The notes: generated from the letters alone by a model not told the origin. 64,000 bases of DNA from Clostridium sp. CAG:217 (GCA_963624095.1 CAVFNZ010000001.1:3841-67840); one strand, 5' to 3'; shown: positions 1-64,000, counted from the stretch's first letter. Numbers and translations are program-made.

Positions 1-752
1 CCGAGGAGTTTGGCCGGGTGATGTGGCGGCCCGTAGACCGCCGCGAGAACTATGTGAAGCGTTGCGTGGGCATGCCCGGGCAGACGCTGCAGATAAAAGA
101 CCGCATCGTTTACCTGGATGGGGTGGCCAATAAGGAACCCGAGAACGTGCAGTATAGCTACATGGTGCGGACTCGCGGCCCGATTCCCGTGGAGTTGCGT
201 CGCGAGTTGGGCATCTCCAACGAGGATGCCTCTTCGCACAACCAAGAGGGGACACTCTACTCCATGGCGCTCACCAAGAAGGCGCACGATGCCCTGTTGG
301 CGCACAAAGAGTTGGTGGAGGGCATCACCCTCAACGAATCGTATGCCGAACGGCTCTATCCGGTAACCGCCTACACCGGATGGACCGTGGACAACTACGG
401 CCCCATATGGATTCCGAAGAAAGGTGAGACCATCGAGCTGACCGAAGAGAATCTGCCTGTGTACGAACGTCCAATCGCTGTGTACGAGGACAATAAGCTG
501 GAGGTGAAGGAGGGGAAAATCTTCATCAACGGTGAGGAGACCAACCGCTATACATTCCGCATGGACTACTACTGGATGATGGGTGACAACCGTCACAACT
601 CCGCGGACTCCCGCTTTTGGGGCTTCGTGCCCGAGGACCATATCGTGGGTAAACCCATTGTCGTATGGCTCTCACTCGACCAAGACCGCGGGTGGTTCGA
701 CGGAAAGATTCGCTGGAACCGCTTCTTCAAGTGGGTAGACAACATCAAATGA
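1..752 (+). CDS. lepB: Signal peptidase I (S26), 5' end outside the window
   Basis: NYVKRCVGMPG (catalytic Lys box) and YYWMMGDNRHNSADSRFWGFVP (box E). The frame is open from the window start. Confidence 0.93.
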   Translation, partial: EEFGRVMWRPVDRRENYVKRCVGMPGQTLQIKDRIVYLDGVANKEPENVQYSYMVRTRGPIPVELRRELGISNEDASSHNQEGTLYSMALTKKAHDALLAHKELVEGITLNESYAERLYPVTAYTGWTVDNYGPIWIPKKGETIELTEENLPVYERPIAVYEDNKLEVKEGKIFINGEETNRYTFRMDYYWMMGDNRHNSADSRFWGFVPEDHIVGKPIVVWLSLDQDRGWFDGKIRWNRFFKWVDNIK

Positions 753-756
753 TGTT

Positions 757-1677
757 ATGCGTTCGCTATTGAAGACATTGCTCGTTGCCGTGGTGGCCGT
801 TCTGCTGGTTAGGCTGGTGGTCTTCACTTCGTGTACCATCCCTTCCGAGGGGATGGAGAATGCGCTCTGTCGGGGCGACCGGGTGATAGTGAACCGTTGG
901 AGTTATGGGTATCGCACGCCTTTGGTCTCGCTTTGTGGCTATCACCGTCTGTTTGACTCGCCCGTACGCAGGAACGACATCGTCCTTTTTAACCGCCCCT
1001 CTGCCGGACAAACGCCGCAGGATGGCGGTGAACTCTTCATCAACCGCTGCGTGGGATTGCCCGGTGATACGCTAAGACTCAACGAGGAGCTGCTGTTGAC
1101 CGATGCGGACGCGCTTACTCCCGAAAGCAAGTTCCTCTATGCTTACCCCGGAGAACAAGAGGCGTTGGTGACAGAGGCAATCCGTCAGACAGGTCTTGCC
1201 GACAATGTGTTGGTGGGGTATGACGGAGGCGATTACTTGCGCAGTTTCAGCTTGCATGAAATCAATGCCGTGAAGCGGCTGCTCGGCGCTCAGGTGACAT
1301 TCCGGCGAATGCGGACGGCTGCCTCTGACAAGGTACACGCGTTCGTGGTGCCCGGCAAAGGACTCTCCGTTAGGGTACATCCGTGGAACGTGATGTTGCT
1401 GCGCAACACCATTGTGATGCACGAGGGAAAGGTCGCCGAGGTAAAAGGGGATACGCTGTTGGTCAACGGACATCCCATCGCCAGTTACCGCTTCACCAAG
1501 GACTACTACTGGATGGCATCTGACAATCCCATGAGTCTCCGCGATTCGCGCCTGTTCGGTTTTGTGCCCAAGGAATGCATCATCGGCAAGGCTGCCTGGG
1601 TATGGTTCTCCAAAGACCCTGCCCAAAACCTTTTCTCGGGTTATCGCCTCGACCGGTTCTTCCATAAAATCAATTAA
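757..1677 (+). CDS. Signal peptidase I paralogue, probably catalytically inactive
   Basis: N-terminal TM helix. Box B reads TIPSEGM (Gly at the nucleophile Ser position) and box D reads FINRCVG (Asn for Lys). Box E is degenerate: MASDNPMSLRDSRLFGFVP. Confidence 0.85.
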   Translation: MRSLLKTLLVAVVAVLLVRLVVFTSCTIPSEGMENALCRGDRVIVNRWSYGYRTPLVSLCGYHRLFDSPVRRNDIVLFNRPSAGQTPQDGGELFINRCVGLPGDTLRLNEELLLTDADALTPESKFLYAYPGEQEALVTEAIRQTGLADNVLVGYDGGDYLRSFSLHEINAVKRLLGAQVTFRRMRTAASDKVHAFVVPGKGLSVRVHPWNVMLLRNTIVMHEGKVAEVKGDTLLVNGHPIASYRFTKDYYWMASDNPMSLRDSRLFGFVPKECIIGKAAWVWFSKDPAQNLFSGYRLDRFFHKIN

Positions 1678-1682
1678 CTTTG
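1675..1682 (+). promoter_or_regulatory. Bacteroidetes sigma-A -7 element (TAACTTTG) for thioesterase-dprA
   Basis: Matches TAnnTTTG, overlaps the upstream stop codon and ends 8 nt before ATG 1691. Confidence 0.5.
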
Positions 1683-1690
1683 CAACAATT

Positions 1691-2098
1691 ATGGACAAAT
1701 ATATCTATGAACTGAAACTGAAAGTCCGCGACTATGAGTGCGACTTGCAGGGCATTGTCAACAATGCCAACTATCAACACTATTTGGAGCACACCCGTCA
1801 TGAGTTTCTTCTCTCCACCGGCATCGGCTTCGCCAAGCTCCACGCGGAGGGGATAGACCCCGTAGTGGCTCGCATCAACATCGCCTTCAAGACACCCTTG
1901 CGGAGCGGTGATGAGTTCCTGTCCAAGCTCTACCTGAAGAAAGAGGGCATCAAGTATGTGTTCTACCAGGACATCTTCCGCCTGCCGGATATGAAAGTGT
2001 CCATCAAGTCGACCGTTGAAGTGGTTTCTTTGGTAAACGGCCGCTTGAGCGATTGTGCTTTGTTCGGTCAAATCTTTGCTCCCTATCTGCATGACTGA
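1691..2098 (+). CDS. Acyl-CoA thioesterase, YbgC/4HBT family
   Basis: VRDYECDLQGIVNNANYQHYLEHTR hot-dog-fold motif. Start reassigned to ATG 1691 (MDKYIYEL). Confidence 0.88.
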   Translation: MDKYIYELKLKVRDYECDLQGIVNNANYQHYLEHTRHEFLLSTGIGFAKLHAEGIDPVVARINIAFKTPLRSGDEFLSKLYLKKEGIKYVFYQDIFRLPDMKVSIKSTVEVVSLVNGRLSDCALFGQIFAPYLHD

Positions 2099-3206
2099 CC
2101 AGGAACTGCTACATACCATCGCCCTGACGCGCATACCCGGTCTCGGACTGGCGGGGATGCACAAGCTGATGAGAGCCTGTGGGAGTGCCGTCGCCATCTT
2201 TGAGCGGCGCAAGGAGCTGCCCGATTTGATGCAAGGGTCGGACAAGCTGGTCGACGCGCTCGACTGTCCGCAAGCCTTCGAGCGTGCCGAGAAGGAGGTG
2301 GAATTCGTGCGGAAGAACGCCATCCTTGCCCTGGGCTACAACGATGCGGACTATCCGTCACGTCTCCGCGAATGCAATGATGCGCCTGTCGTATTGTTCT
2401 ATAAGGGAAACGTACCCCTCAACCAGCTGAAGGTTATCAACATGGTGGGTACTCGTCACAGTACCGACTACGGACAGCGGATTTGCAACGCTTTCCTGCG
2501 CGATTTGAAACAACTCTGCCCCGATGTGTTGGTGGTTAGCGGATTGGCCTACGGCATCGACATCGCGGCCCACCGTGCGGCTTTGGGCAATGGACTCCAT
2601 ACGGTGGGGGTGTTGGCGCACGGACTCGACCGCATCTATCCGTCCGTACACCGTCAGACGGCCGTGCAGATGGTGCAACAGGGAGGATTGTTGACGGAGT
2701 TCATGAGCGGCACTACTCCCGACAGGCAGAACTTCGTGATGCGCAACCGCATTGTGGCAGGCATGTGTGACGCTACCATCGTGGTGGAAAGTGCGGCTAA
2801 GGGCGGTGCGCTGATTACGGCGGACCTTGCCGAGGGCTACAACCGCGACTGTTTCGCTTTTCCCGGAAGGTGCGACGACCCTTTCTCCATGGGCTGCAAC
2901 GCCTTGATACGTGACAACAAAGCCGCCCTCATCCAGTCCGCCGAGGAGTTTGTGAAGGCGATGCAGTGGGATGTGCAGACCCAGGTGAAACAACCCGTGC
3001 AGCGACAACTCTTTCCAGACCTGAACGATGAGGAACAGGCCGTCGCTACCCTGTTGCAGACGCTGCCCGACGGATATTCGCTCAACGACCTCAGCGTGAC
3101 GGCACAAATGGCGGTCAACAAGCTGAGCGCGTTGCTCTTCGAAATGGAACTCAAAGGGGTGGTGCAGGCACTCCCCGGCAACAAATACCGGCTCATCACC
3201 ATCTAA
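2091..3206 (+). CDS. dprA: DNA-processing protein DprA
   Basis: VGTR, VVSGLAYGIDIAAH, FVMRNRIVAG, VVESAAKGGALITA and a C-terminal winged helix (LFEMELKGVV). Start set at ATG 2091, overlapping the upstream gene. Confidence 0.95.
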   Translation: MTDQELLHTIALTRIPGLGLAGMHKLMRACGSAVAIFERRKELPDLMQGSDKLVDALDCPQAFERAEKEVEFVRKNAILALGYNDADYPSRLRECNDAPVVLFYKGNVPLNQLKVINMVGTRHSTDYGQRICNAFLRDLKQLCPDVLVVSGLAYGIDIAAHRAALGNGLHTVGVLAHGLDRIYPSVHRQTAVQMVQQGGLLTEFMSGTTPDRQNFVMRNRIVAGMCDATIVVESAAKGGALITADLAEGYNRDCFAFPGRCDDPFSMGCNALIRDNKAALIQSAEEFVKAMQWDVQTQVKQPVQRQLFPDLNDEEQAVATLLQTLPDGYSLNDLSVTAQMAVNKLSALLFEMELKGVVQALPGNKYRLITI

Positions 3207-3234
3207 ATCTATTCATACCTAACGCAAACGGACA

Positions 3235-4440
3235 ATGAAGAACTCACTCTTACAGGACATAGGAACCCTGCTTTCGGAATACGGAATGAACCAGGAATCC
3301 ATCAGTCTCACGCAACGGCTGCTGGTAATCGCGCTCATCCTTTTGGTGGCCTATCTGACGGATGTCATCTGCCGCAAACTGATTGTTCCCGTCGTGAAGC
3401 GTGTCGTGGCTTCCACCAAGGTGACGTGGGACGACTACCTCTTCTCTGACAAGGTGCTCAACAACCTGTGCCACATCGTGCCTTCGCTGGTCATCTATAT
3501 CCTGTTGCCGTTCGCCTTTTCCGATGTCCCTTCGTGGCTTCATTTCCTGCTGAAGATAAGTCTGGTCTACATCATCGCGGCCACGCTGAGGCTGATTTGT
3601 ACGTTCCTGTCGGCTCTCTACGACCTCTCCACGCAACACAAGGAGCTGAAGGACCGTCCCCTCAAGGGGGTTTACCAGATGCTGAAGATTATCACGCTGT
3701 TTGTGGGGACTATCGGCATCGTGAGTGTGCTTATCGACAAGAATCCCGTGGCACTCTTCACCGGTTTGGGTGCCGCCGCCACGGTGCTCATGCTTATCTT
3801 CAAGGATACTATCGTGGGATTGGTAGCCGGCGTGCAGCTTTCCGCCAACGACATGCTCCGCCCGGGTGATTGGATAACGATGGACAAATCCGGGGCCAAC
3901 GGTATCGTCACGGAGGTGACGCTCACCACCGTGAAGGTGCGCAACTGGGACAATACCATCACTACGATTCCGCCCTATACGCTCGTAAGCGATTCCTTCC
4001 AGAACTGGCGCAACATGCAACAGGGAGGTGGGCGACGCGTGAAGCGGTCCATTTACATCGACGTGCGTAGCATTCGCTTCTGCTCCCCCGAGGAGAAGGC
4101 GCGTTTCATGGAGAAAGGCTGGCTGTCCGCCGATGAGGCCGCCGTTGATACGGTCAACCTGGGCGTGTTCCGTCGTTTCCTGGAGCGTTATCTGAGCGAG
4201 TCGTCCAAGGTGAACAGTGATATGATGCTCATGGTTCGTCAACTGCAACCCACGCCTCAGGGGCTTCCGCTCGAACTCTACTTCTTTGCCGCTACCACCA
4301 GTTGGGTTCCCTATGAACACATCCAGTCGGATATCGTCGACTATGTGTTGGCCATCCTCCCCCAATTTGGACTGCGTCTGTTCCAAAGCCCCTCCGGTGA
4401 GGATCTGCAGCGGTTGCTCTCTTCTGACGCAAAGGCTTGA
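3235..4440 (+). CDS. Small-conductance mechanosensitive channel, YbdG/MscS family
   Basis: Several TM helices; GVQLSANDMLRPGDWI, TTVKVRNWDNTITTIP, GGGRRVKRSI, MVRQLQPTPQGLPLELY. Confidence 0.92.
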   Translation: MKNSLLQDIGTLLSEYGMNQESISLTQRLLVIALILLVAYLTDVICRKLIVPVVKRVVASTKVTWDDYLFSDKVLNNLCHIVPSLVIYILLPFAFSDVPSWLHFLLKISLVYIIAATLRLICTFLSALYDLSTQHKELKDRPLKGVYQMLKIITLFVGTIGIVSVLIDKNPVALFTGLGAAATVLMLIFKDTIVGLVAGVQLSANDMLRPGDWITMDKSGANGIVTEVTLTTVKVRNWDNTITTIPPYTLVSDSFQNWRNMQQGGGRRVKRSIYIDVRSIRFCSPEEKARFMEKGWLSADEAAVDTVNLGVFRRFLERYLSESSKVNSDMMLMVRQLQPTPQGLPLELYFFAATTSWVPYEHIQSDIVDYVLAILPQFGLRLFQSPSGEDLQRLLSSDAKA

Positions 4441-4775
4441 CATTCTGTTTCCCTTTGAAGGAATTCCGTTGCTCTATTATGGTGATAGGGGAAGTAATTC
4501 TATGCCTATGTGTGAGAATGCACATTAAACCTTGATATATGTTGTCATAAAGACAGCAAATGATATAGAAATGGAATAAAACAAACGTGCAATCCTCGTA
4601 AATCATATAATTGTGAAAGCTTAACATCCCGTGTCGGCTTACAACTGTTATCATATCTGACCTATATGGACACATATTAATGTTAATCGACAGGTGTATG
4701 CTTATAAAAAGAAAGTTGATAAAGATTAATGCAAACAAAATAACGTTATTTCTTGTTGCATGCTGTCCTTTCGCA

Positions 4776-4783
4776 TACCTTTG
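4776..4783 (+). promoter_or_regulatory. -7 promoter element (TACCTTTG) upstream of asnB
   Basis: Matches TAnnTTTG followed by CA, with TTG about 20 nt upstream. It implies a leader of roughly 270 nt. Confidence 0.55.
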
Positions 4784-5062
4784 CATCGAAAACAAGGTAC
4801 AAATACAACTAAACAGTAAGTACTTTGGGGATAGGTATTAGTTATTTATTAGAGGGAGAATAGAGCGGACGCTGAGCCGATAGGCGTCGCGAAGTTTGGA
4901 TGGTCTAGTACCAACGTTTTTGAGATTAACGAAGAGAGAGAATGTAAGGAACTTGTAACGGCATCAACGGGAGCATCGGCCTTGTCCCGGCCGTTTCAAT
5001 TCCACGATACAGTTTGTGACGAGATTTAACGACGATATCAATCAACAAAAACATATTAGCCT

Positions 5063-6727
5063 ATGTGTGGAATTGTAGGAATATTCAATATCGACAGGCA
5101 GACTGCCGCCTTGCGCACCAAAGCGTTGAAAATGTCCCAGAAAATCCGCCACCGCGGACCGGACTGGAGTGGCGTCTATTGTGGCGACCATGCCATTCTG
5201 GCGCATGAGCGCCTTTCCATTGTCGATCCCGAGTCGGGCGGTCAGCCCCTCTTTAGTACAGACCGTAAGCAGATATTGGCAGTGAACGGTGAAATCTATA
5301 ATCATCGTGACATCCGCGGTCGCTATGCCGGTAAGTATGAGTTTCAGACCGGGTCGGACTGCGAGGTAATCCTTGCTCTCTATCGTGACAAAGGCATTGA
5401 TTTCCTGGAGGAGCTGAACGGCATCTTCGCCTTTGCGCTCTACGATGAGGAGAAGGATGAGTACCTCATTGCCCGTGACCCTATAGGAGTCATTCCCCTT
5501 TATATCGGTAGGGATGCCGACGGTAAAGTCTATGTGGCCAGCGAACTGAAAGCCTTGGAAGGCTTCTGTGACGAGTATGAGCCGTTTCTGCCCGGTCACT
5601 ACTATTGGAGCCGAGAAGGCAAGATGACGCGTTGGTACACCCGGGACTGGTTTCAGTACGATGCCGTCAAGGACAATCCCGCCTCTGAACAGGCGGTGCA
5701 CGATGCCCTCGAAGCGGCAGTGAAACGTCAGTTGATGAGCGATGTGCCTTATGGCGTGTTGCTTTCCGGTGGACTGGACAGTTCCGTCATCTCGGCTATC
5801 GCCAAGAAGTACGCTGCCAAACGAGTGGAGAACGATCAGCAGACGGAGGCTTGGTGGCCTCAGTTGCACTCTTTCGCCATCGGTCTCAAGGGAGCTCCCG
5901 ACCTGGCCAAGGCGCGTGAGGTAGCGGAGTTCATCGGTACGGTTCACCACGAAATCAATTACACTATTCAAGAAGGATTGGATGCCATCCGTGACGTAAT
6001 CTATTTCATCGAGACGTACGATGTCACCACGGTGCGTGCCTCCACGCCGATGTACCTCTTGGCGCGTGTCATCAAGAGCATGGGCATCAAGATGGTGTTG
6101 AGCGGCGAGGGTGCCGATGAGGTGTTTGGCGGTTATCTCTATTTCCATAAAGCCCCCGATGCCAAGGCCTTCCATGAGGAGACGGTGCGCAAGTTGAGCA
6201 AACTCTATATGTATGATTGTCTGCGTGCCAACAAATCGCTTTCCGCTTGGGGTGTGGAGGGTCGTGTGCCTTTCCTCGACAAGGAGTTCCTGGATGTGGC
6301 CATGCGTCTGAATCCGAAAGCCAAGATGTGTCCTGGCAAGGAGATAGAGAAACGCATCGTGCGCGCCGCCTTTGCCGATATGCTCCCCGAGAGCGTGGCG
6401 TGGCGACAGAAGGAGCAGTTTAGCGACGGTGTCGGCTACAGCTGGATAGATACCCTGAAAGCGGTCACTGCCGCCGCTGTGAGCGACGAGGAGATGGCGC
6501 ACGCCGCTGAGCGTTTCCCCATCAACCCGCCGATGAACAAGGAGGAGTATTACTATCGTACCATCTTTGAGGAGCATTTCCCGAGTGCCTCCGCCGCCAA
6601 GAGTGTCCCCAGTGTGCCGAGCGTGGCTTGTTCTTCCGCTGAGGCTCTTGCATGGGATGCCGCCTTCCAAAACCAGAATGACCCCAGTGGCCGTGCTGTC
6701 AAAGGCGTGCATGAACAGGCGTATTAA
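5063..6727 (+). CDS. asnB: Asparagine synthase B (glutamine-hydrolysing)
   Basis: MCGI Ntn-glutaminase N-terminus, RHRGPDWSG, NGEIYNH, LLSGGLDSS, SGEGADE, WRQKEQFSDGVG. Confidence 0.97.
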   Translation: MCGIVGIFNIDRQTAALRTKALKMSQKIRHRGPDWSGVYCGDHAILAHERLSIVDPESGGQPLFSTDRKQILAVNGEIYNHRDIRGRYAGKYEFQTGSDCEVILALYRDKGIDFLEELNGIFAFALYDEEKDEYLIARDPIGVIPLYIGRDADGKVYVASELKALEGFCDEYEPFLPGHYYWSREGKMTRWYTRDWFQYDAVKDNPASEQAVHDALEAAVKRQLMSDVPYGVLLSGGLDSSVISAIAKKYAAKRVENDQQTEAWWPQLHSFAIGLKGAPDLAKAREVAEFIGTVHHEINYTIQEGLDAIRDVIYFIETYDVTTVRASTPMYLLARVIKSMGIKMVLSGEGADEVFGGYLYFHKAPDAKAFHEETVRKLSKLYMYDCLRANKSLSAWGVEGRVPFLDKEFLDVAMRLNPKAKMCPGKEIEKRIVRAAFADMLPESVAWRQKEQFSDGVGYSWIDTLKAVTAAAVSDEEMAHAAERFPINPPMNKEEYYYRTIFEEHFPSASAAKSVPSVPSVACSSAEALAWDAAFQNQNDPSGRAVKGVHEQAY

Positions 6728-6743
6728 AGGATTACAGCATATG

Positions 6744-6777
6744 GAAAAGGGGTGAGCCTTGCGGCCCACCCCTTTTC
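6744..6777. terminator. Bidirectional intrinsic terminator between asnB and sdhB
   Basis: GAAAAGGGGTG...CACCCCTTTTC inverted repeat with A/T tails between convergent genes. Confidence 0.85.
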
Positions 6778-6799
6778 TATATTCGTTTGAATGAATTTA

Positions 6800-7555
6800 T
6801 CAGTCTTTCAGTTTGGCTTTGATAAACTCGCGGTTCAAACGGGCGATATTGCTAATCGATACACATTTAGGGCACTCTGCCTCGCAGGCGCGGGTGTTGG
6901 TGCAGTTACCGAAGCCAAGCTCGTCCATCTTGCTCAACATCGCTTTGGCACGACGTGCGGCTTCCACCTTTCCTTGGGGGAGCAGAGCCAGCTGGCTAAC
7001 CTTGGCCGATACGAACAGCATGGCCGATCCGTTCTTGCAGGCCGCTACGCATGCGCCGCAACCGATGCAGGTCGCCGAGTCCATGGCCTCGTCCGCAGCC
7101 GCCTTCGGGATGAGGATGTTGTTGGCGTCCTCCGCCGAACCGGTGCGTACGCTGACATAACCTCCGGCCTGCATAATCTTGTCGTAAGCCGAGCGGTCTA
7201 CCATCAGGTCCTTGATGACCGGGAATCCAGCCGAACGCCAAGGTTCTACGGTGATGGTGTCGCCATCGTTGAAACGGCGCATGTAGAGCTGACAGGTAGT
7301 AGCACCCGTTGCAGGTCCGTGCGGGTGACCGTTCACGTAGAGTGAGCACATTCCGCAAATGCCCTCACGACAATCGTGGTCAAACACAACAGGCTCTTTG
7401 CGCTCGCTGACGAGCTGTTCGTTGAGGATATCCAACATCTCCAGGAATGAAGTGTCGCCGGGGATATCTTTCATCTGGTATGTTTCAAAATGGCCTTTCT
7501 CCTTCGGTCCATTCTGACGCCAAATCTTCAGTGTGAAACTTATATTTTTCTCCAT
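6800..7555 (-). CDS. sdhB: Succinate dehydrogenase/fumarate reductase Fe-S subunit
   Basis: [22 protein letters not shown] and [12 protein letters not shown] cluster motifs. Confidence 0.95.
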
Positions 7556-7589
7556 TGTTCCTTGAATCTTTAATTGTTTAACTTACCCA

Positions 7590-9569
7590 TTAGCTCTTAT
7601 AGTTACGGGTCTGTACTTTGATAGCCTCGTATTGAAGCGGCTCTTTGATGAGCTCGGGAGCTTTCTCGTCGCTTCCCTGATACTCCCAGCAACCTACGTA
7701 GAAGTAGTTCTCGTCGTCGCGTTTTGCTTCACCCTCTTCCGTTTGGTACTCTTCGCGGAAGTGGCCACCGCAGCTCTCGTTACGGCTCAACGCGTCGTAA
7801 GCGATCAACTCGCCCATCGTGATGAAGTCTTCCAAGCGGATTGCTTTGTCGAGCTCTGTGTTCATGCCGTCCTTGCTACCGGGGATAAACAGATTCTTGT
7901 TGAACTCCTCGCGGATTTTCTTTATCTCTTCCAGACCTTTCTTCAGACCTTCCGCGGTACGTCCCATGCCGACATATTCCCACATGATGTGACCCAGTTT
8001 CTTGTGGATGGAGTCAACGGACTCATTACCCTGGATGCTCATCAGGCGGTCAATCTTGTCGTTCACGGCCTTCTCCGCCTCTGCGAACTCGGGCAGGTCG
8101 GTAGAGAAGCGGGGAACGGTAATCTGGTCTGACAGGTAGTTCTGGATGGTGTAAGGCAATACGAAGTAGCCGTCCGCCAAGCCTTGCATCAGGGCGGAAG
8201 CTCCGAGTCGGTTGGCACCGTGGTCGGAGAAGTTGCACTCGCCGATGGCGAACAGGCCCTTGATGGCGGTCTGCAGTTCGTAGTCAACCCAGATGCCGCC
8301 CATTGTATAGTGGATAGCCGGATAAATCATCATCGGGTTGTAGTATTTCTCTCCGTTAATCTCTTTGGCCAACTCGCCCGGGTTGACATCGGTAATCTCC
8401 TCGTACATGTCGAAGAGGTTGCCGTAACGCTGGCGAACCACGTCGAGACCGAGGCGGTTGATGGCCTCACTGAAGTCGAGGAACACGGCCAATCCGGTGG
8501 CGTTCACGCCGTAGCCTTTGTCGCAGCGCTCCTTGGCGGCACGCGAAGCCACGTCACGCGGAACGAGGTTGCCGAATGCCGGGTATCTGCGCTCCAAGTA
8601 GTAGTCGCGGTCCTCTTCGGGGATGTCGCTACCCTTGAGCGTTCCTTCCTGCAACTTCTTGGCGTCTTCCAACTTCTTCGGCACCCAGATGCGTCCGTCG
8701 TTACGCAACGACTCCGACATCAGGGTCAGCTTAGACTGTTTGTCGCCGTGAACGGGGATGCAGGTCGGGTGAATCTGTACGTATGAGGGGTTAGCGAAGT
8801 AAGCGCCTTTGCGGTAGCACTGCATCGCTGCGGAACAGTTGCAGGCCATGGCGTTGGTCGAGAGGAAATAGGTGTTTCCGTAACCACCGGTAGCGATGAC
8901 CACCGCATGTGCGGCGAAACGCTCCAGCTTGCCTGTTACCAAGTTCTTGGCGATGATGCCGCGTGCACGTCCGTCGATGATGACCAACTCTTCCATCTCG
9001 TAGCGGGTGTAGAGCTTCACGGTGCCTGCGTTTACCTGACGGCTCAGCGCGGAGTAAGCACCCAACAACAGCTGCTGTCCGGTCTGTCCTTTGGCGTAGA
9101 ACGTACGGCTCACCTGTGCGCCACCGAACGAGCGGTTGGCCAGTGTGCCGCCATATTCACGGGCAAAGGGGACACCCTGTGCCACACATTGGTCGATGAT
9201 GTCGTTTGATACCTCCGCCAGACGGTATACGTTGGCTTCGCGGGCGCGGTAGTCACCGCCCTTTACGGTATCGTAGAACAGGCGGTAAACGGAGTCGCCG
9301 TCGTTCTGATAGTTCTTTGCCGCATTGATACCTCCCTGTGCGGCGATAGAGTGCGCACGGCGCGGAGAGTCCTGAATGCAGAAGTTTAACACCCTGAAAC
9401 CCATCTCGCCCAGTGAGGCTGCGGCGGAAGCGCCTGCCAAGCCTGTACCGACAACGATGATGTCGAGACGACGCTTGTTCGCGGGGTTCACCAGCTTTTG
9501 GTGAGCTTTATAATTGGTCCATTTCTCAGCCACGGGGCCTTCAGGAATTTTTGAATCTATGGTAGCCAT
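7590..9569 (-). CDS. sdhA: Succinate dehydrogenase/fumarate reductase flavoprotein subunit
   Basis: [22 protein letters not shown] (FAD-His), [25 protein letters not shown]. Confidence 0.96.
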
Positions 9570-9603
9570 AATATTTACAGTTTAATGTTTACTTGTTAAT
9601 AAA

Positions 9604-10299
9604 TCAAGCGGCACAGCATGCACCGCAGCAGAGGGACTTCACGTAGAAGAGGATTGCCACAACGGCGAAACCTATGAACAAGAGAGTTGCCCATACGTTA
9701 CCGATGATGCGCCAACGCTCAAACCAGATTTTGTTGTTCCAGCCGAAAGTCTGCATGGCACTCCAGAATCCATGAGTAAGGTGGAGCCACAGGGCCGCGA
9801 ACCATATCAGGTAGAGCACTACGAACACGGGGCATGAAAAAGTCTTGACGATGTATCCATAGCCGTCGGTAGCCTCCAGACCGCCCAAGGTCGGGTTGCC
9901 AATCAGTTCGGCGAACATCATGTTGTACCAGAAGTCTTTCAGGTGAAGGAGCAAACCGAGGATGACGATGATGCCCAGTACCAGCATGTTCTGCGATGCC
10001 CATTCCACTTGCTTCGGCTTGGCCTGCACGGCATAGTGTTCCGAGCCGCGCGCCTTCCGGTTCAGCATGGTCAACCAGAAAGCGTAGATGATGTGAATGA
10101 CCATCAGCGCCGCCAAGGCCACCGTCGCTACCAACGCGTACCAATTGGCTCCAAGAAACTCACAAATCATATTGTAACCTTCCGCTGAAATCAGTGCGAC
10201 AAGGTTCATCGACATGTGAAATGTAAGAAACAGGATTAGGGCGACACCGGTAACGCTCATCACCACCTTCCTTCCAATAGATGAATTACTTAACCACAT
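9604..10299 (-). CDS. sdhC: Succinate dehydrogenase/fumarate reductase cytochrome b subunit
   Basis: SSIGRKVVMSVTG, His-bearing TM helices, HLTHGFWSAMQTFG. Start reassigned to ATG 10299 (MWLSNSS). Confidence 0.92.
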   Translation of the reverse strand: MWLSNSSIGRKVVMSVTGVALILFLTFHMSMNLVALISAEGYNMICEFLGANWYALVATVALAALMVIHIIYAFWLTMLNRKARGSEHYAVQAKPKQVEWASQNMLVLGIIVILGLLLHLKDFWYNMMFAELIGNPTLGGLEATDGYGYIVKTFSCPVFVVLYLIWFAALWLHLTHGFWSAMQTFGWNNKIWFERWRIIGNVWATLLFIGFAVVAILFYVKSLCCGACCAA

Positions 10300-10396
10300 A
10301 AAAGAAAAATTAGTTTTATTATTAATTGAATTGATTATCTCATGCCTCCACGCCCGACAAATCGGGCGTGCCGATAGCCGTCTCACGGAACAGCCG

Positions 10397-10404
10397 CAAA
10401 ATTA
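10397..10404 (-). promoter_or_regulatory. -7 element (TAATTTTG) for sdhCAB, with TTTG -33 near 10425-10428
   Basis: Consensus Bacteroidetes promoter with about 20 nt spacing. Confidence 0.55.
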
Positions 10405-10557
10405 AGTGAAATAGCTGTATGGGGCAAACAATTACAGAAATATTTCTTTATTCCAAGGCGTTGTCCCCTGTCCCGGCCTCGAAAGGGACGGAGGGGTACT
10501 GTGGGCGATGGTGCAACGAATCTGGCCGTATCCGTACGTTGCCGCGCCACAAAACGA

Positions 10558-10591
10558 GAGGAGGCCGAACCTCTTATGGTACGACCTCCTC
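10558..10591 (-). terminator. Putative terminator after the SDR gene
   Basis: GAGGAGGCCGAACC...GGTACGACCTCCTC imperfect stem followed by CGTTTT on the minus strand. Confidence 0.55.
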
Positions 10592-10639
10592 GTTGTCGGT
10601 TCCCACGTCAATGTTTGGGAGTAATTCGTTTGGTGCGGT

Positions 10640-11452
10640 TTACATGGTGTAGACGTTGAATCCGCCGTCTACCACGGCTACGGTGCCGGTGACGAACTTC
10701 GACGCGTCGCTAATCAGGTACTGTATGGTTCCGCACAGCTCTTCGGGTTGGCCGAAGCGTTTGAACGGAGTCTGGCGTATCACGTCGTTGCCGCGTTGGG
10801 TGTAGCTGCCGTCCTCGTTGGTCAGCAGGGTGCGGTTCTGTTCGGTCAGGAAGAATCCCGGAGCGATGGCGTTCACACGGATGCCTTCGCCAAACTTGGA
10901 GGCTACCTCCGTGGCCATGTAGGCCGTGAAGTTGGAGATGCCCGCTTTGGCTGCCGCATAGCCGCAGACGCGTGTCATCGGGCGGAAGGCTGCCATGGAC
11001 GAGAAGTTGACGATGCAACCGCTCTTTTGCTCCACCATCGGTTTCAGGAATACCTGTGTCGGGATGACCGTTCCGGTGAGGTTCAGGTTCAGCACGGTCT
11101 GGAAGGCTTCCGGCTTCAGGTCGAAGAAGGTGCCGTCGGGTGCTATGGTAGCTCCGGCCATGTTTCCGCCAGCCGCGTTTAGCAATGCGTCCACGCGTCC
11201 ATAGGCGGCGAGCACGTCTTTCAGGTTCTGTTCCACAACCTCCACCTTCATTACGTCCGTGGTGAGGAACATTGCCTCGCCACCTGCCTTACGGATGTTC
11301 TCTACGATGGCGTTGCCTGCGTCGGCGCGTCGTCCCATCACCACCACCTTGGCTCCTTCTTTGCCCAGGTACTCGGCGATGCATTTGCCCAATACGCCCG
11401 TTCCACCGGTTATCACCACCACTTTGTCTTTTACACTGAATAATTCGTTCAT
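10640..11452 (-). CDS. SDR-family oxidoreductase, D-mannonate oxidoreductase-like
   Basis: TGGTGVLG, NAAGGN, YAAAK catalytic motif, VNAIAPGFF. Confidence 0.85.
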   Translation of the reverse strand: MNELFSVKDKVVVITGGTGVLGKCIAEYLGKEGAKVVVMGRRADAGNAIVENIRKAGGEAMFLTTDVMKVEVVEQNLKDVLAAYGRVDALLNAAGGNMAGATIAPDGTFFDLKPEAFQTVLNLNLTGTVIPTQVFLKPMVEQKSGCIVNFSSMAAFRPMTRVCGYAAAKAGISNFTAYMATEVASKFGEGIRVNAIAPGFFLTEQNRTLLTNEDGSYTQRGNDVIRQTPFKRFGQPEELCGTIQYLISDASKFVTGTVAVVDGGFNVYTM

Positions 11453-11579
11453 GATTGTATTACGTTACGTTTTGTCTCGTTTTGTTCTCTCCTCGCAAAG
11501 GTAGCGTTTTTTGCAGAACCGCCACTCCCTTTCACCCTAAAAACTTCATCGGGAAATGAACCTATACCTTGTTGTCAGA

Positions 11580-11637
11580 TGAGGTTAACCTCGTTGGCTT
11601 GTGAGGTTAACCTCTCGGGCTTGTGAGGTTAACCTCA
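11580..11637. repeat. Three copies of the palindrome GAGGTTAACCTC at a 22-bp period
   Basis: Cores start at 11581, 11603 and 11625; the linkers end in GGCTTGT. Confidence 0.9.
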
Positions 11638-11716
11638 TGTTTACCCTGATTTTGCTTGTCAGTTTTCCGGTTCCGTGACTAACGTTCTTGTCAACCCTGT
11701 TCACCAATGTTGGACG

Positions 11717-12349
11717 TTACCCCTTCACGCTGTCGCGAAGTACCAGGAGGCTTTCGGGACCCATGTTGAAGAGGAGGTCCACGATGCTCAGATTGGGCAG
11801 GAAACCATAGTGCTCCCTGAAGACTTGGTAGTAGGGTTGAGGCCGGAATGTCTCGTCCTCGTGCCAGTCGCGCTTGGGGTGGATGCGCTCGCGCCAGTCC
11901 GCCTCATCGGGGCGGAACTGTTGTTTATAGTCAGAAGTGGGCAGCACTTCCGGGTTGAGGTCTATCAGGCGACAGACCAACCGGCGCAGCTCCTCGTTGA
12001 AATCGTAGAGAAAGGGATATTTCTTTTCGTAGAAGGGTCGGAAATCGTCTTGGTAATATTCAAAGAAAGGGCTGTTGCTGTAGGCACTCTCCAAGGCTGT
12101 CCAGTGCAGATGACGCCAGTTGCCGTGGTCGGAGATGCGGACATCCTTCATCAGGCACTTTAGGGTTTCGGGCTTCTCGGTGGGGATGCTGAGTGTCAGT
12201 GGACCGTCGGTGGTCGCTATCACGCACCGGTTGCGGTAGGTCTGTTTCATGTAGTGGTCGTACCCCTCGATGTAGGCACGCCGACAGGCGAAGAGCTTGG
12301 TGTAGTATTGCACCGGAGCCAAGTATGCGGAAGTCAAGTAGCAGTCCAT
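11717..12349 (-). CDS. WbqC-like family protein
   Basis: YLAPVQYY, KQTYRNRC, AYSNSPFFEYY, YYQVF...FLPNLSIVDLLFNMGPES. Confidence 0.88.
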   Translation of the reverse strand: MDCYLTSAYLAPVQYYTKLFACRRAYIEGYDHYMKQTYRNRCVIATTDGPLTLSIPTEKPETLKCLMKDVRISDHGNWRHLHWTALESAYSNSPFFEYYQDDFRPFYEKKYPFLYDFNEELRRLVCRLIDLNPEVLPTSDYKQQFRPDEADWRERIHPKRDWHEDETFRPQPYYQVFREHYGFLPNLSIVDLLFNMGPESLLVLRDSVKG

Positions 12350-12387
12350 TGCGGTTGGTTGATGATGGCGTTATTACTCAAATTTGT

Positions 12388-13620
12388 TTATCCGAAGAAA
12401 AGGTATCCGATGAAGATGGCGGCGGTGATACCGGCCAGGTCGGCCAACAGTCCGCAAGCCACGGCATGACGGGTGTATTTGATGTTTACGCTGCCGAAGT
12501 AGACCGCCAGAATGTAGAAAGTGGTGTCCGTAGACCCCTGAAACAGGCAAGCCAGGCGACCCGTAAAGGAATCCGCTCCGTAGGTGGTCATGGCATCTAC
12601 CATCAAGCCGCGAGCCCCTCCACCGCTCAAGGGTTTCATCAGTGCCGTGGGGAGTGCTCCCACAAAGTCCGTGTTGCCTCCGCACAGACTCACCAATCGT
12701 TCCACTCCGCCGATGAGAATGTCCATGGCACCCGATGCGCGGAAAACGCCGATGCCCACCAGGATAGCCACCAAATAGGGGATGATGCGCACAGCGGTCT
12801 GAAATCCCTCCTTGGCTCCGTCCACAAACGCCTCATAGACATTGACGCGTTTGCGTACGCCCGCAATGATGAAACCGATGATGACGGAAAACAACAGGAT
12901 GTTGGCTACGGAAGTGGACACGGTGTCCATCGCCTCTTTCGACAGGTTGCTGAATCCCCAGATGATGCCTGCCACCGCCAGGCACATGCCGCCCAAGGTG
13001 AGCGTCAGGGTGCGGTTGAACAGGTTGATGCGTTGGTAGAGGCTCACGGCCAGCAGGCCTATCATGGTGGAGAAGAAGGTGGCCAACAGGATAGGAATGA
13101 AGACATCCGTAGGCTGAGCCGCCCCCAACTGCGCCCGGTACACCATGATGCTGACCGGTATGATGGTGAGTCCGGAAGTGTTGAGCACCAGGAACATAAT
13201 CATGGGATTGCTGGCTGTGTCTTTCTTCGGGTTCAGTTCCTGCATCTGCTCCATGGCTTTCAGCCCCATGGGCGTGGCGGCGTTGTCCAGTCCCAGCATG
13301 TTGGCGGAGATGTTCATGAAGATGGTACCCGTCACCGGGTGGCCTTTCGGTATGTCGGGGAACAAGCGGCTGAAGACGGGACTCAGCATGCGTGCGAAGA
13401 CGCTCACCACCCCGCCTTGTTCACCGATGCGCATGATTCCTAACCAAAGGGAGAGTACGCCGGTCAGTCCCAAGGATATCTTGAATGCCGTCTCCGCCGA
13501 GCTGAAAGTGGAGTTCATGATGGCGGGGAAAATCTCGGTGTCTCCCATGAAAAGGAGTCGGACGAGGGCGATGACGAACGCCACCACGAAGAACGTAATC
13601 CAGATATAGTTCAGTACCAT
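12388..13620 (-). CDS. SpmA/SpmB-like nucleoside-recognition (gate) domain membrane protein
   Basis: ANMLGLDNAATPMGLKAM, LMKPLSGGGARG, QGSTDTTFYILAVYFG; polytopic. Confidence 0.88.
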   Translation of the reverse strand: MVLNYIWITFFVVAFVIALVRLLFMGDTEIFPAIMNSTFSSAETAFKISLGLTGVLSLWLGIMRIGEQGGVVSVFARMLSPVFSRLFPDIPKGHPVTGTIFMNISANMLGLDNAATPMGLKAMEQMQELNPKKDTASNPMIMFLVLNTSGLTIIPVSIMVYRAQLGAAQPTDVFIPILLATFFSTMIGLLAVSLYQRINLFNRTLTLTLGGMCLAVAGIIWGFSNLSKEAMDTVSTSVANILLFSVIIGFIIAGVRKRVNVYEAFVDGAKEGFQTAVRIIPYLVAILVGIGVFRASGAMDILIGGVERLVSLCGGNTDFVGALPTALMKPLSGGGARGLMVDAMTTYGADSFTGRLACLFQGSTDTTFYILAVYFGSVNIKYTRHAVACGLLADLAGITAAIFIGYLFFG

Positions 13621-13638
13621 AGTCGCCGCTTTTGCCTG

Positions 13639-14058
13639 TTAAGCCTGTGTACGCATGGCCAAGGCTTTGTTCTCGGCCGCTTCCATGATTTCGCGCTCAC
13701 CCGGCCCTTTGTCGTTGATGCCGCACAGGTGCAGGATGCCGTGTATGATGACGCGGTGAAGCTCTTCGTCGTAGGTGGCACCCACCTGCTCGGCGTTGGT
13801 GCGTACGGTGTCGAGGCTGATGAAGAGGTCACCGCTGATGGTGTCGCCCTCGCAATAGTCGAAGGTGATGATGTCCGTGTAGTAGTCGTGCTGCAGGTAT
13901 TGCCTGTTCACCTCCAGTATCTTGTCGTCGGAGCAGAAGATGTAGGCTATCTCGCTCACCTTCTTGCCGTAGGATGCCGCAACGGCCTTCACCCACGCAC
14001 TGTTTTCTTTCCGTTTGATGGCGGGCATCTTCACGCCATCGGTCTGATAACTGATCAT
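13639..14058 (-). CDS. ybeY: rRNA maturation endoribonuclease YbeY
   Basis: YYTDIITF and HRVIIHGILHLCG metal-binding motif. Confidence 0.93.
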   Translation of the reverse strand: MISYQTDGVKMPAIKRKENSAWVKAVAASYGKKVSEIAYIFCSDDKILEVNRQYLQHDYYTDIITFDYCEGDTISGDLFISLDTVRTNAEQVGATYDEELHRVIIHGILHLCGINDKGPGEREIMEAAENKALAMRTQA

Positions 14059-15644
14059 TGTTTCTGCTTTGTCATTAAACTTTCAAAATCGTCATGCCGC
14101 AGCAACTCCAAGGCCTTCTGCACACTCTCGTTGTCGCGGTTCATCACTCGGTAGTATCCGTCCATGTCCCAAAGGTCGCGCGCTATCAGGGCTTTCAGTT
14201 GGTTGTGGAGCAACGCTTTTCCCTTTTGGTATCCCTCCTCGTCATAATGCACGCCCACCTTCTCGCCTTCGCTCTTCAGCAGCTCGATGAGTGCCGGTGT
14301 CACGCTGAACTTTTCATCGAATTCATCGAAGCTTTTGTATTGCTTCTTCAGCGTTTGCCGGTTGTTGTCCACATACTGGAGCGTGGACTTGATGATGGCA
14401 CCCTTGGCGGAGAGTTGCAGATGATAGTCGGAGTAGCGTGTGGTGTCCAGCGGCACATAGTAGTCCGGCATGATGCCTCCGCCTCCGTAGACCACCCGTT
14501 CCAGCCGTTTGGTCCTGTACTTCAGCGAGTCGGGGAAGTGGATGCTGTCGGCATTGCTCATCTCTCCGCTGTTGTAGCGGTTGATGAGGTCTTGGTTATA
14601 TTGTTCGATGCTCTCGTAGGGTTTCTGTATGCAGCGACCCGTGGGGGTGTAGTAACGGGCGATGGTGAGCCGTATCATCGAGCCGTCGGGCAGGTCGACA
14701 GGACGTTGCACCAGTCCCTTGCCGAACGAGCGTCGTCCCACCACCAGACCGCGGTCCCAGTCCTGTATGGCTCCGGTGACAATCTCCGATGCCGAGGCGG
14801 TATACGAGTCGATGAGAACGATCAACCGCCCCTCCTTGAACTTGCCTGTGCCGTGCGCCTGGAAGGCGTTGCGCGGACTGCGTCGTCCTTCGGTGTAGAC
14901 AATCAGTTCGTTGGCCTGCAGAAACTCGTTGGCCAGTCCCACGGCGGCGTTCAGGTAGCCGCCCCCGTTGCCTTGCAGGTCGAGGATAAGGTCCTTCATC
15001 CCTTTCTTGCGGAGGTTCTTCAGCGCTGTTTCAAACTCGTCCACGGTGGTGGCACCGAAATTGTTGATGCGTATGTAGCCGATGCCTTTCTTCACGATGT
15101 GCGCGGCATCCACGCTGTGTACGGGAATCTTGTCGCGGGTCACGTCGAATTGGAGTATATCCGCGATGCCGCGCCGCACGACACCTAATTTCACCTTACT
15201 CCCCTTGGGACCCCGCAAGCGGCGGGTGATGTCGTTGGTCTGCATCTTTACGCCCGCTATGACGGTATCGTTCACATACACGATGCGGTCACCGGCCAGG
15301 ATACCGCACTTCTCCGAGGGGCCGTTCACGACGGGCTGAATCACCAATAGCGTGTCTTCCACCATGTTGAACTGCACGCCGATGCCTTCGAAGTTGCCTT
15401 GCAAAGGCTCGTTCAGCTTCTTCACCTCCTCGGGGTTGGCGTAGGTGGAGTGGGGGTCGAGCTGTTCCAGCATCTTCGTGATGGCGGCCTCCACCAGTTT
15501 GTTCTCGTCCACGCTGTCCACATAGAGGTTACTGATGGCGAACTCCGCTATCTGCAGTTTGCGGGCCGGTGTCACCTTCTTGTTTTGAGCCATCGTCAGA
15601 TTGGCGGTGAGGAACAGGCCGATGAGAAAATAAATCTTTTTCAT
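14055..15644 (-). CDS. S41 carboxy-terminal processing protease
   Basis: Signal peptide, LDPHS, PDZ (FEGIGV), LDLQGNGGG, TASASEI, SFGKGLVQ. Confidence 0.93.
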   Translation of the reverse strand: MKKIYFLIGLFLTANLTMAQNKKVTPARKLQIAEFAISNLYVDSVDENKLVEAAITKMLEQLDPHSTYANPEEVKKLNEPLQGNFEGIGVQFNMVEDTLLVIQPVVNGPSEKCGILAGDRIVYVNDTVIAGVKMQTNDITRRLRGPKGSKVKLGVVRRGIADILQFDVTRDKIPVHSVDAAHIVKKGIGYIRINNFGATTVDEFETALKNLRKKGMKDLILDLQGNGGGYLNAAVGLANEFLQANELIVYTEGRRSPRNAFQAHGTGKFKEGRLIVLIDSYTASASEIVTGAIQDWDRGLVVGRRSFGKGLVQRPVDLPDGSMIRLTIARYYTPTGRCIQKPYESIEQYNQDLINRYNSGEMSNADSIHFPDSLKYRTKRLERVVYGGGGIMPDYYVPLDTTRYSDYHLQLSAKGAIIKSTLQYVDNNRQTLKKQYKSFDEFDEKFSVTPALIELLKSEGEKVGVHYDEEGYQKGKALLHNQLKALIARDLWDMDGYYRVMNRDNESVQKALELLRHDDFESLMTKQKQ

Positions 15645-15671
15645 GTGCTTGAATCTATACCTATTGATTTG

Positions 15672-16136
15672 TTATTTCGTTTCGTCGATGATGAGGCCCT
15701 TGGGCACGAAGGGGGTGATGTCCTTGCCATAGCTGAGCAGCTCCCTCACGATGCTGGAGCTGACGCTGGTCAGTTCCGGTTCGGTGAAGAGCAGAATGGT
15801 CTCGATGCCGGAGAGCTGCCGGTTGATGTCGGCAATGGTCTCCTCGTACTCAAAGTCCTTCACCGTGCGGATTCCCCGGATGATGAATCCGGCATCCATC
15901 CGCTTGGCGAAGTCGCACGTCAAGTCGCTGTACGCCTCCACCTTCACGCGCGGATTGTCGGCATAGAGCCGTTTGATCATCTCCACCCTCTTCTCCGTGG
16001 TGAACCAGGTGCGTTTCCCTTCGTTGACACCTATGCCGATGACGAGCTCGTCCATGAAGGTGAGTGCACGCCTCACTACCGAGTAGTGCCCCGTGGTGAA
16101 GGGGTCGAAAGTCCCCGGGAATATCGCTCTTTTCAT
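15672..16136 (-). CDS. coaD: Phosphopantetheine adenylyltransferase
   Basis: [26 protein letters not shown]. Confidence 0.96.
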
Positions 16137-18079
16137 ACCATTGCCTCCTCTTCGTCGTTGGCGGCGTCCTCTTCAATCACCAAGTTGTTGATGATGAAGT
16201 TCTGCCTCTCCATGGTGTTCTTACCCATATAGAATCCCAACAGCTCGTTCACGGCATCGGTCTTGCGCAGGGTGACGGGTTCCAGCCGCATATCCTTGCC
16301 GATGAAGTGTTTGAACTCGTCGGGCGAAATCTCTCCGAGTCCTTTGAATCGGGTAATCTCCGGGTCCGGACTCAGTTTCTCGATGGCTGCCACCCGTTCC
16401 TCGTCCGAGTAGCAATAGATGGTTTCGTAGTCGTCCTTGCCCCCCTTCTCGCTCTTGCTGCCTTTGATTCTCTTCTTGCGGTTGCGCACGCGGAACAGCG
16501 GTGTCTGCAGGATGTAGACATGTCCCTTCTTGATGAGGTCGGGGAAGAATTGCAGGAAGAAGGTAATCATCAGCAGACGGATGTGCATGCCGTCCACATC
16601 GGCATCGGTGGCGACAATCACTTTGTTGTAGCGAAGCCCGTCCAGCCCGTCCTCGATGTTGAGTGCCGCCTGCAGTAGGTTGAACTCCTCGTTCTCGTAT
16701 ACCACCTTCTTGGTCAAGCCAAACGAGTTGAGCGGTTTACCGCGTAGGCTAAACACCGCCTGCGTGTTCACGTCGCGGCTCTTGGTGATGGATCCGCTGG
16801 CGGAGTCACCCTCGGTGATGAAGATGCTGCTCTCCTCCAGGTTGTCACCCTTCGTGTCGTTGAGGTGGATGCGGCAGTCGCGCAGCTTGCGGTTGTGCAG
16901 GTTCGCCTTCTTGGCGCGTTCGCGCGCCAGCTTCGTGACACCCGCGATGGCTTTGCGCTCTTTCTCCGAATCCTGTATCTTTTGCAACATCACGTTGGCG
17001 ATGTCGGTGTTCTTATGAAGGAAATTGTCCACTTCCGTCTTGACGAAGTCGCCCACGAACTTGTTGAGGTTTGGCCCGTCCGGTGCCATCTTCGTGGAGC
17101 CTAATTTCACTTTCGTCTGGCTCTCGAACACGGGCTCTTCCACATTGATGGCGATGGCCGCCACCATGCCGTTGCGGATGTCCGCATAGTCGAAATTCTT
17201 ATTGTAGAACTCCTTGATGGCGCGCGCGATGTGCTCCTTGAAGGCACTTTGGTGCGTACCGCCTTGGGTGGTATGCTGCCCGTTGACGAACGAGTGGTAC
17301 TCTTCGCCGTATTGGTCCGTGTGGGTGAAGGCAATCTCGATGTCCTCACCCTTCAGGTGGATGATGGGATAGAGGCAGGTTGCCGTCATGGAGTCGGTGA
17401 GCAAGTCCACCAAGCCGTTGCGCGATAGGATACGCTGTCCGTTGTAGAGGATGGTGAGCCCCGTGTTCAGGTAGGTGTAGTTGCGCAGCATCGTCTCGAT
17501 GAACTCTCCATGAAACCGGTAGTTCTCGAAGAGCATGCTGTCCGGTTCAAAGAAAATGTAGGTGCCGGTCTCTTCGGTGGTCTCCCGTGTCGTGTCGCTC
17601 TGTAGGATGCCTCGTTCGAAGATGGCCTCGCGCACCTTGCCGTCGCGGTAACTGCGCACCTCGAATCGTCGGCTCAGCGCGTTCACGGCCTTCACGCCCA
17701 CGCCGTTTAGTCCCACGCTCTTCTTGAAGGCCTTGCTGTCGTACTTGCCGCCGGTGTTGAGCATGCTCACCGCTTCGATGAGTTTCCCTTGCGGGATGCC
17801 CCGTCCGTAGTCGCGTACGCTTACTCGCAGGTTCTCTTCCATATCTATCTCGATGCGTTTGCCGGCGTGCATCTTGAACTCGTCGATGCTGTTGTCGATG
17901 ACCTCTTTCAGCAACACGTAGATGCCGTCCTCGGCATAACTTCCGTCGCCCAGCTTACCGATGTACATACCCGGGCGGGTACGCACATGCTCCATGTCGC
18001 TCAGGTGGCGGATGTTGTCATCGGTATATTCCACCTGTTGCTCCGTGGAGCTGAATTGCAATTCGTTCTCTTCTGGCAT
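16133..18079 (-). CDS. parE: DNA topoisomerase IV subunit B
   Basis: [40 protein letters not shown] (TOPRIM), RFKGLGE. The Bacteroidetes ParE-type sequence fits better than GyrB. Confidence 0.9.
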
Positions 18080-18125
18080 ATTGTACGATTCTTTTTTCTA
18101 TGTTGTATGTGCGGTAGCGGGTCTG

Positions 18126-19265
18126 TCACGCCGTTATCTGTTTGCGGTAGGCCCTGCGGCGTTTGTGCTGACGGGTCTCGAAATACTCCCATTGCGCCTG
18201 CACCTTGTTGTTGGTCTCCAGCTCGGGGTTACTCTCCGCGTCCAACAGTCCGAGTTTGTTGTAGGCGGGGATAAGGTCGGTAAACAACAGGGCGTTCACT
18301 CCCTTGCTTTGGTATTCGGGTTTGATGCCCACCAGCAGCAGGTCGAGCGTATGCGGCTTTTTCCAGTAGAGGGCTTTCAGCAGGTAGTACCATCCGAAGG
18401 GAAGCAAGCGGCCTTTGGCCTTCTGCAGGGCAACCGAGAGGGAGGGCATGGAAACGCCAACGCCCACCAGTTCGTTGTTCTCGTCCTCTATCAGCGTCAC
18501 CATGCGGAGGTCGAGGATAGGCAGGTATCTCTTCACATACTGCATAATCTGTCGCTCCGTCATCTGTGAGTAACCGTAGAGCTGGGCGTAACATTCGTTG
18601 ATGAGTTTGAATATCCGTGGACCATAGTTGCCGCGGTTCACCTCCTTCATGTTCTTCAGCTTCTTCACGCGCAGTTTGTATTTGCGGCATACGATGTCGG
18701 CGATGCGCTGCATCTTCTCCGGCACGCTGTCCGGCACGTTGATGCGGAACTCCACCCAGTCGGCATCCTTCTCGAAGCCCATCTGTTCGATGTGTTTGGG
18801 GTAGTAGGGGTAGTTGTAGATGGTCGCCATGGTGCTCAGCTCGTCGAATCCCTCCACCAGCATTCCTTCGGCATCCATGTCCGTGAACCCGAGCGGGCCT
18901 TGAATCTCTGTCATGCCCCGCTCTTTGCCCCATTGCTCCACTGTCTCTATCAAAGCCTTCGACACCTCCGGGTCATCGATGAAATCTATCCATCCGAAGC
19001 GTACGCTCCGCTTGTTCCACGTCTCGTTGGCCCGTTTGTTGATGATGGCCGCCACGCGTCCCACAATCTTTCCTTCGCGGTAAGCCAGGAAATAGGCTGC
19101 CTCGCAAAACTCCAGTGCCGCGTTCTTCTTGGGGTCGAACGTGTTGAGCATATCGTCGTACAGGTCCGGCACAGAGTAAGGGTTGTCCTTATAGAGAGTG
19201 TAGTTGAAACGGATGAAGGCCCGCAGTTCCTTTGCCGTGGACACTTGTTTGATAGTTACTGCCAT
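18126..19265 (-). CDS. GNAT-fold N-acetyltransferase-like protein (YghO-like)
   Basis: IVGRVAAI, RFGWIDFID, GPLGFTD, YNYPYY, PEYQSKGVNA, ELETN. Confidence 0.7.
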   Translation of the reverse strand: MAVTIKQVSTAKELRAFIRFNYTLYKDNPYSVPDLYDDMLNTFDPKKNAALEFCEAAYFLAYREGKIVGRVAAIINKRANETWNKRSVRFGWIDFIDDPEVSKALIETVEQWGKERGMTEIQGPLGFTDMDAEGMLVEGFDELSTMATIYNYPYYPKHIEQMGFEKDADWVEFRINVPDSVPEKMQRIADIVCRKYKLRVKKLKNMKEVNRGNYGPRIFKLINECYAQLYGYSQMTERQIMQYVKRYLPILDLRMVTLIEDENNELVGVGVSMPSLSVALQKAKGRLLPFGWYYLLKALYWKKPHTLDLLLVGIKPEYQSKGVNALLFTDLIPAYNKLGLLDAESNPELETNNKVQAQWEYFETRQHKRRRAYRKQITA

Positions 19266-19490
19266 GAGTTTATATCCTTGTTAGCTTTGGTTCAACATTC
19301 AAACCGCAAAGATAGTGTTTTTCCATGAATAGTTCGCCACAATTTTGGTTAAGACCGATGGATTCCCGTCTTATCTACATCTTTGTCCTCTGTAATATGA
19401 ACATGGAGGCTGCTGATAAAGGGGCGTTCAGTGTCCATCTCCTTCGGAAAGAGATAATAAGTCAGTGGTGGGCATTGGGTTATATAGGAA

Positions 19491-19520
19491 GGAGGGCGGA
19501 CTTTCACAAGTCCGCCCTCC
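19491..19520 (-). terminator. Terminator after the susC-susD-lipoprotein unit
   Basis: Perfect 12-bp stem GGAGGGCGGACT / AGTCCGCCCTCC. Confidence 0.75.
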
Positions 19521-19578
19521 CGGTCATTCACTTCTTATGCATGTATTGTAAGAAAGAAATCTCTTTTACTCCTCAGAA

Positions 19579-22026
19579 TCAGAAGGTGATGTCACCGCTC
19601 TTCACGGTGTGGTTCTTGCCACCGTCCCATGAAGCTCCCGTCCGCCAGCGCGGGTCTCCAATCTCCTTCGTGTAGATCGGGTGAGCCGTCACGCGTGAGG
19701 TATTGTTGTAGTAGAACCCGCTGATGTCCGCATGGCGGTAGGCATCCTTCTCAAACGCCTCCTTGCCGTCTACCTTACCGATGGTGAACGGGTTCTTGAA
19801 GAGCTCTTCCGCGGTGAGCTGATAGCCTACGGCATCGTCTTCGTTGTCGTTGCGGTTGTCGCCGAACTTAATCTGTGTCTCGCCCAGTCCACCCTTGTTC
19901 AGCGCACCGTTCTGATAACCGGCACCTGTACTGGTGTTGGAGAAACTTACATGCGAGAACATACCGTCCGCCAGGGTGGTTTTCTCCGTGGAAGACTTGT
20001 AAGTCTGGTATGCAGGCACCACAGTGGAGTAGTTGTCCGCAAAGTCATAAGTCAGGTCCTTGATGGTGATGTCCATACCTTTCATATAGTAGTCACGGCC
20101 TCCGTCATTCTTGTTGCCCGCAAACACGAAGAGGTTCTTCTTGCACGTCACGGTAGACCCTGCCGGGATGTAGTTGATCTCGAAGATCTTACCATGGCCT
20201 TTGTTGTTGGAGCGTGGCGCGAAGTTCACAAACGTATTGTTGGATACGTTGATGTTCCAAAGGGTACCTTCGGGCCAAGCCAAGTTCTTGGCTTCCGAAA
20301 CGAGGGCGTGACGCGAGCAGTTGATGATGGTGTTGTTGGTAAAGTTCAAATTCTTGTAGAAGTTTGACTTGCGGTTGTTGCCCGGTCCGGCGAACCAGGA
20401 GTAACCACGCCCGTTGGTGTCGTAGCCTCCTTCGTCGTAGAACACGCAATTGTCCACGGTCAACTTCTCGATAATCTGTCGGTTCGGGCCCTGGAAGCGG
20501 ATGAATCCGCGCACGTGTCCGCAGAAGGTACAGTTGGAGACACGCAGCTCTGACAGCGTGAACGACAGGCCTTGTGAGTACATGTTCATGAAGTAGTTTG
20601 CGGTAATCGACAGACTTGCGTTGCCGTCCGACCCCTTTTGGTCGAAGTAGGTGTTCCATGCCATCGGGTGGAAATTGATGTTCTCGAAGACAATAGCCTG
20701 TATAGCCAGTGTCACACCGTTCTCCGTGCCGGAGCGCGCGTTGCGGCAGAGTCCCCAGTTCACGGCGTTTGCGGAGGTCTTGGCTTCGTTACCCCATCCG
20801 ATGCCTTGCAGCACCGTGGCGCGTCCCTTGCCGGCGGCGATGTCTTCCGGATTGGTAGCCAAGGTGAAGCCCTTGGTCATCTCCACGGTGGAGGTGACGT
20901 AGTAGGTCTTGCCACCTTCGAGGTAGAACACCTGTCCTTCAGCCAACGTATTGTCCGACATGTAGTTGGTCAGTATGGTGTCGATGCGGGAAGCTATCAG
21001 GTCCTTGACTCCATAGAGGTTGTACTGGTCGCCATTCTGCAACAGGGTGTCCAACAGAACGGATTCCGCCGTAGCGGCGGGGATGAGGATAGGTTCACCC
21101 GGGTCGCCCTGCATACGCACCATGTTGGAGTTGTACTGGCGGTCGTAGTAGCGCGCTATGTTGTTGTTCTGACCGCTGACGATGTAGGCGGCGTTTGAGA
21201 CCAGGTTGTCGAAGTGTACACGCCCTGCTGCCTTGTCGGCATCGGTGAGCTTATAGATGTGCTCTTCCAACAGCGCATTGTCCGCGGACGGAACGACACG
21301 GATTTCGTCGAATACCCATTTGCCGTCTTCCACCTCGGCTCCTGCCTCGATGAATTCCTTGTAATCCTTCTCCCATCCGCTTTCCGCTTCCGGCAAGAAG
21401 CACACGTCCATCGAGGTCTTCGTCACGTTCTCCACCCAGAAGACGGAGGGCACCTCGTAGCGCATGCCGGTAGTCAACGAACCCGTCTGGTCGCGGCTGT
21501 CGTCGCGCGACTGGTCGCTCTGGTGCGAGCCGTCGCCATAGCCGTACCATTTGGAGTTGCGCGGATTGTTGAGGTCGTTGCGGTCTACCAACGCACGGAT
21601 GGCGTAGAGGTATCCCGTTCCGTACTGGAGGTCTTCGTGGAGGAAAGAGAGTTGGTCGGCCGTGAGGATGGTATCCAACAGGTTGGGGTTCTCCTCTTTG
21701 TCCCACGAGGTTCCCTGCACCTTCGCCTTCAGCTCGTAAGCGTCGGCACCCTCCACGCCATACCAGAAGAGGCGCATGTCGTTGACGTGCGTACTCACCT
21801 TGTATCCGTGCTGTCTCAGATAGGTCTCAATCTGCGGGTCCACACGGGAGGCGATGTCGCAATGGTAGTCTGTCGTGGTCGAGTTCAGGTTCTGCGTCAG
21901 ACGGAACATCGGCATAAACAGACGGTCGGCTTCCGTTCCGCCAAAGCTTTCGGTGTCGTCCTTACACCCGGTAAAGACGGCGGCCGAGGCGGCCATGATT
22001 ATCGAAAATAATAATATCTTTTTCAT
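19579..22026 (-). CDS. Surface lipoprotein, probable glycan-binding protein (FN3-like plus beta-helix, DUF4957/DUF5123-like)
   Basis: Lipobox FTGC-KDD, located after susD, Asn-rich beta-helix repeats (VDNCVF, FTNNTI, VSNNTF), C-terminal IGDPRW. Confidence 0.7.
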   Translation of the reverse strand: MKKILLFSIIMAASAAVFTGCKDDTESFGGTEADRLFMPMFRLTQNLNSTTTDYHCDIASRVDPQIETYLRQHGYKVSTHVNDMRLFWYGVEGADAYELKAKVQGTSWDKEENPNLLDTILTADQLSFLHEDLQYGTGYLYAIRALVDRNDLNNPRNSKWYGYGDGSHQSDQSRDDSRDQTGSLTTGMRYEVPSVFWVENVTKTSMDVCFLPEAESGWEKDYKEFIEAGAEVEDGKWVFDEIRVVPSADNALLEEHIYKLTDADKAAGRVHFDNLVSNAAYIVSGQNNNIARYYDRQYNSNMVRMQGDPGEPILIPAATAESVLLDTLLQNGDQYNLYGVKDLIASRIDTILTNYMSDNTLAEGQVFYLEGGKTYYVTSTVEMTKGFTLATNPEDIAAGKGRATVLQGIGWGNEAKTSANAVNWGLCRNARSGTENGVTLAIQAIVFENINFHPMAWNTYFDQKGSDGNASLSITANYFMNMYSQGLSFTLSELRVSNCTFCGHVRGFIRFQGPNRQIIEKLTVDNCVFYDEGGYDTNGRGYSWFAGPGNNRKSNFYKNLNFTNNTIINCSRHALVSEAKNLAWPEGTLWNINVSNNTFVNFAPRSNNKGHGKIFEINYIPAGSTVTCKKNLFVFAGNKNDGGRDYYMKGMDITIKDLTYDFADNYSTVVPAYQTYKSSTEKTTLADGMFSHVSFSNTSTGAGYQNGALNKGGLGETQIKFGDNRNDNEDDAVGYQLTAEELFKNPFTIGKVDGKEAFEKDAYRHADISGFYYNNTSRVTAHPIYTKEIGDPRWRTGASWDGGKNHTVKSGDITF

Positions 22027-22048
22027 AAATATTCTGTTCAGTTGAGGG

Positions 22049-24109
22049 TTAATAACCGTAATAGTTCTTGTACTGGCCTACGCTTCGGCTGACTACATCG
22101 CGCGGGATAGGCAGGATGTAACGTACCGGCGGCAGGTTGTCCAACACATCGTCCGAGGTGTATTCGGGCATGGTCGACGGGAAGAGCGTTCCGCCTTCGT
22201 CGATGTAGAGGTAGCCGCGAACCGCATAGCGGATGTCTGCCCTGGCGATGCCGGTGTTGTCGTCCAACCACTTGAAGAATTCAGCTTGACTCCACGCCTC
22301 GCTGCCGGTGATTGGTACGGTACTCATCTCCTTGATATGAAGTCCCCAGGTCTCCCACAGGTTGTTGATGGTCAGCGTGTCATGCTCGTAGTGGAAGAAT
22401 TCGACCACACCTAAGCTGGAGTCCGTATTGGGGAACGCGAATATCTCAGGATAGTTGGCTTCCGTGTACTTCTCCGGATTGGCGTTCACCTGCTCGTTCC
22501 ACTCCGCACGCGTACGCACCTTGTAATAGACGGCGGCAGGATATTCCTCCAAATCCTTTCCGGAATGGACGTATGAATTGTCCCGGTCGCACCCCATCGC
22601 GTAGTAGAGCCAGAAGTTCTTGTAGATGACCTTGTTGTAGATGTTCCAGCGCACCAGGTCTTTCCAACGGATGCCTTCGCCGCCGAACTCCCAGGCGCGT
22701 TCATCCACGATGGCGTTGAAGAAGTCTTCTTTCGTGGTGAGATTGTCCACATAGGTCTCCACCTTCTCCGACTTGTTGACGGCGTTGCGGAACGCGCGTT
22801 CGCGCACCTGCTTCAGGGCCGCCTTGGCTTCGGCTGTCGGTCCGTTGTTGATTTCGTTCTCCGCCTCGGCATACATCAGCAACACGTCGGCATAGCGCAT
22901 GTAGGGGAAGTTGATGCCCGTGTTGCCCTGTGAGGTGTTGCCCATGGTGTGCGACTTGTCCCACAGCTTGGACCACTTCAGACAGTAGTTGGTGTAACCG
23001 GTTTGCAGACTCGGCGTGCCGTTGTAGCTGTAAGACCAATAGCCCGCTACGTTGCGGCGAACATCCAATGAGTCGAAAGTGAAACGATAGAAGGCGTTCA
23101 GACCTACGGAACCGCTGGTGCGTCCCCACGGGTGGTCGGTGTCACCCGCACTGGAGAGGTCAGCCTTCGGGCCATGTATGTAACCGATGTTTCCGTTCAC
23201 GTTGCGTACGAAAGGAATCTCGAAGATGACATCGTCGTCGTTCACCACCGTGTAGTTGCACTCGTCGACGAACACGTCGAAGTATCCCTTGGTCAGTTTG
23301 TGCGTATCGGCATCAATCACCTTCTTGCAGTATTCGCTGGCAATCTGGTAGTAGTCGGCATAGTCCGAGGCGCGCCCCATGGTGCCTACAGCCGCCGCGT
23401 CTTCGCCGTGTCGCAGGGAGTAGCCCGCACGGAACATGGCGATGCGCGCGATGAGAGCCCATGCGAACTCTTGCGTACAACGTTCCACGCCCTCTGTCAC
23501 CTCTTTGGCCTTACGCATCTTGGGTGCGGCCTCTTTCAGGTCGTTGATAAGGTCTGTCAGGATTTGGTCGCGGTCGCCCATCGGCATGATGAGTGTCTCC
23601 TGGTCGTAGGTGCGGGTGAACGAGAAAGGTATGTCACCCCACAGGATGACCATATCCAGGTAGTTCATGGCACGGATGCACTTGGCCTCGCCAATCAGCT
23701 GGTCGAGGTCTTCGTCTCCGTAGAGGGTGGACTTCTCCGCCGCGTTGATGAAGTTGTTGGCACGCTCCACGGTGGAGTAGGCGGCATCCCAAATGCTCTT
23801 TACGTTGCTACCGTCGGCTTCGCCGTCGAAGAGTTTCCATTCGTTGTGTGACGCACTCTGGATGCTGGATGAAGAGGTGGACCACTCCACATCGCTGTTG
23901 AAGTTGAAGGTGGTGAGGTAGCCGTTCCCGTAGGTGTTGCTGTTGCAGGTGGCCTGGTACACGGAGTTGAGCAGGCGGTCGGCCTCTTCGATGCTGCTGA
24001 ACACTTGCTCGTCTGTCACCTTGGAAGGCGCTTCCACATCGAGGTAGTCGTTGCAGGCACTGAACGCCACCAACGACAGTCCACAAATGAGTATATGTTT
24101 TATTTTCAT
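22049..24109 (-). CDS. SusD/RagB-family outer-membrane lipoprotein
   Basis: FSAC-NDYLD lipobox, GEAKCIRA...WGDIP, MRYADVLLMYAEA, ERAWEFGGEGIRWKDLVRW. Confidence 0.95.
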   Translation of the reverse strand: MKIKHILICGLSLVAFSACNDYLDVEAPSKVTDEQVFSSIEEADRLLNSVYQATCNSNTYGNGYLTTFNFNSDVEWSTSSSSIQSASHNEWKLFDGEADGSNVKSIWDAAYSTVERANNFINAAEKSTLYGDEDLDQLIGEAKCIRAMNYLDMVILWGDIPFSFTRTYDQETLIMPMGDRDQILTDLINDLKEAAPKMRKAKEVTEGVERCTQEFAWALIARIAMFRAGYSLRHGEDAAAVGTMGRASDYADYYQIASEYCKKVIDADTHKLTKGYFDVFVDECNYTVVNDDDVIFEIPFVRNVNGNIGYIHGPKADLSSAGDTDHPWGRTSGSVGLNAFYRFTFDSLDVRRNVAGYWSYSYNGTPSLQTGYTNYCLKWSKLWDKSHTMGNTSQGNTGINFPYMRYADVLLMYAEAENEINNGPTAEAKAALKQVRERAFRNAVNKSEKVETYVDNLTTKEDFFNAIVDERAWEFGGEGIRWKDLVRWNIYNKVIYKNFWLYYAMGCDRDNSYVHSGKDLEEYPAAVYYKVRTRAEWNEQVNANPEKYTEANYPEIFAFPNTDSSLGVVEFFHYEHDTLTINNLWETWGLHIKEMSTVPITGSEAWSQAEFFKWLDDNTGIARADIRYAVRGYLYIDEGGTLFPSTMPEYTSDDVLDNLPPVRYILPIPRDVVSRSVGQYKNYYGY

Positions 24110-24143
24110 GTTGTATTTTCTCCTTTATTGATTAACAGAATGT

Positions 24144-27100
24144 TTAGAACGAAAGGTTCATGCCGAACAGGTAGCTGTGTGTACGCGGGTAGCGGTTGTA
24201 GTCCACGTTCGGGGTCAGACCGTTCTGGATGTCCACTTCGGGGTCGTAGCCCGAATAGCTGGTGAAGCAGAAGAGGTTTGAACCTGTAAAGTAGAGACGC
24301 AGGCGGGAGATGCCCCAACGTTTTGTAAGGTCGCTCGGCAAGGTGTAGCCGATTGTCACGTCGGTGAGGCGGACAAACGAGCCGTCCTCCACGAAGTTGG
24401 ACAGTGTGTACTTGGAGGTGACGTTCTGCGGATTCCACAGTGTCTTGCCTGTGTTGAGGCGTTCGTACTCGTCGAGGTAGTCGATATGCTGCGAGTTGCT
24501 GATCAGGGGCTCGTTCAGGTTATAGATGCTGGTCGTTCCGTCCGCGTTGGTGTTGTAGATGTCTCCGTAGTAGACCCAACGGTTCTCGTAGTTGAACTTG
24601 CTCAGTACGTTACGCGGGTCCGTACGGCTGGAACCTACAGCGGAAGAGAGGTTGTATGCCGTGGCGTTGATCAGGTCGAAGTCCAGCATATAGGTGAAGT
24701 TGGCGGTGAAGTCGAAGTTCTTCCATTTGCCGGAGACTCCGAAACCACCTTGCAGTTTCGGGTTGGTGTTGCCCACGACGGTACGGTCGTTGATGTCAAT
24801 CTTGCCGTCATCGTTCAAGTCTTTCACCTTGATGCGGCCCGGTGCTGTTCCGTAAAGACCTTCTACGGTCGGCTTCTCCTGCACGCCCGGGTTGGCGGCC
24901 AAGTATTCGGCATCGTTGATTGCATAGTTGAAGCCTTCGCGGTGGAACTCATCGAAGCCGTAAATGCCGTCGTAGACGTAACCGTAGATGAGACCGACCT
25001 CTTTGCCTTCTACCAGACGGAAGTTGTCCTCAGAGTCCCAAGATCGTGCGGGGATGTAGTCATCCGTTCCGTTGATCTTCTCCACTTTGGTTTTGTTAAT
25101 ACCCATGTTGAAGTTGGCGGACAGCACATAGTCCTTGCCGCGGAGGATGTCACCGTTCACGGTCAACTCGATACCGCGGTTGCGGACCTGACCTACGTTC
25201 TGCCACTGATAGGTGTAACCGGTGGTGGTGGGTATCTGACAACGATAGAGCAGGTCGCGCGTGGTGTTCCAGTAGACCTCGGGGGTGATGGTCAGGCGTC
25301 CGTTGAACAGCGAGATGTCGGCGGCAAGGTTGCGCGTGACGGTCGTCTCCCACTTGATTTGCTCGTTCGGGAAGAGGTTGTCCGCAGCGTAGTATTTGTC
25401 GCCGTTCTGTGTCGTCGTGCTTTCGCCCCAGCTCGGTCCGCCATCGGCATTGATGGAGTACTGATAGCGCCAGCGGTCGTCGCCGATGTTGTTGTTACCG
25501 GAAAGACCGTAAGCGGCACGGATCTTCAGGTTGTCCACTACGTCCTTGTTCCACCAGTCCTCCTCGGAGAGCACCCATGCGCCGGACACGGAGGGGAAGT
25601 AACCCCACTGGTAGCCCGGAGCGAAGCGTGTGGAACCGTCGGCACGCATGGTGAAGGACAACAGGTATTTGTGTTTGTAGTTATAGTTGGCCTGTCCGAA
25701 GAAGGAGGCGGTGCGGTTAGGCGTGGTCACATTGGAGGTCGACGCGTAAGCCGTTCCCAAGCCCATGTTGTTGAACGCGTAGCGCGGAGAGGTCTCCTGC
25801 GGGAAGTAGCGCGAGGCCTGGTAGTTGGTAGTGGACTGCGTATGATAGATTTCCTGACCCAACAGGAAAGCGAAGTTGTGCTTCTCTTTCAGACTGAACG
25901 CATAGTTCAAGGTGTTGGTCCAGGTGTAGCGGAACGTGCGGCTGTTGGTAATCTGTGCCACCGGCATGTTCTCGTTGCTTGCAGCCGTGTCGGTCAAGTA
26001 ACCATAGAAGCGGTTCTTGTCAGAGAATGACCAGAACTGCGCGATATCCGAGCGGAAGCTCAAGCCTTTGATAATCTCCCACGTCAGACTTGCCTGGTTG
26101 GTGAAGCTGTAGGAGTGGCTCAACTGATAGTTTTGGTCGATGTCGTCCAGCGGACTCTTTACCATCCAATAACGCTCCACGGAGAAGTCCTGCCACTCCT
26201 CGTCGTAGCTGGTCGCCTCACGCAGACCATTGGTCGGACGATAGTTGAGCACGCCAATCAAGCCTTCCGTACCGATGCCGGACGCACCCGTACCGAGGTC
26301 GCGACGATAGGTGAAACGCGGGTTGATCAACAACTTCACGTTCTTGGCCAACTGCACGTCAATCTTTGTGTTCATGTTGGTACGGCGTACGCCGGAGCCG
26401 GCGATGATACCGTCTTGGTTGTGCTGTGTCAGCGAGGTGTTGAAGCGCAACTTCTCGTTACCGCCGTTCACCGTCACGTTGTACATCTGCGTCAAGGCGC
26501 CGTTGCCCATCAGCTCGTCCTGCCAGTCGTGGGTAGGCATACTTTTATATATATCCACGTCATTGGGGTTTCCGAAGTCGCGGCGGAACATATTGGTATT
26601 ACTGCCGCTGCCGATGCACGCGTCCAACTGGTATTTCACGAACTCGTAAGCGTTCAGCATCTCCTGCTTGCCGGCCAACCACGAGAGTTGCGCGTAAGCG
26701 TTGAAGTCCACCTTCACCTTACCCTGTTGCGCCGATTTGGTGGTGACGATGACTACGCCGTTACCGCCTCGGGCACCATAGACGGCCGTCAAGGAGGCGT
26801 CCTTCAACACGTCGATGCTCTGGATATCCGTCGGAGGAATATCGTTGATGTTGTCTGCCTGGAAGCCGTCGACTATGAACAATGGTTTGGAGTCCTGCGA
26901 GCTGGAGATGGCCGAACCTCCACGGATACGGATGTTGATTTCCGCTCCCGGAGCACCGTCGACCGTGGTTACCTGCACACCGGCGATTTTTCCCTGCAAC
27001 GCCTCTGCGGCCGATGCCACAGGCACGATGGACAGCTTCTGTCCGGAGATGGAACCTACCGAACCGGTCAAGTCCTTACGGGCACGGCTGGTGTAACCTA

Positions 27101-27437
27101 CAACGACAACCTCGTCCAACGCTTGACTGTCGTCTTCCAACGTAATGTTCATCTGGGGAGCGGCTTTCGCCTCTTGGGTTCTCATACCCATGTAAGAGAA
27201 CACCAACGTGCTGCCTTTCGCAGCTTTCAGGGTGAAGTTGCCGTCGAAGTCGGTAATGGTACCGTTCTTCTGGTTCCCTTTTTCAACTATGGAGGCTCCG
27301 ATAATCGGTTCTCCATTGGAATCTTTCACATTCCCTTTCACGGTGAGACTTTGCGCACTGACCTCCAGTGGTGGAATAGACACCAGAAAAGCCATTAGCC
27401 ACAGAGCCCACTTCATCTTTCTTTTCAAGTCTTTCAT
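24144..27437 (-). CDS. SusC/RagA TonB-dependent receptor
   Basis: GTITDFDGNF, LDEVVVVGY, DLTGSV, VLKDAS..AVYGARGGNGVVIVTTK, EDGSFVRL, terminal Phe. Confidence 0.96.
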   Translation of the reverse strand: MKDLKRKMKWALWLMAFLVSIPPLEVSAQSLTVKGNVKDSNGEPIIGASIVEKGNQKNGTITDFDGNFTLKAAKGSTLVFSYMGMRTQEAKAAPQMNITLEDDSQALDEVVVVGYTSRARKDLTGSVGSISGQKLSIVPVASAAEALQGKIAGVQVTTVDGAPGAEINIRIRGGSAISSSQDSKPLFIVDGFQADNINDIPPTDIQSIDVLKDASLTAVYGARGGNGVVIVTTKSAQQGKVKVDFNAYAQLSWLAGKQEMLNAYEFVKYQLDACIGSGSNTNMFRRDFGNPNDVDIYKSMPTHDWQDELMGNGALTQMYNVTVNGGNEKLRFNTSLTQHNQDGIIAGSGVRRTNMNTKIDVQLAKNVKLLINPRFTYRRDLGTGASGIGTEGLIGVLNYRPTNGLREATSYDEEWQDFSVERYWMVKSPLDDIDQNYQLSHSYSFTNQASLTWEIIKGLSFRSDIAQFWSFSDKNRFYGYLTDTAASNENMPVAQITNSRTFRYTWTNTLNYAFSLKEKHNFAFLLGQEIYHTQSTTNYQASRYFPQETSPRYAFNNMGLGTAYASTSNVTTPNRTASFFGQANYNYKHKYLLSFTMRADGSTRFAPGYQWGYFPSVSGAWVLSEEDWWNKDVVDNLKIRAAYGLSGNNNIGDDRWRYQYSINADGGPSWGESTTTQNGDKYYAADNLFPNEQIKWETTVTRNLAADISLFNGRLTITPEVYWNTTRDLLYRCQIPTTTGYTYQWQNVGQVRNRGIELTVNGDILRGKDYVLSANFNMGINKTKVEKINGTDDYIPARSWDSEDNFRLVEGKEVGLIYGYVYDGIYGFDEFHREGFNYAINDAEYLAANPGVQEKPTVEGLYGTAPGRIKVKDLNDDGKIDINDRTVVGNTNPKLQGGFGVSGKWKNFDFTANFTYMLDFDLINATAYNLSSAVGSSRTDPRNVLSKFNYENRWVYYGDIYNTNADGTTSIYNLNEPLISNSQHIDYLDEYERLNTGKTLWNPQNVTSKYTLSNFVEDGSFVRLTDVTIGYTLPSDLTKRWGISRLRLYFTGSNLFCFTSYSGYDPEVDIQNGLTPNVDYNRYPRTHSYLFGMNLSF

Positions 27438-27576
27438 TATAGTTATTTACTTGGTTAACAAAAATGCGGGTGGTGCCCACGTATATAATTAATCACTCTA
27501 AAAATATTCTGCCTGTAGACGATAGACGAACCAAGATTAATAATGCGCTGATTATGTCTTGTCATAGTATTGATTG

Positions 27577-27642
27577 CAAAGTTATGTATTGGAAATGAAT
27601 AAACCTAACGAAAGTGCAAAAAAGTTTAATTATATGTGCAAA
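27577..27642 (-). promoter_or_regulatory. susC promoter (-7 TAACTTTG) with an upstream TTTGCAC direct repeat
   Basis: -7 element at 27577-27584. GTGCAAA occurs at 27614 and 27636 (22-bp period), resembling HTCS activator sites. Confidence 0.55.
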
Positions 27643-27724
27643 TTCTAATTTCTTCGTTCGGAACAACGTATCGGCTTTTCGTAGGGAATTTATGAGGGAT
27701 AGTCGACGGAATCGCCCGAACTGC

Positions 27725-28528
27725 CTATAGGTTTGAGCGGTGACTTATTGTCATGCGTACGATATAAACGCTCACTTCATAGAGCAGCCACATCGGGAGG
27801 GAGACCAACAACAGCGTGAAGACATCGGAGGTGGGGGTGATGATGGCGGCGATGATGAGAATGACGACAATGGCATGTCGACGGTAGCGGCGCATGAACG
27901 TGTCCGTGATGAATCCCAACTTGGCGAAGAGCCAACAGAGCATGGGCATCTCGAAGACGACACCCAACGAAAGGCTCAGCAGCGTGAATGTGGAGACGTA
28001 CGACTCCAACGAGATGAGGTTGTTCACCGCTCCACTTACCTGATAGGTACCCAGAAAACGGAAGGTGAAGGGGAAGATGAGGAAATAGCTGAGCAACACG
28101 CCGGCCAGGAAGAGCAGGTAGCCCCAGCCGACCACACGCACCGCATAGCGACGCTCGTCCGCGTAGAGGGCGGGAGAAACAAACCGGAACAGCTGGTAGA
28201 GGATGTAGGGCGAGGCGCAGAGAATGCCCGCGTAGACGGCGACCTTCATGTGGATGAGGAACTGTCCGGCCAACGCCGTGTTGATGAGGTCTACATGGAA
28301 CGTTCCCGTCTCCTCCTGTTGCAGCAGGGGAGCGATGAGGTCGAACAACCGATAGGTGACGAAGTCGGCATCCTTGGGTGCCAGTATCACCCGGAAGAGG
28401 AGGTCCTTGAAGCAAAACAACACGACGCTACACACGATGACAATCACCGCGATGCGGATAATCATCGTGCGCAGCGCCTCCAGGTGATCCCAGAAGGATA
28501 GTTGTGCCAACTCCTTGTCTTTACTCAT
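27725..28528 (-). CDS. tatC: Twin-arginine translocase subunit TatC
   Basis: [27 protein letters not shown]...[14 protein letters not shown]. Confidence 0.95.
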
Positions 28529-28718
28529 CCTTCTTGTCGGTAGGAGTCCCTTGCTTGCTGTCCTTGCCTTTCTCCTCTTCGGGGTTGTTCATACCCTCCT
28601 TGAAGGCGCGCACGCCTTTGCCCAGACCCTTCATCATTTCGGGTATCTTCTTGCCACCGAAGAAGAGCAGGATGACCAACAGGATGACGATAATCTCTTG
28701 TGTACCGATTCCAAACAT
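28521..28718 (-). CDS. tatA: Twin-arginine translocase subunit TatA
   Basis: GTQEIIVIL...[25 protein letters not shown]. Confidence 0.95.
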
Positions 28719-28720
28719 AA

Positions 28721-29230
28721 CTACTTACGTATTATAAAGTTGATAAACAGATATCCTCCAAAGATTTGCAATAGCATGCCGGGCACGGCGATGCGGAAAT
28801 CTTGCAAGGCGGCGTAGAGGCTGCCGCACCAAGCCCACTCGAAGAGGGTGCCCAGTGACTGGTAGAATAGAATCACTCCCAGCAATAGGGCTATCGTGAC
28901 CTTGTGATAGCGATGGGCGGCATAACCGCATCCCACAGCCAAAAGGGCCGATTTCACCGCAATAGCGGGCACTACAGCCAAGGTTGGCATGCCGAACAAC
29001 AACGAGTTGATTGCGGGCGACAGCAGGGCTGTGAGCAGTCCCACCTTCCATCCGTATTTGTAGGCACCGATAAGGGTGAAAAAATAGATGGGCAACCACA
29101 TTTTCCCTCCCATGGGGACGAGGTGGAAGAGTTGAGGCAACGCGATGTTGCCGACGATAAACAGCAGGGCCAACAGATAGGTGCGGCTCTCCGTATAACT
29201 ATAGTTGTAGAGTTTTACTGATGTTTGCAT
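28721..29230 (-). CDS. ECF transporter S-component-like membrane protein
   Basis: 169 aa with about 5-6 TM helices; PQLFH...[20 protein letters not shown]...SP...GMP. Confidence 0.65.
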
Positions 29231-29685
29231 GTTGTTACATATTTGTTTTCAATGTTTTTTGTTTCTTGTTCCGTCCGAACTGAGCGCATGAACGTTTCCA
29301 CTTCCCGTAGACACTCCTCAGCCGTGTGGCACTCCTTACAAAGGGTCTCCATGGGACACCAGCCGGTGTGGTTACGGTTGATGATGTGGTCTACTTGCTC
29401 GGTGTAGTGAATTTGCATGGAGGATTGCCGCAGCAGTTCCAGTGCGAAGGAACTGATAATGTCCGCATAGAGTTCCTTCACACCGCCCAACAGCATCAAG
29501 GCGGCAGCGGCTTTGCCTACCACCTTGTCTGCCACGACGGCTTCCCGAAGCATCCGAGGCTCTTCGGTGAGCAACCTGTAGAGGTCTGCAACGCCCCGGT
29601 TGTCGAAGCAGCGTGTTGTCTCCCCTTGTCGCACCACTAAAGAGTGGTTTCCTTGGTGTAGTCGTTCAGTCAGTTCGTTTGTCAT
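29215..29685 (-). CDS. DUF1893 (TM1506-like) domain protein
   Basis: RGVADL, VADKVVGKAAA, IINR...CPME motifs. The true start is ATG 29685, overlapping the AKR stop (ATGA). Confidence 0.8.
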   Translation of the reverse strand: MTNELTERLHQGNHSLVVRQGETTRCFDNRGVADLYRLLTEEPRMLREAVVADKVVGKAAAALMLLGGVKELYADIISSFALELLRQSSMQIHYTEQVDHIINRNHTGWCPMETLCKECHTAEECLREVETFMRSVRTEQETKNIENKYVTTCKHQ

Positions 29686-31100
29686 ACCGTGGGGTCTTGT
29701 TTCAGTTCTTCCACAAAATTGTTCACGCGCTGCATCTCTTGAGGGATGCGGATGCGTTGCGGACAATGACTTACACACTCGCCACACCCGATGCAGTGAC
29801 TGGCCTGACGCAGACGCGGCACGCTGCGGTCGTACCCGATGAGGAACGCGCGCCGTGCCCGGCGGAAGTCCGGATGCTCGTTCCCCTTGTTGGGCATATT
29901 GCCCTCCTTGATGCACCGGTTGTAGTGCGAGAAGATGGCGGGGATGTCGATGCCGTACGGACAGGGCATGCAGTAGTTGCACTCGTTGCACGGAATCGTC
30001 TTCAGGTTGTAGATGTCGTTGGCGATTTCCATCAGGAAGTCGTTCTCCTCCTCATTCAGCGGTTTCAGCGGTGAATAGGTGCAGAGGTTATCCTTGAGGT
30101 GCTCCATGTAGGTCATGCCGCTGAGTACCGTGAGCACTCCGTCCGGTGTGCCGGCAAAGCGGAAAGCCCAGCTCGCCACGCTCTGTTCGGGTTCGCGCTG
30201 TTTCATCTTCGCCACGATGGGGTCGGGAACTTTGGAGAGTCGCCCACCCAGCAAGGGCTCCATGATGATGGCAGGGATATCTCTTTTCTTCAGCTCGCCA
30301 TAGAGGTATACGGCATCGGTGTTGCGGTCGTTTATCTCATCGGCGTAGTTCCAGTCCAGGTAGTTGAGCTCTATCTGCACGAAGTCCCAATGGTAGCGTC
30401 CCTCGTCGTGCCATTGCAAAGCGAGGTCGAAAATCTTGATGTCGCCGTGGTACGAGAAACCGAGGTTGCGGATGCGTCCCTTCGCTTTCTGTTCCACCAG
30501 CCAGTCCAGTATGCCGTTGTCCATGTAGCGGGCGTTGAAGTCCTTCAGGGCGTCGTTGCCCATGCCGATGCCGTGTAGCAGGAGGTAGTCCACATAATCC
30601 ACCCGCAACTCCTTCAGCGAGTTCTCGAACATGGCGATGGAGGCCTGCCTTGTCCAGGTAGCCGGTGCGAAGTTGGAAAGTTTGGTGGCTATGAAATAGT
30701 CCTCCCGGGGATGGCGGCTCAAGGCGATGCCGGTGCTTCGTTCCGAGAGGCCGCGACAATAGGCGGGGGAGGTGTCGAAGTAGTTCACGCCATGCTCCAG
30801 GGCATAGTCCACTTCCTGGTTCACCATTTCCTGGTCTATCTCCTGGCCTTTCCCGTCACTGCCGGTTCCCTCCTCCTTCATGGGGAGTCTCATCATGCCG
30901 TATCCTAACAAAGATATGCGATTCCGTGTGTTCGGGTCTATCCGATAGGTCATTTGGCCGATGGGAGGTTCGTGGGGAGTAAAGGAGTCCGAGAATCCTG
31001 TTTTGCCTTTGCATCCGGGCAACAGGGAGAATGACGTAGCGGCAATGGCACCGCTGCCAAGCATCTTCAGGAATTTTCTTCTGTCTATCTCTTTCTTCAT
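29682..31100 (-). CDS. Aldo/keto reductase with C-terminal 4Fe-4S motifs and a Tat lipoprotein signal
   Basis: IDRRKFLK...LLPGC signal; AKR tetrad D/Y (FDTSPAY), K (ATKL), H (LLLH); CNECNYCMPCP and CIGCGECVSHCP. Confidence 0.88.
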   Translation of the reverse strand: MKKEIDRRKFLKMLGSGAIAATSFSLLPGCKGKTGFSDSFTPHEPPIGQMTYRIDPNTRNRISLLGYGMMRLPMKEEGTGSDGKGQEIDQEMVNQEVDYALEHGVNYFDTSPAYCRGLSERSTGIALSRHPREDYFIATKLSNFAPATWTRQASIAMFENSLKELRVDYVDYLLLHGIGMGNDALKDFNARYMDNGILDWLVEQKAKGRIRNLGFSYHGDIKIFDLALQWHDEGRYHWDFVQIELNYLDWNYADEINDRNTDAVYLYGELKKRDIPAIIMEPLLGGRLSKVPDPIVAKMKQREPEQSVASWAFRFAGTPDGVLTVLSGMTYMEHLKDNLCTYSPLKPLNEEENDFLMEIANDIYNLKTIPCNECNYCMPCPYGIDIPAIFSHYNRCIKEGNMPNKGNEHPDFRRARRAFLIGYDRSVPRLRQASHCIGCGECVSHCPQRIRIPQEMQRVNNFVEELKQDPTV

Positions 31101-31123
31101 CTTTTAGTCTTTTGAGGGTGGGG

Positions 31124-32602
31124 TTAAACAATGCGGTGTTTCTCGTGTCCTTCCACGTAGATGGCACTGAACGGGCGGGCGGGACAGAGGTTCTCGCAGG
31201 CTCCGCAGCCGATGCAGCGTTCGGTATTGACGACCGGTACCATGGGCGATTGCTCATTGTCGGGGTCGGAGTTGACCATCGTGATGGCTCTGGCTGGACA
31301 GTGGCGTGCGCAGTTGCCGCACGCTACGCCGTCGGTCAGTGGGATGCAGTTCTTGCGTACCCACACGGCGTGGCCTATTTGTATGGCAGTCTTGTCCGCC
31401 CTCGTGATAGGCCGTATGGCTCCGGCGGGGCAGACCTCACCGCACTTCGTACATTCCGGTCGGCAGTAGCCCCGCTCGTACGACATAATAGGTTGCATCA
31501 AGGTCGTCAGCCCCGTGGATGGGCGCAACACGTCATTGGGGCAAACCGTGACACAGAGTTGGCAGGCGGTGCAATGACGCGCCATATTGTTGGCCGAGAG
31601 CGACCCCGGAGGGGTGATGGCCGTCTGGCGTTCGGGGGCAATCTTATCGGCAATGGCTGCCAATCCGCCATCCACCTTTTTCTTTTCTTGGGCCATTGCC
31701 ATTGTCGAGGCGGCTACGGCTGTGCCGATGACGAAAGTCCGTCGACTTGCGTCCACCGCTATCGGCTCGATATTCCCTTTCGGGTGACTGAATGAGATGG
31801 CGCCTTTGCGGCAGACACCGATGCAGTTGCCGCAAGTGACGCAGCGGGAGTAGTCCACCGTGTGGTTCTTGCTATCTATGCACGCTGCCTTGCAACTGCG
31901 TTCGCACAATCCGCATTGGTTGCATTTGGAGGTGTCCACATGAATCTTCAACCAAGAGAAGCGGGCAAGGAAACCCAACACGGTGCCGACGGGACAGATG
32001 GTGTTGCAATAGGTGCGTCCGTTGCGCCACGCCAGCACGATGAGTGCTACGAAGGTGACGGCAGCAATCACGAACGTGGGCAGACTACGCATCCACACCT
32101 CCTTCTCATAGAAGGCATAGCTGTTCTGTCGCTCCGCCAGATAGGCCAATGCGTTATTCCCCCAGTCGTAGAGAGGAGCGAACAGATTCTGTACGATGCG
32201 CCCGTAGGAGCTGTAGGGAGCCAACAACGCCACAAGCGACCCAATGCCCACCAGGACGGCGACTACGAACAGGACCAACACCGCATAGCGCAGCCAGCAC
32301 TTGGCCGGGCTGTAGCTGAAGCGGTATTTCTTCTTTTTTCGTCGCCCGCTTAAGGCGGAGATAACATCTTGGAACACGCCCAGCGGACAGATGACCGAAC
32401 AATAGATTCGCCCGAAGAGGAGGGTCAGTACGAGAAGCCCCAGTATCACGCCCGCGTTGAGGGCCAGCACGGCAGGCAAGAGCTGAATCTTCGCCAACCA
32501 TCCGAACCACGCATGGAGCGTACCGGTGAAATCGAGAAACAAGGCCGTGATGAGTAGAAACGTCACCGAGGCCAACGCCAGTCTTATGTTACGTAACGTC
32601 AT
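31124..32602 (-). CDS. Membrane polyferredoxin (NapH-like membrane domain fused to a NapG/MauM-like domain)
   Basis: TM helices, two CxxxCP motifs (YCSVICP, YCNTICP), six ferredoxin-type Cys clusters, internal SRRTFV. Confidence 0.85.
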   Translation of the reverse strand: MTLRNIRLALASVTFLLITALFLDFTGTLHAWFGWLAKIQLLPAVLALNAGVILGLLVLTLLFGRIYCSVICPLGVFQDVISALSGRRKKKKYRFSYSPAKCWLRYAVLVLFVVAVLVGIGSLVALLAPYSSYGRIVQNLFAPLYDWGNNALAYLAERQNSYAFYEKEVWMRSLPTFVIAAVTFVALIVLAWRNGRTYCNTICPVGTVLGFLARFSWLKIHVDTSKCNQCGLCERSCKAACIDSKNHTVDYSRCVTCGNCIGVCRKGAISFSHPKGNIEPIAVDASRRTFVIGTAVAASTMAMAQEKKKVDGGLAAIADKIAPERQTAITPPGSLSANNMARHCTACQLCVTVCPNDVLRPSTGLTTLMQPIMSYERGYCRPECTKCGEVCPAGAIRPITRADKTAIQIGHAVWVRKNCIPLTDGVACGNCARHCPARAITMVNSDPDNEQSPMVPVVNTERCIGCGACENLCPARPFSAIYVEGHEKHRIV

Positions 32603-32644
32603 AGGTAATAAGTAAGGTATCAAGTATGATAAGTTTGTTGACTA

Positions 32645-32710
32645 CAAAGGTACAACAATTTATCTATTCCTACTTGTACCCAATTTACTGAATTTAGTAC
32701 CATGATTACC
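32645..32710 (-). promoter_or_regulatory. Promoter (-7 TACCTTTG) with an upstream 21-bp-period direct repeat
   Basis: -7 element at 32645-32652. The minus strand reads GTAATCATGGTAC...GTAAATTGGGTAC. Confidence 0.55.
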
Positions 32711-32789
32711 GCAACGAGCTTTGCGAGAGGTCCGTCCTCTACCGTATTTCCAGAAATGAATGAGTTTTTAGGAAAGAATTATCCCTTAC

Positions 32790-33794
32790 CTATAACTCCC
32801 GGATTTGTTTTTCTGTCAATCCCGTGGCGGTCACAATCTGGTCAACGCTGAGACTCATGGCTTTTAGGCTGCGGGCTATTGAAAATCGTTCTTCTTCACG
32901 TCCCTCTTCACGTCCCTCTTCACGCCCCTCTTCACGTCCTTCCGCACGTCCTTCCGCACGTCCCTCCGCACGTCCCTCCGCGCGTCCTTCCTTGAGCCCC
33001 TGGATGTGGCCTTCAACACGGCCTTCTTCATAACCGTCGTCGCGGCTCGTGTCGAAGAGGCTGCGCATGTGGCGCACTGACTCCATATAGCGGTAATAGG
33101 CTCGTTTGTCTTTCTCGGGCAGGGAGTCCACGCGCAAGTACTCACGCGCCTCGGTAAGACCGGCAGCTTGGGTCGTGTCACTAATCTTTCCCGTCTTGAG
33201 GAACTCTATCCATTCGTCAAGAGGCGTGGTGGCGACCTTGTCAAAGTCGTTCACCCGCAGGATGTAGTACTCCGGGAACAACTCGCCTGCGTCTCTCCGC
33301 CGGTTGGTATCCGTTTCCTTTATGCCCAGGAATTTCTCGCTTTGGTGGGCGGACAGCTTAAGCAAGTCGTGGGGTGCATGAATTCCCTTGAACTCGGTTC
33401 TCCCGTGATAGACATAGTCCTTTCCTTGGCCGAGCTCAAAGTAGACGATGTTGATGGAGTAGATTTTCCGCACCTTGTCGTAGGGGTCACCTTTGCCGAT
33501 GTATTCCGTAATGGCCTTGGACACCCCGTATAACATGCGGTGAAAATAGGTTATCTCGTGGCTGTTTTGTATCTCGATGATTATCAACTCTCCGTTCTCG
33601 CTCTCCGCGAGGATGTCCACACGGTTATACTTGTCCAGCTCTTCCTCTTGGTTGCTTTCGCTTTCGAGGAAGCGTTGGATAACCATCTTCTTCCCCAACA
33701 GGGAAAAAAGCAATCCCTCCAAAACCGCATGGTTGGTCTTGTTTCGGAGCAGGCGTTTCATCGCCCAGTCAAATCGGATATAATTGTCTTCCAT
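32790..33794 (-). CDS. Rpn-family recombination-promoting nuclease / PD-(D/E)XK putative transposase
   Basis: YIRFDWAMKRLL, RVDIL...IIEIQ, EWIEFLK, EGR-repeat tail, ATGLT..QI. Start set at ATG 33794, downstream of the promoter. Confidence 0.92.
   Translation of the reverse strand: MEDNYIRFDWAMKRLLRNKTNHAVLEGLLFSLLGKKMVIQRFLESESNQEEELDKYNRVDILAESENGELIIIEIQNSHEITYFHRMLYGVSKAITEYIGKGDPYDKVRKIYSINIVYFELGQGKDYVYHGRTEFKGIHAPHDLLKLSAHQSEKFLGIKETDTNRRRDAGELFPEYYILRVNDFDKVATTPLDEWIEFLKTGKISDTTQAAGLTEAREYLRVDSLPEKDKRAYYRYMESVRHMRSLFDTSRDDGYEEGRVEGHIQGLKEGRAEGRAEGRAEGRAEGREEGREEGREEGREEERFSIARSLKAMSLSVDQIVTATGLTEKQIREL
32895..32990 (-). repeat. 12-bp coding tandem repeat, (EGRA)4(EGRE)4
   Basis: CACGTCCCTCTT and CACGTCCTTCCG-type units within the Rpn 3' end. 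Confidence 0.9.
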
Positions 33795-33851
33795 ATTGTC
33801 TCTATCGTTATGGTTTATAACTGACGCTATCTGTCCGTAGGTTAGCGTTGA

Positions 33852-33883
33852 CAAATGTACGGATTATTTTATCTACCTCCAAA
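33852..33883 (-). promoter_or_regulatory. Canonical Bacteroidetes promoter for rpn (TTTG-N20-TACATTTG)
   Basis: -33 element at 33880-33883 and -7 element at 33852-33859. Confidence 0.65.
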
Positions 33884-34018
33884 TTTTAGTCTGAATTCCA
33901 TCAAAAGTCTCTCTTTCACTCTTTGATACATATATCTCTTACGGGTTATGGGTTGTTGATGGACTACCTTGTGACTGATAGGAAGCGATTGTCATGCATC
34001 AAGAATCCGCTTCATTAT

Positions 34019-34105
34019 GGTTGTTGACAGCTGTCGTGAAGTTGTTTGTCAGCTGTCGAACGTTTGTTTGACAGATGTCGTAAAGTTGTTTGTCAGCTGA
34101 CGAAC
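34019..34105. repeat. Four near-palindromic GWCAGMTGWC cores at a 22-bp period
   Basis: Cores at 34026 (GACAGCTGTC), 34048 (GTCAGCTGTC), 34070 (GACAGATGTC) and 34092 (GTCAGCTGAC), each preceded by TTGTT(T). Confidence 0.9.
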
Positions 34106-34309
34106 CCTCTAATCGAACGCTTTCTTGCGTCGTTACAATAGGTATCTTGTCAGATTAGAAAGGGCTTTTGGGAAATACACTCATGACCATGATGACGACT
34201 ACCCACATGACTATCTCACATGACTTGCTGAGGTAAAAAAGAGTGGGAATAAGGTCTTCATCGCAAAAAACATTACTTTTGTATTCCGTAACAAAAGTCG
34301 GACAGAAAC

Positions 34310-35545
34310 ATGGAACTATCGGAAAAAACAATCGATTTCATCAAACAGAATGCGGAAGCGGATGTTCGTGTATTAGCCCTGAAGACCAAGCGTGTGGAGG
34401 GAGTGGACTTGCCTCTTGCCCTTACACAGATAGCCGGGCGACAGACAGCGCGAAAGAAGCTGCCCACATGGGGAATGACGGATGGTATCCTCTATGCTCC
34501 GCACCTGCCGTTGGAACAATGTTCATCCGAAATCACCGCACGCTACAAAGCCACGCTCGTCAGAGGCGAGAGCTTTGCAGACCTTTCCGCAGGCTTCGGC
34601 GTGGATTGTTTCTTCCTCTCCGCACAGAAACGTCGGGCGGTCTATGTGGAACGACAAGCTCTGCTTTGCGACATCGCGCGGCATAATTTTCCGCTACTCC
34701 GTAAAGACTCTGAAATCGAGGTGGTGAATGCCGACTGTACGGAGTATCTGCATCAGATGGCGAAGGTGGACTGTCTATACATTGACCCGGCCCGGCGGGA
34801 TTTACACGGACGTAAAACAGTGGCTATTGCCGATTGTGAACCGGACATCTGCAAACTCGAACCGTTGTTGTTGGAAAAGGGGGAGACGGTACTTGTCAAA
34901 CTATCCCCGATGTTGGACATTACTCAAGCCTTACGCAGCCTCTCTTTTGTTAAGGATGTTTATGTCGTTTCGGTGCAGAACGAGTGTAAGGAACTCCTGC
35001 TTCGCCTCTCCTTGGACAAGGTCGAGGATGCTCCCCGCATACACTGCGTCAACCTGTGGCCACGGCATGAACAGGAAAACGCCCTGTTTACTTTACCGGA
35101 CGGGATAGGAATATACTGCTCATCTTTTAGCTTTACCCCAAACGAGGAAACCACTGCTACCGTGGCGTACACCGACTCCGTGGGGTCATACCTTTATGAG
35201 CCGAACGCTTCGCTGCTGAAAGCGGGTGTCTACAATAGTGTGGGCATCCGGTACGGCCTACTGAAGCTACACCCCAACAGTCACCTCTATACAGGGGAAA
35301 CATATCAGCCCGATTTCCCCGGCCGTTGTTTCTCTGTAGAACAAATTCGGGGCTTTGGCAAGAAAGACCTGAAAGCCTTGGCAGCGTTGAAGCAGGCCAA
35401 TGTAACGGTGCGCAACTTCCCCTCTTCCGTGAATGAGTTGCGCAAGAAACTGCATTTGACGGACGGAGGCGATACCTATCTCTTCGCCACAACACTTGCC
35501 GCGGGTGAGAAGGTTCTCCTCCAGTGCCGTAAAGGTAAAAAGTAA
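34310..35545 (+). CDS. Class I SAM-dependent methyltransferase with a C-terminal THUMP-like domain
   Basis: LEQCSSE, ADLSAGFGVD (motif I), YIDPARR, VKLSPMLD, YLYEPN, RNFP. Confidence 0.8.
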   Translation: MELSEKTIDFIKQNAEADVRVLALKTKRVEGVDLPLALTQIAGRQTARKKLPTWGMTDGILYAPHLPLEQCSSEITARYKATLVRGESFADLSAGFGVDCFFLSAQKRRAVYVERQALLCDIARHNFPLLRKDSEIEVVNADCTEYLHQMAKVDCLYIDPARRDLHGRKTVAIADCEPDICKLEPLLLEKGETVLVKLSPMLDITQALRSLSFVKDVYVVSVQNECKELLLRLSLDKVEDAPRIHCVNLWPRHEQENALFTLPDGIGIYCSSFSFTPNEETTATVAYTDSVGSYLYEPNASLLKAGVYNSVGIRYGLLKLHPNSHLYTGETYQPDFPGRCFSVEQIRGFGKKDLKALAALKQANVTVRNFPSSVNELRKKLHLTDGGDTYLFATTLAAGEKVLLQCRKGKK

Positions 35546-35560
35546 GGGGTTGAATATCCC

Positions 35561-37891
35561 CTACGCATAGCTGTGCATGCCGCCTAACAGGAAGTTCACA
35601 CCGAAGTAGGTGATGAGTACACTGAGGAAGGCGATGACGGTGAACAGATGGAAGAACAGGGGACGACGAAACCGATCTAATGATGCCGTATGTAGGGCGA
35701 ATGAGTAGATGAGCAGCGTGATGAGAGCCCACACTTCCTTGGGGTCCCAACCCCAATAACGACCCCAGGAGACATTGGCCCATACGGCTCCGATGAAGAT
35801 ACCCGTGGCCAGGCAGAAGACGGCAGGGTAGAGCAGGATGCGGCTCAACACTTGCAGCCGTTCTATCTCCTCATTGTGCGACCCCTTGGAACTGCATAGC
35901 ACCAGTGCCGTTACGCCATTGAGCATCATAAAAGCCAACAGGGCATAGGCCACCATGATGACCATTACATGCAGACTCAGAAGGGGTGACGAGAGGACTG
36001 GCATCAGTTGTGTGATTGGTGGGTTGGCTTCGCCAAAGCGTGCCACCATTAGTGCCAAACCGCAGACCAGGAACCCGAAGGCGGTAGCTGCGGCTAATCG
36101 ACGCTGCATCACGAACGACAGCAACAAGGCGCATACCGCCATGCACTGCATCGTTTCGTATCCGTTAGACATCGGTAGGTGGTGGCTCACATATCCGCGC
36201 AGACAGAGTAATAGCGCCAAGAACACGCAGATGACACCCCCGAAGAGCTGTATCCATAGCTCAACTTTCGTTGCTTTGTGGGATTCGCATGCTCTTTTCT
36301 CAACCTCTCCCTTCCCGTCTGCATTTTCGTTTCTTGGAGGGAGGCCGTTAGCCTCTTTCTTTTGGCCGTTGGGGATATTATTCGGTTGGTCATTTGTTTC
36401 TTCCTCTTTCCTCGCAATTATCTTACGGAGGTAACGAGCGAAGCTCATGATACCCAGCAGTATGCAGACGACGGCGATGGGGAGGTTGCGGTTGAGTTGG
36501 TTATAGAGCAGTTCGGCTTGGATGCGACTTTCCGAGGGGAGTTGATTGCCGCCTTCGGATTGTTGGAACTTACGCAGCTTCTTTAACACTTCCAACGTAC
36601 GTCCCGTGTTGCCCATCGCGACTTGTTCACCCAGATAACTCATGCTTTTGTGGATGAAGAGGGATTTCTCCGCCTCCATCGCTGCGGGCAGTTGGTCTGC
36701 CGGTGAGTACCAACGCAGTGCCTGTGAACTGTCCGTATGGCACGGGAAGAGCTTCAGCAGGCTTCCTGTGCAGACCATACTCACTAAGTTGAACTTCTCG
36801 TTGGCTTCTTCTATGGCGCGTTTGTCCTTCGGACTGTCCGGGGTACGCAGTGCCTGCTCCAGCTTGTAGCCATGCAAGTCCACGAAGTCACGCAGTGAGG
36901 CATAGTCTCCCTCGATTCCCAATAACGAGCGTACCCGTTCATTTTTGATGCGGATTATGGGCTCTTCTTTCCACTGGTCGTAGTAGAACACCCATCCGCT
37001 CAGCACTTGGTCGGCTGTCAGTCCGCGGTACGAGTTCTTGCCGCAGAGCTTTACCGTGAAGTCATGTGCCAGCGTTTGCAACGGGCATACCCGTTCGTTG
37101 TAGTACACATAGAGCCGTCCCCATTCCGCTGCCGCTTCCTTCGGAAGGGATTTTGGCTCTGCGGCGAGAATCGGGGTGGGTAGCAGTAGTAATACGGCGA
37201 GTGCGCCTTTGCGCAATAACGGATGGCGCAGTAACTGACGGAACTGGCTTCCTTTTTGGAAGAAAAAAAGAATCATGTAGAGGAGCAGCAATGCGTAGCC
37301 GGTATAAGAGAGGAAGATGCCGTAGGGGTCGTGCGCCACGGAGAGGGTAGTGCCCCTTCCGTCGCTGTCGTAGCGTGACTGATAGAAGCGGTAGTGTCGG
37401 TAGTTGCAAATGCGGTTCATCGCTACCTGCTCCTCGTGGCGTTCATTGCCATCGATGATGGTCAGTTCGCTCACGAAATCCATCGGGGCTTGCGTGCCGG
37501 GGTAGTAATCCAAATGAAAAGCTTTCAGTGTCAGTCCAAAGGGTAGGGCATGCGTCTCTCCGTTGTTGTCCGTGAACGTGCTGATGGCATCTTCGCCTTG
37601 ACGCAGATGGATGCTGCCGTACTGCCCCGTACAGTAGGTGATGAACCCTCCTGTCAGGATAATTCCAAAAGAGAGGTGCAACCCGAAGGTCGCTGCTTTC
37701 CGTTGCACCTTTTGCCGCAGCAGATAGCAGAGGCTGAATAGGGCGGCGACACCCCATAGTCCCACAAACAAAGGTGATTCGTAGACGAAATGAGTGACGA
37801 AGTCCGTCCCGTAACATTTCTCCACTACCGTGGCACTTGCCAGTATTATCACCAGCAAGGCGGTCAGTCCAAAAGATAGCGTTCTCATCAT
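35561..37891 (-). CDS. ccsA: Fused system II cytochrome c synthase (CcsB/ResB-CcsA)
   Basis: WWD motif GAVWANVSWGRYWGWDPKEVW, conserved His residues (GLHLS, SLHV, ALH, GMHSYA), ResB-like N-terminal region. Confidence 0.9.
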   Translation of the reverse strand: MMRTLSFGLTALLVIILASATVVEKCYGTDFVTHFVYESPLFVGLWGVAALFSLCYLLRQKVQRKAATFGLHLSFGIILTGGFITYCTGQYGSIHLRQGEDAISTFTDNNGETHALPFGLTLKAFHLDYYPGTQAPMDFVSELTIIDGNERHEEQVAMNRICNYRHYRFYQSRYDSDGRGTTLSVAHDPYGIFLSYTGYALLLLYMILFFFQKGSQFRQLLRHPLLRKGALAVLLLLPTPILAAEPKSLPKEAAAEWGRLYVYYNERVCPLQTLAHDFTVKLCGKNSYRGLTADQVLSGWVFYYDQWKEEPIIRIKNERVRSLLGIEGDYASLRDFVDLHGYKLEQALRTPDSPKDKRAIEEANEKFNLVSMVCTGSLLKLFPCHTDSSQALRWYSPADQLPAAMEAEKSLFIHKSMSYLGEQVAMGNTGRTLEVLKKLRKFQQSEGGNQLPSESRIQAELLYNQLNRNLPIAVVCILLGIMSFARYLRKIIARKEEETNDQPNNIPNGQKKEANGLPPRNENADGKGEVEKRACESHKATKVELWIQLFGGVICVFLALLLCLRGYVSHHLPMSNGYETMQCMAVCALLLSFVMQRRLAAATAFGFLVCGLALMVARFGEANPPITQLMPVLSSPLLSLHVMVIMVAYALLAFMMLNGVTALVLCSSKGSHNEEIERLQVLSRILLYPAVFCLATGIFIGAVWANVSWGRYWGWDPKEVWALITLLIYSFALHTASLDRFRRPLFFHLFTVIAFLSVLITYFGVNFLLGGMHSYA

Positions 37892-37920
37892 CGTTTTTGG
37901 TTTATGGCTGAATGACACGA

Positions 37921-37970
37921 AGAGGTTGGGATTGGGTCTTCCCTATGAGAAGACCTGTTTCCCAACCTCT
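37921..37970. terminator. Long stem-loop between the dihaem gene and ccsBA
   Basis: AGAGGTTGGGA..GGTCTTC / GAAGACC..TCCCAACCTCT. Confidence 0.6.
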
Positions 37971-37988
37971 CGCTTGTATAGATAAGAC

Positions 37989-39650
37989 TTAGATGGCATC
38001 CAAGAATTTCACAATGGCGGCGCGTTCCTCCTTTTTCAGGTTACGGAACTTCTCCACCGTGTAGCGTGCGTCGCTCTCGGAGTTCCCGTGCCACATGATG
38101 GCTTCCATGGTGGTGCGTGCGCGACAATCATGCAGACGATCGGCATAGGAAGATCCCGTACATTTTTGGTGCAGTCCGCGTCCCCACAACGGGGTGGTGC
38201 GGCACCAACCGGTGCGGATATCGTTCTCCATGCAGAGCTTATGCTGCACCATGTCGGTGTAGGGCCAAATCTTTTGATTGGGGAAGCGCGGCAGACGGTC
38301 GTCGTCGTACTTGAAGAATTTGGCGGGGTCGCGTATGATGTCGCTGCCTGTAGTCCATGTCGGTCGGTGGCAATAGTCACATCCTATTTCCGAGAAGAGC
38401 TTCTTGCCCAACTGCACCTCTTCATCGTCCAAATCACGGGCGGCAGGCACGGCCAAACCTCGGTGCCAAACCATGAGGTCAATGAAGTCCTGATCGCTCA
38501 TCTCTGCGTCCAGCGTCGTGGAGGTGAGGTAGTTCTTGATGTTGTCCTCCACATTGTCCGTGTGCCATTCGGGGTGTTTCTTCTCCGGGTCTATCTGTGC
38601 GATATAAGCGGGGAATCCGGCTTGAACCTCCGGGTCTTTCGACGAGTAAGTGGCGTAGGTGCCAGCCGCGTCCAGATAGTGGTAGCGGCGGTCGCTACGT
38701 GTCACGTTGGTGATGTTCCAGATAGCGTTGGCTCCGGCTGCGTCCTGCAACGGTCCGCGGCTCAGTGCGTAGGTGTAGCGCAACGGATAGAGTGTTCCGT
38801 CGCCCTGCTTGCTGTTGCTGTATTGTTTCACCCATTCCCCGTCCTTGAAGATGCTGGGGTTCAGTCCGTGCTTCAGGTAGCCGTCCTTCTCCTCTTGAGC
38901 GTATTGCGCCTTGATGTCGCTGTCTTCAATCGCGTCAATCAGTCCGGTACCATAGATGCCGATGGTGCTTTCGAGCAACACCTTGTAGTTGGCATCCGCT
39001 GCCGGGATTTCATATCCTTGGTTCACCACATAGAGGGCCTCTTTGGGCATCGTCACCTCCGGATAGCGCAGCTGATAGGATTCCCCGTCGGGAAATTTAT
39101 TGCCCCATTCATCGGTGTATTCTTTCCACTCCACCCGAATCTTCGACCCGTCTACCGGAGCCTTGAAAGGTTTGGTGGCGTGCATCTGTGGCATACCGGC
39201 CAACCAGGTGACGTAACCGTTGGTACTCGGATTGAAGACCACTAAAAGATAACCGTTGCCTATTTCGTTGGTCTCGAAAGTGCCTGTAGGGATGCTCTTG
39301 CCGTGGCCGTATCCCGGATGGCAGTGCTGACACGAAGAACGCACATAGGCCGGACCCAGTCCGCTCCGCGTTCCTTCGGTGTTGCTGGTGAATGGTTTCT
39401 CGAACAGAGCCTCGCCGTGCTTGAAGGATTGGTACATGCCCGAGGACTCTATCACCGCTGCCGGCTGTTCATAGGCTGATGACGAGGCGTTGAACGAAGT
39501 TCCCAACTTGCCGCCCGTGTACCAGTCGTCGGCCAGTTCCTTCCCTTTGTCATCATCGTTTTCGCTGTTCCCGTTGTTGTCATCGCTGCACCCCCACAAG
39601 GAGATGAGACCCATGGCTACGGCGGGAATCCAAAGTTTGCTTTTCTTCAT
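37989..39650 (-). CDS. Di-haem oxidoreductase family lipoprotein (DUF1111-like)
   Basis: LWGC lipobox, GLGP...SCQHCH, GCDYCH, RTTPLWG, LHDCRA...AIMWHG. Confidence 0.85.
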   Translation of the reverse strand: MKKSKLWIPAVAMGLISLWGCSDDNNGNSENDDDKGKELADDWYTGGKLGTSFNASSSAYEQPAAVIESSGMYQSFKHGEALFEKPFTSNTEGTRSGLGPAYVRSSCQHCHPGYGHGKSIPTGTFETNEIGNGYLLVVFNPSTNGYVTWLAGMPQMHATKPFKAPVDGSKIRVEWKEYTDEWGNKFPDGESYQLRYPEVTMPKEALYVVNQGYEIPAADANYKVLLESTIGIYGTGLIDAIEDSDIKAQYAQEEKDGYLKHGLNPSIFKDGEWVKQYSNSKQGDGTLYPLRYTYALSRGPLQDAAGANAIWNITNVTRSDRRYHYLDAAGTYATYSSKDPEVQAGFPAYIAQIDPEKKHPEWHTDNVEDNIKNYLTSTTLDAEMSDQDFIDLMVWHRGLAVPAARDLDDEEVQLGKKLFSEIGCDYCHRPTWTTGSDIIRDPAKFFKYDDDRLPRFPNQKIWPYTDMVQHKLCMENDIRTGWCRTTPLWGRGLHQKCTGSSYADRLHDCRARTTMEAIMWHGNSESDARYTVEKFRNLKKEERAAIVKFLDAI

Positions 39651-39676
39651 TGTCGTTTAATGTTTTTAGGGGTCTG

Positions 39677-40801
39677 TTATTTATTAATCAAATCGAGGGC
39701 TTCGTCCAGAGCATCCTTCAGATTGTTGCAGGCATCGATGGCCTCCTGATTCTCTCCGAACGTCAAGTGGTCGCGGAATGGAGACGGCATCGCCTCAATC
39801 TCCCTGATGGCCTCGTCGATGGCTTCGCGGATTTTTGTATCCAGGGCACTGTCCAAATCTTTGATGTAGACACTTAGGGAGTGCTTGCTGATGGTGCCGT
39901 CCAATGTGCCATAGTAAGCGTTGCGTACACTGCGGATGTTGTCGGCGAAGTCGGTGATAGAGTTCCAACTGTACCAGGACTCCACATCGAGCACGTTGCC
40001 CGATGTGCAGGGGTCTGTAATCTTTGTGTTACCCACCTCATCGGAGATGTCGCTCGCACCGGTCAGAATCTCCTCGAAAGCGGACTTCTGTGTCTTGTAT
40101 TTCGAGTTGCCTGCCAGTCCGGCGTTCTCCATCTGCTCGCCATAGTTCAAGGTTGGCTCCATTTCGGCATCTGCCAAAATTTGCTGTTTCTCTCTGGTCA
40201 CGTCGTCCAGTCCGTCCCATGCGGCCTCCAGACGGATGCAGTGGTTGCGCATGTTCTCCGCTACGGCCGTAGCATAGGTCAGCTCCAGGTCTGAGATTTC
40301 GTTCACCGCACGAGCTCCTCCATTGCGGAAGATGACGTATTCAATGGCATGGAAGCCCTTCAGACCATAACCCAGATTGTCCACATCGAGTTTGTAGTTT
40401 GGGTTCTTCATGTTGTCCAACAGGATGTCCAACTGAGACTTTTCCAGTGGCCACGAGTCAATGCTCGGGTCGATGTTGTAGTCCGCTGCCGCACCGAAGA
40501 GGAAAGCCTCGCTCAACTCCCAGTACTTGCGCGCTTTGATCCACTTGTCGCAGGCCGTCTGCACATGGCTCTGGTCTTTGTTGGCTTCCAACGCTTCGCA
40601 GGCATCGTAGAGTTCCATTGAAGCGTCTGCCAAAGACCTGTAGGTGCTTACTACCACGTCCTCTACATAGGTCTCGATAATCTCTTTGTTGTTTTCTTCG
40701 ATGGATTCATCGTTGTCGTCATCGCTGCTGCATGAACTCATCGTACCGCTCACAGCCAACGCGGCCGTGAACATCAGTGCGTACTTAAAAATCTTTTTCA
40801 T
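39677..40801 (-). CDS. Imelysin-like (peptidase M75) iron-regulated lipoprotein
   Basis: MSSC-SSDDD lipobox, WELSEAFLFG, IDSWP, GFHAIE (GxHxxE), EVGNTKI. Confidence 0.88.
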   Translation of the reverse strand: MKKIFKYALMFTAALAVSGTMSSCSSDDDNDESIEENNKEIIETYVEDVVVSTYRSLADASMELYDACEALEANKDQSHVQTACDKWIKARKYWELSEAFLFGAAADYNIDPSIDSWPLEKSQLDILLDNMKNPNYKLDVDNLGYGLKGFHAIEYVIFRNGGARAVNEISDLELTYATAVAENMRNHCIRLEAAWDGLDDVTREKQQILADAEMEPTLNYGEQMENAGLAGNSKYKTQKSAFEEILTGASDISDEVGNTKITDPCTSGNVLDVESWYSWNSITDFADNIRSVRNAYYGTLDGTISKHSLSVYIKDLDSALDTKIREAIDEAIREIEAMPSPFRDHLTFGENQEAIDACNNLKDALDEALDLINK

Positions 40802-40847
40802 CGTTATTTATGCGTTAGTTATTATGTTATACCTATTGATTAACTGG

Positions 40848-42260
40848 TTACATGTCGAAGAAGCCTGAGTAGGCCACTCCCACGCTCAGCGTGTTTTCGT
40901 TGTTGTATTGACTCTTGAATATGCGGTGTGAATACTCCGCCTTGATGACGATGCCTTTCATCGGCATGAAGTTGATGCCTCCGGCAACGCGTTGGCGACC
41001 CCAACACTCGTTGTCGATGATGCTGCCTTCGGTTTTGTACATTGAATCGTAGTAGTCGTAGCGTCCGAAAACATAGCATTTCTTCCCTGTGCCGCGCGTC
41101 TTCTCCATCTGTGAGAAGATGTCGTATCCTGCCTCCACACCAACGGCGATGGCATCCGAACCGACATTCGTCTTGGGCGATGGTGAATCCTTGCGCGAGC
41201 TGATGTTCGCTTTAGATATCTTTTCAGAGTCCGTCAGGTGACCATAGTCCACGTTGCCGCGTACCACCCAATTGTGTGCGTCGTAATGGAAGTCGAAAGC
41301 CCCCAGTGTCACCGTGCCGTTTAATCCTTTGTAGCTGTCCGGTTTCATGCTGTTGGAGGCTGAGTTGCCTATGTAGCCGCTTAAGCCCAGACGCAATCCG
41401 GGAATCGAGTAGTTGTCGATGCGGAAGGCTCCGGCGTAGGCTGTCGCTATCTTGAACTCGTAGGGACTTCCCGCTCCGCCCTTTATCCAGTCTTTTGCTC
41501 CGAAGCGGTCGGCATCCAGTCCGGCGAGGAACTGCGCCTCGTAGCGCCATTTGCCCACGTTACCCCAAAGGCTGATACCCGTTTCGTGCCAGGTGCAAGG
41601 CATGATGGAACTCTCCCCTTCGGGACGGTATACGGTGAAGAATTCCGTTGGCATGTGATGCTGATTGGTCAATCCCACCGGTACAATGATGTGTCCCATA
41701 CGAAGGTTCAATGCCGGGCTGAATGACTTTTGAATCCAGAACTGCTCCAGTGCCACTTCGCCACCGCGCTCTATCTCACTCTCGTACTCTCCGGTCTCCT
41801 CCTCCTCAATCTCGATGGCGGATTCCGTACCTCCGTGCTCAAACTCTATCTCACTGCCCATGGTCCAACCTTTGCCGAAGTCGTAACCCACGAAGAAAAC
41901 CACATGTGGCAGGTCGAACTGTCCGTAGCCTTTGTCGTCCTTATATTTTGACGCGTCCGTATATCGTTTGTAGTTGTTGCTATAGAACATGCGGCTCATC
42001 ACGGCCTCGCCATATCCGCCTAATGTCAACCTCGATTTCTTGCGCGGCGCCTCCCGTTGTTGCGGTATGGCCTCGGTATCTGCCGCCTCCAGTGTCAAAT
42101 TGTTGTTTGTCTCCTTGCCCACCGTCATCGTTTGTCGATCAGTGTTCTTCTCTACCTTTTCCGTTGAGGTTTCTTGTGTGGTACTGTCTGTCACAGCGTA
42201 AGCAGGCACTGCCATCAGTGCTGTCAGACAACCCGAAACCATCCATAGCTTTGCTCTCAT
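40848..42260 (-). CDS. Outer-membrane beta-barrel / porin-like protein
   Basis: Signal peptide, LGGYGE, SEIEFEHGG, GEVALEQ, acidic loop EIEEEETGEYESE, C-terminal VAYSGFF. Confidence 0.75.
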   Translation of the reverse strand: MRAKLWMVSGCLTALMAVPAYAVTDSTTQETSTEKVEKNTDRQTMTVGKETNNNLTLEAADTEAIPQQREAPRKKSRLTLGGYGEAVMSRMFYSNNYKRYTDASKYKDDKGYGQFDLPHVVFFVGYDFGKGWTMGSEIEFEHGGTESAIEIEEEETGEYESEIERGGEVALEQFWIQKSFSPALNLRMGHIIVPVGLTNQHHMPTEFFTVYRPEGESSIMPCTWHETGISLWGNVGKWRYEAQFLAGLDADRFGAKDWIKGGAGSPYEFKIATAYAGAFRIDNYSIPGLRLGLSGYIGNSASNSMKPDSYKGLNGTVTLGAFDFHYDAHNWVVRGNVDYGHLTDSEKISKANISSRKDSPSPKTNVGSDAIAVGVEAGYDIFSQMEKTRGTGKKCYVFGRYDYYDSMYKTEGSIIDNECWGRQRVAGGINFMPMKGIVIKAEYSHRIFKSQYNNENTLSVGVAYSGFFDM

Positions 42261-42270
42261 TTTGCACTAA

Positions 42271-42304
42271 TTATTTTTATTATTTCTAAATTGATGCAAA
42301 GGTA
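42271..42304 (-). promoter_or_regulatory. Promoter (-7 TACCTTTG) followed by a Fur-box-like operator
   Basis: The minus strand reads TACCTTTGCATCA-ATTTAGAAATAATAAAAATAA; the AT-rich dyad lies between the promoter and the ATG. Confidence 0.6.
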
Positions 42305-42513
42305 AGCTGTTCCGTTTTCACGTTACAATACCATTAAATCGGTATATTTCTGCCCAATAGCATGCTTTCAGGGCATCTTTGGTTCTCATACAGGCAAGCA
42401 GCCTTCCCTCAACGGGAGTTGTTAAACGATTGGGAAATAATGTAATAGAACTGCAACGTAGCCTACTAACGGGTGATACCTATAGGTTGGTATCGTTCTA
42501 ACCCGGTTAAACG

Positions 42514-42551
42514 AAGAGCGTGTGCGACTATTTTATATCGCACACGCTCTT
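42514..42551 (-). terminator. Terminator at the end of the glycosidase operon
   Basis: Perfect 14-bp stem AAGAGCGTGTGCGA / TCGCACACGCTCTT. Confidence 0.8.
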
Positions 42552-42580
42552 TGCAAAACAGATAAGGATGTTCGCGTAAG

Positions 42581-45500
42581 TCAATAAGACTTCTCTGTCA
42601 TGGCGGTGGGGTCGATGCACATGTATTTCACACGCTGACGACGCCAGGTGTAGACTACATGGAGTTTGCCGTCCCGACCTTGGATGACGCTTGGATAAGA
42701 GTATTGGCTGATGGGGCTGTCCTCCAGTGTGAGAAGGTGATGCCAGTGGATGCCATCGTTCGACACGGCAAGGCTGAGCGGTGTGCGTGAGCCTTTGGGT
42801 GTGCCGGGTAGCGTCTCGAAATTGTTGTAGACCAACACATGGCGACCATCCTTCAGCGTGACGGCATCAGTGCCGGAGTTGTTGTTCTCCACATCGAGCA
42901 GCGTCACTTTGCTCCACGTCTCGCCGCGGTCGTTGCTCCAACTGGTGGCGAGCTTGGCGTTGCGTGTGCGGCAAACCACTTGCAGGCGACCATCGCTGTG
43001 GCGCAGGATGCTGGGTTGGATGGCGTAGATAGGTTGTGCCCCCTTGCCTTTGATGGCTTCGCCACCCTCCATGTCGTCCTGTGCGGCAGCGCCGGCTTTA
43101 CGCAGTTGGGTGGGTACGCTCAGTTCCGCCTCCACGGGACCCACCTTACGCCAGGTCTTCCCGTAGTCGTCGGACAACTCGAAGTGGATGCGCCAACCCT
43201 TGCCTTCGGTACTGCTGGGACAGATGATGCGTCCGTCCACATACTCAGGTTTGTTCTTTACGGGACCTAAGAACCCTTCGGGCAGAGGTTCCTTGGCACT
43301 CCACGTCTTGCCGCCGTCCTTGGAGCGGACTAACCATCCGCTCCAGTCGCCTACGTTAGTACCTATTTTGTAGAAGAGCAGCAATTCCTTCTTGCCGGGA
43401 ATCTGGTAGAGCACGGGATTCCAGCATGCTTTGCGGTAGGCTTGGTCAGTCTTGCCCTTGAAGGTAACCGCCACAGGCCCTGCAGAGGCGGGAGTGCTCT
43501 TCTCCGTAATGCCGGCTCGTGCAGCGTTGGGGTCGGTGAGGCTGAACACACCATCCGCAGCCAGATAGGGAGCACTCCATTGTGTCTCTCCTTTCGGCTT
43601 GCGGCACACCCAGATGCAGCAGTTGGGATTGCGTTCCTTGGTACCTCCGAAGAAGGCGGAGACAAGGTCGCCGTTCTTCAGTTCCACGATGGTGGCTCCG
43701 TGGCATTCGGGGAATGAGGCATGCTCGTAGAGAAACTGGTCGGTGAGGATGCCTTGACGGTCTTTGCCCAAGGCGGGGTTGAGGGGAACTGTCAGATGAT
43801 AATGGCCGGAGGGTATACGCCATACGGTGGAGTTCCCTTCGGTACGCACCAGTGTGATACCATCCTGACGGATGGCACGGGTGTCGGTGGTCGGCAGGTA
43901 GACGAGTGCCGTAGTGTTGCAAGGCACGGTGATGTCCCATTCCAGTGTGACGAGGTCTTTGCGCCAGTGGCTCTCCACGGTACCATAGAGGGTGTTGTAG
44001 GAGGCCTTCACATAGCTCAATTCCTGGATGGAGAAGTCGGGCTTGAGCAGTATCTCCTTGTAACCCGGTTGTGCGGGGTTGAAGCCAGCCAGGTCGCGGT
44101 AGTACCAGGAGATGAGGTCTCCAAGGATCATCACGTGGTTGCAGCTGTTCATCTTACGGCTTGCCGTGTCACCATTCCACAGTTCCCAAATGGCGGTAGC
44201 ACCTTTCTGTATCATGTAGCCGTAGCTGGGGTAGGAGGTGTTGCTGGCCAGCAGGTAGGCGATGTCACCTCTGCCGATACGGGTGAGCTCACGGAAAAGC
44301 CAGTTGACACCTATCACGCCACAGCTGATGTGGGCGTTGTTGGTGGTGATGATGGTACGTACCAAGTTGCTACGCACCGCTTCGCGGTATTCATCGGGCA
44401 CCATGTCGAACGCCAGGGGCAGAATGTTGGAGGTGACGGTATTGTTGCCGTAGAACACGCTGTCCGGATAGAGAATGTGTGGCGTCTTCACGGGAGAAGT
44501 GCCCCGTTTGACCGTGAGGAAGACGGAATTGAACCGTTCCTTCATGGTGGAAGCCTCTTGTTCGTAGAAGTCGGCATCCGCCTGTAGTCCTTGCAGACGG
44601 GCAAAGTCCGCCATCATCTTCGATATCTTGTAATAATAGGCGGTGCTGATGAGCGACCCGTTGGTGAGGCGGGCGGGATCGGCACTGTGGATGAGCTCGG
44701 GTTTCTCGGGCGGCATGCACCAATCACCATACTTGTCGGCATTGATGACTCCGTCCTTTGTCGTGTAACCGTTGCGGATGGCTGCGAGCCATTTCTTGAT
44801 GGCCGGATAGCCGCGGCGGATAGGTTCGATGTCGCCCTGTTGGCGGTAAAGCATGTCGCAGATGACGGGAAATGACGAAGCCCACGTCATGGCAGGCGTG
44901 AAGTAGTTGTAGAAGGCGGGACAGATGTCCGGAATGATGCCGTCCTCTCGCTGTGCTTCGCGCATATCGTCAGTCCACTTGGCATACATGGTGCCGTTGT
45001 CGAACATGAAGTTTTCGCCCCAGGTGCCTACGCAGTGGTCGCCCAGCCAGGGCTGACGCTCGTCGCGTTGTGGGCAGTCCAAAGGCACACCCTTGTAGTT
45101 GCTCGACACACCCCACCAGGCGTTGCGGTAAACTTGGTTCATTACCGTGCTGCTGCACTCGAACGACCCGTTGTTCCCGAATCCGTCGTAGACCACTTCG
45201 GCGGTGAGGTCATCGGCGGTGAGGCCGGGATAACCGGTCACTTCAACGTATTGGAATCCGTGGTACGAGAAGCGTGCCGCCCATGTGAGTCCTTGCTCCT
45301 TGCCGTTGCAGACGTAGTAGTCCGTGCTGAGGCTACTGCGCAGATTCTCCACATCGAGTTCCGCCCCGTCGTTCTTCACCCGCTCAGCGTAACGGATACG
45401 GATGGTGTCACCGACATTGGCTTTAGGCAGACGGATGCGTACGAAGCCGGCGGTATTCTGACCGAAGTCCACCATGTAACGCCCGTCGTAAGGCTTGAAA

Positions 45501-46558
45501 GAGGTGGGTTTCAGTGTCTGCATCACCTTCATGTTGGGGGCGGTGTTGCCACGCAAGGTACCATAGGGAAGGCTGACGCGTTGCGCTGCCACCCAACGGG
45601 AATCATCGTAGTTGGGGAGAGTCCAGTCACCCAACTCCATGCGGGCATCGTAGATTTCCCCATCGTATTCGTTATTGCTACGGATGGGACCTTGGGCGGT
45701 GAGCTTCCAGGTTGTATCGCTGCTGACACGTTGCGTGGCTCCGTTCTCATACTCGATAATCAGGTTGAGACGTAGCTTGGGATATCCGAAATTGGCAATC
45801 TTGTAGGGTTTGTAGTTCTGCCGCATGGTGTAGTAGCGGCCATTGCCCAGGGTGACACCAATCGCATTGGCATCGGCTGAGCCACGGAGTTGTGAGGTGA
45901 CATCGAACGAGTTGTAGAGGCAAGTGCGTCGGTAGTCGCTCGTGGCGGGAGCCAACTGTTGGTCTCCGATACGCTGACCATTGATGAATAGCTCGTACAT
46001 GCCCAGTCCACAGATATGCAGCGTGGCCCGTTTGATGGACTGTTTTTGGGTGGTGAACTCCTTGCGCAGATAGCGGGCACTGAGGCGGCTGTGCGCATCC
46101 TCCTTATCCCACTCGAAGGCACCGTCCCATCCAATCCATTGACCGCGCCATTGTAGTTCGCCCATCATGCCCATGCCCCATTGCGAGGGTTCGCTCCACG
46201 GCGAGTCTCCCCGCGTGGTGGAGACCTTCACCTTCCAGTAGCACCGTTGGTTGGCCTTCAGAGCCGGACCTTGGTAGGGAACCCATGCGGACTGGTCGGA
46301 CTCCACCATACCGGAGTCCCACACGTCACCTTCGCCGGCAGCGAGTTTCTCGGGAGATGACGCTACCAGAATATGGTAAGCCGTTTGCATCACCCCATTC
46401 TCATCGGAAGTGATGATCCAGCTGAGCCGGGGCTGCGTGCGCTCTACGTTGAGCGGAGCCTCCAGCCGTTCGGTAAGCAGATGGCCGACGTTCACCGTCG
46501 CCTGCAATGCAGCGGCGATGAGGAACGTCAGCAGGAATAAACTGATTCGTTGTTTCAT
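42581..46558 (-). CDS. Bimodular GH78 alpha-L-rhamnosidase plus GH33/BNR sialidase-like domain
   Basis: DCPQRDERQPWLGD, GATAIWELWN, NHVM; C-terminal Asp-boxes SKDGGKTW, SDDYGKTW, SNDRGETW and YSYPS. Confidence 0.88.
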   Translation of the reverse strand: MKQRISLFLLTFLIAAALQATVNVGHLLTERLEAPLNVERTQPRLSWIITSDENGVMQTAYHILVASSPEKLAAGEGDVWDSGMVESDQSAWVPYQGPALKANQRCYWKVKVSTTRGDSPWSEPSQWGMGMMGELQWRGQWIGWDGAFEWDKEDAHSRLSARYLRKEFTTQKQSIKRATLHICGLGMYELFINGQRIGDQQLAPATSDYRRTCLYNSFDVTSQLRGSADANAIGVTLGNGRYYTMRQNYKPYKIANFGYPKLRLNLIIEYENGATQRVSSDTTWKLTAQGPIRSNNEYDGEIYDARMELGDWTLPNYDDSRWVAAQRVSLPYGTLRGNTAPNMKVMQTLKPTSFKPYDGRYMVDFGQNTAGFVRIRLPKANVGDTIRIRYAERVKNDGAELDVENLRSSLSTDYYVCNGKEQGLTWAARFSYHGFQYVEVTGYPGLTADDLTAEVVYDGFGNNGSFECSSTVMNQVYRNAWWGVSSNYKGVPLDCPQRDERQPWLGDHCVGTWGENFMFDNGTMYAKWTDDMREAQREDGIIPDICPAFYNYFTPAMTWASSFPVICDMLYRQQGDIEPIRRGYPAIKKWLAAIRNGYTTKDGVINADKYGDWCMPPEKPELIHSADPARLTNGSLISTAYYYKISKMMADFARLQGLQADADFYEQEASTMKERFNSVFLTVKRGTSPVKTPHILYPDSVFYGNNTVTSNILPLAFDMVPDEYREAVRSNLVRTIITTNNAHISCGVIGVNWLFRELTRIGRGDIAYLLASNTSYPSYGYMIQKGATAIWELWNGDTASRKMNSCNHVMILGDLISWYYRDLAGFNPAQPGYKEILLKPDFSIQELSYVKASYNTLYGTVESHWRKDLVTLEWDITVPCNTTALVYLPTTDTRAIRQDGITLVRTEGNSTVWRIPSGHYHLTVPLNPALGKDRQGILTDQFLYEHASFPECHGATIVELKNGDLVSAFFGGTKERNPNCCIWVCRKPKGETQWSAPYLAADGVFSLTDPNAARAGITEKSTPASAGPVAVTFKGKTDQAYRKACWNPVLYQIPGKKELLLFYKIGTNVGDWSGWLVRSKDGGKTWSAKEPLPEGFLGPVKNKPEYVDGRIICPSSTEGKGWRIHFELSDDYGKTWRKVGPVEAELSVPTQLRKAGAAAQDDMEGGEAIKGKGAQPIYAIQPSILRHSDGRLQVVCRTRNAKLATSWSNDRGETWSKVTLLDVENNNSGTDAVTLKDGRHVLVYNNFETLPGTPKGSRTPLSLAVSNDGIHWHHLLTLEDSPISQYSYPSVIQGRDGKLHVVYTWRRQRVKYMCIDPTAMTEKSY

Positions 46559-46561
46559 TTG

Positions 46562-47989
46562 TTAGTATTTCGTAGGAATAGAGGTCTGTTCCTTGGTGAT
46601 GTAATTCTTTGAAGAATCCACCGCGATGAGGACGCGGTCGTTGCCGGCTCCGGAGGCACCATCGAAATGGAATGGCAGCACCTGACTGTCGAATTCACCT
46701 ACATATTGTAAGGAGCCGTCGGTGACGCTATACCACCACACGTTCTTCTTGGCACCGGAAACCTTGCTCAGGTCCAGCTTCATGGGACGGTTGGTGTAGT
46801 TGTAGACCAACAGATAGTCTGTGCCGCGTGTGGCGATGACACGTTCGTAGCGAGTGCCATTCTCATCGGCAATGATGCTCTGGTCGGGAACACGCTCGAA
46901 GAAGGGGAACGAGAGCATCAGGTTCTTCAGGTATTTCATCTGGTTGAATCCCGGGTCTTTCATTCCGTCGTACCAAGTCTTTACCGCTCCGTATCCACCA
47001 TCGTTAGCCACTTTCAGCATCTGCATGATGGAGTTGTGGCCGTAGGTGTGTCCGAACGAACCGGCGAACACCGACCAATAAGCGTAACGGCGTACGTCCG
47101 GAGCTTGCCAGCGCGGTTGTTTGGGGTCGTGCAATCCCTGTGGGATATCCTCGTAACTGGGTTCCGCGTCAAGGATTGGTTTGGCCGGTGTCATGGCCAG
47201 TCCTGCCTCCACATAGCGCCAATTATCTTCGGCTACGGCGGCCTCCGCTTTGTCGTCTCCGTCGCCCTTCACCTGGTCGTAACGGCGGTGTCCGCTTTGG
47301 AACATGTTGAAGTCGAGCCAATCAGCGTTGTGGAACCAGTAGATGGAGGATGTGCGTCCAAAGGGGTGGTAAGTCATCAGGTGGTTCTTGTCGATGCCCT
47401 TGATAGTGCGTGCCAAGGTGTTCCACTGGTCGGGATTGATGTCACCGCGCACGTCCCCACCCATAATCCAAATGATGTTGGGAGAGTTCTTGTAACGCTC
47501 GGCGAGGAACTTACCATATGCTTCGGCATCCTTGACGCTCATGAGACCCTGTTTCACCAGTCCGCCCCAGATGCAGACCATGCCGATGTAGATTCCGTTC
47601 TGCTCAGCCTTCTGGATGATGTAGTCCATGTGGTCCCAGTAACCATAGACTCCTTTCTTGTTGATGTCCTTGAAGTTGAACCCGTCAGGATGCGACAACT
47701 GTCCGTAGTGGTTGATGGCAGGAACACCGTTTATGACTTGAATCTGCACCACATTGTAGCCCGCCTGCCGGCAATGGCTCAAGTAGTAGCTCGCCTCGTT
47801 GCGGTCGAGTCGCTCGGGCAAGAGCCATCCGGTTTCGCCCAACCAAAAGAAAGGTGTACCATTCTCGTGTTGCAGGTAACGTCCGTTGTCGGACACTTTC
47901 AGTTTCCCGTTTTTCCAGGGCACGCTTTGCGCGTTGAGGCTGCTTGCCAACAGTAGGCAGAGCAGAGATAAGAGTGTAATTTTCTTCAT
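46562..47989 (-). CDS. GH140 (DUF4038) apiosidase-like glycoside hydrolase
   Basis: PFFWLGETGW, NIIWIMGGD, LMTYHP, WLDFNMFQSGH, DAEPSYE, GHTYG. Confidence 0.82.
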   Translation of the reverse strand: MKKITLLSLLCLLLASSLNAQSVPWKNGKLKVSDNGRYLQHENGTPFFWLGETGWLLPERLDRNEASYYLSHCRQAGYNVVQIQVINGVPAINHYGQLSHPDGFNFKDINKKGVYGYWDHMDYIIQKAEQNGIYIGMVCIWGGLVKQGLMSVKDAEAYGKFLAERYKNSPNIIWIMGGDVRGDINPDQWNTLARTIKGIDKNHLMTYHPFGRTSSIYWFHNADWLDFNMFQSGHRRYDQVKGDGDDKAEAAVAEDNWRYVEAGLAMTPAKPILDAEPSYEDIPQGLHDPKQPRWQAPDVRRYAYWSVFAGSFGHTYGHNSIMQMLKVANDGGYGAVKTWYDGMKDPGFNQMKYLKNLMLSFPFFERVPDQSIIADENGTRYERVIATRGTDYLLVYNYTNRPMKLDLSKVSGAKKNVWWYSVTDGSLQYVGEFDSQVLPFHFDGASGAGNDRVLIAVDSSKNYITKEQTSIPTKY

Positions 47990-48051
47990 TTCAATTATTT
48001 GGTTTGTTATTTGTATCTCTGTTTATTGTCGTCAATCTATGAGTCTGAGTG

Positions 48052-50553
48052 TTACTTCCCGATGAGCACATAACTCTTTCCGGCTTCGGTGGGGAGGTCG
48101 TAGAGATAAGTCTTAGGCAGTGTCACCTTGCCCAGCTTAGCCTCGCTGTTGATAAGTGGAGTAGCCACTTGAGTGAGTTGATAGAGCGGATTGGGATTCT
48201 CTCCCTTGGCACTCTTCAATCCCTTACCGCTGAGGCGACAGAGCGAACGCAGGCGACAGTTGCCTCCTTGGTGCGACTTCACCGTGAGGCGACTTACGCG
48301 TCCATCCTTCCATGCCAGGTCTATCTCGAAGCCACCGCGTGCCATCAGACCTTTCACCTCGCCCTCTTTCCATAAGGCGGGCAAGGCGGGCAATAGGAAG
48401 ACGAAGCCATCGTGGCTCTGCATCAGCATCTCGGCGATGCCTGCTGTGCAACCAAAGTTTCCGTCAATCTGGAATGGCGGATGCGCATCGAACAGGTTGG
48501 GGTAGGTGCCGCCACGTTTCTTCTCGTTGCGTACCAGACTCAGCTGGTCCGTGATGAGCTTGTAGGCATGGTTGCCATCAAGCAGGCGAGCCCACAGGCA
48601 GACCTTCCATCCCATGCTCCATCCTGTGGAGGGGTCACCCCGATGGATGAGCGACGTGCGTGCCGCATCGAACAATTCCGGAGTGCGGTAGGGAGATATC
48701 TGGTTACTGGGGTAGAGCGCATAGAGGTGCGACACATGGCGGTGCGTATCGTTGGGGTTGTCCCAATCGTGCATCCACTCCTGCAGCTGTCCCCATCGGC
48801 CAATCTGTAGTGGAGCCATCTCCGTTATACGCCCCTTCAGCCGATTGGCAAACTCATGGTCTGTATCCAATATCCGTGAGGCGGCTATCACTTCGTTCCA
48901 AAGGTCGAACACCAACTCCGTGTCCATGGAGCAGCCGGCTGCCGTGGTAGCTTTTCCTTTGCTGCCCGCGTGCGTGTTCTCCGGTGAATTGCTTGGACAA
49001 ACCACCAACCATCCGTGAAGCGGTTCGTGAACCATCGTCTCATCGAAGAAGAGTGCGGCACCCCGCAGAATGGGGTAGACCTGACGCAGAAACTCCACAT
49101 CGCCCGTGTAGAGATAGTGTTCCCACAAATGGCGGCAAAGCCATGCGCCGCCCGATGCCCACATACCTGACGGGGCATTGTCAATGGCACCCGTTACGCG
49201 CCAGATGTCCGTATTGTGGTGGAGCACCCAACCGTTGGAGCCGTACATTGTACGGGCACTCTCGGCTCCCGTTTCACTCACCTCACGGATGAGTCGGAAC
49301 AGCGGTTCGTTGAGCCAACTTAGGTTGGTCACCTCCGAGGGCCAGTAGTTCATCTGCAGATTGATGTTACAGGTGTACTTGCTGTCCCACGACGGGAGGA
49401 GTTTGTCATTCCAGATGCCTTGCAGATTGGCCGCTTGACCGCCCGGCTGCGAGCATGAGATGAGCAGATAACGGCCAAACTTGAAGTATGTGGCTACCAG
49501 AAACGCATCGTTTGTCTGCTTGAAGCGTTCGATGCGAAGGTCTGTAGGAACATCGGGATATTGGTCGTCGCCCAACCAGAGCGAAGCCGTACCGATCTGT
49601 CGCTGATAGGCGGCTATGTGTGTCTGTTTCGCTTCTTCGTAGTTCTTTGTGAGAGCCTTGGAAAGGTAATCCTTGGCGCGACCGACAAAGTCCGCTGAGA
49701 TATCCTTGTAATTAACGAAATTGGTAGCGATGGAGGTGTAGAGAGTCGCTTCGTCCGCTCCCTCTACGGTGAGCACGCCATCCCGACAGGTGAAAATACC
49801 GCCCTTTGTCGTGGCGGTGACACGTCCTTGAAACTCCACCTTACCCTTCAGTTTCTCGTGGAGTGAGCTGACACCTTGCAGTGTGATGTCGTTGCCGTCG
49901 GAGGCGATGAATACATCCTGATGGGGTGAGGTAAGCGTAGCATTGAAGGAGACCTTGCCGGGTTGGTCTGCCGTGATACGCGTGATGATGACTTGATCCG
50001 TCAGTGACGCGAAAGTCTCCCGTTTGTAATTGACCCCATCCACTCGGTAACGAACTACGGCACGGGCTGAGTCGAGGCTCAGCTCCCTATAATAATGGTC
50101 GTAGCGGGCATGACCGGGGAACGAGATGCGGAGGTCGCCAAAACTCTGGTAAGGCATGCCCGAGTTGGTACTCGCCTTCACATGGGCCGTAGCCATGTTT
50201 TGGGCTTCGAGGTATTTCCCCTCGAAGACCAACTGACGAATCTTCGGTATCCACTCTAATGCCTCCGGATTGGCATTGTTGTTGGGTCGCCCTGCCCAGA
50301 TGGTCTCCTCGTTGAGTTGCATTTGCTCAGCGGCAGGATTGCCATAAAGCATTACGCCTAACCGTCCGTTGCCCAGTGGCAATGCCTCTGTCCACACCTG
50401 TGCCGGTTTGTCGTACCACAACTTATACTCTTGGGTGAGGGACCGTGTGTCGGCAAAACTTTGAAGAAATCCTGTTGTCATGAAGCCAATCATCAGACAA
50501 GACTTGAGACTTGGGAGTGAAAGGCGGAAATGTTTCTGTTTCATCATACGCAT
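48052..50553 (-). CDS. GH95 alpha-L-fucosidase/alpha-L-galactosidase
   Basis: ALPLGNGRLG, FGRYLLIS, NLQGIW, NINLQMNYW, HRHVSHLY, PPFQIDGNFG. Confidence 0.92.
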   Translation of the reverse strand: MRMMKQKHFRLSLPSLKSCLMIGFMTTGFLQSFADTRSLTQEYKLWYDKPAQVWTEALPLGNGRLGVMLYGNPAAEQMQLNEETIWAGRPNNNANPEALEWIPKIRQLVFEGKYLEAQNMATAHVKASTNSGMPYQSFGDLRISFPGHARYDHYYRELSLDSARAVVRYRVDGVNYKRETFASLTDQVIITRITADQPGKVSFNATLTSPHQDVFIASDGNDITLQGVSSLHEKLKGKVEFQGRVTATTKGGIFTCRDGVLTVEGADEATLYTSIATNFVNYKDISADFVGRAKDYLSKALTKNYEEAKQTHIAAYQRQIGTASLWLGDDQYPDVPTDLRIERFKQTNDAFLVATYFKFGRYLLISCSQPGGQAANLQGIWNDKLLPSWDSKYTCNINLQMNYWPSEVTNLSWLNEPLFRLIREVSETGAESARTMYGSNGWVLHHNTDIWRVTGAIDNAPSGMWASGGAWLCRHLWEHYLYTGDVEFLRQVYPILRGAALFFDETMVHEPLHGWLVVCPSNSPENTHAGSKGKATTAAGCSMDTELVFDLWNEVIAASRILDTDHEFANRLKGRITEMAPLQIGRWGQLQEWMHDWDNPNDTHRHVSHLYALYPSNQISPYRTPELFDAARTSLIHRGDPSTGWSMGWKVCLWARLLDGNHAYKLITDQLSLVRNEKKRGGTYPNLFDAHPPFQIDGNFGCTAGIAEMLMQSHDGFVFLLPALPALWKEGEVKGLMARGGFEIDLAWKDGRVSRLTVKSHQGGNCRLRSLCRLSGKGLKSAKGENPNPLYQLTQVATPLINSEAKLGKVTLPKTYLYDLPTEAGKSYVLIGK

Positions 50554-50570
50554 CTTATTGTATTTGTTTG

Positions 50571-52538
50571 TTATTTCTTTTTACTGTCGTTTTTCGCTTT
50601 CTTCTCGGCATTACGCTTGGTTACATAGTCCTTGAAGAGCTGTCGCCAGTCGCGGCCATTCTCGTTGAGATATTGTTCGCACTTGGTTTTGTAGACCTCG
50701 AATACCTGTGAGATGGCTTTCATTCCCTTGCACTCAAGAGCCTCTTCGCGGGCTTGCTTCAGATAGCCCTCCAACACGTTGGCCTCTGAGTCTGTGAGGT
50801 CGGGCACTATGGCATAGTAACCCTTCATGGTGAAGGCCACTTTGCCTACCGTGTAACCATCAAACACTTGTTCCACCTGTTCGGGCGTGAGCACCCGGTT
50901 CAGTTCCTTCACCAAACGCTGGTGTACACTGGCAGGAATAGTCTTGTCGGCCATCATCTCACGTTCTATCTTGCTGAGTGTCTTGCCTGTGGCCTTGTCC
51001 TTCTCGGGGATGATGGTGTAGGGGTGCGAATTGTGCCAATCGCGCACGGCACGGCGGTGATTGTAGACAGCGGTCACTACCTGGCTCTCCACCTTCTTGT
51101 CCGTTAACTTCAACGCTTTGACGATGCTCTCGGACTTCTTCAGTACCGACTCGTCAGCGGCAGCGTTGCGTACCGTCTGTTTGCCGAAATATTTCCCTAA
51201 ATCATTGATGGAACGGATGGCCTCCTTGGGCAGGTTCTCGCCATCCTTGCCGAAGCTATAGAGCGCTTCAAAAGGTTCAATGGTCACCTTTGTCTCATCC
51301 AGCTTGTTTCGGTCGAGACCGAAAGTTTCCACAAAGAAATCGTACACGGCATTGCGCTTGTTGGGACCAAAGTCGTGACCTTCACTTGGCAGGTGTACGT
51401 TGGTGACTCTTTTCGGTTGGTTATAGAAACCATATACACGCTGTAGATAGGGGAACTCCAGCGTGGGCACTGTATGCGTCCAGTCCTTACCATCGGAGAC
51501 TACGCAGAGCGGATTGGGGGCGAAGAGCGCAGCCAACTCGGCATTGCAAGTGCCACCACCCGCTTGGGTGACGGACATGCCACTCTCGCAGGCACAGCCA
51601 CCGTCGAAGTGCGAAGCCAGACTGACTACCGGACAGGCAGCCGTGTAGCGGTCGTCCAGTACAGTGAGCAGCACCGTCTGTGTGCCTCCTCCTGAACCTC
51701 CGCAAACGCCCACACGCTGGCTGTCTACATCCTTGCGTGTCATCATGTAATCCAATATGGAGATTCCATTCATCGCCTGAACGACCTGCGCAATGCTGGT
51801 GTTGTGGCCGATGGAGCTTACCTGTAGAGCCGACTCACCCCATCCGAAGAGGTCGTAGTCCACACAGATTGCACCCATGCGCGCCAGAGTAGCCATGCGC
51901 TGTTGTTGGTCTTCGCGGTAACGTCCGTTGCCGAAGTGGCCGTTGGGACAGATAATCAGCGCATGCTGTCCCTTCGCCTTGGGAGTGTAGATGGAACCAC
52001 AGACATAGAGTCCCGGTAGCGTCTCAAGGGCGAAGTTCTGCACCGTGTAACCATCGAACTTGCGTATCTTGGAGAGGATGGGCTCCGACTTCACGCGCTG
52101 TGACAAGATGGGGTCGATTCCCAAGCGTTGGCGTACCTCCTTCTTCAGCAACGCCTTGCGCTGTTCGAATGAAGACTTGTCGCTATAGAGCGTGTTTAGA
52201 TAGGCGATAAGTGCCTCTCCGTCCGCATCCGTGCGGCGTGCATACTCGTAGTTCTTTATCTTGTAGACGTTGTCGTCCTGCTTCACGAACTTGAAGTCGA
52301 ACGGCATCAATACGTTGGTGAGCGACTCTTCCACTGAATAGGGACGGATGCGCGAGTCCGCATAGGGCAGTTGGAGTCCCGTGGTGTCGATGTTGTACTT
52401 CAGGCGTACCTGAAAACGTTGGCTGATTTCGGTCAGTACCTCGCCCAACGGACGGGTGAACTGATTCTCGTAAGTGTTCTGCGCCTGTGCGCCTACGACG
52501 GCGGAGAGGAGCATCATTGATACTGTGAAATGTTTCAT
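50571..52538 (-). CDS. Alpha/beta-hydrolase carbohydrate esterase (CE19/BT1017-like) with a C-terminal DUF3826-like domain
   Basis: PNGHF, GGSGGG nucleophile elbow, GGCACES, DWT, GHDFG. The helical C-terminus resembles the 60198-60875 protein. Confidence 0.7.
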   Translation of the reverse strand: MKHFTVSMMLLSAVVGAQAQNTYENQFTRPLGEVLTEISQRFQVRLKYNIDTTGLQLPYADSRIRPYSVEESLTNVLMPFDFKFVKQDDNVYKIKNYEYARRTDADGEALIAYLNTLYSDKSSFEQRKALLKKEVRQRLGIDPILSQRVKSEPILSKIRKFDGYTVQNFALETLPGLYVCGSIYTPKAKGQHALIICPNGHFGNGRYREDQQQRMATLARMGAICVDYDLFGWGESALQVSSIGHNTSIAQVVQAMNGISILDYMMTRKDVDSQRVGVCGGSGGGTQTVLLTVLDDRYTAACPVVSLASHFDGGCACESGMSVTQAGGGTCNAELAALFAPNPLCVVSDGKDWTHTVPTLEFPYLQRVYGFYNQPKRVTNVHLPSEGHDFGPNKRNAVYDFFVETFGLDRNKLDETKVTIEPFEALYSFGKDGENLPKEAIRSINDLGKYFGKQTVRNAAADESVLKKSESIVKALKLTDKKVESQVVTAVYNHRRAVRDWHNSHPYTIIPEKDKATGKTLSKIEREMMADKTIPASVHQRLVKELNRVLTPEQVEQVFDGYTVGKVAFTMKGYYAIVPDLTDSEANVLEGYLKQAREEALECKGMKAISQVFEVYKTKCEQYLNENGRDWRQLFKDYVTKRNAEKKAKNDSKKK

Positions 52539-52580
52539 GATTCTTTTATCTTGGGTTAACTTTAATTGCTTCTTTAGTCA

Positions 52581-52618
52581 GAGAGAACTATTTCCTTGGT
52601 CAGAAAAATAGTTCTCTC
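52581..52618. terminator. Intra-operon stem-loop
   Basis: GAGAGAACTATTT / AAATAGTTCTCTC, 13-bp stem. Confidence 0.55.
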
Positions 52619-52627
52619 CATTTTCTT

Positions 52628-55435
52628 TCATTCAATGTGTCCTTTCAACTCCAGTGGTTTGGAGAAGCTGTAGGTGCCACTTTTCACACGCTTCACGGGT
52701 TGGTCGTCACCCGGCAGCCAAATGTCCGCCGTGCAGTTGACGGGTATGGTAACATGCAGGTTGAACTCTCCCTCGGTATGCTGCCAGTGGACGGCAATCT
52801 CTCCGTAGAGCGTCTTGTAGGTGACATCCAGTGAGGTGAGGTCGCCTGCAGCCTGCGGTTGAATGACGAAGTGCTGATAGCCTTTTTCCGTAGGGCTGTT
52901 TTGTATGCCTGCCAACGAATGGAAGAACCATTCGTCAATCTGTCCCATCATGAAATGGTTCCATGACGAACCTTGGCGCGGGTCCCACTGCTCGGTGAGC
53001 GTGGTGGCTCCGAACTTCAGTTGGAAGCCGTAGCCTGGAGCCTCTTCGTGGTTGTGAAGGGCGTACATCACATCGTGTAAACCATTACGGGCCAATGTTT
53101 GGAACAGATAGCGGTTTCCAACGTCACCCGTGGTGAGGCGCGTGCCATGTTGGCGAATGTCCTTCACCAAATTGCGCAATACCTCAGCCTTTGCGTCCGC
53201 AGGCACCATGCCGAGGAACAAGGGTAAGGCGTTGCTGGTCTGGCTACCCGTACCATACTGATGCGTCTTTCCGTTGAAATATTTCCGGTTGAAAGCCTCC
53301 GTCACCTCATCGCCCAAACGGGTATAGTAGTCTGCATCGTAGCTGTTGCCAAGCAGACGGGCCGCCTCCGCAAGGTAGCGTATGTCCATGTAATAGTGCG
53401 CTGATGCCACCAAGCCGATGGGAGTGTTGCGTGAAAATCCGGCACGGAAGTCTCCATAGTCATACCAATCGCCCAAACCGAAGTCTATCAGTCCATCCTC
53501 GGCACGCGACGAGAGGTAGTCAACGTACCCGCGCATCTGACGATAGTACTGACGAATGAGCGAGTCATCGCCATACGTGTCGTAGTAGAGGAACGGTATC
53601 ACCACAATGGAACTACCCCACTCGGGCGAGTCTGCAAACACGTCCAGACCCGGGCCTTCGAAGATGGTATACTGAGGAGCCGTGGTGGGCACCATGCCGT
53701 CCGTGCGCTGTGCGTCCGCCATGTCGCGCATTACCTTGGGGAAGAGCGTAGTGAGGTCGTAGTTGTAGAGCAGGCCGGGGCCATTGAGATGAACTTGCTC
53801 CAACCAGCCCAACTTCTCGCGGTGCGGACAGTCGGTGAATACGGCCTGCATGTTGCTGCGTACGGCGTTGTGAATGAGTTGATGCGCCTGCGTAAAAATC
53901 TTGTTGGAACATGAGAACGAGCTGACATCCGCCGCTGCGTTATGCACGAAACACGACTGGATGTTGTGTACTACGGGCAACTTATCGGGATTCTTCTGTC
54001 CCTTTAATACCGCTCCTTCCAGTTGGATGTAGCGGAACCCATAGTACGAAAAACGCGGGTGCCACGTCTCCCGTTTGTCCCCTTTTAGTGTATAGGTATA
54101 ATAATGTTGTCGCCCGGTCTGCCGTTGATTGGCTGCGTGACAACTGTCCACCACCGTTTCGGCTACCACCAGGGTAATCCGTTGGCCTCGTTTGCCGCTG
54201 ACTGTTATCTCGGGGAAGCCGGACAGATTTTGTCCCATATCAAGCAATTGGGCCGACGCGTCGACGGTACGTTTTGTTGCCTTGGTGGCCTTACGCACCT
54301 CCTCGGGCGTGAGCTTGTAGCTGCTCTTTACTCCATAACGCTTCATTATCTTCACCGGGGTGGTAAGCTGAGGCCGCAAGACACCCTTCGGGGACTCTTG
54401 CACCACCACCTGATGCCACGCCGTATCATCGAAACCGGGTTTGTCCCATCCCGCCTGTTCCAGCCGGGCATCATAGTCCTCACCTCCGTAGATTGAATGG
54501 AAAGTGACGGGACTGCGGTCGTAGCGCCAGGTGCTGTCCGTAGCCACTGTCTGACTGGTGCCGTCCGTATAGCGGACGAGCATCTTCAGGAAGAGAGTTT
54601 CCGGGCCGAACCCTATTTGCAGTTTCCGGTAGCGGCCGCCACCCACCACGTTGTAGAAACCGTTGCCCAACGTCACGCCTAAGGCATTGTCCCCTTGGCG
54701 CATGAGCGAAGTCACATCGTAAGTATTGTAGTAGACCGTTTTGTCGTAATCGCTCCAAAGTGGCGTGAACTCTCCGTCACCCACTTTCGTGCCGTTGATA
54801 GAGAGCTCATACTGGCCCAGACCGCACACATAGACTGTAGCATCCGCTATCTGACGGGACGCGTTGAACTCTTTACGCAGACAGATGCTGCGCCACGCCA
54901 TAGAGTCCACTTGATTCCAAGCCTCCTTTGCCTCCGCTTTGCTGAGCGCACCGCCATGGAAGCGACGCCCCTCGGGAAACTTTGCGTTCTTCTGTGTGAC
55001 CGCACCAATCCATTGTGCGTCGAGGAAACTCTTATCCGGAGCGATGCGGAACTCCTGTTCGTCGCTCCAATCGGACACGACACCCTGTTCGTCCCACACC
55101 CGAACGCGCCACCAATAGCGTGCAATGGGCTGTAGAGCAGCGATGCCGCCGTAAGTCACCAGTTGGCTCTTTGTGGACAGTTGTTTGCCGCTTCGCCAAA
55201 CATAGGTTGGCTTGTCTCCTTGCCGGGTGTAGACCTCTATCTCGTAGGCCGACTGCATGCATCCCTGTTCCCCTTTCAGTTGCCATCCGAACCGTGGGGT
55301 AGTGGTGGAAATCGCCAAAGGCGATGTGTCCATCTCGCAGGTGACGCGTGTCACTTCTATGGCGTTTGCGGTAGCCGACATACAGAACGTCAGCGTACCC
55401 AGCAATAACAGCTTTATTCTCTTCGTGTTTTTCAT
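52628..55435 (-). CDS. GH78 alpha-L-rhamnosidase
   Basis: TDCPHREKLGWLE, GLGDW, GATTLTEQWD, SWNHFM. Start reassigned to ATG 55435 (MKNTKR, signal peptide). Confidence 0.9.
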   Translation of the reverse strand: MKNTKRIKLLLLGTLTFCMSATANAIEVTRVTCEMDTSPLAISTTTPRFGWQLKGEQGCMQSAYEIEVYTRQGDKPTYVWRSGKQLSTKSQLVTYGGIAALQPIARYWWRVRVWDEQGVVSDWSDEQEFRIAPDKSFLDAQWIGAVTQKNAKFPEGRRFHGGALSKAEAKEAWNQVDSMAWRSICLRKEFNASRQIADATVYVCGLGQYELSINGTKVGDGEFTPLWSDYDKTVYYNTYDVTSLMRQGDNALGVTLGNGFYNVVGGGRYRKLQIGFGPETLFLKMLVRYTDGTSQTVATDSTWRYDRSPVTFHSIYGGEDYDARLEQAGWDKPGFDDTAWHQVVVQESPKGVLRPQLTTPVKIMKRYGVKSSYKLTPEEVRKATKATKRTVDASAQLLDMGQNLSGFPEITVSGKRGQRITLVVAETVVDSCHAANQRQTGRQHYYTYTLKGDKRETWHPRFSYYGFRYIQLEGAVLKGQKNPDKLPVVHNIQSCFVHNAAADVSSFSCSNKIFTQAHQLIHNAVRSNMQAVFTDCPHREKLGWLEQVHLNGPGLLYNYDLTTLFPKVMRDMADAQRTDGMVPTTAPQYTIFEGPGLDVFADSPEWGSSIVVIPFLYYDTYGDDSLIRQYYRQMRGYVDYLSSRAEDGLIDFGLGDWYDYGDFRAGFSRNTPIGLVASAHYYMDIRYLAEAARLLGNSYDADYYTRLGDEVTEAFNRKYFNGKTHQYGTGSQTSNALPLFLGMVPADAKAEVLRNLVKDIRQHGTRLTTGDVGNRYLFQTLARNGLHDVMYALHNHEEAPGYGFQLKFGATTLTEQWDPRQGSSWNHFMMGQIDEWFFHSLAGIQNSPTEKGYQHFVIQPQAAGDLTSLDVTYKTLYGEIAVHWQHTEGEFNLHVTIPVNCTADIWLPGDDQPVKRVKSGTYSFSKPLELKGHIE

Positions 55436-55484
55436 GGGTTGTGTGTTAAAAGAGCTCCGATTCCCTATCCAGAATCTCTTCGCA

Positions 55485-58400
55485 TTAAAGAACATCCTTG
55501 CAGATTAATCGGCCGAGAGAATCACTCTGGCCAACCAAGCGTCCGTCTACCAATACGCGCAAACCGCGTCCTTGATGATAGCGGTCGCCATAGCGGTCCC
55601 ATAGGATGGTGATGTTATGCCCATGGTAGCGCACATTGTCCAGGCAGAAGTAGTCCCATTGACCATCCGGCACCAGCGGATTCACCTCGATGCTCTTGTC
55701 CGTGCGAGGACGAAGGCCTGCGATGCCGGTTATAACCAAGTCGTTGAATGTAGAGTGGTTGTAGTAGCGGCTACGCTCTTGGTCACCCTTGAGCCAATAA
55801 CCCGTTACCTCATCGAGGTACTCACCGACGTAGGGACGACCGCGGTGGTGCTGCGACTCCACATAAAGCTGCATCTGACGGAAGAAGGTACTGTCCGTCA
55901 CCACGGGGCTCTCTGAATGATTCAAGTAATTGGCCAATGCCGTCAGTGTCTGAGCCGTAGCGAAAGGCCATATGGCACCGTCCCACTCACACTGGCCGAC
56001 TCCATGCGTGCGGAACTCCGGATGACGGCGTTCGGCCGTAGTCAGTCCGTAAGGAGCCGAGAAACCTTTCTCGTCGTTCAGCTGCTTCCATGCTTCGCTA
56101 TATTGTTCCGAGGGAATATTGAAGTACCAAGGAATGTAACCTATCGCTTCGCGTACCTGGGCACATGTGTCACCCCGTACCGTCTCGAAGAACTGGTGCT
56201 TCGTGTTCCACAGGCGAGTCTCGATTAACCGCTTTGTCTCTTCGGCTTTCTGACGATAGAGTTGCGCATCCTCTGTCTTGCCCATCAGCTCGGCAATGTG
56301 CGCCAATGCCATCGCGTTGCCATACATGTAACTGTTGATGGTGGGACGTGCAAACTGTTTCTTTCGCCCACCACTGACGCTCTCTTCCATGCCATCTCGC
56401 ACATCCTCTTGCCAGAAGAGGCCGTTCTCCAAGCGGTGCGTCTCTTCCCAACGCTTATACTCTTCGCACAAGTCCGTGTAGAGGTCGGTCAGGAAGGCTT
56501 CGTCCATCGTCACCAGATAACGGTTGTAGACGGCATCGGGATTCCACGAGCTGTACTTCATCATACGGTTCATCGGTTTGCCCTCGTTGCCGCGATACCA
56601 TGTGCGGATGATGCCGTCGAGATATTTCGGGTCGCGCAGCCAGCGGCTCTCGTAGATGTGATGCCCCAAGGCGCAGGAGATGAGGTTATATTTGTCCGCG
56701 TACGAACGCTTTACCAAGAACTCCGTCATGCCATAGCCCACGGGAGTCTCTTCGATATGTTTGCGCAGTGTCCACCAACGGTAGTAGAACATCTCCTCGA
56801 AATCCCTTTCGGGACAGTCGAACAGGGGGATGTTCTCCTTCATCCAATCCGATGCCTGTGCATTGGGAATGGCTTGGGCGATGTTCTCGTCCTCCATGCC
56901 GTTGAAGTAGTCCACGTAATGCTTGTAATCATTGTATTTCAGTACGGCGGCCGACCCGTCGGCATCCATCGACGCGCTTTTCACGTTGGCGATGCGGAAC
57001 GTGGCCTCCGGGTCTACCCCGTTGGCATTGGGAGCATCTTCATATTGGTCTGCCCACGTGTCTACGGTGGGGTAGTGGCGGCGTTCGCCGGTACGGAACA
57101 CGATGCGCTCGATGCTGGAGACGGGGGCGAAGAGCATGCGGGTTGCCTTTTTCTCTCCATTGACATATACCACTGAGTTGCGGTTTGTCACCGAGACGTC
57201 CACCTTTACATGGTAACGCTTGCCGGGTTCGTACATCAGCACCTTGCCGTAACGGGCTCCGCCTTTGGAACGAAACTCTCCTTCGGGAGTGAGGTCGAGC
57301 CGCGCACATGCCGTTCCGTCCTCGTCCACAAATTCTATCTGTAGTGTACCATGGTCGTTCTGCTCTGCCATGAGGTCGAATTCCACGCTCAACTCTTTCG
57401 TATTGGGAATTTTGCGCTCTACCTTGGCAACGTCGAACGGATCTTTGTCCTTCAGTGTGAGCCAGATTGTACCATCCTTCTGTTCCAGTGACACGGGAGC
57501 CCACACACAGGAGTAAAGATTCCACATATCCAGGTCGGCCAGTGAACGGAACGAGGCGAAGTCTTCGTTGGCATGACTGGAGGCGTGCTGTTGTACAGGC
57601 ACTTTGACGCGTGCCACCCACATATCCTCCTTGTTCACACTGTATGTTACCCACAGGTTGCCATCCGACGGTGTGCCATTGCCTTCCTGAATGCCTCTCA
57701 CATACTGCGGACCGAACGACTTGTACTGGCCGCAGTAGCGCATCATCGGCACCTCGCCGTGTATCAGGTTCAGTGTGGTGTACTCCAGTCCATCCTTACT
57801 CAGTGAGATGGCCAATGGCCAACGGAATTCCGAGGGATTGTACACCGTGGCATAGGAGCCGTCGCTCAACCGTTGTCCCCATATCTTGGCGTTGCTGTTG
57901 ACAAACCCTTTGGCGCGTCCGATAGGTTGTTCCCACGTGTTGCCCCTATCGCTACTGATGGAGGTAAGTGCGTGTTTCCACAGACAGGCGATGCGTCCGT
58001 CGGGCAGCGTGTACCAGCAGAACGCCTTATATTCCTCCTTTAGCGGCAGGATAGGGTCCTGGCGGTCTGCCTCCTCCACCCACTGCATCCGGTAGAGCGG
58101 GTTGGCGAGAATCTCGTCGCAGGCCTGTCGGAAAGCTTTGTCTTTCGACTTTGTATAGTATGGATAGTTGGTATTCTTCTCGTTGAAGGCATGGTTGTAG
58201 TAGATGAAATAGATGGGACCGAACGTGCCGTCCTCCTTGATTTCACGCACCACGCGTCCCACGCCATTGCCGTCGTTGGGGTCATCCTTCGGGTGCAGGC
58301 AGATGCCATAGTGACCCATGGCGATGAGCTTGCCCGACTTGGAAACGTAGAATCCCACACGTTGGTGCATCACGGCATCCATATTCTTCGCTACCACGGA

Positions 58401-58808
58401 GCCGTCCTTTGTGGTGCCGTCGGTCAGGTGATAGACCGGGAAAAGCACCTCGGGTGCTGTCCATGTGTAACCGTCAGCGGAAGTCTGCAACAACGTACAC
58501 GAAGGCGGCACATGCTCATCCACCGCGTCGGAGAGGTAGTGCATATAGAATTTCCCTTTCCAGTAGGCCATCATCGGTTGGTGATTGTAAGTCCATCCGT
58601 TGCCGTTGCTGGAATAGAGGTCGTAGCGTCGACAGGCGCGCATCGTCTGGATGTTGTGCACACCCACCACGGGTGACAACTGTCCGTCGTGATGATTGGG
58701 GTTGGAGAGTTCGGTACCGGTATAGTGAATACGGTCTTGGGCGTTTACGGGAGCAAGAAAGAGGCATCCTGTGGCCACCGTCAACAATTGTTTAGCGAAA
58801 TGTTTCAT
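55485..58808 (-). CDS. Bimodular glycoside hydrolase, GH143-GH142-like (BT1020-type)
   Basis: N-terminal propeller with YNHQP and Asp-boxes (SADGYTW, SSDRGNTW); C-terminal (alpha/alpha)6 domain with YYRWW, DGMEES, RPTINSY, WDGAIWP, YNHSTF; 1107 aa. Confidence 0.75.
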   Translation of the reverse strand: MKHFAKQLLTVATGCLFLAPVNAQDRIHYTGTELSNPNHHDGQLSPVVGVHNIQTMRACRRYDLYSSNGNGWTYNHQPMMAYWKGKFYMHYLSDAVDEHVPPSCTLLQTSADGYTWTAPEVLFPVYHLTDGTTKDGSVVAKNMDAVMHQRVGFYVSKSGKLIAMGHYGICLHPKDDPNDGNGVGRVVREIKEDGTFGPIYFIYYNHAFNEKNTNYPYYTKSKDKAFRQACDEILANPLYRMQWVEEADRQDPILPLKEEYKAFCWYTLPDGRIACLWKHALTSISSDRGNTWEQPIGRAKGFVNSNAKIWGQRLSDGSYATVYNPSEFRWPLAISLSKDGLEYTTLNLIHGEVPMMRYCGQYKSFGPQYVRGIQEGNGTPSDGNLWVTYSVNKEDMWVARVKVPVQQHASSHANEDFASFRSLADLDMWNLYSCVWAPVSLEQKDGTIWLTLKDKDPFDVAKVERKIPNTKELSVEFDLMAEQNDHGTLQIEFVDEDGTACARLDLTPEGEFRSKGGARYGKVLMYEPGKRYHVKVDVSVTNRNSVVYVNGEKKATRMLFAPVSSIERIVFRTGERRHYPTVDTWADQYEDAPNANGVDPEATFRIANVKSASMDADGSAAVLKYNDYKHYVDYFNGMEDENIAQAIPNAQASDWMKENIPLFDCPERDFEEMFYYRWWTLRKHIEETPVGYGMTEFLVKRSYADKYNLISCALGHHIYESRWLRDPKYLDGIIRTWYRGNEGKPMNRMMKYSSWNPDAVYNRYLVTMDEAFLTDLYTDLCEEYKRWEETHRLENGLFWQEDVRDGMEESVSGGRKKQFARPTINSYMYGNAMALAHIAELMGKTEDAQLYRQKAEETKRLIETRLWNTKHQFFETVRGDTCAQVREAIGYIPWYFNIPSEQYSEAWKQLNDEKGFSAPYGLTTAERRHPEFRTHGVGQCEWDGAIWPFATAQTLTALANYLNHSESPVVTDSTFFRQMQLYVESQHHRGRPYVGEYLDEVTGYWLKGDQERSRYYNHSTFNDLVITGIAGLRPRTDKSIEVNPLVPDGQWDYFCLDNVRYHGHNITILWDRYGDRYHQGRGLRVLVDGRLVGQSDSLGRLICKDVL

Positions 58809-59119
58809 AAAAGTTCTTCTTAATAGTATTACGATTAAAGGGATGAACCTCCTGTTCTTTTAATCACCTGAAACCTCTTCTATGGGTGTGGTGCAAGACA
58901 CAGAAGGGCAACCCCCGTCTAAGTCTACAAAAATATTGAAAATCCCTTGTTCTTTCAAACGACCTGCTCGGTTATCCCTGTTATTTAACGTAAATTGAGA
59001 AACAGAGGCCCCGGACACTGATTTGAACTACGGGAAAAGATGTTTAACCTCAAAAAGTTTGTTGGGTTCATAGCTTGGAGTAACTTTGCGCCCCGAAAGA
59101 ATCTAACAAAGTAAGAAGC

Positions 59120-60061
59120 ATGATGAACTACAAAGTAAAAGGCTATGCATTAGGTGCCATAGCCGCTGCTACCTATGGCATGAATCCGTTGTTTACCCTT
59201 CCGCTCTACAGCAACGGGATGAATCCGGATTCCGTACTCCTCTTCCGTTACCTGTTGGCTATTCCCATTGTCGCGGTTATGCTGAAGGCGCGCGGACACT
59301 CGTTCAAACTGCAGCGCAGGGAGATAGTTCCACTCATCGTGATGGGTGTGTTGATGGCGGCCTCGTCACTTTGTCTCTACCTGAGCTACAACTACATGGC
59401 GGCGGGCATCGCCTCTACGATGCTGTTCGTTTACCCCATCATGGTGGCGGTCATCATGGCGGTGGTCTACAAGGAACGCCTCTCCGCAATGACGGCCTTC
59501 TGCTTGGTGATGGCCTTGGGAGGCATCGGCATGCTCTATAATACAAGCGACGGCGGAACGCTTAGTTTGGCGGGTACTCTGTTGGTGATGCTCTCCTCCC
59601 TCTCCTACGCTGTCTATCTGGTGGGTGTCAACAAACCCGTGCTGAAGAACATCCCTACACTGCGCGTCACGTTCTATGTCCTTTTCTTCGGAGTCTTCCT
59701 CTACGCCTTCCGGTTGGTGGCCTTCTGTCCGCTGACTGTGCCGGGAGACTGGTATCTGTGGGGCAACCTCATTGCCTTGGCTACGTTGCCAACCGCCATC
59801 TCTTTCTTCTGCACCACCCTGGCCATTCAATATATAGGCTCCACACCGACTGCCATACTGGGGGCTTTGGAACCTGTCACTGCCATTTTCTTTGGCGTGG
59901 TGATATTCCATGAAACCCTTACTCCGCGTGACATCGTTGGTCTTGTGATGATTATCACGGCCGTCACATTGGTAGTGGCGGGAGGTTCCGTTACCCAACA
60001 CCTGATACGTTTCCGTAAGCTCTTCCCAAGAATACCGTTTGGACATCATCACAAGGGGTAG
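59120..60061 (+). CDS. EamA/DMT-family transporter
   Basis: About ten TM helices in two repeats; LFVYP, AILGALEPVTA. Its own promoter has TTTG near 59057 and TAACTTTG at 59081. Confidence 0.9.
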   Translation: MMNYKVKGYALGAIAAATYGMNPLFTLPLYSNGMNPDSVLLFRYLLAIPIVAVMLKARGHSFKLQRREIVPLIVMGVLMAASSLCLYLSYNYMAAGIASTMLFVYPIMVAVIMAVVYKERLSAMTAFCLVMALGGIGMLYNTSDGGTLSLAGTLLVMLSSLSYAVYLVGVNKPVLKNIPTLRVTFYVLFFGVFLYAFRLVAFCPLTVPGDWYLWGNLIALATLPTAISFFCTTLAIQYIGSTPTAILGALEPVTAIFFGVVIFHETLTPRDIVGLVMIITAVTLVVAGGSVTQHLIRFRKLFPRIPFGHHHKG

Positions 60062-60073
60062 GATATAAGTAAG

Positions 60074-60115
60074 CGGGCGATGAGGCTTACCACTGGTGGG
60101 TAGCTTCATCGCCCG
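60074..60115. terminator. Stem-loop between the convergent EamA and DUF3826 genes
   Basis: CGGGCGATGAGGCT / AGCTTCATCGCCCG. Confidence 0.7.
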
Positions 60116-60197
60116 GCGTTAATTAGACATGGTTGCAATTATTCCGTGAATCTGTCAGGCTAAAAGGCAGTTTAGCCTAAGCGGATGGAATGCTTCT

Positions 60198-60875
60198 TTA
60201 CTTCTTGTTCTTGGCCTTCTTCTCCTCAATGCGTTTGTACCATTCCTGACGTTCTTTGTTCAGGTCGTAGCCACGCTTGGCAAGGTAGTTGTTGATGCGT
60301 CCCTTGTACTTGCCGAAGGCCTCGTGCTTCTTGTTGGAGTTCTCGGCATCCATAGCGAACTCACGGGCCTCCACAAGCCATGCGTAGATTTGGGCCTTCT
60401 CCTCATCGGTGAGAGAGGGGATCATATCCAGTGTGGCATCGTAGGTCACCTTCACCACTCCGTAGGTCATGCCGTCCTTCACGGCGGTAATCTGAGCGTC
60501 GCTGATGTAGAGTGACAGGGCGGCGGGGAAAGCGAAGTGTGAGCGGTACAAGGCTGCGTCCTTCACGGCATTGGCAGCCTTGACGGCATTGTCTTTCTCC
60601 GTGCCGCTGATGCCGGACTCCTTAATCTCCTTCACCTTTGCATCACGCACCTCGTAGATGTCGTTCAGCTCGAAGTAGCGGTTGGCAATGATGTTGCGTA
60701 CCTCTTTCGCTACAGTGGTGTCGGCAATGCCGAGCTTGTCCACGATCTTTTGCGAACGCTTCACGATGCTCTCTACATACTTAGGGTCGCGGTCTTTACT
60801 GTTGAGTTCCACCGCCTGCGCCGTTATGGCGAAGCAGGCGAGGAACAGGTAGAGTATAGAATGTTTCATCTTCAT
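60198..60875 (-). CDS. DUF3826-like secreted helical protein
   Basis: Signal peptide, KDGMTYG, AREFAMDA, FGKYKGRINNYL; located next to a pectate lyase. Confidence 0.75.
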   Translation of the reverse strand: MKMKHSILYLFLACFAITAQAVELNSKDRDPKYVESIVKRSQKIVDKLGIADTTVAKEVRNIIANRYFELNDIYEVRDAKVKEIKESGISGTEKDNAVKAANAVKDAALYRSHFAFPAALSLYISDAQITAVKDGMTYGVVKVTYDATLDMIPSLTDEEKAQIYAWLVEAREFAMDAENSNKKHEAFGKYKGRINNYLAKRGYDLNKERQEWYKRIEEKKAKNKK

Positions 60876-60903
60876 TTTCGTTTTTCGTATCAACCGTTGT
60901 GAA

Positions 60904-62637
60904 TTACATCAGTTTGCCCTTCTCGGCCAACGTGTCGTAGTTGTTGCGCAGGTCGGTCCAGTCAATCTTGTACTTCGTGCTGATACCGTTGATGTACTTC
61001 TCGATGTTGGTGTATCCGTCACCGGTGCAGTCCTTGTTGGCATCGCTCGGGTCATTGGGGTCTAACCCGTTGGCTATCTCCCATTCATCGGGCATGCCGT
61101 CGTTGTCTGAGTCAACATAGGGAGTACCTTTGTACTCGGGGTAGCCGCCCATCTGACGGATGTCTGTGATGATGCCCTGCTTGTATGAATCTTTGGCACG
61201 GGAGCGGTATTTGAAAGTTCCCTTTTCGTCCTTCGACTTGTCTGCCAGTCCATAGAGTGGTTCGTAGTAATCCTTCGCCATCTTCTTGTCGTAGTAAGCC
61301 TCGTTGGTGCGGACCTCCTGGATGATGTGCTCATCGATGATGTCGCGGCAAGGGATGTTGGCGCCCACGTTGCGCAGTACATAGTTGTATGCTTCGTTGG
61401 CGGACGTGATGGTAATGTAGGGCATCTCGAACGGCTCACTGACACGCATATATTCGGTGTGTCCTTCCGTGTTTGGCTCAGTCTCAATCTGGATACCTCC
61501 GGCCCAGTTGTCCGCGGTAATTTCGGGATAACCCTCTATGATATTGCCGTTGGCGTAGACGCGTCCGTATTGTTTGTAGTTCAGTTTGCTGCGTCCCGAT
61601 TCGGGCTTCAGGATGCGGTGGCCCACATTGCCGGTCTTTGTGGTAGCTGGCCCCGGTTTGTAGTAGTTGTTAATCATGTTGAACATGGCGGTGTAGTCAC
61701 CACCGTCTGATGAACGGTGTACCCAGTTGAAGACCACGTTGTTGACGAAGTTGAACACACCGTTCCAACCGATAGAGGGGTTTCGTCCCGCATTGCTGGC
61801 CCACAGGTTGCGCATGAAGGCGCAGTTCTCACCTCCCAGTGTGCTGCCGAAAGCATGCTTATAGGTATCCAACGCTTTGGCGGAAATGGTGTTCTGAATG
61901 GTCACGTTCACCGTGGGCAGTTTCTGCTTGGTGGTTTCGTATTGCCCTTCACTGGGGTCGTACATGTGGCGATAGAAGGAGATGTTCTCGTCCAGTCCCC
62001 AAGAGCAAGAGCAGTGGTCAATCATGATGTTACCCACTGGGTTGCCGCCGAAAGCGTCATCGCGGCTGGTCACATCGGTGATGCCACGGCGGAAACGCAT
62101 ATGGCGCACCACCACATCGTGCGTATCTACGCTGAATGTCTCACCGGCAATGCAGACTCCGTCTCCCGGAGCGGTCTGTCCGGCAATGGTGATATAGGGG
62201 GCCTTTACGCTGATAGGCGATTCAAGTTGGATAATGCCGGAAACGTTGAACACAACGATTCGTGCACCGCCGGCTTCGCAAGCTTCGCGGAAGGAACCGG
62301 GACCGCTGTCGTTGAGGTTGGTAACGGTGATGACACGACCGCCTCGTCCTCCGAACGAATACATACCGCCACCTTCCGCTCCGGGGAAGGCCGGGATGCG
62401 TGCCTGTGGCAAGTCACACGGACGGGCTGCCCAAGGGATGTAGGGGCGACCCTCTTTAGCTTCTTTCTGTACAATAGGAAGGGCTTTTGCCCATGCCTCA
62501 CTCGCTGCTCTGGATGCCTTGGCACGCTTCTCTGCATGCTCTTTAGCGGCTTCCGGAGACACTGACGGATACTGCGCATATGCTGCCGAGCAGAGCAGAC
62601 CCGTGCAAAGGACGCTTAAAACGTATTTTTTCATCAT
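60904..62637 (-). CDS. Polysaccharide lyase family 1 (pectate lyase-like)
   Basis: AFPGAEGGG..GGRGG, TIAGQTAPGDG, IDHCSCSWGLDE, RNP, DSDNDGMPDEWE. Confidence 0.9.
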   Translation of the reverse strand: MMKKYVLSVLCTGLLCSAAYAQYPSVSPEAAKEHAEKRAKASRAASEAWAKALPIVQKEAKEGRPYIPWAARPCDLPQARIPAFPGAEGGGMYSFGGRGGRVITVTNLNDSGPGSFREACEAGGARIVVFNVSGIIQLESPISVKAPYITIAGQTAPGDGVCIAGETFSVDTHDVVVRHMRFRRGITDVTSRDDAFGGNPVGNIMIDHCSCSWGLDENISFYRHMYDPSEGQYETTKQKLPTVNVTIQNTISAKALDTYKHAFGSTLGGENCAFMRNLWASNAGRNPSIGWNGVFNFVNNVVFNWVHRSSDGGDYTAMFNMINNYYKPGPATTKTGNVGHRILKPESGRSKLNYKQYGRVYANGNIIEGYPEITADNWAGGIQIETEPNTEGHTEYMRVSEPFEMPYITITSANEAYNYVLRNVGANIPCRDIIDEHIIQEVRTNEAYYDKKMAKDYYEPLYGLADKSKDEKGTFKYRSRAKDSYKQGIITDIRQMGGYPEYKGTPYVDSDNDGMPDEWEIANGLDPNDPSDANKDCTGDGYTNIEKYINGISTKYKIDWTDLRNNYDTLAEKGKLM

Positions 62638-62737
62638 ATCGGATAAGTTTGTTTATAAATAGTTCTGCTCCTTAGACATTACCGAGTCTGTAAGGTTATA
62701 TCGGGATGTCGGCATTTTGCATTCTTTAACCAAATGC

Positions 62738-63415
62738 CTACATCTCCTCACGAGTGTAGGCAATGGCGCGGTTGAGGTAGTCAAGGAAGGGCTTGGTGGT
62801 GTGGAAAGCGTCAGCTACTTGTTGTAGCAAGTCGGGAGTGAGAATGGCTTTGCGGCCTGGTTCCCAAACCAAACAGTAGGAGCGTAGGCGCAAATATTCG
62901 CTGTATGGAGCATCGGGGGCGAAACCTTTCGGGTTGCGCTTCAGACTGTCCGAACGGTCGAGCTGGAAGAGTGGGGCGGCGTTGACGATGCGCTCGAAGT
63001 CCCCCTCTCCGTCACGGATGTCTTCTCGGATGGTCTTCAGTACGGCAGGCTCGAAGCAGTAGTGGCCGCTGGCCAACAAGTTGCCTCCGGGGAATCCACC
63101 CTTTTGAGGACCAACCTGAAAATAATATCCGGCAAATCCCGATTTCTTTCCTCCTTTGACGATAAAAGCTCCCATATGCGTCTTGTAGGGAGTCTTGTCG
63201 TCCGAGAAGCGCGTGTCGCGGTAGATGCGATAGGTGCAATCCTTGGCCGTAAGATTGTCGACTGTCGGGTCGAACTTTGCGATTTCCTTTACAAGTGCAT
63301 CCGTAAATGTGTCGAATCGGCATTGTGCGGCTTGGTATTCCGCTTTGTGCTCGTGGAACCAAGCGCGGTTATTGTTGCGCTGCAGTTCCGACAGGAATCC
63401 GATAACCTCTTTCAT
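62738..63415 (-). CDS. DUF2461 family protein
   Basis: NNNRAWF, YRIYRDTRFSDDKTPYK, GYYF, LKRNPKGF. Confidence 0.85.
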   Translation of the reverse strand: MKEVIGFLSELQRNNNRAWFHEHKAEYQAAQCRFDTFTDALVKEIAKFDPTVDNLTAKDCTYRIYRDTRFSDDKTPYKTHMGAFIVKGGKKSGFAGYYFQVGPQKGGFPGGNLLASGHYCFEPAVLKTIREDIRDGEGDFERIVNAAPLFQLDRSDSLKRNPKGFAPDAPYSEYLRLRSYCLVWEPGRKAILTPDLLQQVADAFHTTKPFLDYLNRAIAYTREEM

Positions 63416-63452
63416 CTTCAGTGTTTATTTGTGGTGTCTTGCCAATGAAGGT

Positions 63453-64000
63453 TCACTCATGTGTGAAGGGTTTCCATACCTCGTTCCATTTCTCTTCCCA
63501 TCCTTTCTTCGATTCCTCGGGAACAAAAGGTTGGTCCTTGTCGGGTATCACACGTCCGGATGTGCAGAAACGTACCTTCACAAAGCCGACCTTCTCCCGG
63601 AAGTGCGCTTGTGTGTCGTTACCGAAGATGCTGCACCACCAGTTACCGTCCCTGTCCTGAAAGAACCCGGTGCCACCTCCGCAAGGAACCGCTTCGTGGC
63701 GCATACGATAAGGACCGTAGATGTTGTCCGCCACAGCGATGCAGGGAGAGTATCGTTTTTCGTAGGAGTCCGCTCCTCCCGCATAGTATTTGCCGTTATG
63801 CTTGAAGATGGTTGCGCCCTCATGTGCAAGGTCTTTGCATCCGGAGCGTTTAGGGCAGCTTGAGGCATGATGGGCGGGGTCGAGGTCATACTCCGCCACA
63901 CTGATTTTTCTGAAAGGAGTGGCGAATCCGCTCATGTCGTCTTTCAGCCGGGCGATGTAGTCACCTCCTGCATAGGTGAAATAGACACTTCCGTCAGTAT
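63453..64000 (-). CDS. GH43-family glycoside hydrolase, 5' end outside the window
   Basis: The frame is open to the window edge (TDGSVYFTY..IARLKDDMSG); HEGATIFKHNGKYY, ADNIYGPY, FQDRDGNWW. Confidence 0.75.
   Translation of the reverse strand, partial: TDGSVYFTYAGGDYIARLKDDMSGFATPFRKISVAEYDLDPAHHASSCPKRSGCKDLAHEGATIFKHNGKYYAGGADSYEKRYSPCIAVADNIYGPYRMRHEAVPCGGGTGFFQDRDGNWWCSIFGNDTQAHFREKVGFVKVRFCTSGRVIPDKDQPFVPEESKKGWEEKWNEVWKPFTHE

Follow-up and report, generated by a model that had tools for sequence, protein, structure and literature searches.

A Bacteroidales operon predicted to encode a Tat-exported, quinone-linked aldo-keto reductase, with possible salvage of a nickel-pincer cofactor

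The products of a compact six-gene Bacteroidales operon likely form a periplasmic quinone-linked oxidoreductase, to judge from their sequences, and we lean slightly towards a reading in which two of them, a solitary ECF S-component and a TM1506/DUF1893 protein, would salvage a pincer cofactor for the Tat-exported, quinone-linked aldo-keto reductase (AKR). The proposed oxidoreductase draws on genes, motifs, predicted folds, synteny and gene distributions. Six intact open reading frames lie on the minus strand (27725-32602 of the window, the whole 64,000-nucleotide stretch analysed) in the order polyferredoxin, AKR with Fe-S domain (AKR-FeS), TM1506/DUF1893, S-component-like, tatA and tatC. Their junctions, in gene order, are +23, -4 (ATGA), -16, +2 and -8 nucleotides, in agreement with the tight one-strand packing described in a first-pass annotation, down to the ATGA overlap, the two longer overlaps and the 2-nucleotide gap before tatA. 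What suggests a single promoter is one Bacteroidota-type -7 box (TACCTTTG, 32652-32645, minus strand, a candidate about 43 nucleotides upstream of the first ATG), read against what we take to be the Bacteroidota consensus; a looser -7 pattern stands upstream of 46/70 homologous polyferredoxin genes, counted without a shuffle control. A riboswitch or other RNA element in the operon was rejected, the window containing no Rfam match, and over seven related loci the one match found was distant from the module. The host genome is 82.6% complete.

The polyferredoxin (492 residues, 31124-32602, minus strand) is polytopic: a NapH-like half, with membrane and cytoplasmic parts, is joined to a NapG-like half (matches at residues 177-273 and 284-475, both under the family cut-offs). 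Both Fe-S proteins do carry twin-arginine motifs, as first annotated, except that in the polyferredoxin the motif, SRRTFV, is internal (residues 286-291) and not N-terminal. It begins a signal of residues 286-304 (31691-31747, minus strand) that ends AMA↓Q305, a predicted signal-peptidase-I site of the Q-rule type described for Bacteroidetes (PMC5837995). Distinct homologues keep the RR in 74/76 cases and (A/S)↓Q in 71/76 (2 truncated), and the NapG-like domain would be cleaved at this site and freed into the periplasm. The segment after the RR is weakly hydrophobic (under the 1.6 threshold) and followed by positive charges (QEKKK). With its NapH-like transmembrane half, internal RR and NapG-like half the protein is by these sequence traits a polyferredoxin of the known dual Sec/Tat NapH-NapG type (PFD), whose internal Tat signal has been demonstrated experimentally (PMC5449189), and it likewise resembles the NapGH quinol dehydrogenase. 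It differs from PFD in that the segment after the RR ends at the conserved (A/S)↓Q, suggesting cleavage rather than a fifth anchor helix, and from both in that the partner here is an AKR and not nitrate reductase. A polyferredoxin of this type would supply the NapH-NapG wire implied by the quinone link first proposed, which is to that extent borne out.

The AKR (472 residues, 29682-31100, minus strand; family match E 4.3e-33) ends in a domain with two Cys motifs of 2x[4Fe-4S] type (C371-C380, C436-C446) and begins with a predicted Tat lipoprotein signal (31011-31100, minus strand), in which the twin-arginine motif DRRKFLK (residues 6-12, RRxFLK) is followed by a lipobox with Cys30. R7, R8, F10, K12 and C30 are each at least 97% conserved over 77 Tat-type AKR homologues, and this conservation, like that of the polyferredoxin RR, upholds the annotated export signals. 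The AKR shares its barrel and a complete, canonical NAD(P)H-type catalytic tetrad (D109/Y114/K140/H176) with NphT, an NPMN-dependent AKR (PDB 9YEB; PMC13524815), and its His218 (30447-30449, minus strand) aligns with the nickel-ligating His144 of that enzyme. His without Lys is reported in 40% of larC-adjacent AKRs, and the AKR-FeS subfamily may already be in the AKR lists of the supplement (PMC13524815). We did not assign the window AKR as an NphT, because the position of the tethering Lys200 is occupied by Glu281; it differs further in retaining the Asn of the adenine-binding helix, in its extra Fe-S domain and Tat lipoprotein signal, and in that no larBCE genes were found nearby or in the 82.6% complete genome. 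Among 98 AKRs from TM1506 loci all 90 Fe-S AKRs and one NphT-like protein have the His218 equivalent, versus 0/7 of the others, and a separate class sample has it in 14/14; AKR-FeS proteins with both His and Lys number five at TM1506 loci and two in a further sample. After strand 5 the window AKR reads S216-Y217-H218, compared with S-N-F in 5/7 bystander AKRs, and lacks the Ser-Asn that presumably binds nicotinamide there. Asn338, which we take to be the adenine-binding position, is kept and is compatible with NAD(P) as well.

The absence of the NphT lysine, with the tetrad and Asn338 intact, also accommodates a different view, in which export and quinone wiring stand, the AKR holds tightly bound NAD(P) or flavin, and TM1506 and the S-component are an NAD/ADP-ribose regulatory pair or a vitamin-uptake pair, in line with the proposal of PMC3239186. 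Glucose-fructose oxidoreductase is a Tat-exported enzyme with a tightly bound cofactor. We consider this view unlikely; it leaves the invariant His218 unexplained. Pairing of the AKR with the polyferredoxin has weak support from a predicted complex of the AKR and the NapG-like domain, which scored 0.60 against 0.24 for the best control, with at least 66% of contacts shared between runs and a partner pLDDT of at least 86. The mark used was reached by 116/157 solved and 2/215 mismatched pairs, and at 0.60 or below by only 18 solved pairs and both mismatches.

The remaining export genes, tatA (65 residues, 28521-28718) and tatC (267 residues, 27725-28528), both on the minus strand, match their families above cut-off. 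They are not the only such genes, as contig C109 carries another tatA-tatC pair (TatC 45% identical). Synteny across genomes holds in that all six genes occur together in 18/43 Bacteroidales TM1506 loci, with tatAC optional: these are missing from the locus in 23/43 genomes, a few cut by contig ends, and because of this absence and the second copy we do not regard tatAC as integral to the module.

The proposed cofactor-salvage enzyme, TM1506/DUF1893 (156 residues, 29215-29685, minus strand), has no signal peptide and a deaminase-like fold (family match E 2.9e-49; structural match to 1vk9, Z 19.8), with the conserved Asp-Lys-x-x-Gly-Lys and Cys-Pro-x-Glu of its family. Allowing for an inferred tag offset, Asp53 (29527-29529, minus strand) is the counterpart of the ADP-ribosylated Asp56 of Thermotoga maritima TM1506 (PDB 1VK9), and the position is invariant in the 159/159 homologues with a residue there; the modification itself is on record only from T. 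maritima (cited in PMC3239186). That paper recorded the linkage of TM1506, AKR and a '5TM protein' in 2011 with no function assigned. Its operons include an AKR with a Cys-rich tail and a TonB-receptor fusion; the relevant passages interpret the tail as a zinc ribbon, give the 5TM protein a channel function, propose redox sensing or regulation, and make no mention of a polyferredoxin, Tat export or a pincer link.

The S-component (169 residues, 28721-29230, minus strand) is predicted to adopt the six-helix S-component fold (pLDDT 91.8). In structural comparison S-components filled the top 20 rows (the best at Z 15.6, with an rmsd of 2.7 across 150 residues) and the next row stood at 8.4; Foldseek gave no match at E<=0.001, and the ECF S-like annotation is sustained by the predicted fold, the Pfam PF12822 score of 18.4 bits being under the cut-off of 30.7. 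It is of the solitary type, with no EcfT/CbiQ (PF02361) found in the genome (control positive in 11/14). The best structural matches are riboflavin and other vitamin carriers, and on the folate S-component model a homologue from a clostridial genome reaches 41.8 bits (cut-off 60), as a vitamin-uptake pair serving an NAD(P) or flavin enzyme would lead one to expect; a ligand is not assignable from sequence or fold. ECF vitamin salvage systems (RibU, FolT, ThiT, BioY, CbrT) share with our proposal the fold, and a scheme in which non-producers take up a compound and re-activate it in the cytoplasm. The window S-component differs from theirs in being 8-16% identical and without an EcfT found, and in its proposed cargo, an organometallic cofactor, for which the literature searched holds no uptake system.

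The S-component is fused or adjacent to TM1506 in 29/43 and 20/30 loci of two samples and in only 4/32 of a phylum sample. A TonB receptor is linked to the TM1506 locus in 8/43 loci, its family being absent from the window genome (82.6% complete); the B12-receptor model was its best match, and we did not adopt B12 as the ligand because the score (152 bits) is far under the 599.7 cut-off. The 28/32 phylum-sample loci with no adjoining S-component suit a replacement of larBCE by TM1506 through something other than salvage, whether a second biosynthetic route, a different pincer-like cofactor made from an imported precursor, or a Cys-dependent thioamidase or sulfur/nickel carrier in place of an ADP-ribosyl transferase. 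The invariant Cys110 (162/162 homologues), the nearly invariant Glu113, a fold common to FdhD and PurH, and five of these 28 loci, in which TM1506 precedes a lipoate-ligase-like gene, point the same way, and the distribution data below serve this idea as well as salvage. It is nonetheless improbable in our estimate, as one 150-residue protein would have to replace three enzymes, and the frequent S-component and TonB-receptor associations speak for uptake of an already complex molecule.

Beyond the operon's own enzyme, the TM1506/S-component pair has among its neighbours cytoplasmic AKRs from three subfamilies, DUF362 proteins and LarA. An NphT-like AKR (E 8.5e-51, with His and Lys) lies directly upstream of a TM1506/S-component fusion at locus L177, LarA is four genes downstream of TM1506 at locus L154, and 10/11 DUF362 proteins near TM1506 have LarA's H-x9-K-x15-H spacing, sequence comparison giving DUF362 no solved relative. 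A mirror arrangement is seen in 3/8 larC-positive Bacteroidales, where a Tat-DUF362 protein and a polyferredoxin (36-41% identical) lie beside larC. Because the pair recurs beside LarA, NphT-like AKRs and DUF362, which share pincer-cofactor motifs but no substrate, its task more likely concerns the cofactor of the enzyme than the substrate. The first-pass annotation suggested that the S-component and TM1506 might act on the compound that the periplasmic AKR consumes or makes, within one small-molecule pathway; its quinone-linked periplasmic wiring survives, and its account of the pair fares poorly. Tight, conserved co-location and translational coupling agree with such a pathway, which we think very improbable all the same, given that so varied a set of neighbours is unlikely to have a common substrate and that AKR and TM1506 are often unlinked within one genome. 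An NAD(P) or flavin cofactor, in turn, gains from the flavodoxins and FMN reductases that often flank the module and leaves the LarA-motif DUF362 and NphT-like neighbours unexplained. NudC was rejected as a regular pathway member, having appeared in 1/32 neighbour proteins scanned from a survey of 56 neighbour clusters, some others of which were scanned separately.

TM1506 is found largely where lar biosynthesis genes are not. In Bacteroidales, larC is present in 0/43 TM1506-positive versus 8/37 TM1506-negative genomes; the corresponding Bacillota figures are 1/34 versus 33/46 (larE, 1/34 versus 32/46), and those of one Bacillota class 6/44 versus 79/236, six genomes there carrying both. Correction for the tree leaves the exclusion short of significance (p 0.06-0.125): on an RpoB tree of 78/80 genomes, 5.2 independent pairs went opposite ways and 0.4 the same way (median p 0.125), with p 0.0625 when larC and larE are combined, a post hoc definition. 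LarA-family enzymes occur in 20 of the 34 TM1506-positive Bacillota genomes; among 41 LarA-bearing genomes 19 have larC only, 19 TM1506 only, one both and two neither, and the TM1506-positive, LarA-negative genomes tested all have His+Lys AKRs (5/5). An NAD(P) or flavin enzyme explains neither the 19 genomes that have LarA but no lar genes nor the near-exclusion of larC/larE in three samples. Such an enzyme would sit better with six Bacteroidales genomes in which the His-type AKR and the polyferredoxin remain intact and neither TM1506 nor larC was found; no S-component was found in the five of these searched, by a search without a positive control. Of ten genomes without TM1506 and larC, three still have His-type AKRs, one of them His+Lys. 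None of the eight larC-positive Bacteroidales genomes has a window-type AKR, so the subfamily is not seen beside lar genes there, nor was it found at 12 Bacillota larC loci. Bacteroides thetaiotaomicron has TM1506 and no larC match; T. maritima holds TM1506 together with larC, larE and LarA. We know of no pincer enzyme in Borrelia burgdorferi. A DUF1893 protein is present in that species (PDB 9E9A).

Returning to salvage, we propose import of a ready-made cofactor because no larB, larC or larE was found in the window genome (82.6% complete), and as TM1506 and the S-component occur mostly without the larC pathway, these helpers would likely scavenge this recently discovered nickel cofactor from other microbes. 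A nickelated pincer fragment released by producers would cross the outer membrane, by way of a dedicated TonB receptor in relatives, and then pass the inner membrane on the S-component. Cytoplasmic TM1506 would then likely re-activate the imported cofactor, speculatively by rebuilding the nucleotide; the simplest chemistry, in which Asp53 relays ADP-ribose from NAD+ to the base and the dinucleotide NPAD results, is speculative and doubtful even if salvage is granted. The AKR would bind the cofactor non-covalently through His218, gain its Fe-S clusters, fold and, from its conserved signals, be exported by Tat as a lipoprotein. The polyferredoxin would be inserted by Sec, with its NapG-like half crossing by Tat and probably freed at AMA↓Q. 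As a guess, hydride from a periplasmic aldose or alcohol would be split at nickel into single electrons, passing from the AKR Fe-S clusters through the NapG-like and NapH-like halves to quinone; direction and substrate are guessed by analogy with the closest relatives of solved structure, which are aldose-oxidising enzymes.

In the literature searched, neither this operon nor the uptake or salvage of pincer compounds is the subject of any paper, and the genomic evidence for nickel-pincer uptake is new here. Within that literature the view that no characterised pathway has this gene set stands, while parts of the supposedly uncharacterised system are known, namely the polyferredoxin type (PMC5449189) and the TM1506-AKR-5TM linkage (PMC3239186). 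Should the pincer link fail, that literature would still contain no characterisation of a conserved Fe-S AKR that is exported by Tat and wired to a NapGH fusion. The wider proposition, which we hold to be evenly balanced, is that the pincer cofactor is a cross-fed vitamin, salvaged by TM1506, S-component and TonB receptor in place of larBCE in Bacteroidales and Bacillota, that His-bearing AKR-FeS and DUF362 proteins are pincer enzymes passing electrons to Fe-S chains, and that gut Bacteroidales, unable to make the cofactor themselves, use it in a nickel dehydrogenase that works in the periplasm and is coupled to quinone; the cofactor is obtainable in vitro (PMC13524815, PMC11796402). If true, this would give a function to TM1506/DUF1893, a family whose role has stayed unexplained ever since its structure determination, and a cofactor source to genomes with LarA-family enzymes but without larBCE. 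An organometallic cofactor would join those traded among gut microbes, and to isomerisation and dismutation, pincer chemistry would add electron transfer that is linked to respiration and takes place outside the cytoplasm.

The six minus-strand ORFs (window 27725..32602), their overlaps and two twin-arginine motifs were all found as the first-pass annotation had described them. By profile scans the first gene encodes a polyferredoxin whose NapH-like part precedes a NapG-like one, and the second an aldo-keto reductase (AKR) ending in a two-cluster Fe-S tail; TM1506/DUF1893, TatA and TatC were also identified, and the remaining gene gave a weak match to the ECF S-component family. A Bacteroidota-type -7 box is matched by pattern at 32652-32645; the region has three further matches, one within the AKR gene, one spanning the start codon of tatA and one ahead of the susC-like gene that follows downstream. 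The gene immediately upstream of the operon encodes an Rpn/PD-(D/E)XK nuclease, carries an EGR-type repeat and stands beside a THUMP-like gene (32790-33794 and 34310-35545); in the relative L022 the nuclease gene is missing at the corresponding place and the THUMP-like gene is flipped. Further genes in one direction (35561-42260: porin-like protein, imelysin, di-haem oxidoreductase, ResB-CcsA fusion) probably form a cluster for iron uptake and the maturation of cytochrome c.

TM1506 is present in 17 of 24 same-genus genomes by a single-protein query, in 26/300 genomes of the order and in 1/300 of the phylum. Counting genes at most 5.5 kb from TM1506 in 43 genus and order genomes, where several loci end at contig ends, we found the AKR in 36, polyferredoxin in 33, S-component in 29, tatA in 21, tatC in 20, a specific TonB receptor in eight and DUF362 in three. 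The proposed synteny is thus borne out, all six genes standing together in 18 of the 43 loci (14 same-genus). The Tat translocase is not the integral operon part it was taken for: in 80 metagenome loci the genes for polyferredoxin, AKR, TM1506, TonB receptor and S-component usually follow one another in this order, three windows among those listed also have adjoining tat genes, and a Bacteroides finegoldii record is annotated with the four core genes but no tat. Together with the locus counts this indicates a conserved core with tatAC as an optional passenger. Nor is this the genome's only tatAC, since a second tatA-tatC pair on contig C109 (L001:147-1194) precedes genes that by translation look like purF and pepT; its TatC shares 45% identity with that of the operon. 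Three same-genus genomes (L260, L261, L262) have polyferredoxin, AKR, tatA and tatC; TM1506 and the S-component were not found there. A crude scan of 1610 ORFs of this 2.4 Mb, 82.6% complete genome gave four N-terminal Tat-like motifs, the operon AKR alone among them having obvious cofactor motifs. Elsewhere in the genome a 154-aa ORF (C42:2038-2502), with a twin-arginine-like leader and Cys-rich repeat region, resembles a modified-peptide precursor.

The AKR leader is a Tat lipoprotein signal, its R7, R8, F10, K12 and C30 at least 97% conserved in 77 homologues. The polyferredoxin carries its motif internally, like a dual Sec/Tat polyferredoxin demonstrated by reporter fusions (PMC5449189), and the segment following it ends A/S|Q in 71/76 homologues, the pattern of Bacteroidetes signal-peptidase-I sites (PMC5837995), so that the NapG-like half would be cut free. 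A comparable internal signal follows the TM1506 domain in TM1506-TonB receptor fusions (L045:7218-9659, L046:7279-9558, L047:7348-9780), where it ends A|Q or G|Q; these may be cleaved polyproteins, and the position of the signal would place TM1506 in the cytoplasm, although one DUF362-TM1506 fusion would instead put it outside. The predicted AKR/NapG-domain complex scored 0.60 against 0.24 for the best control, with at least 66% of contacts in common and partner pLDDT of at least 86. The mark was reached by 116/157 solved and 2/215 mismatched pairs, and at or below 0.60 by 18 solved pairs and both mismatched ones; the prediction weakly suggests pairing. That the AKR belongs to a conserved module which is periplasmic and quinone-linked is very probable. 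The proposed system as a whole would resemble vitamin salvage combined with a NapGH-fed periplasmic dehydrogenase; the substrate and direction of electron flow are guesses.

Free NAD(P)H is absent outside the cytoplasm, and hence for an AKR there, and hydride transfer to Fe-S clusters is normally impossible without a converter. Among the nearest solved relatives of the operon AKR is NphT (PDB 9YEB), an AKR of the nickel-pincer mononucleotide NPMN, in which His144 is the nickel ligand and Lys200 the tether (PMC13524815). According to the same paper, 40% of larC-adjacent AKRs have the His without the Lys and some AKRs are suggested to bind the dinucleotide form, NPAD; its main text mentions neither Fe-S, transport nor salvage. 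The operon AKR keeps the His (His218), with Glu replacing the Lys. His occupies this position in 91 of 98 distinct AKRs from TM1506 loci, the other seven being unrelated bystanders lacking Fe-S, and in 14/14 additional AKRs from 30 loci of a Bacillota class sample. In one alignment the Asn at 338, an adenine-binding position of AKRs, is lost in six His+Lys sequences and kept in the His-only ones; two His+Lys AKRs outside that alignment retain it. The Asn pattern would fit mononucleotide in His+Lys AKRs and dinucleotide in His-only AKRs. Unlike NphT, the operon AKR has no tether lysine and no larBCE (pincer-cofactor biosynthesis genes) were found nearby or in the genome; by these two features it is not an NphT member.

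The operon membrane protein has a predicted S-component fold (pLDDT 91.8; Z 15.6 to RibU) and all 20 top rows of the structural comparison are S-components, from which no ligand could be assigned; no EcfT match was seen in the genome. TM1506 aligns with 1VK9 (Z 19.8), its Asp53, invariant in 159/159 homologues, corresponding to the ADP-ribosylated Asp56, and Cys110 is invariant in 162/162; an ADP-ribose exchange chemistry is a guess. The link of TM1506 to AKR, 5TM protein and TonB-receptor fusions is known from PMC3239186, which proposed NAD/ADP-ribose sensing or regulation; in PMC8120803 TM1506 occurs in the reference list only. Against salvage, the S-component adjoins TM1506 in only 4/32 phylum-sample loci. 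Further fusions, DUF362-TM1506 and TM1506-S-component, occur at L067:7817-9442, L177:5470-6567, L300 and L301. A lipoate-protein-ligase-like gene lies directly downstream of TM1506 in five related Bacillota genomes (L165, L168, L169, L170, L175), and a NudC-type pyrophosphatase, seen once directly after the TonB receptor (L148:10331-11125), could convert dinucleotide cofactor to mononucleotide. PDB 9E9A is a DUF1893 protein of Borrelia burgdorferi.

The genome, at 82.6% completeness, gave no larB, larE or larC match over cut-off, and LarA, an enzyme using the pincer cofactor, was not found; larB was searched here only. In this and the following counts, lack of a match in an incomplete genome is not absence of the gene. 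Among Bacteroidales larC was found in 0/43 TM1506-positive and 8/37 TM1506-negative genomes. A 251-genome sample of the phylum of a clostridial locus (Bacillota) included 34 TM1506-positives, which against the first 46 of 217 negatives gave larC in 1 versus 33, larE in 1 versus 32 and LarA in 20 versus 21. The 41 LarA genomes divide into 19 with larC only, 19 with TM1506 only, one with both and two with neither. A separate draw from the class of the same clostridial locus (280 scored, one unscored) gave larC in 6/44 TM1506-positives versus 79/236 negatives (Fisher p 0.007, kin not being independent). An RpoB tree of 78 genomes shows 13 changes of TM1506 and 14 of larC; among independent pairs, 5.2 run in opposite directions and 0.4 in the same one (median p 0.125); the exclusion is a repeated pattern whose independence of ancestry is not proven. 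Against replacement, polyferredoxin and a His-type AKR persist in six Bacteroidales genomes where neither TM1506 nor larC was found, T. maritima has both TM1506 and the lar route, and none of the larC-positive Bacteroidales showed an AKR of the operon subfamily. His-type AKRs occur in 3/10 Bacillota genomes with neither gene versus 5/5 TM1506-positives tested.

Other pincer-type enzymes also lie near TM1506. An NphT-like AKR (E 8.5e-51) immediately precedes a TM1506/S-component fusion, one other genome has a LarA four genes beyond TM1506 on the downstream side, and the H-x9-K-x15-H spacing of that LarA recurs in 10/11 of the DUF362 proteins linked to TM1506. DUF362 and LarA belong to one clan (PMC11770544), and LarA His174 is catalytic (PMC12611868). 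In three of eight larC-positive Bacteroidales (L304, L306, L307) a Tat-type DUF362 and a polyferredoxin 36-41% identical to that of the operon adjoin larC, two other loci being short. This is the same wire next to synthesis genes, and the pairs are candidates for a pincer enzyme of the periplasm whose cofactor the cell makes itself.

We found no report of pincer salvage in the literature searched. Genomes with larBCE and no LarA are discussed in PMC7583248 and PMC11796402, the relevant passages of which treat neither LarA without larBCE nor pincer uptake. TM1506 and the S-component probably stand in for larBCE, and the best reading, towards which we lean slightly, is that they do so by salvaging a nickelated cofactor for the operon AKR.
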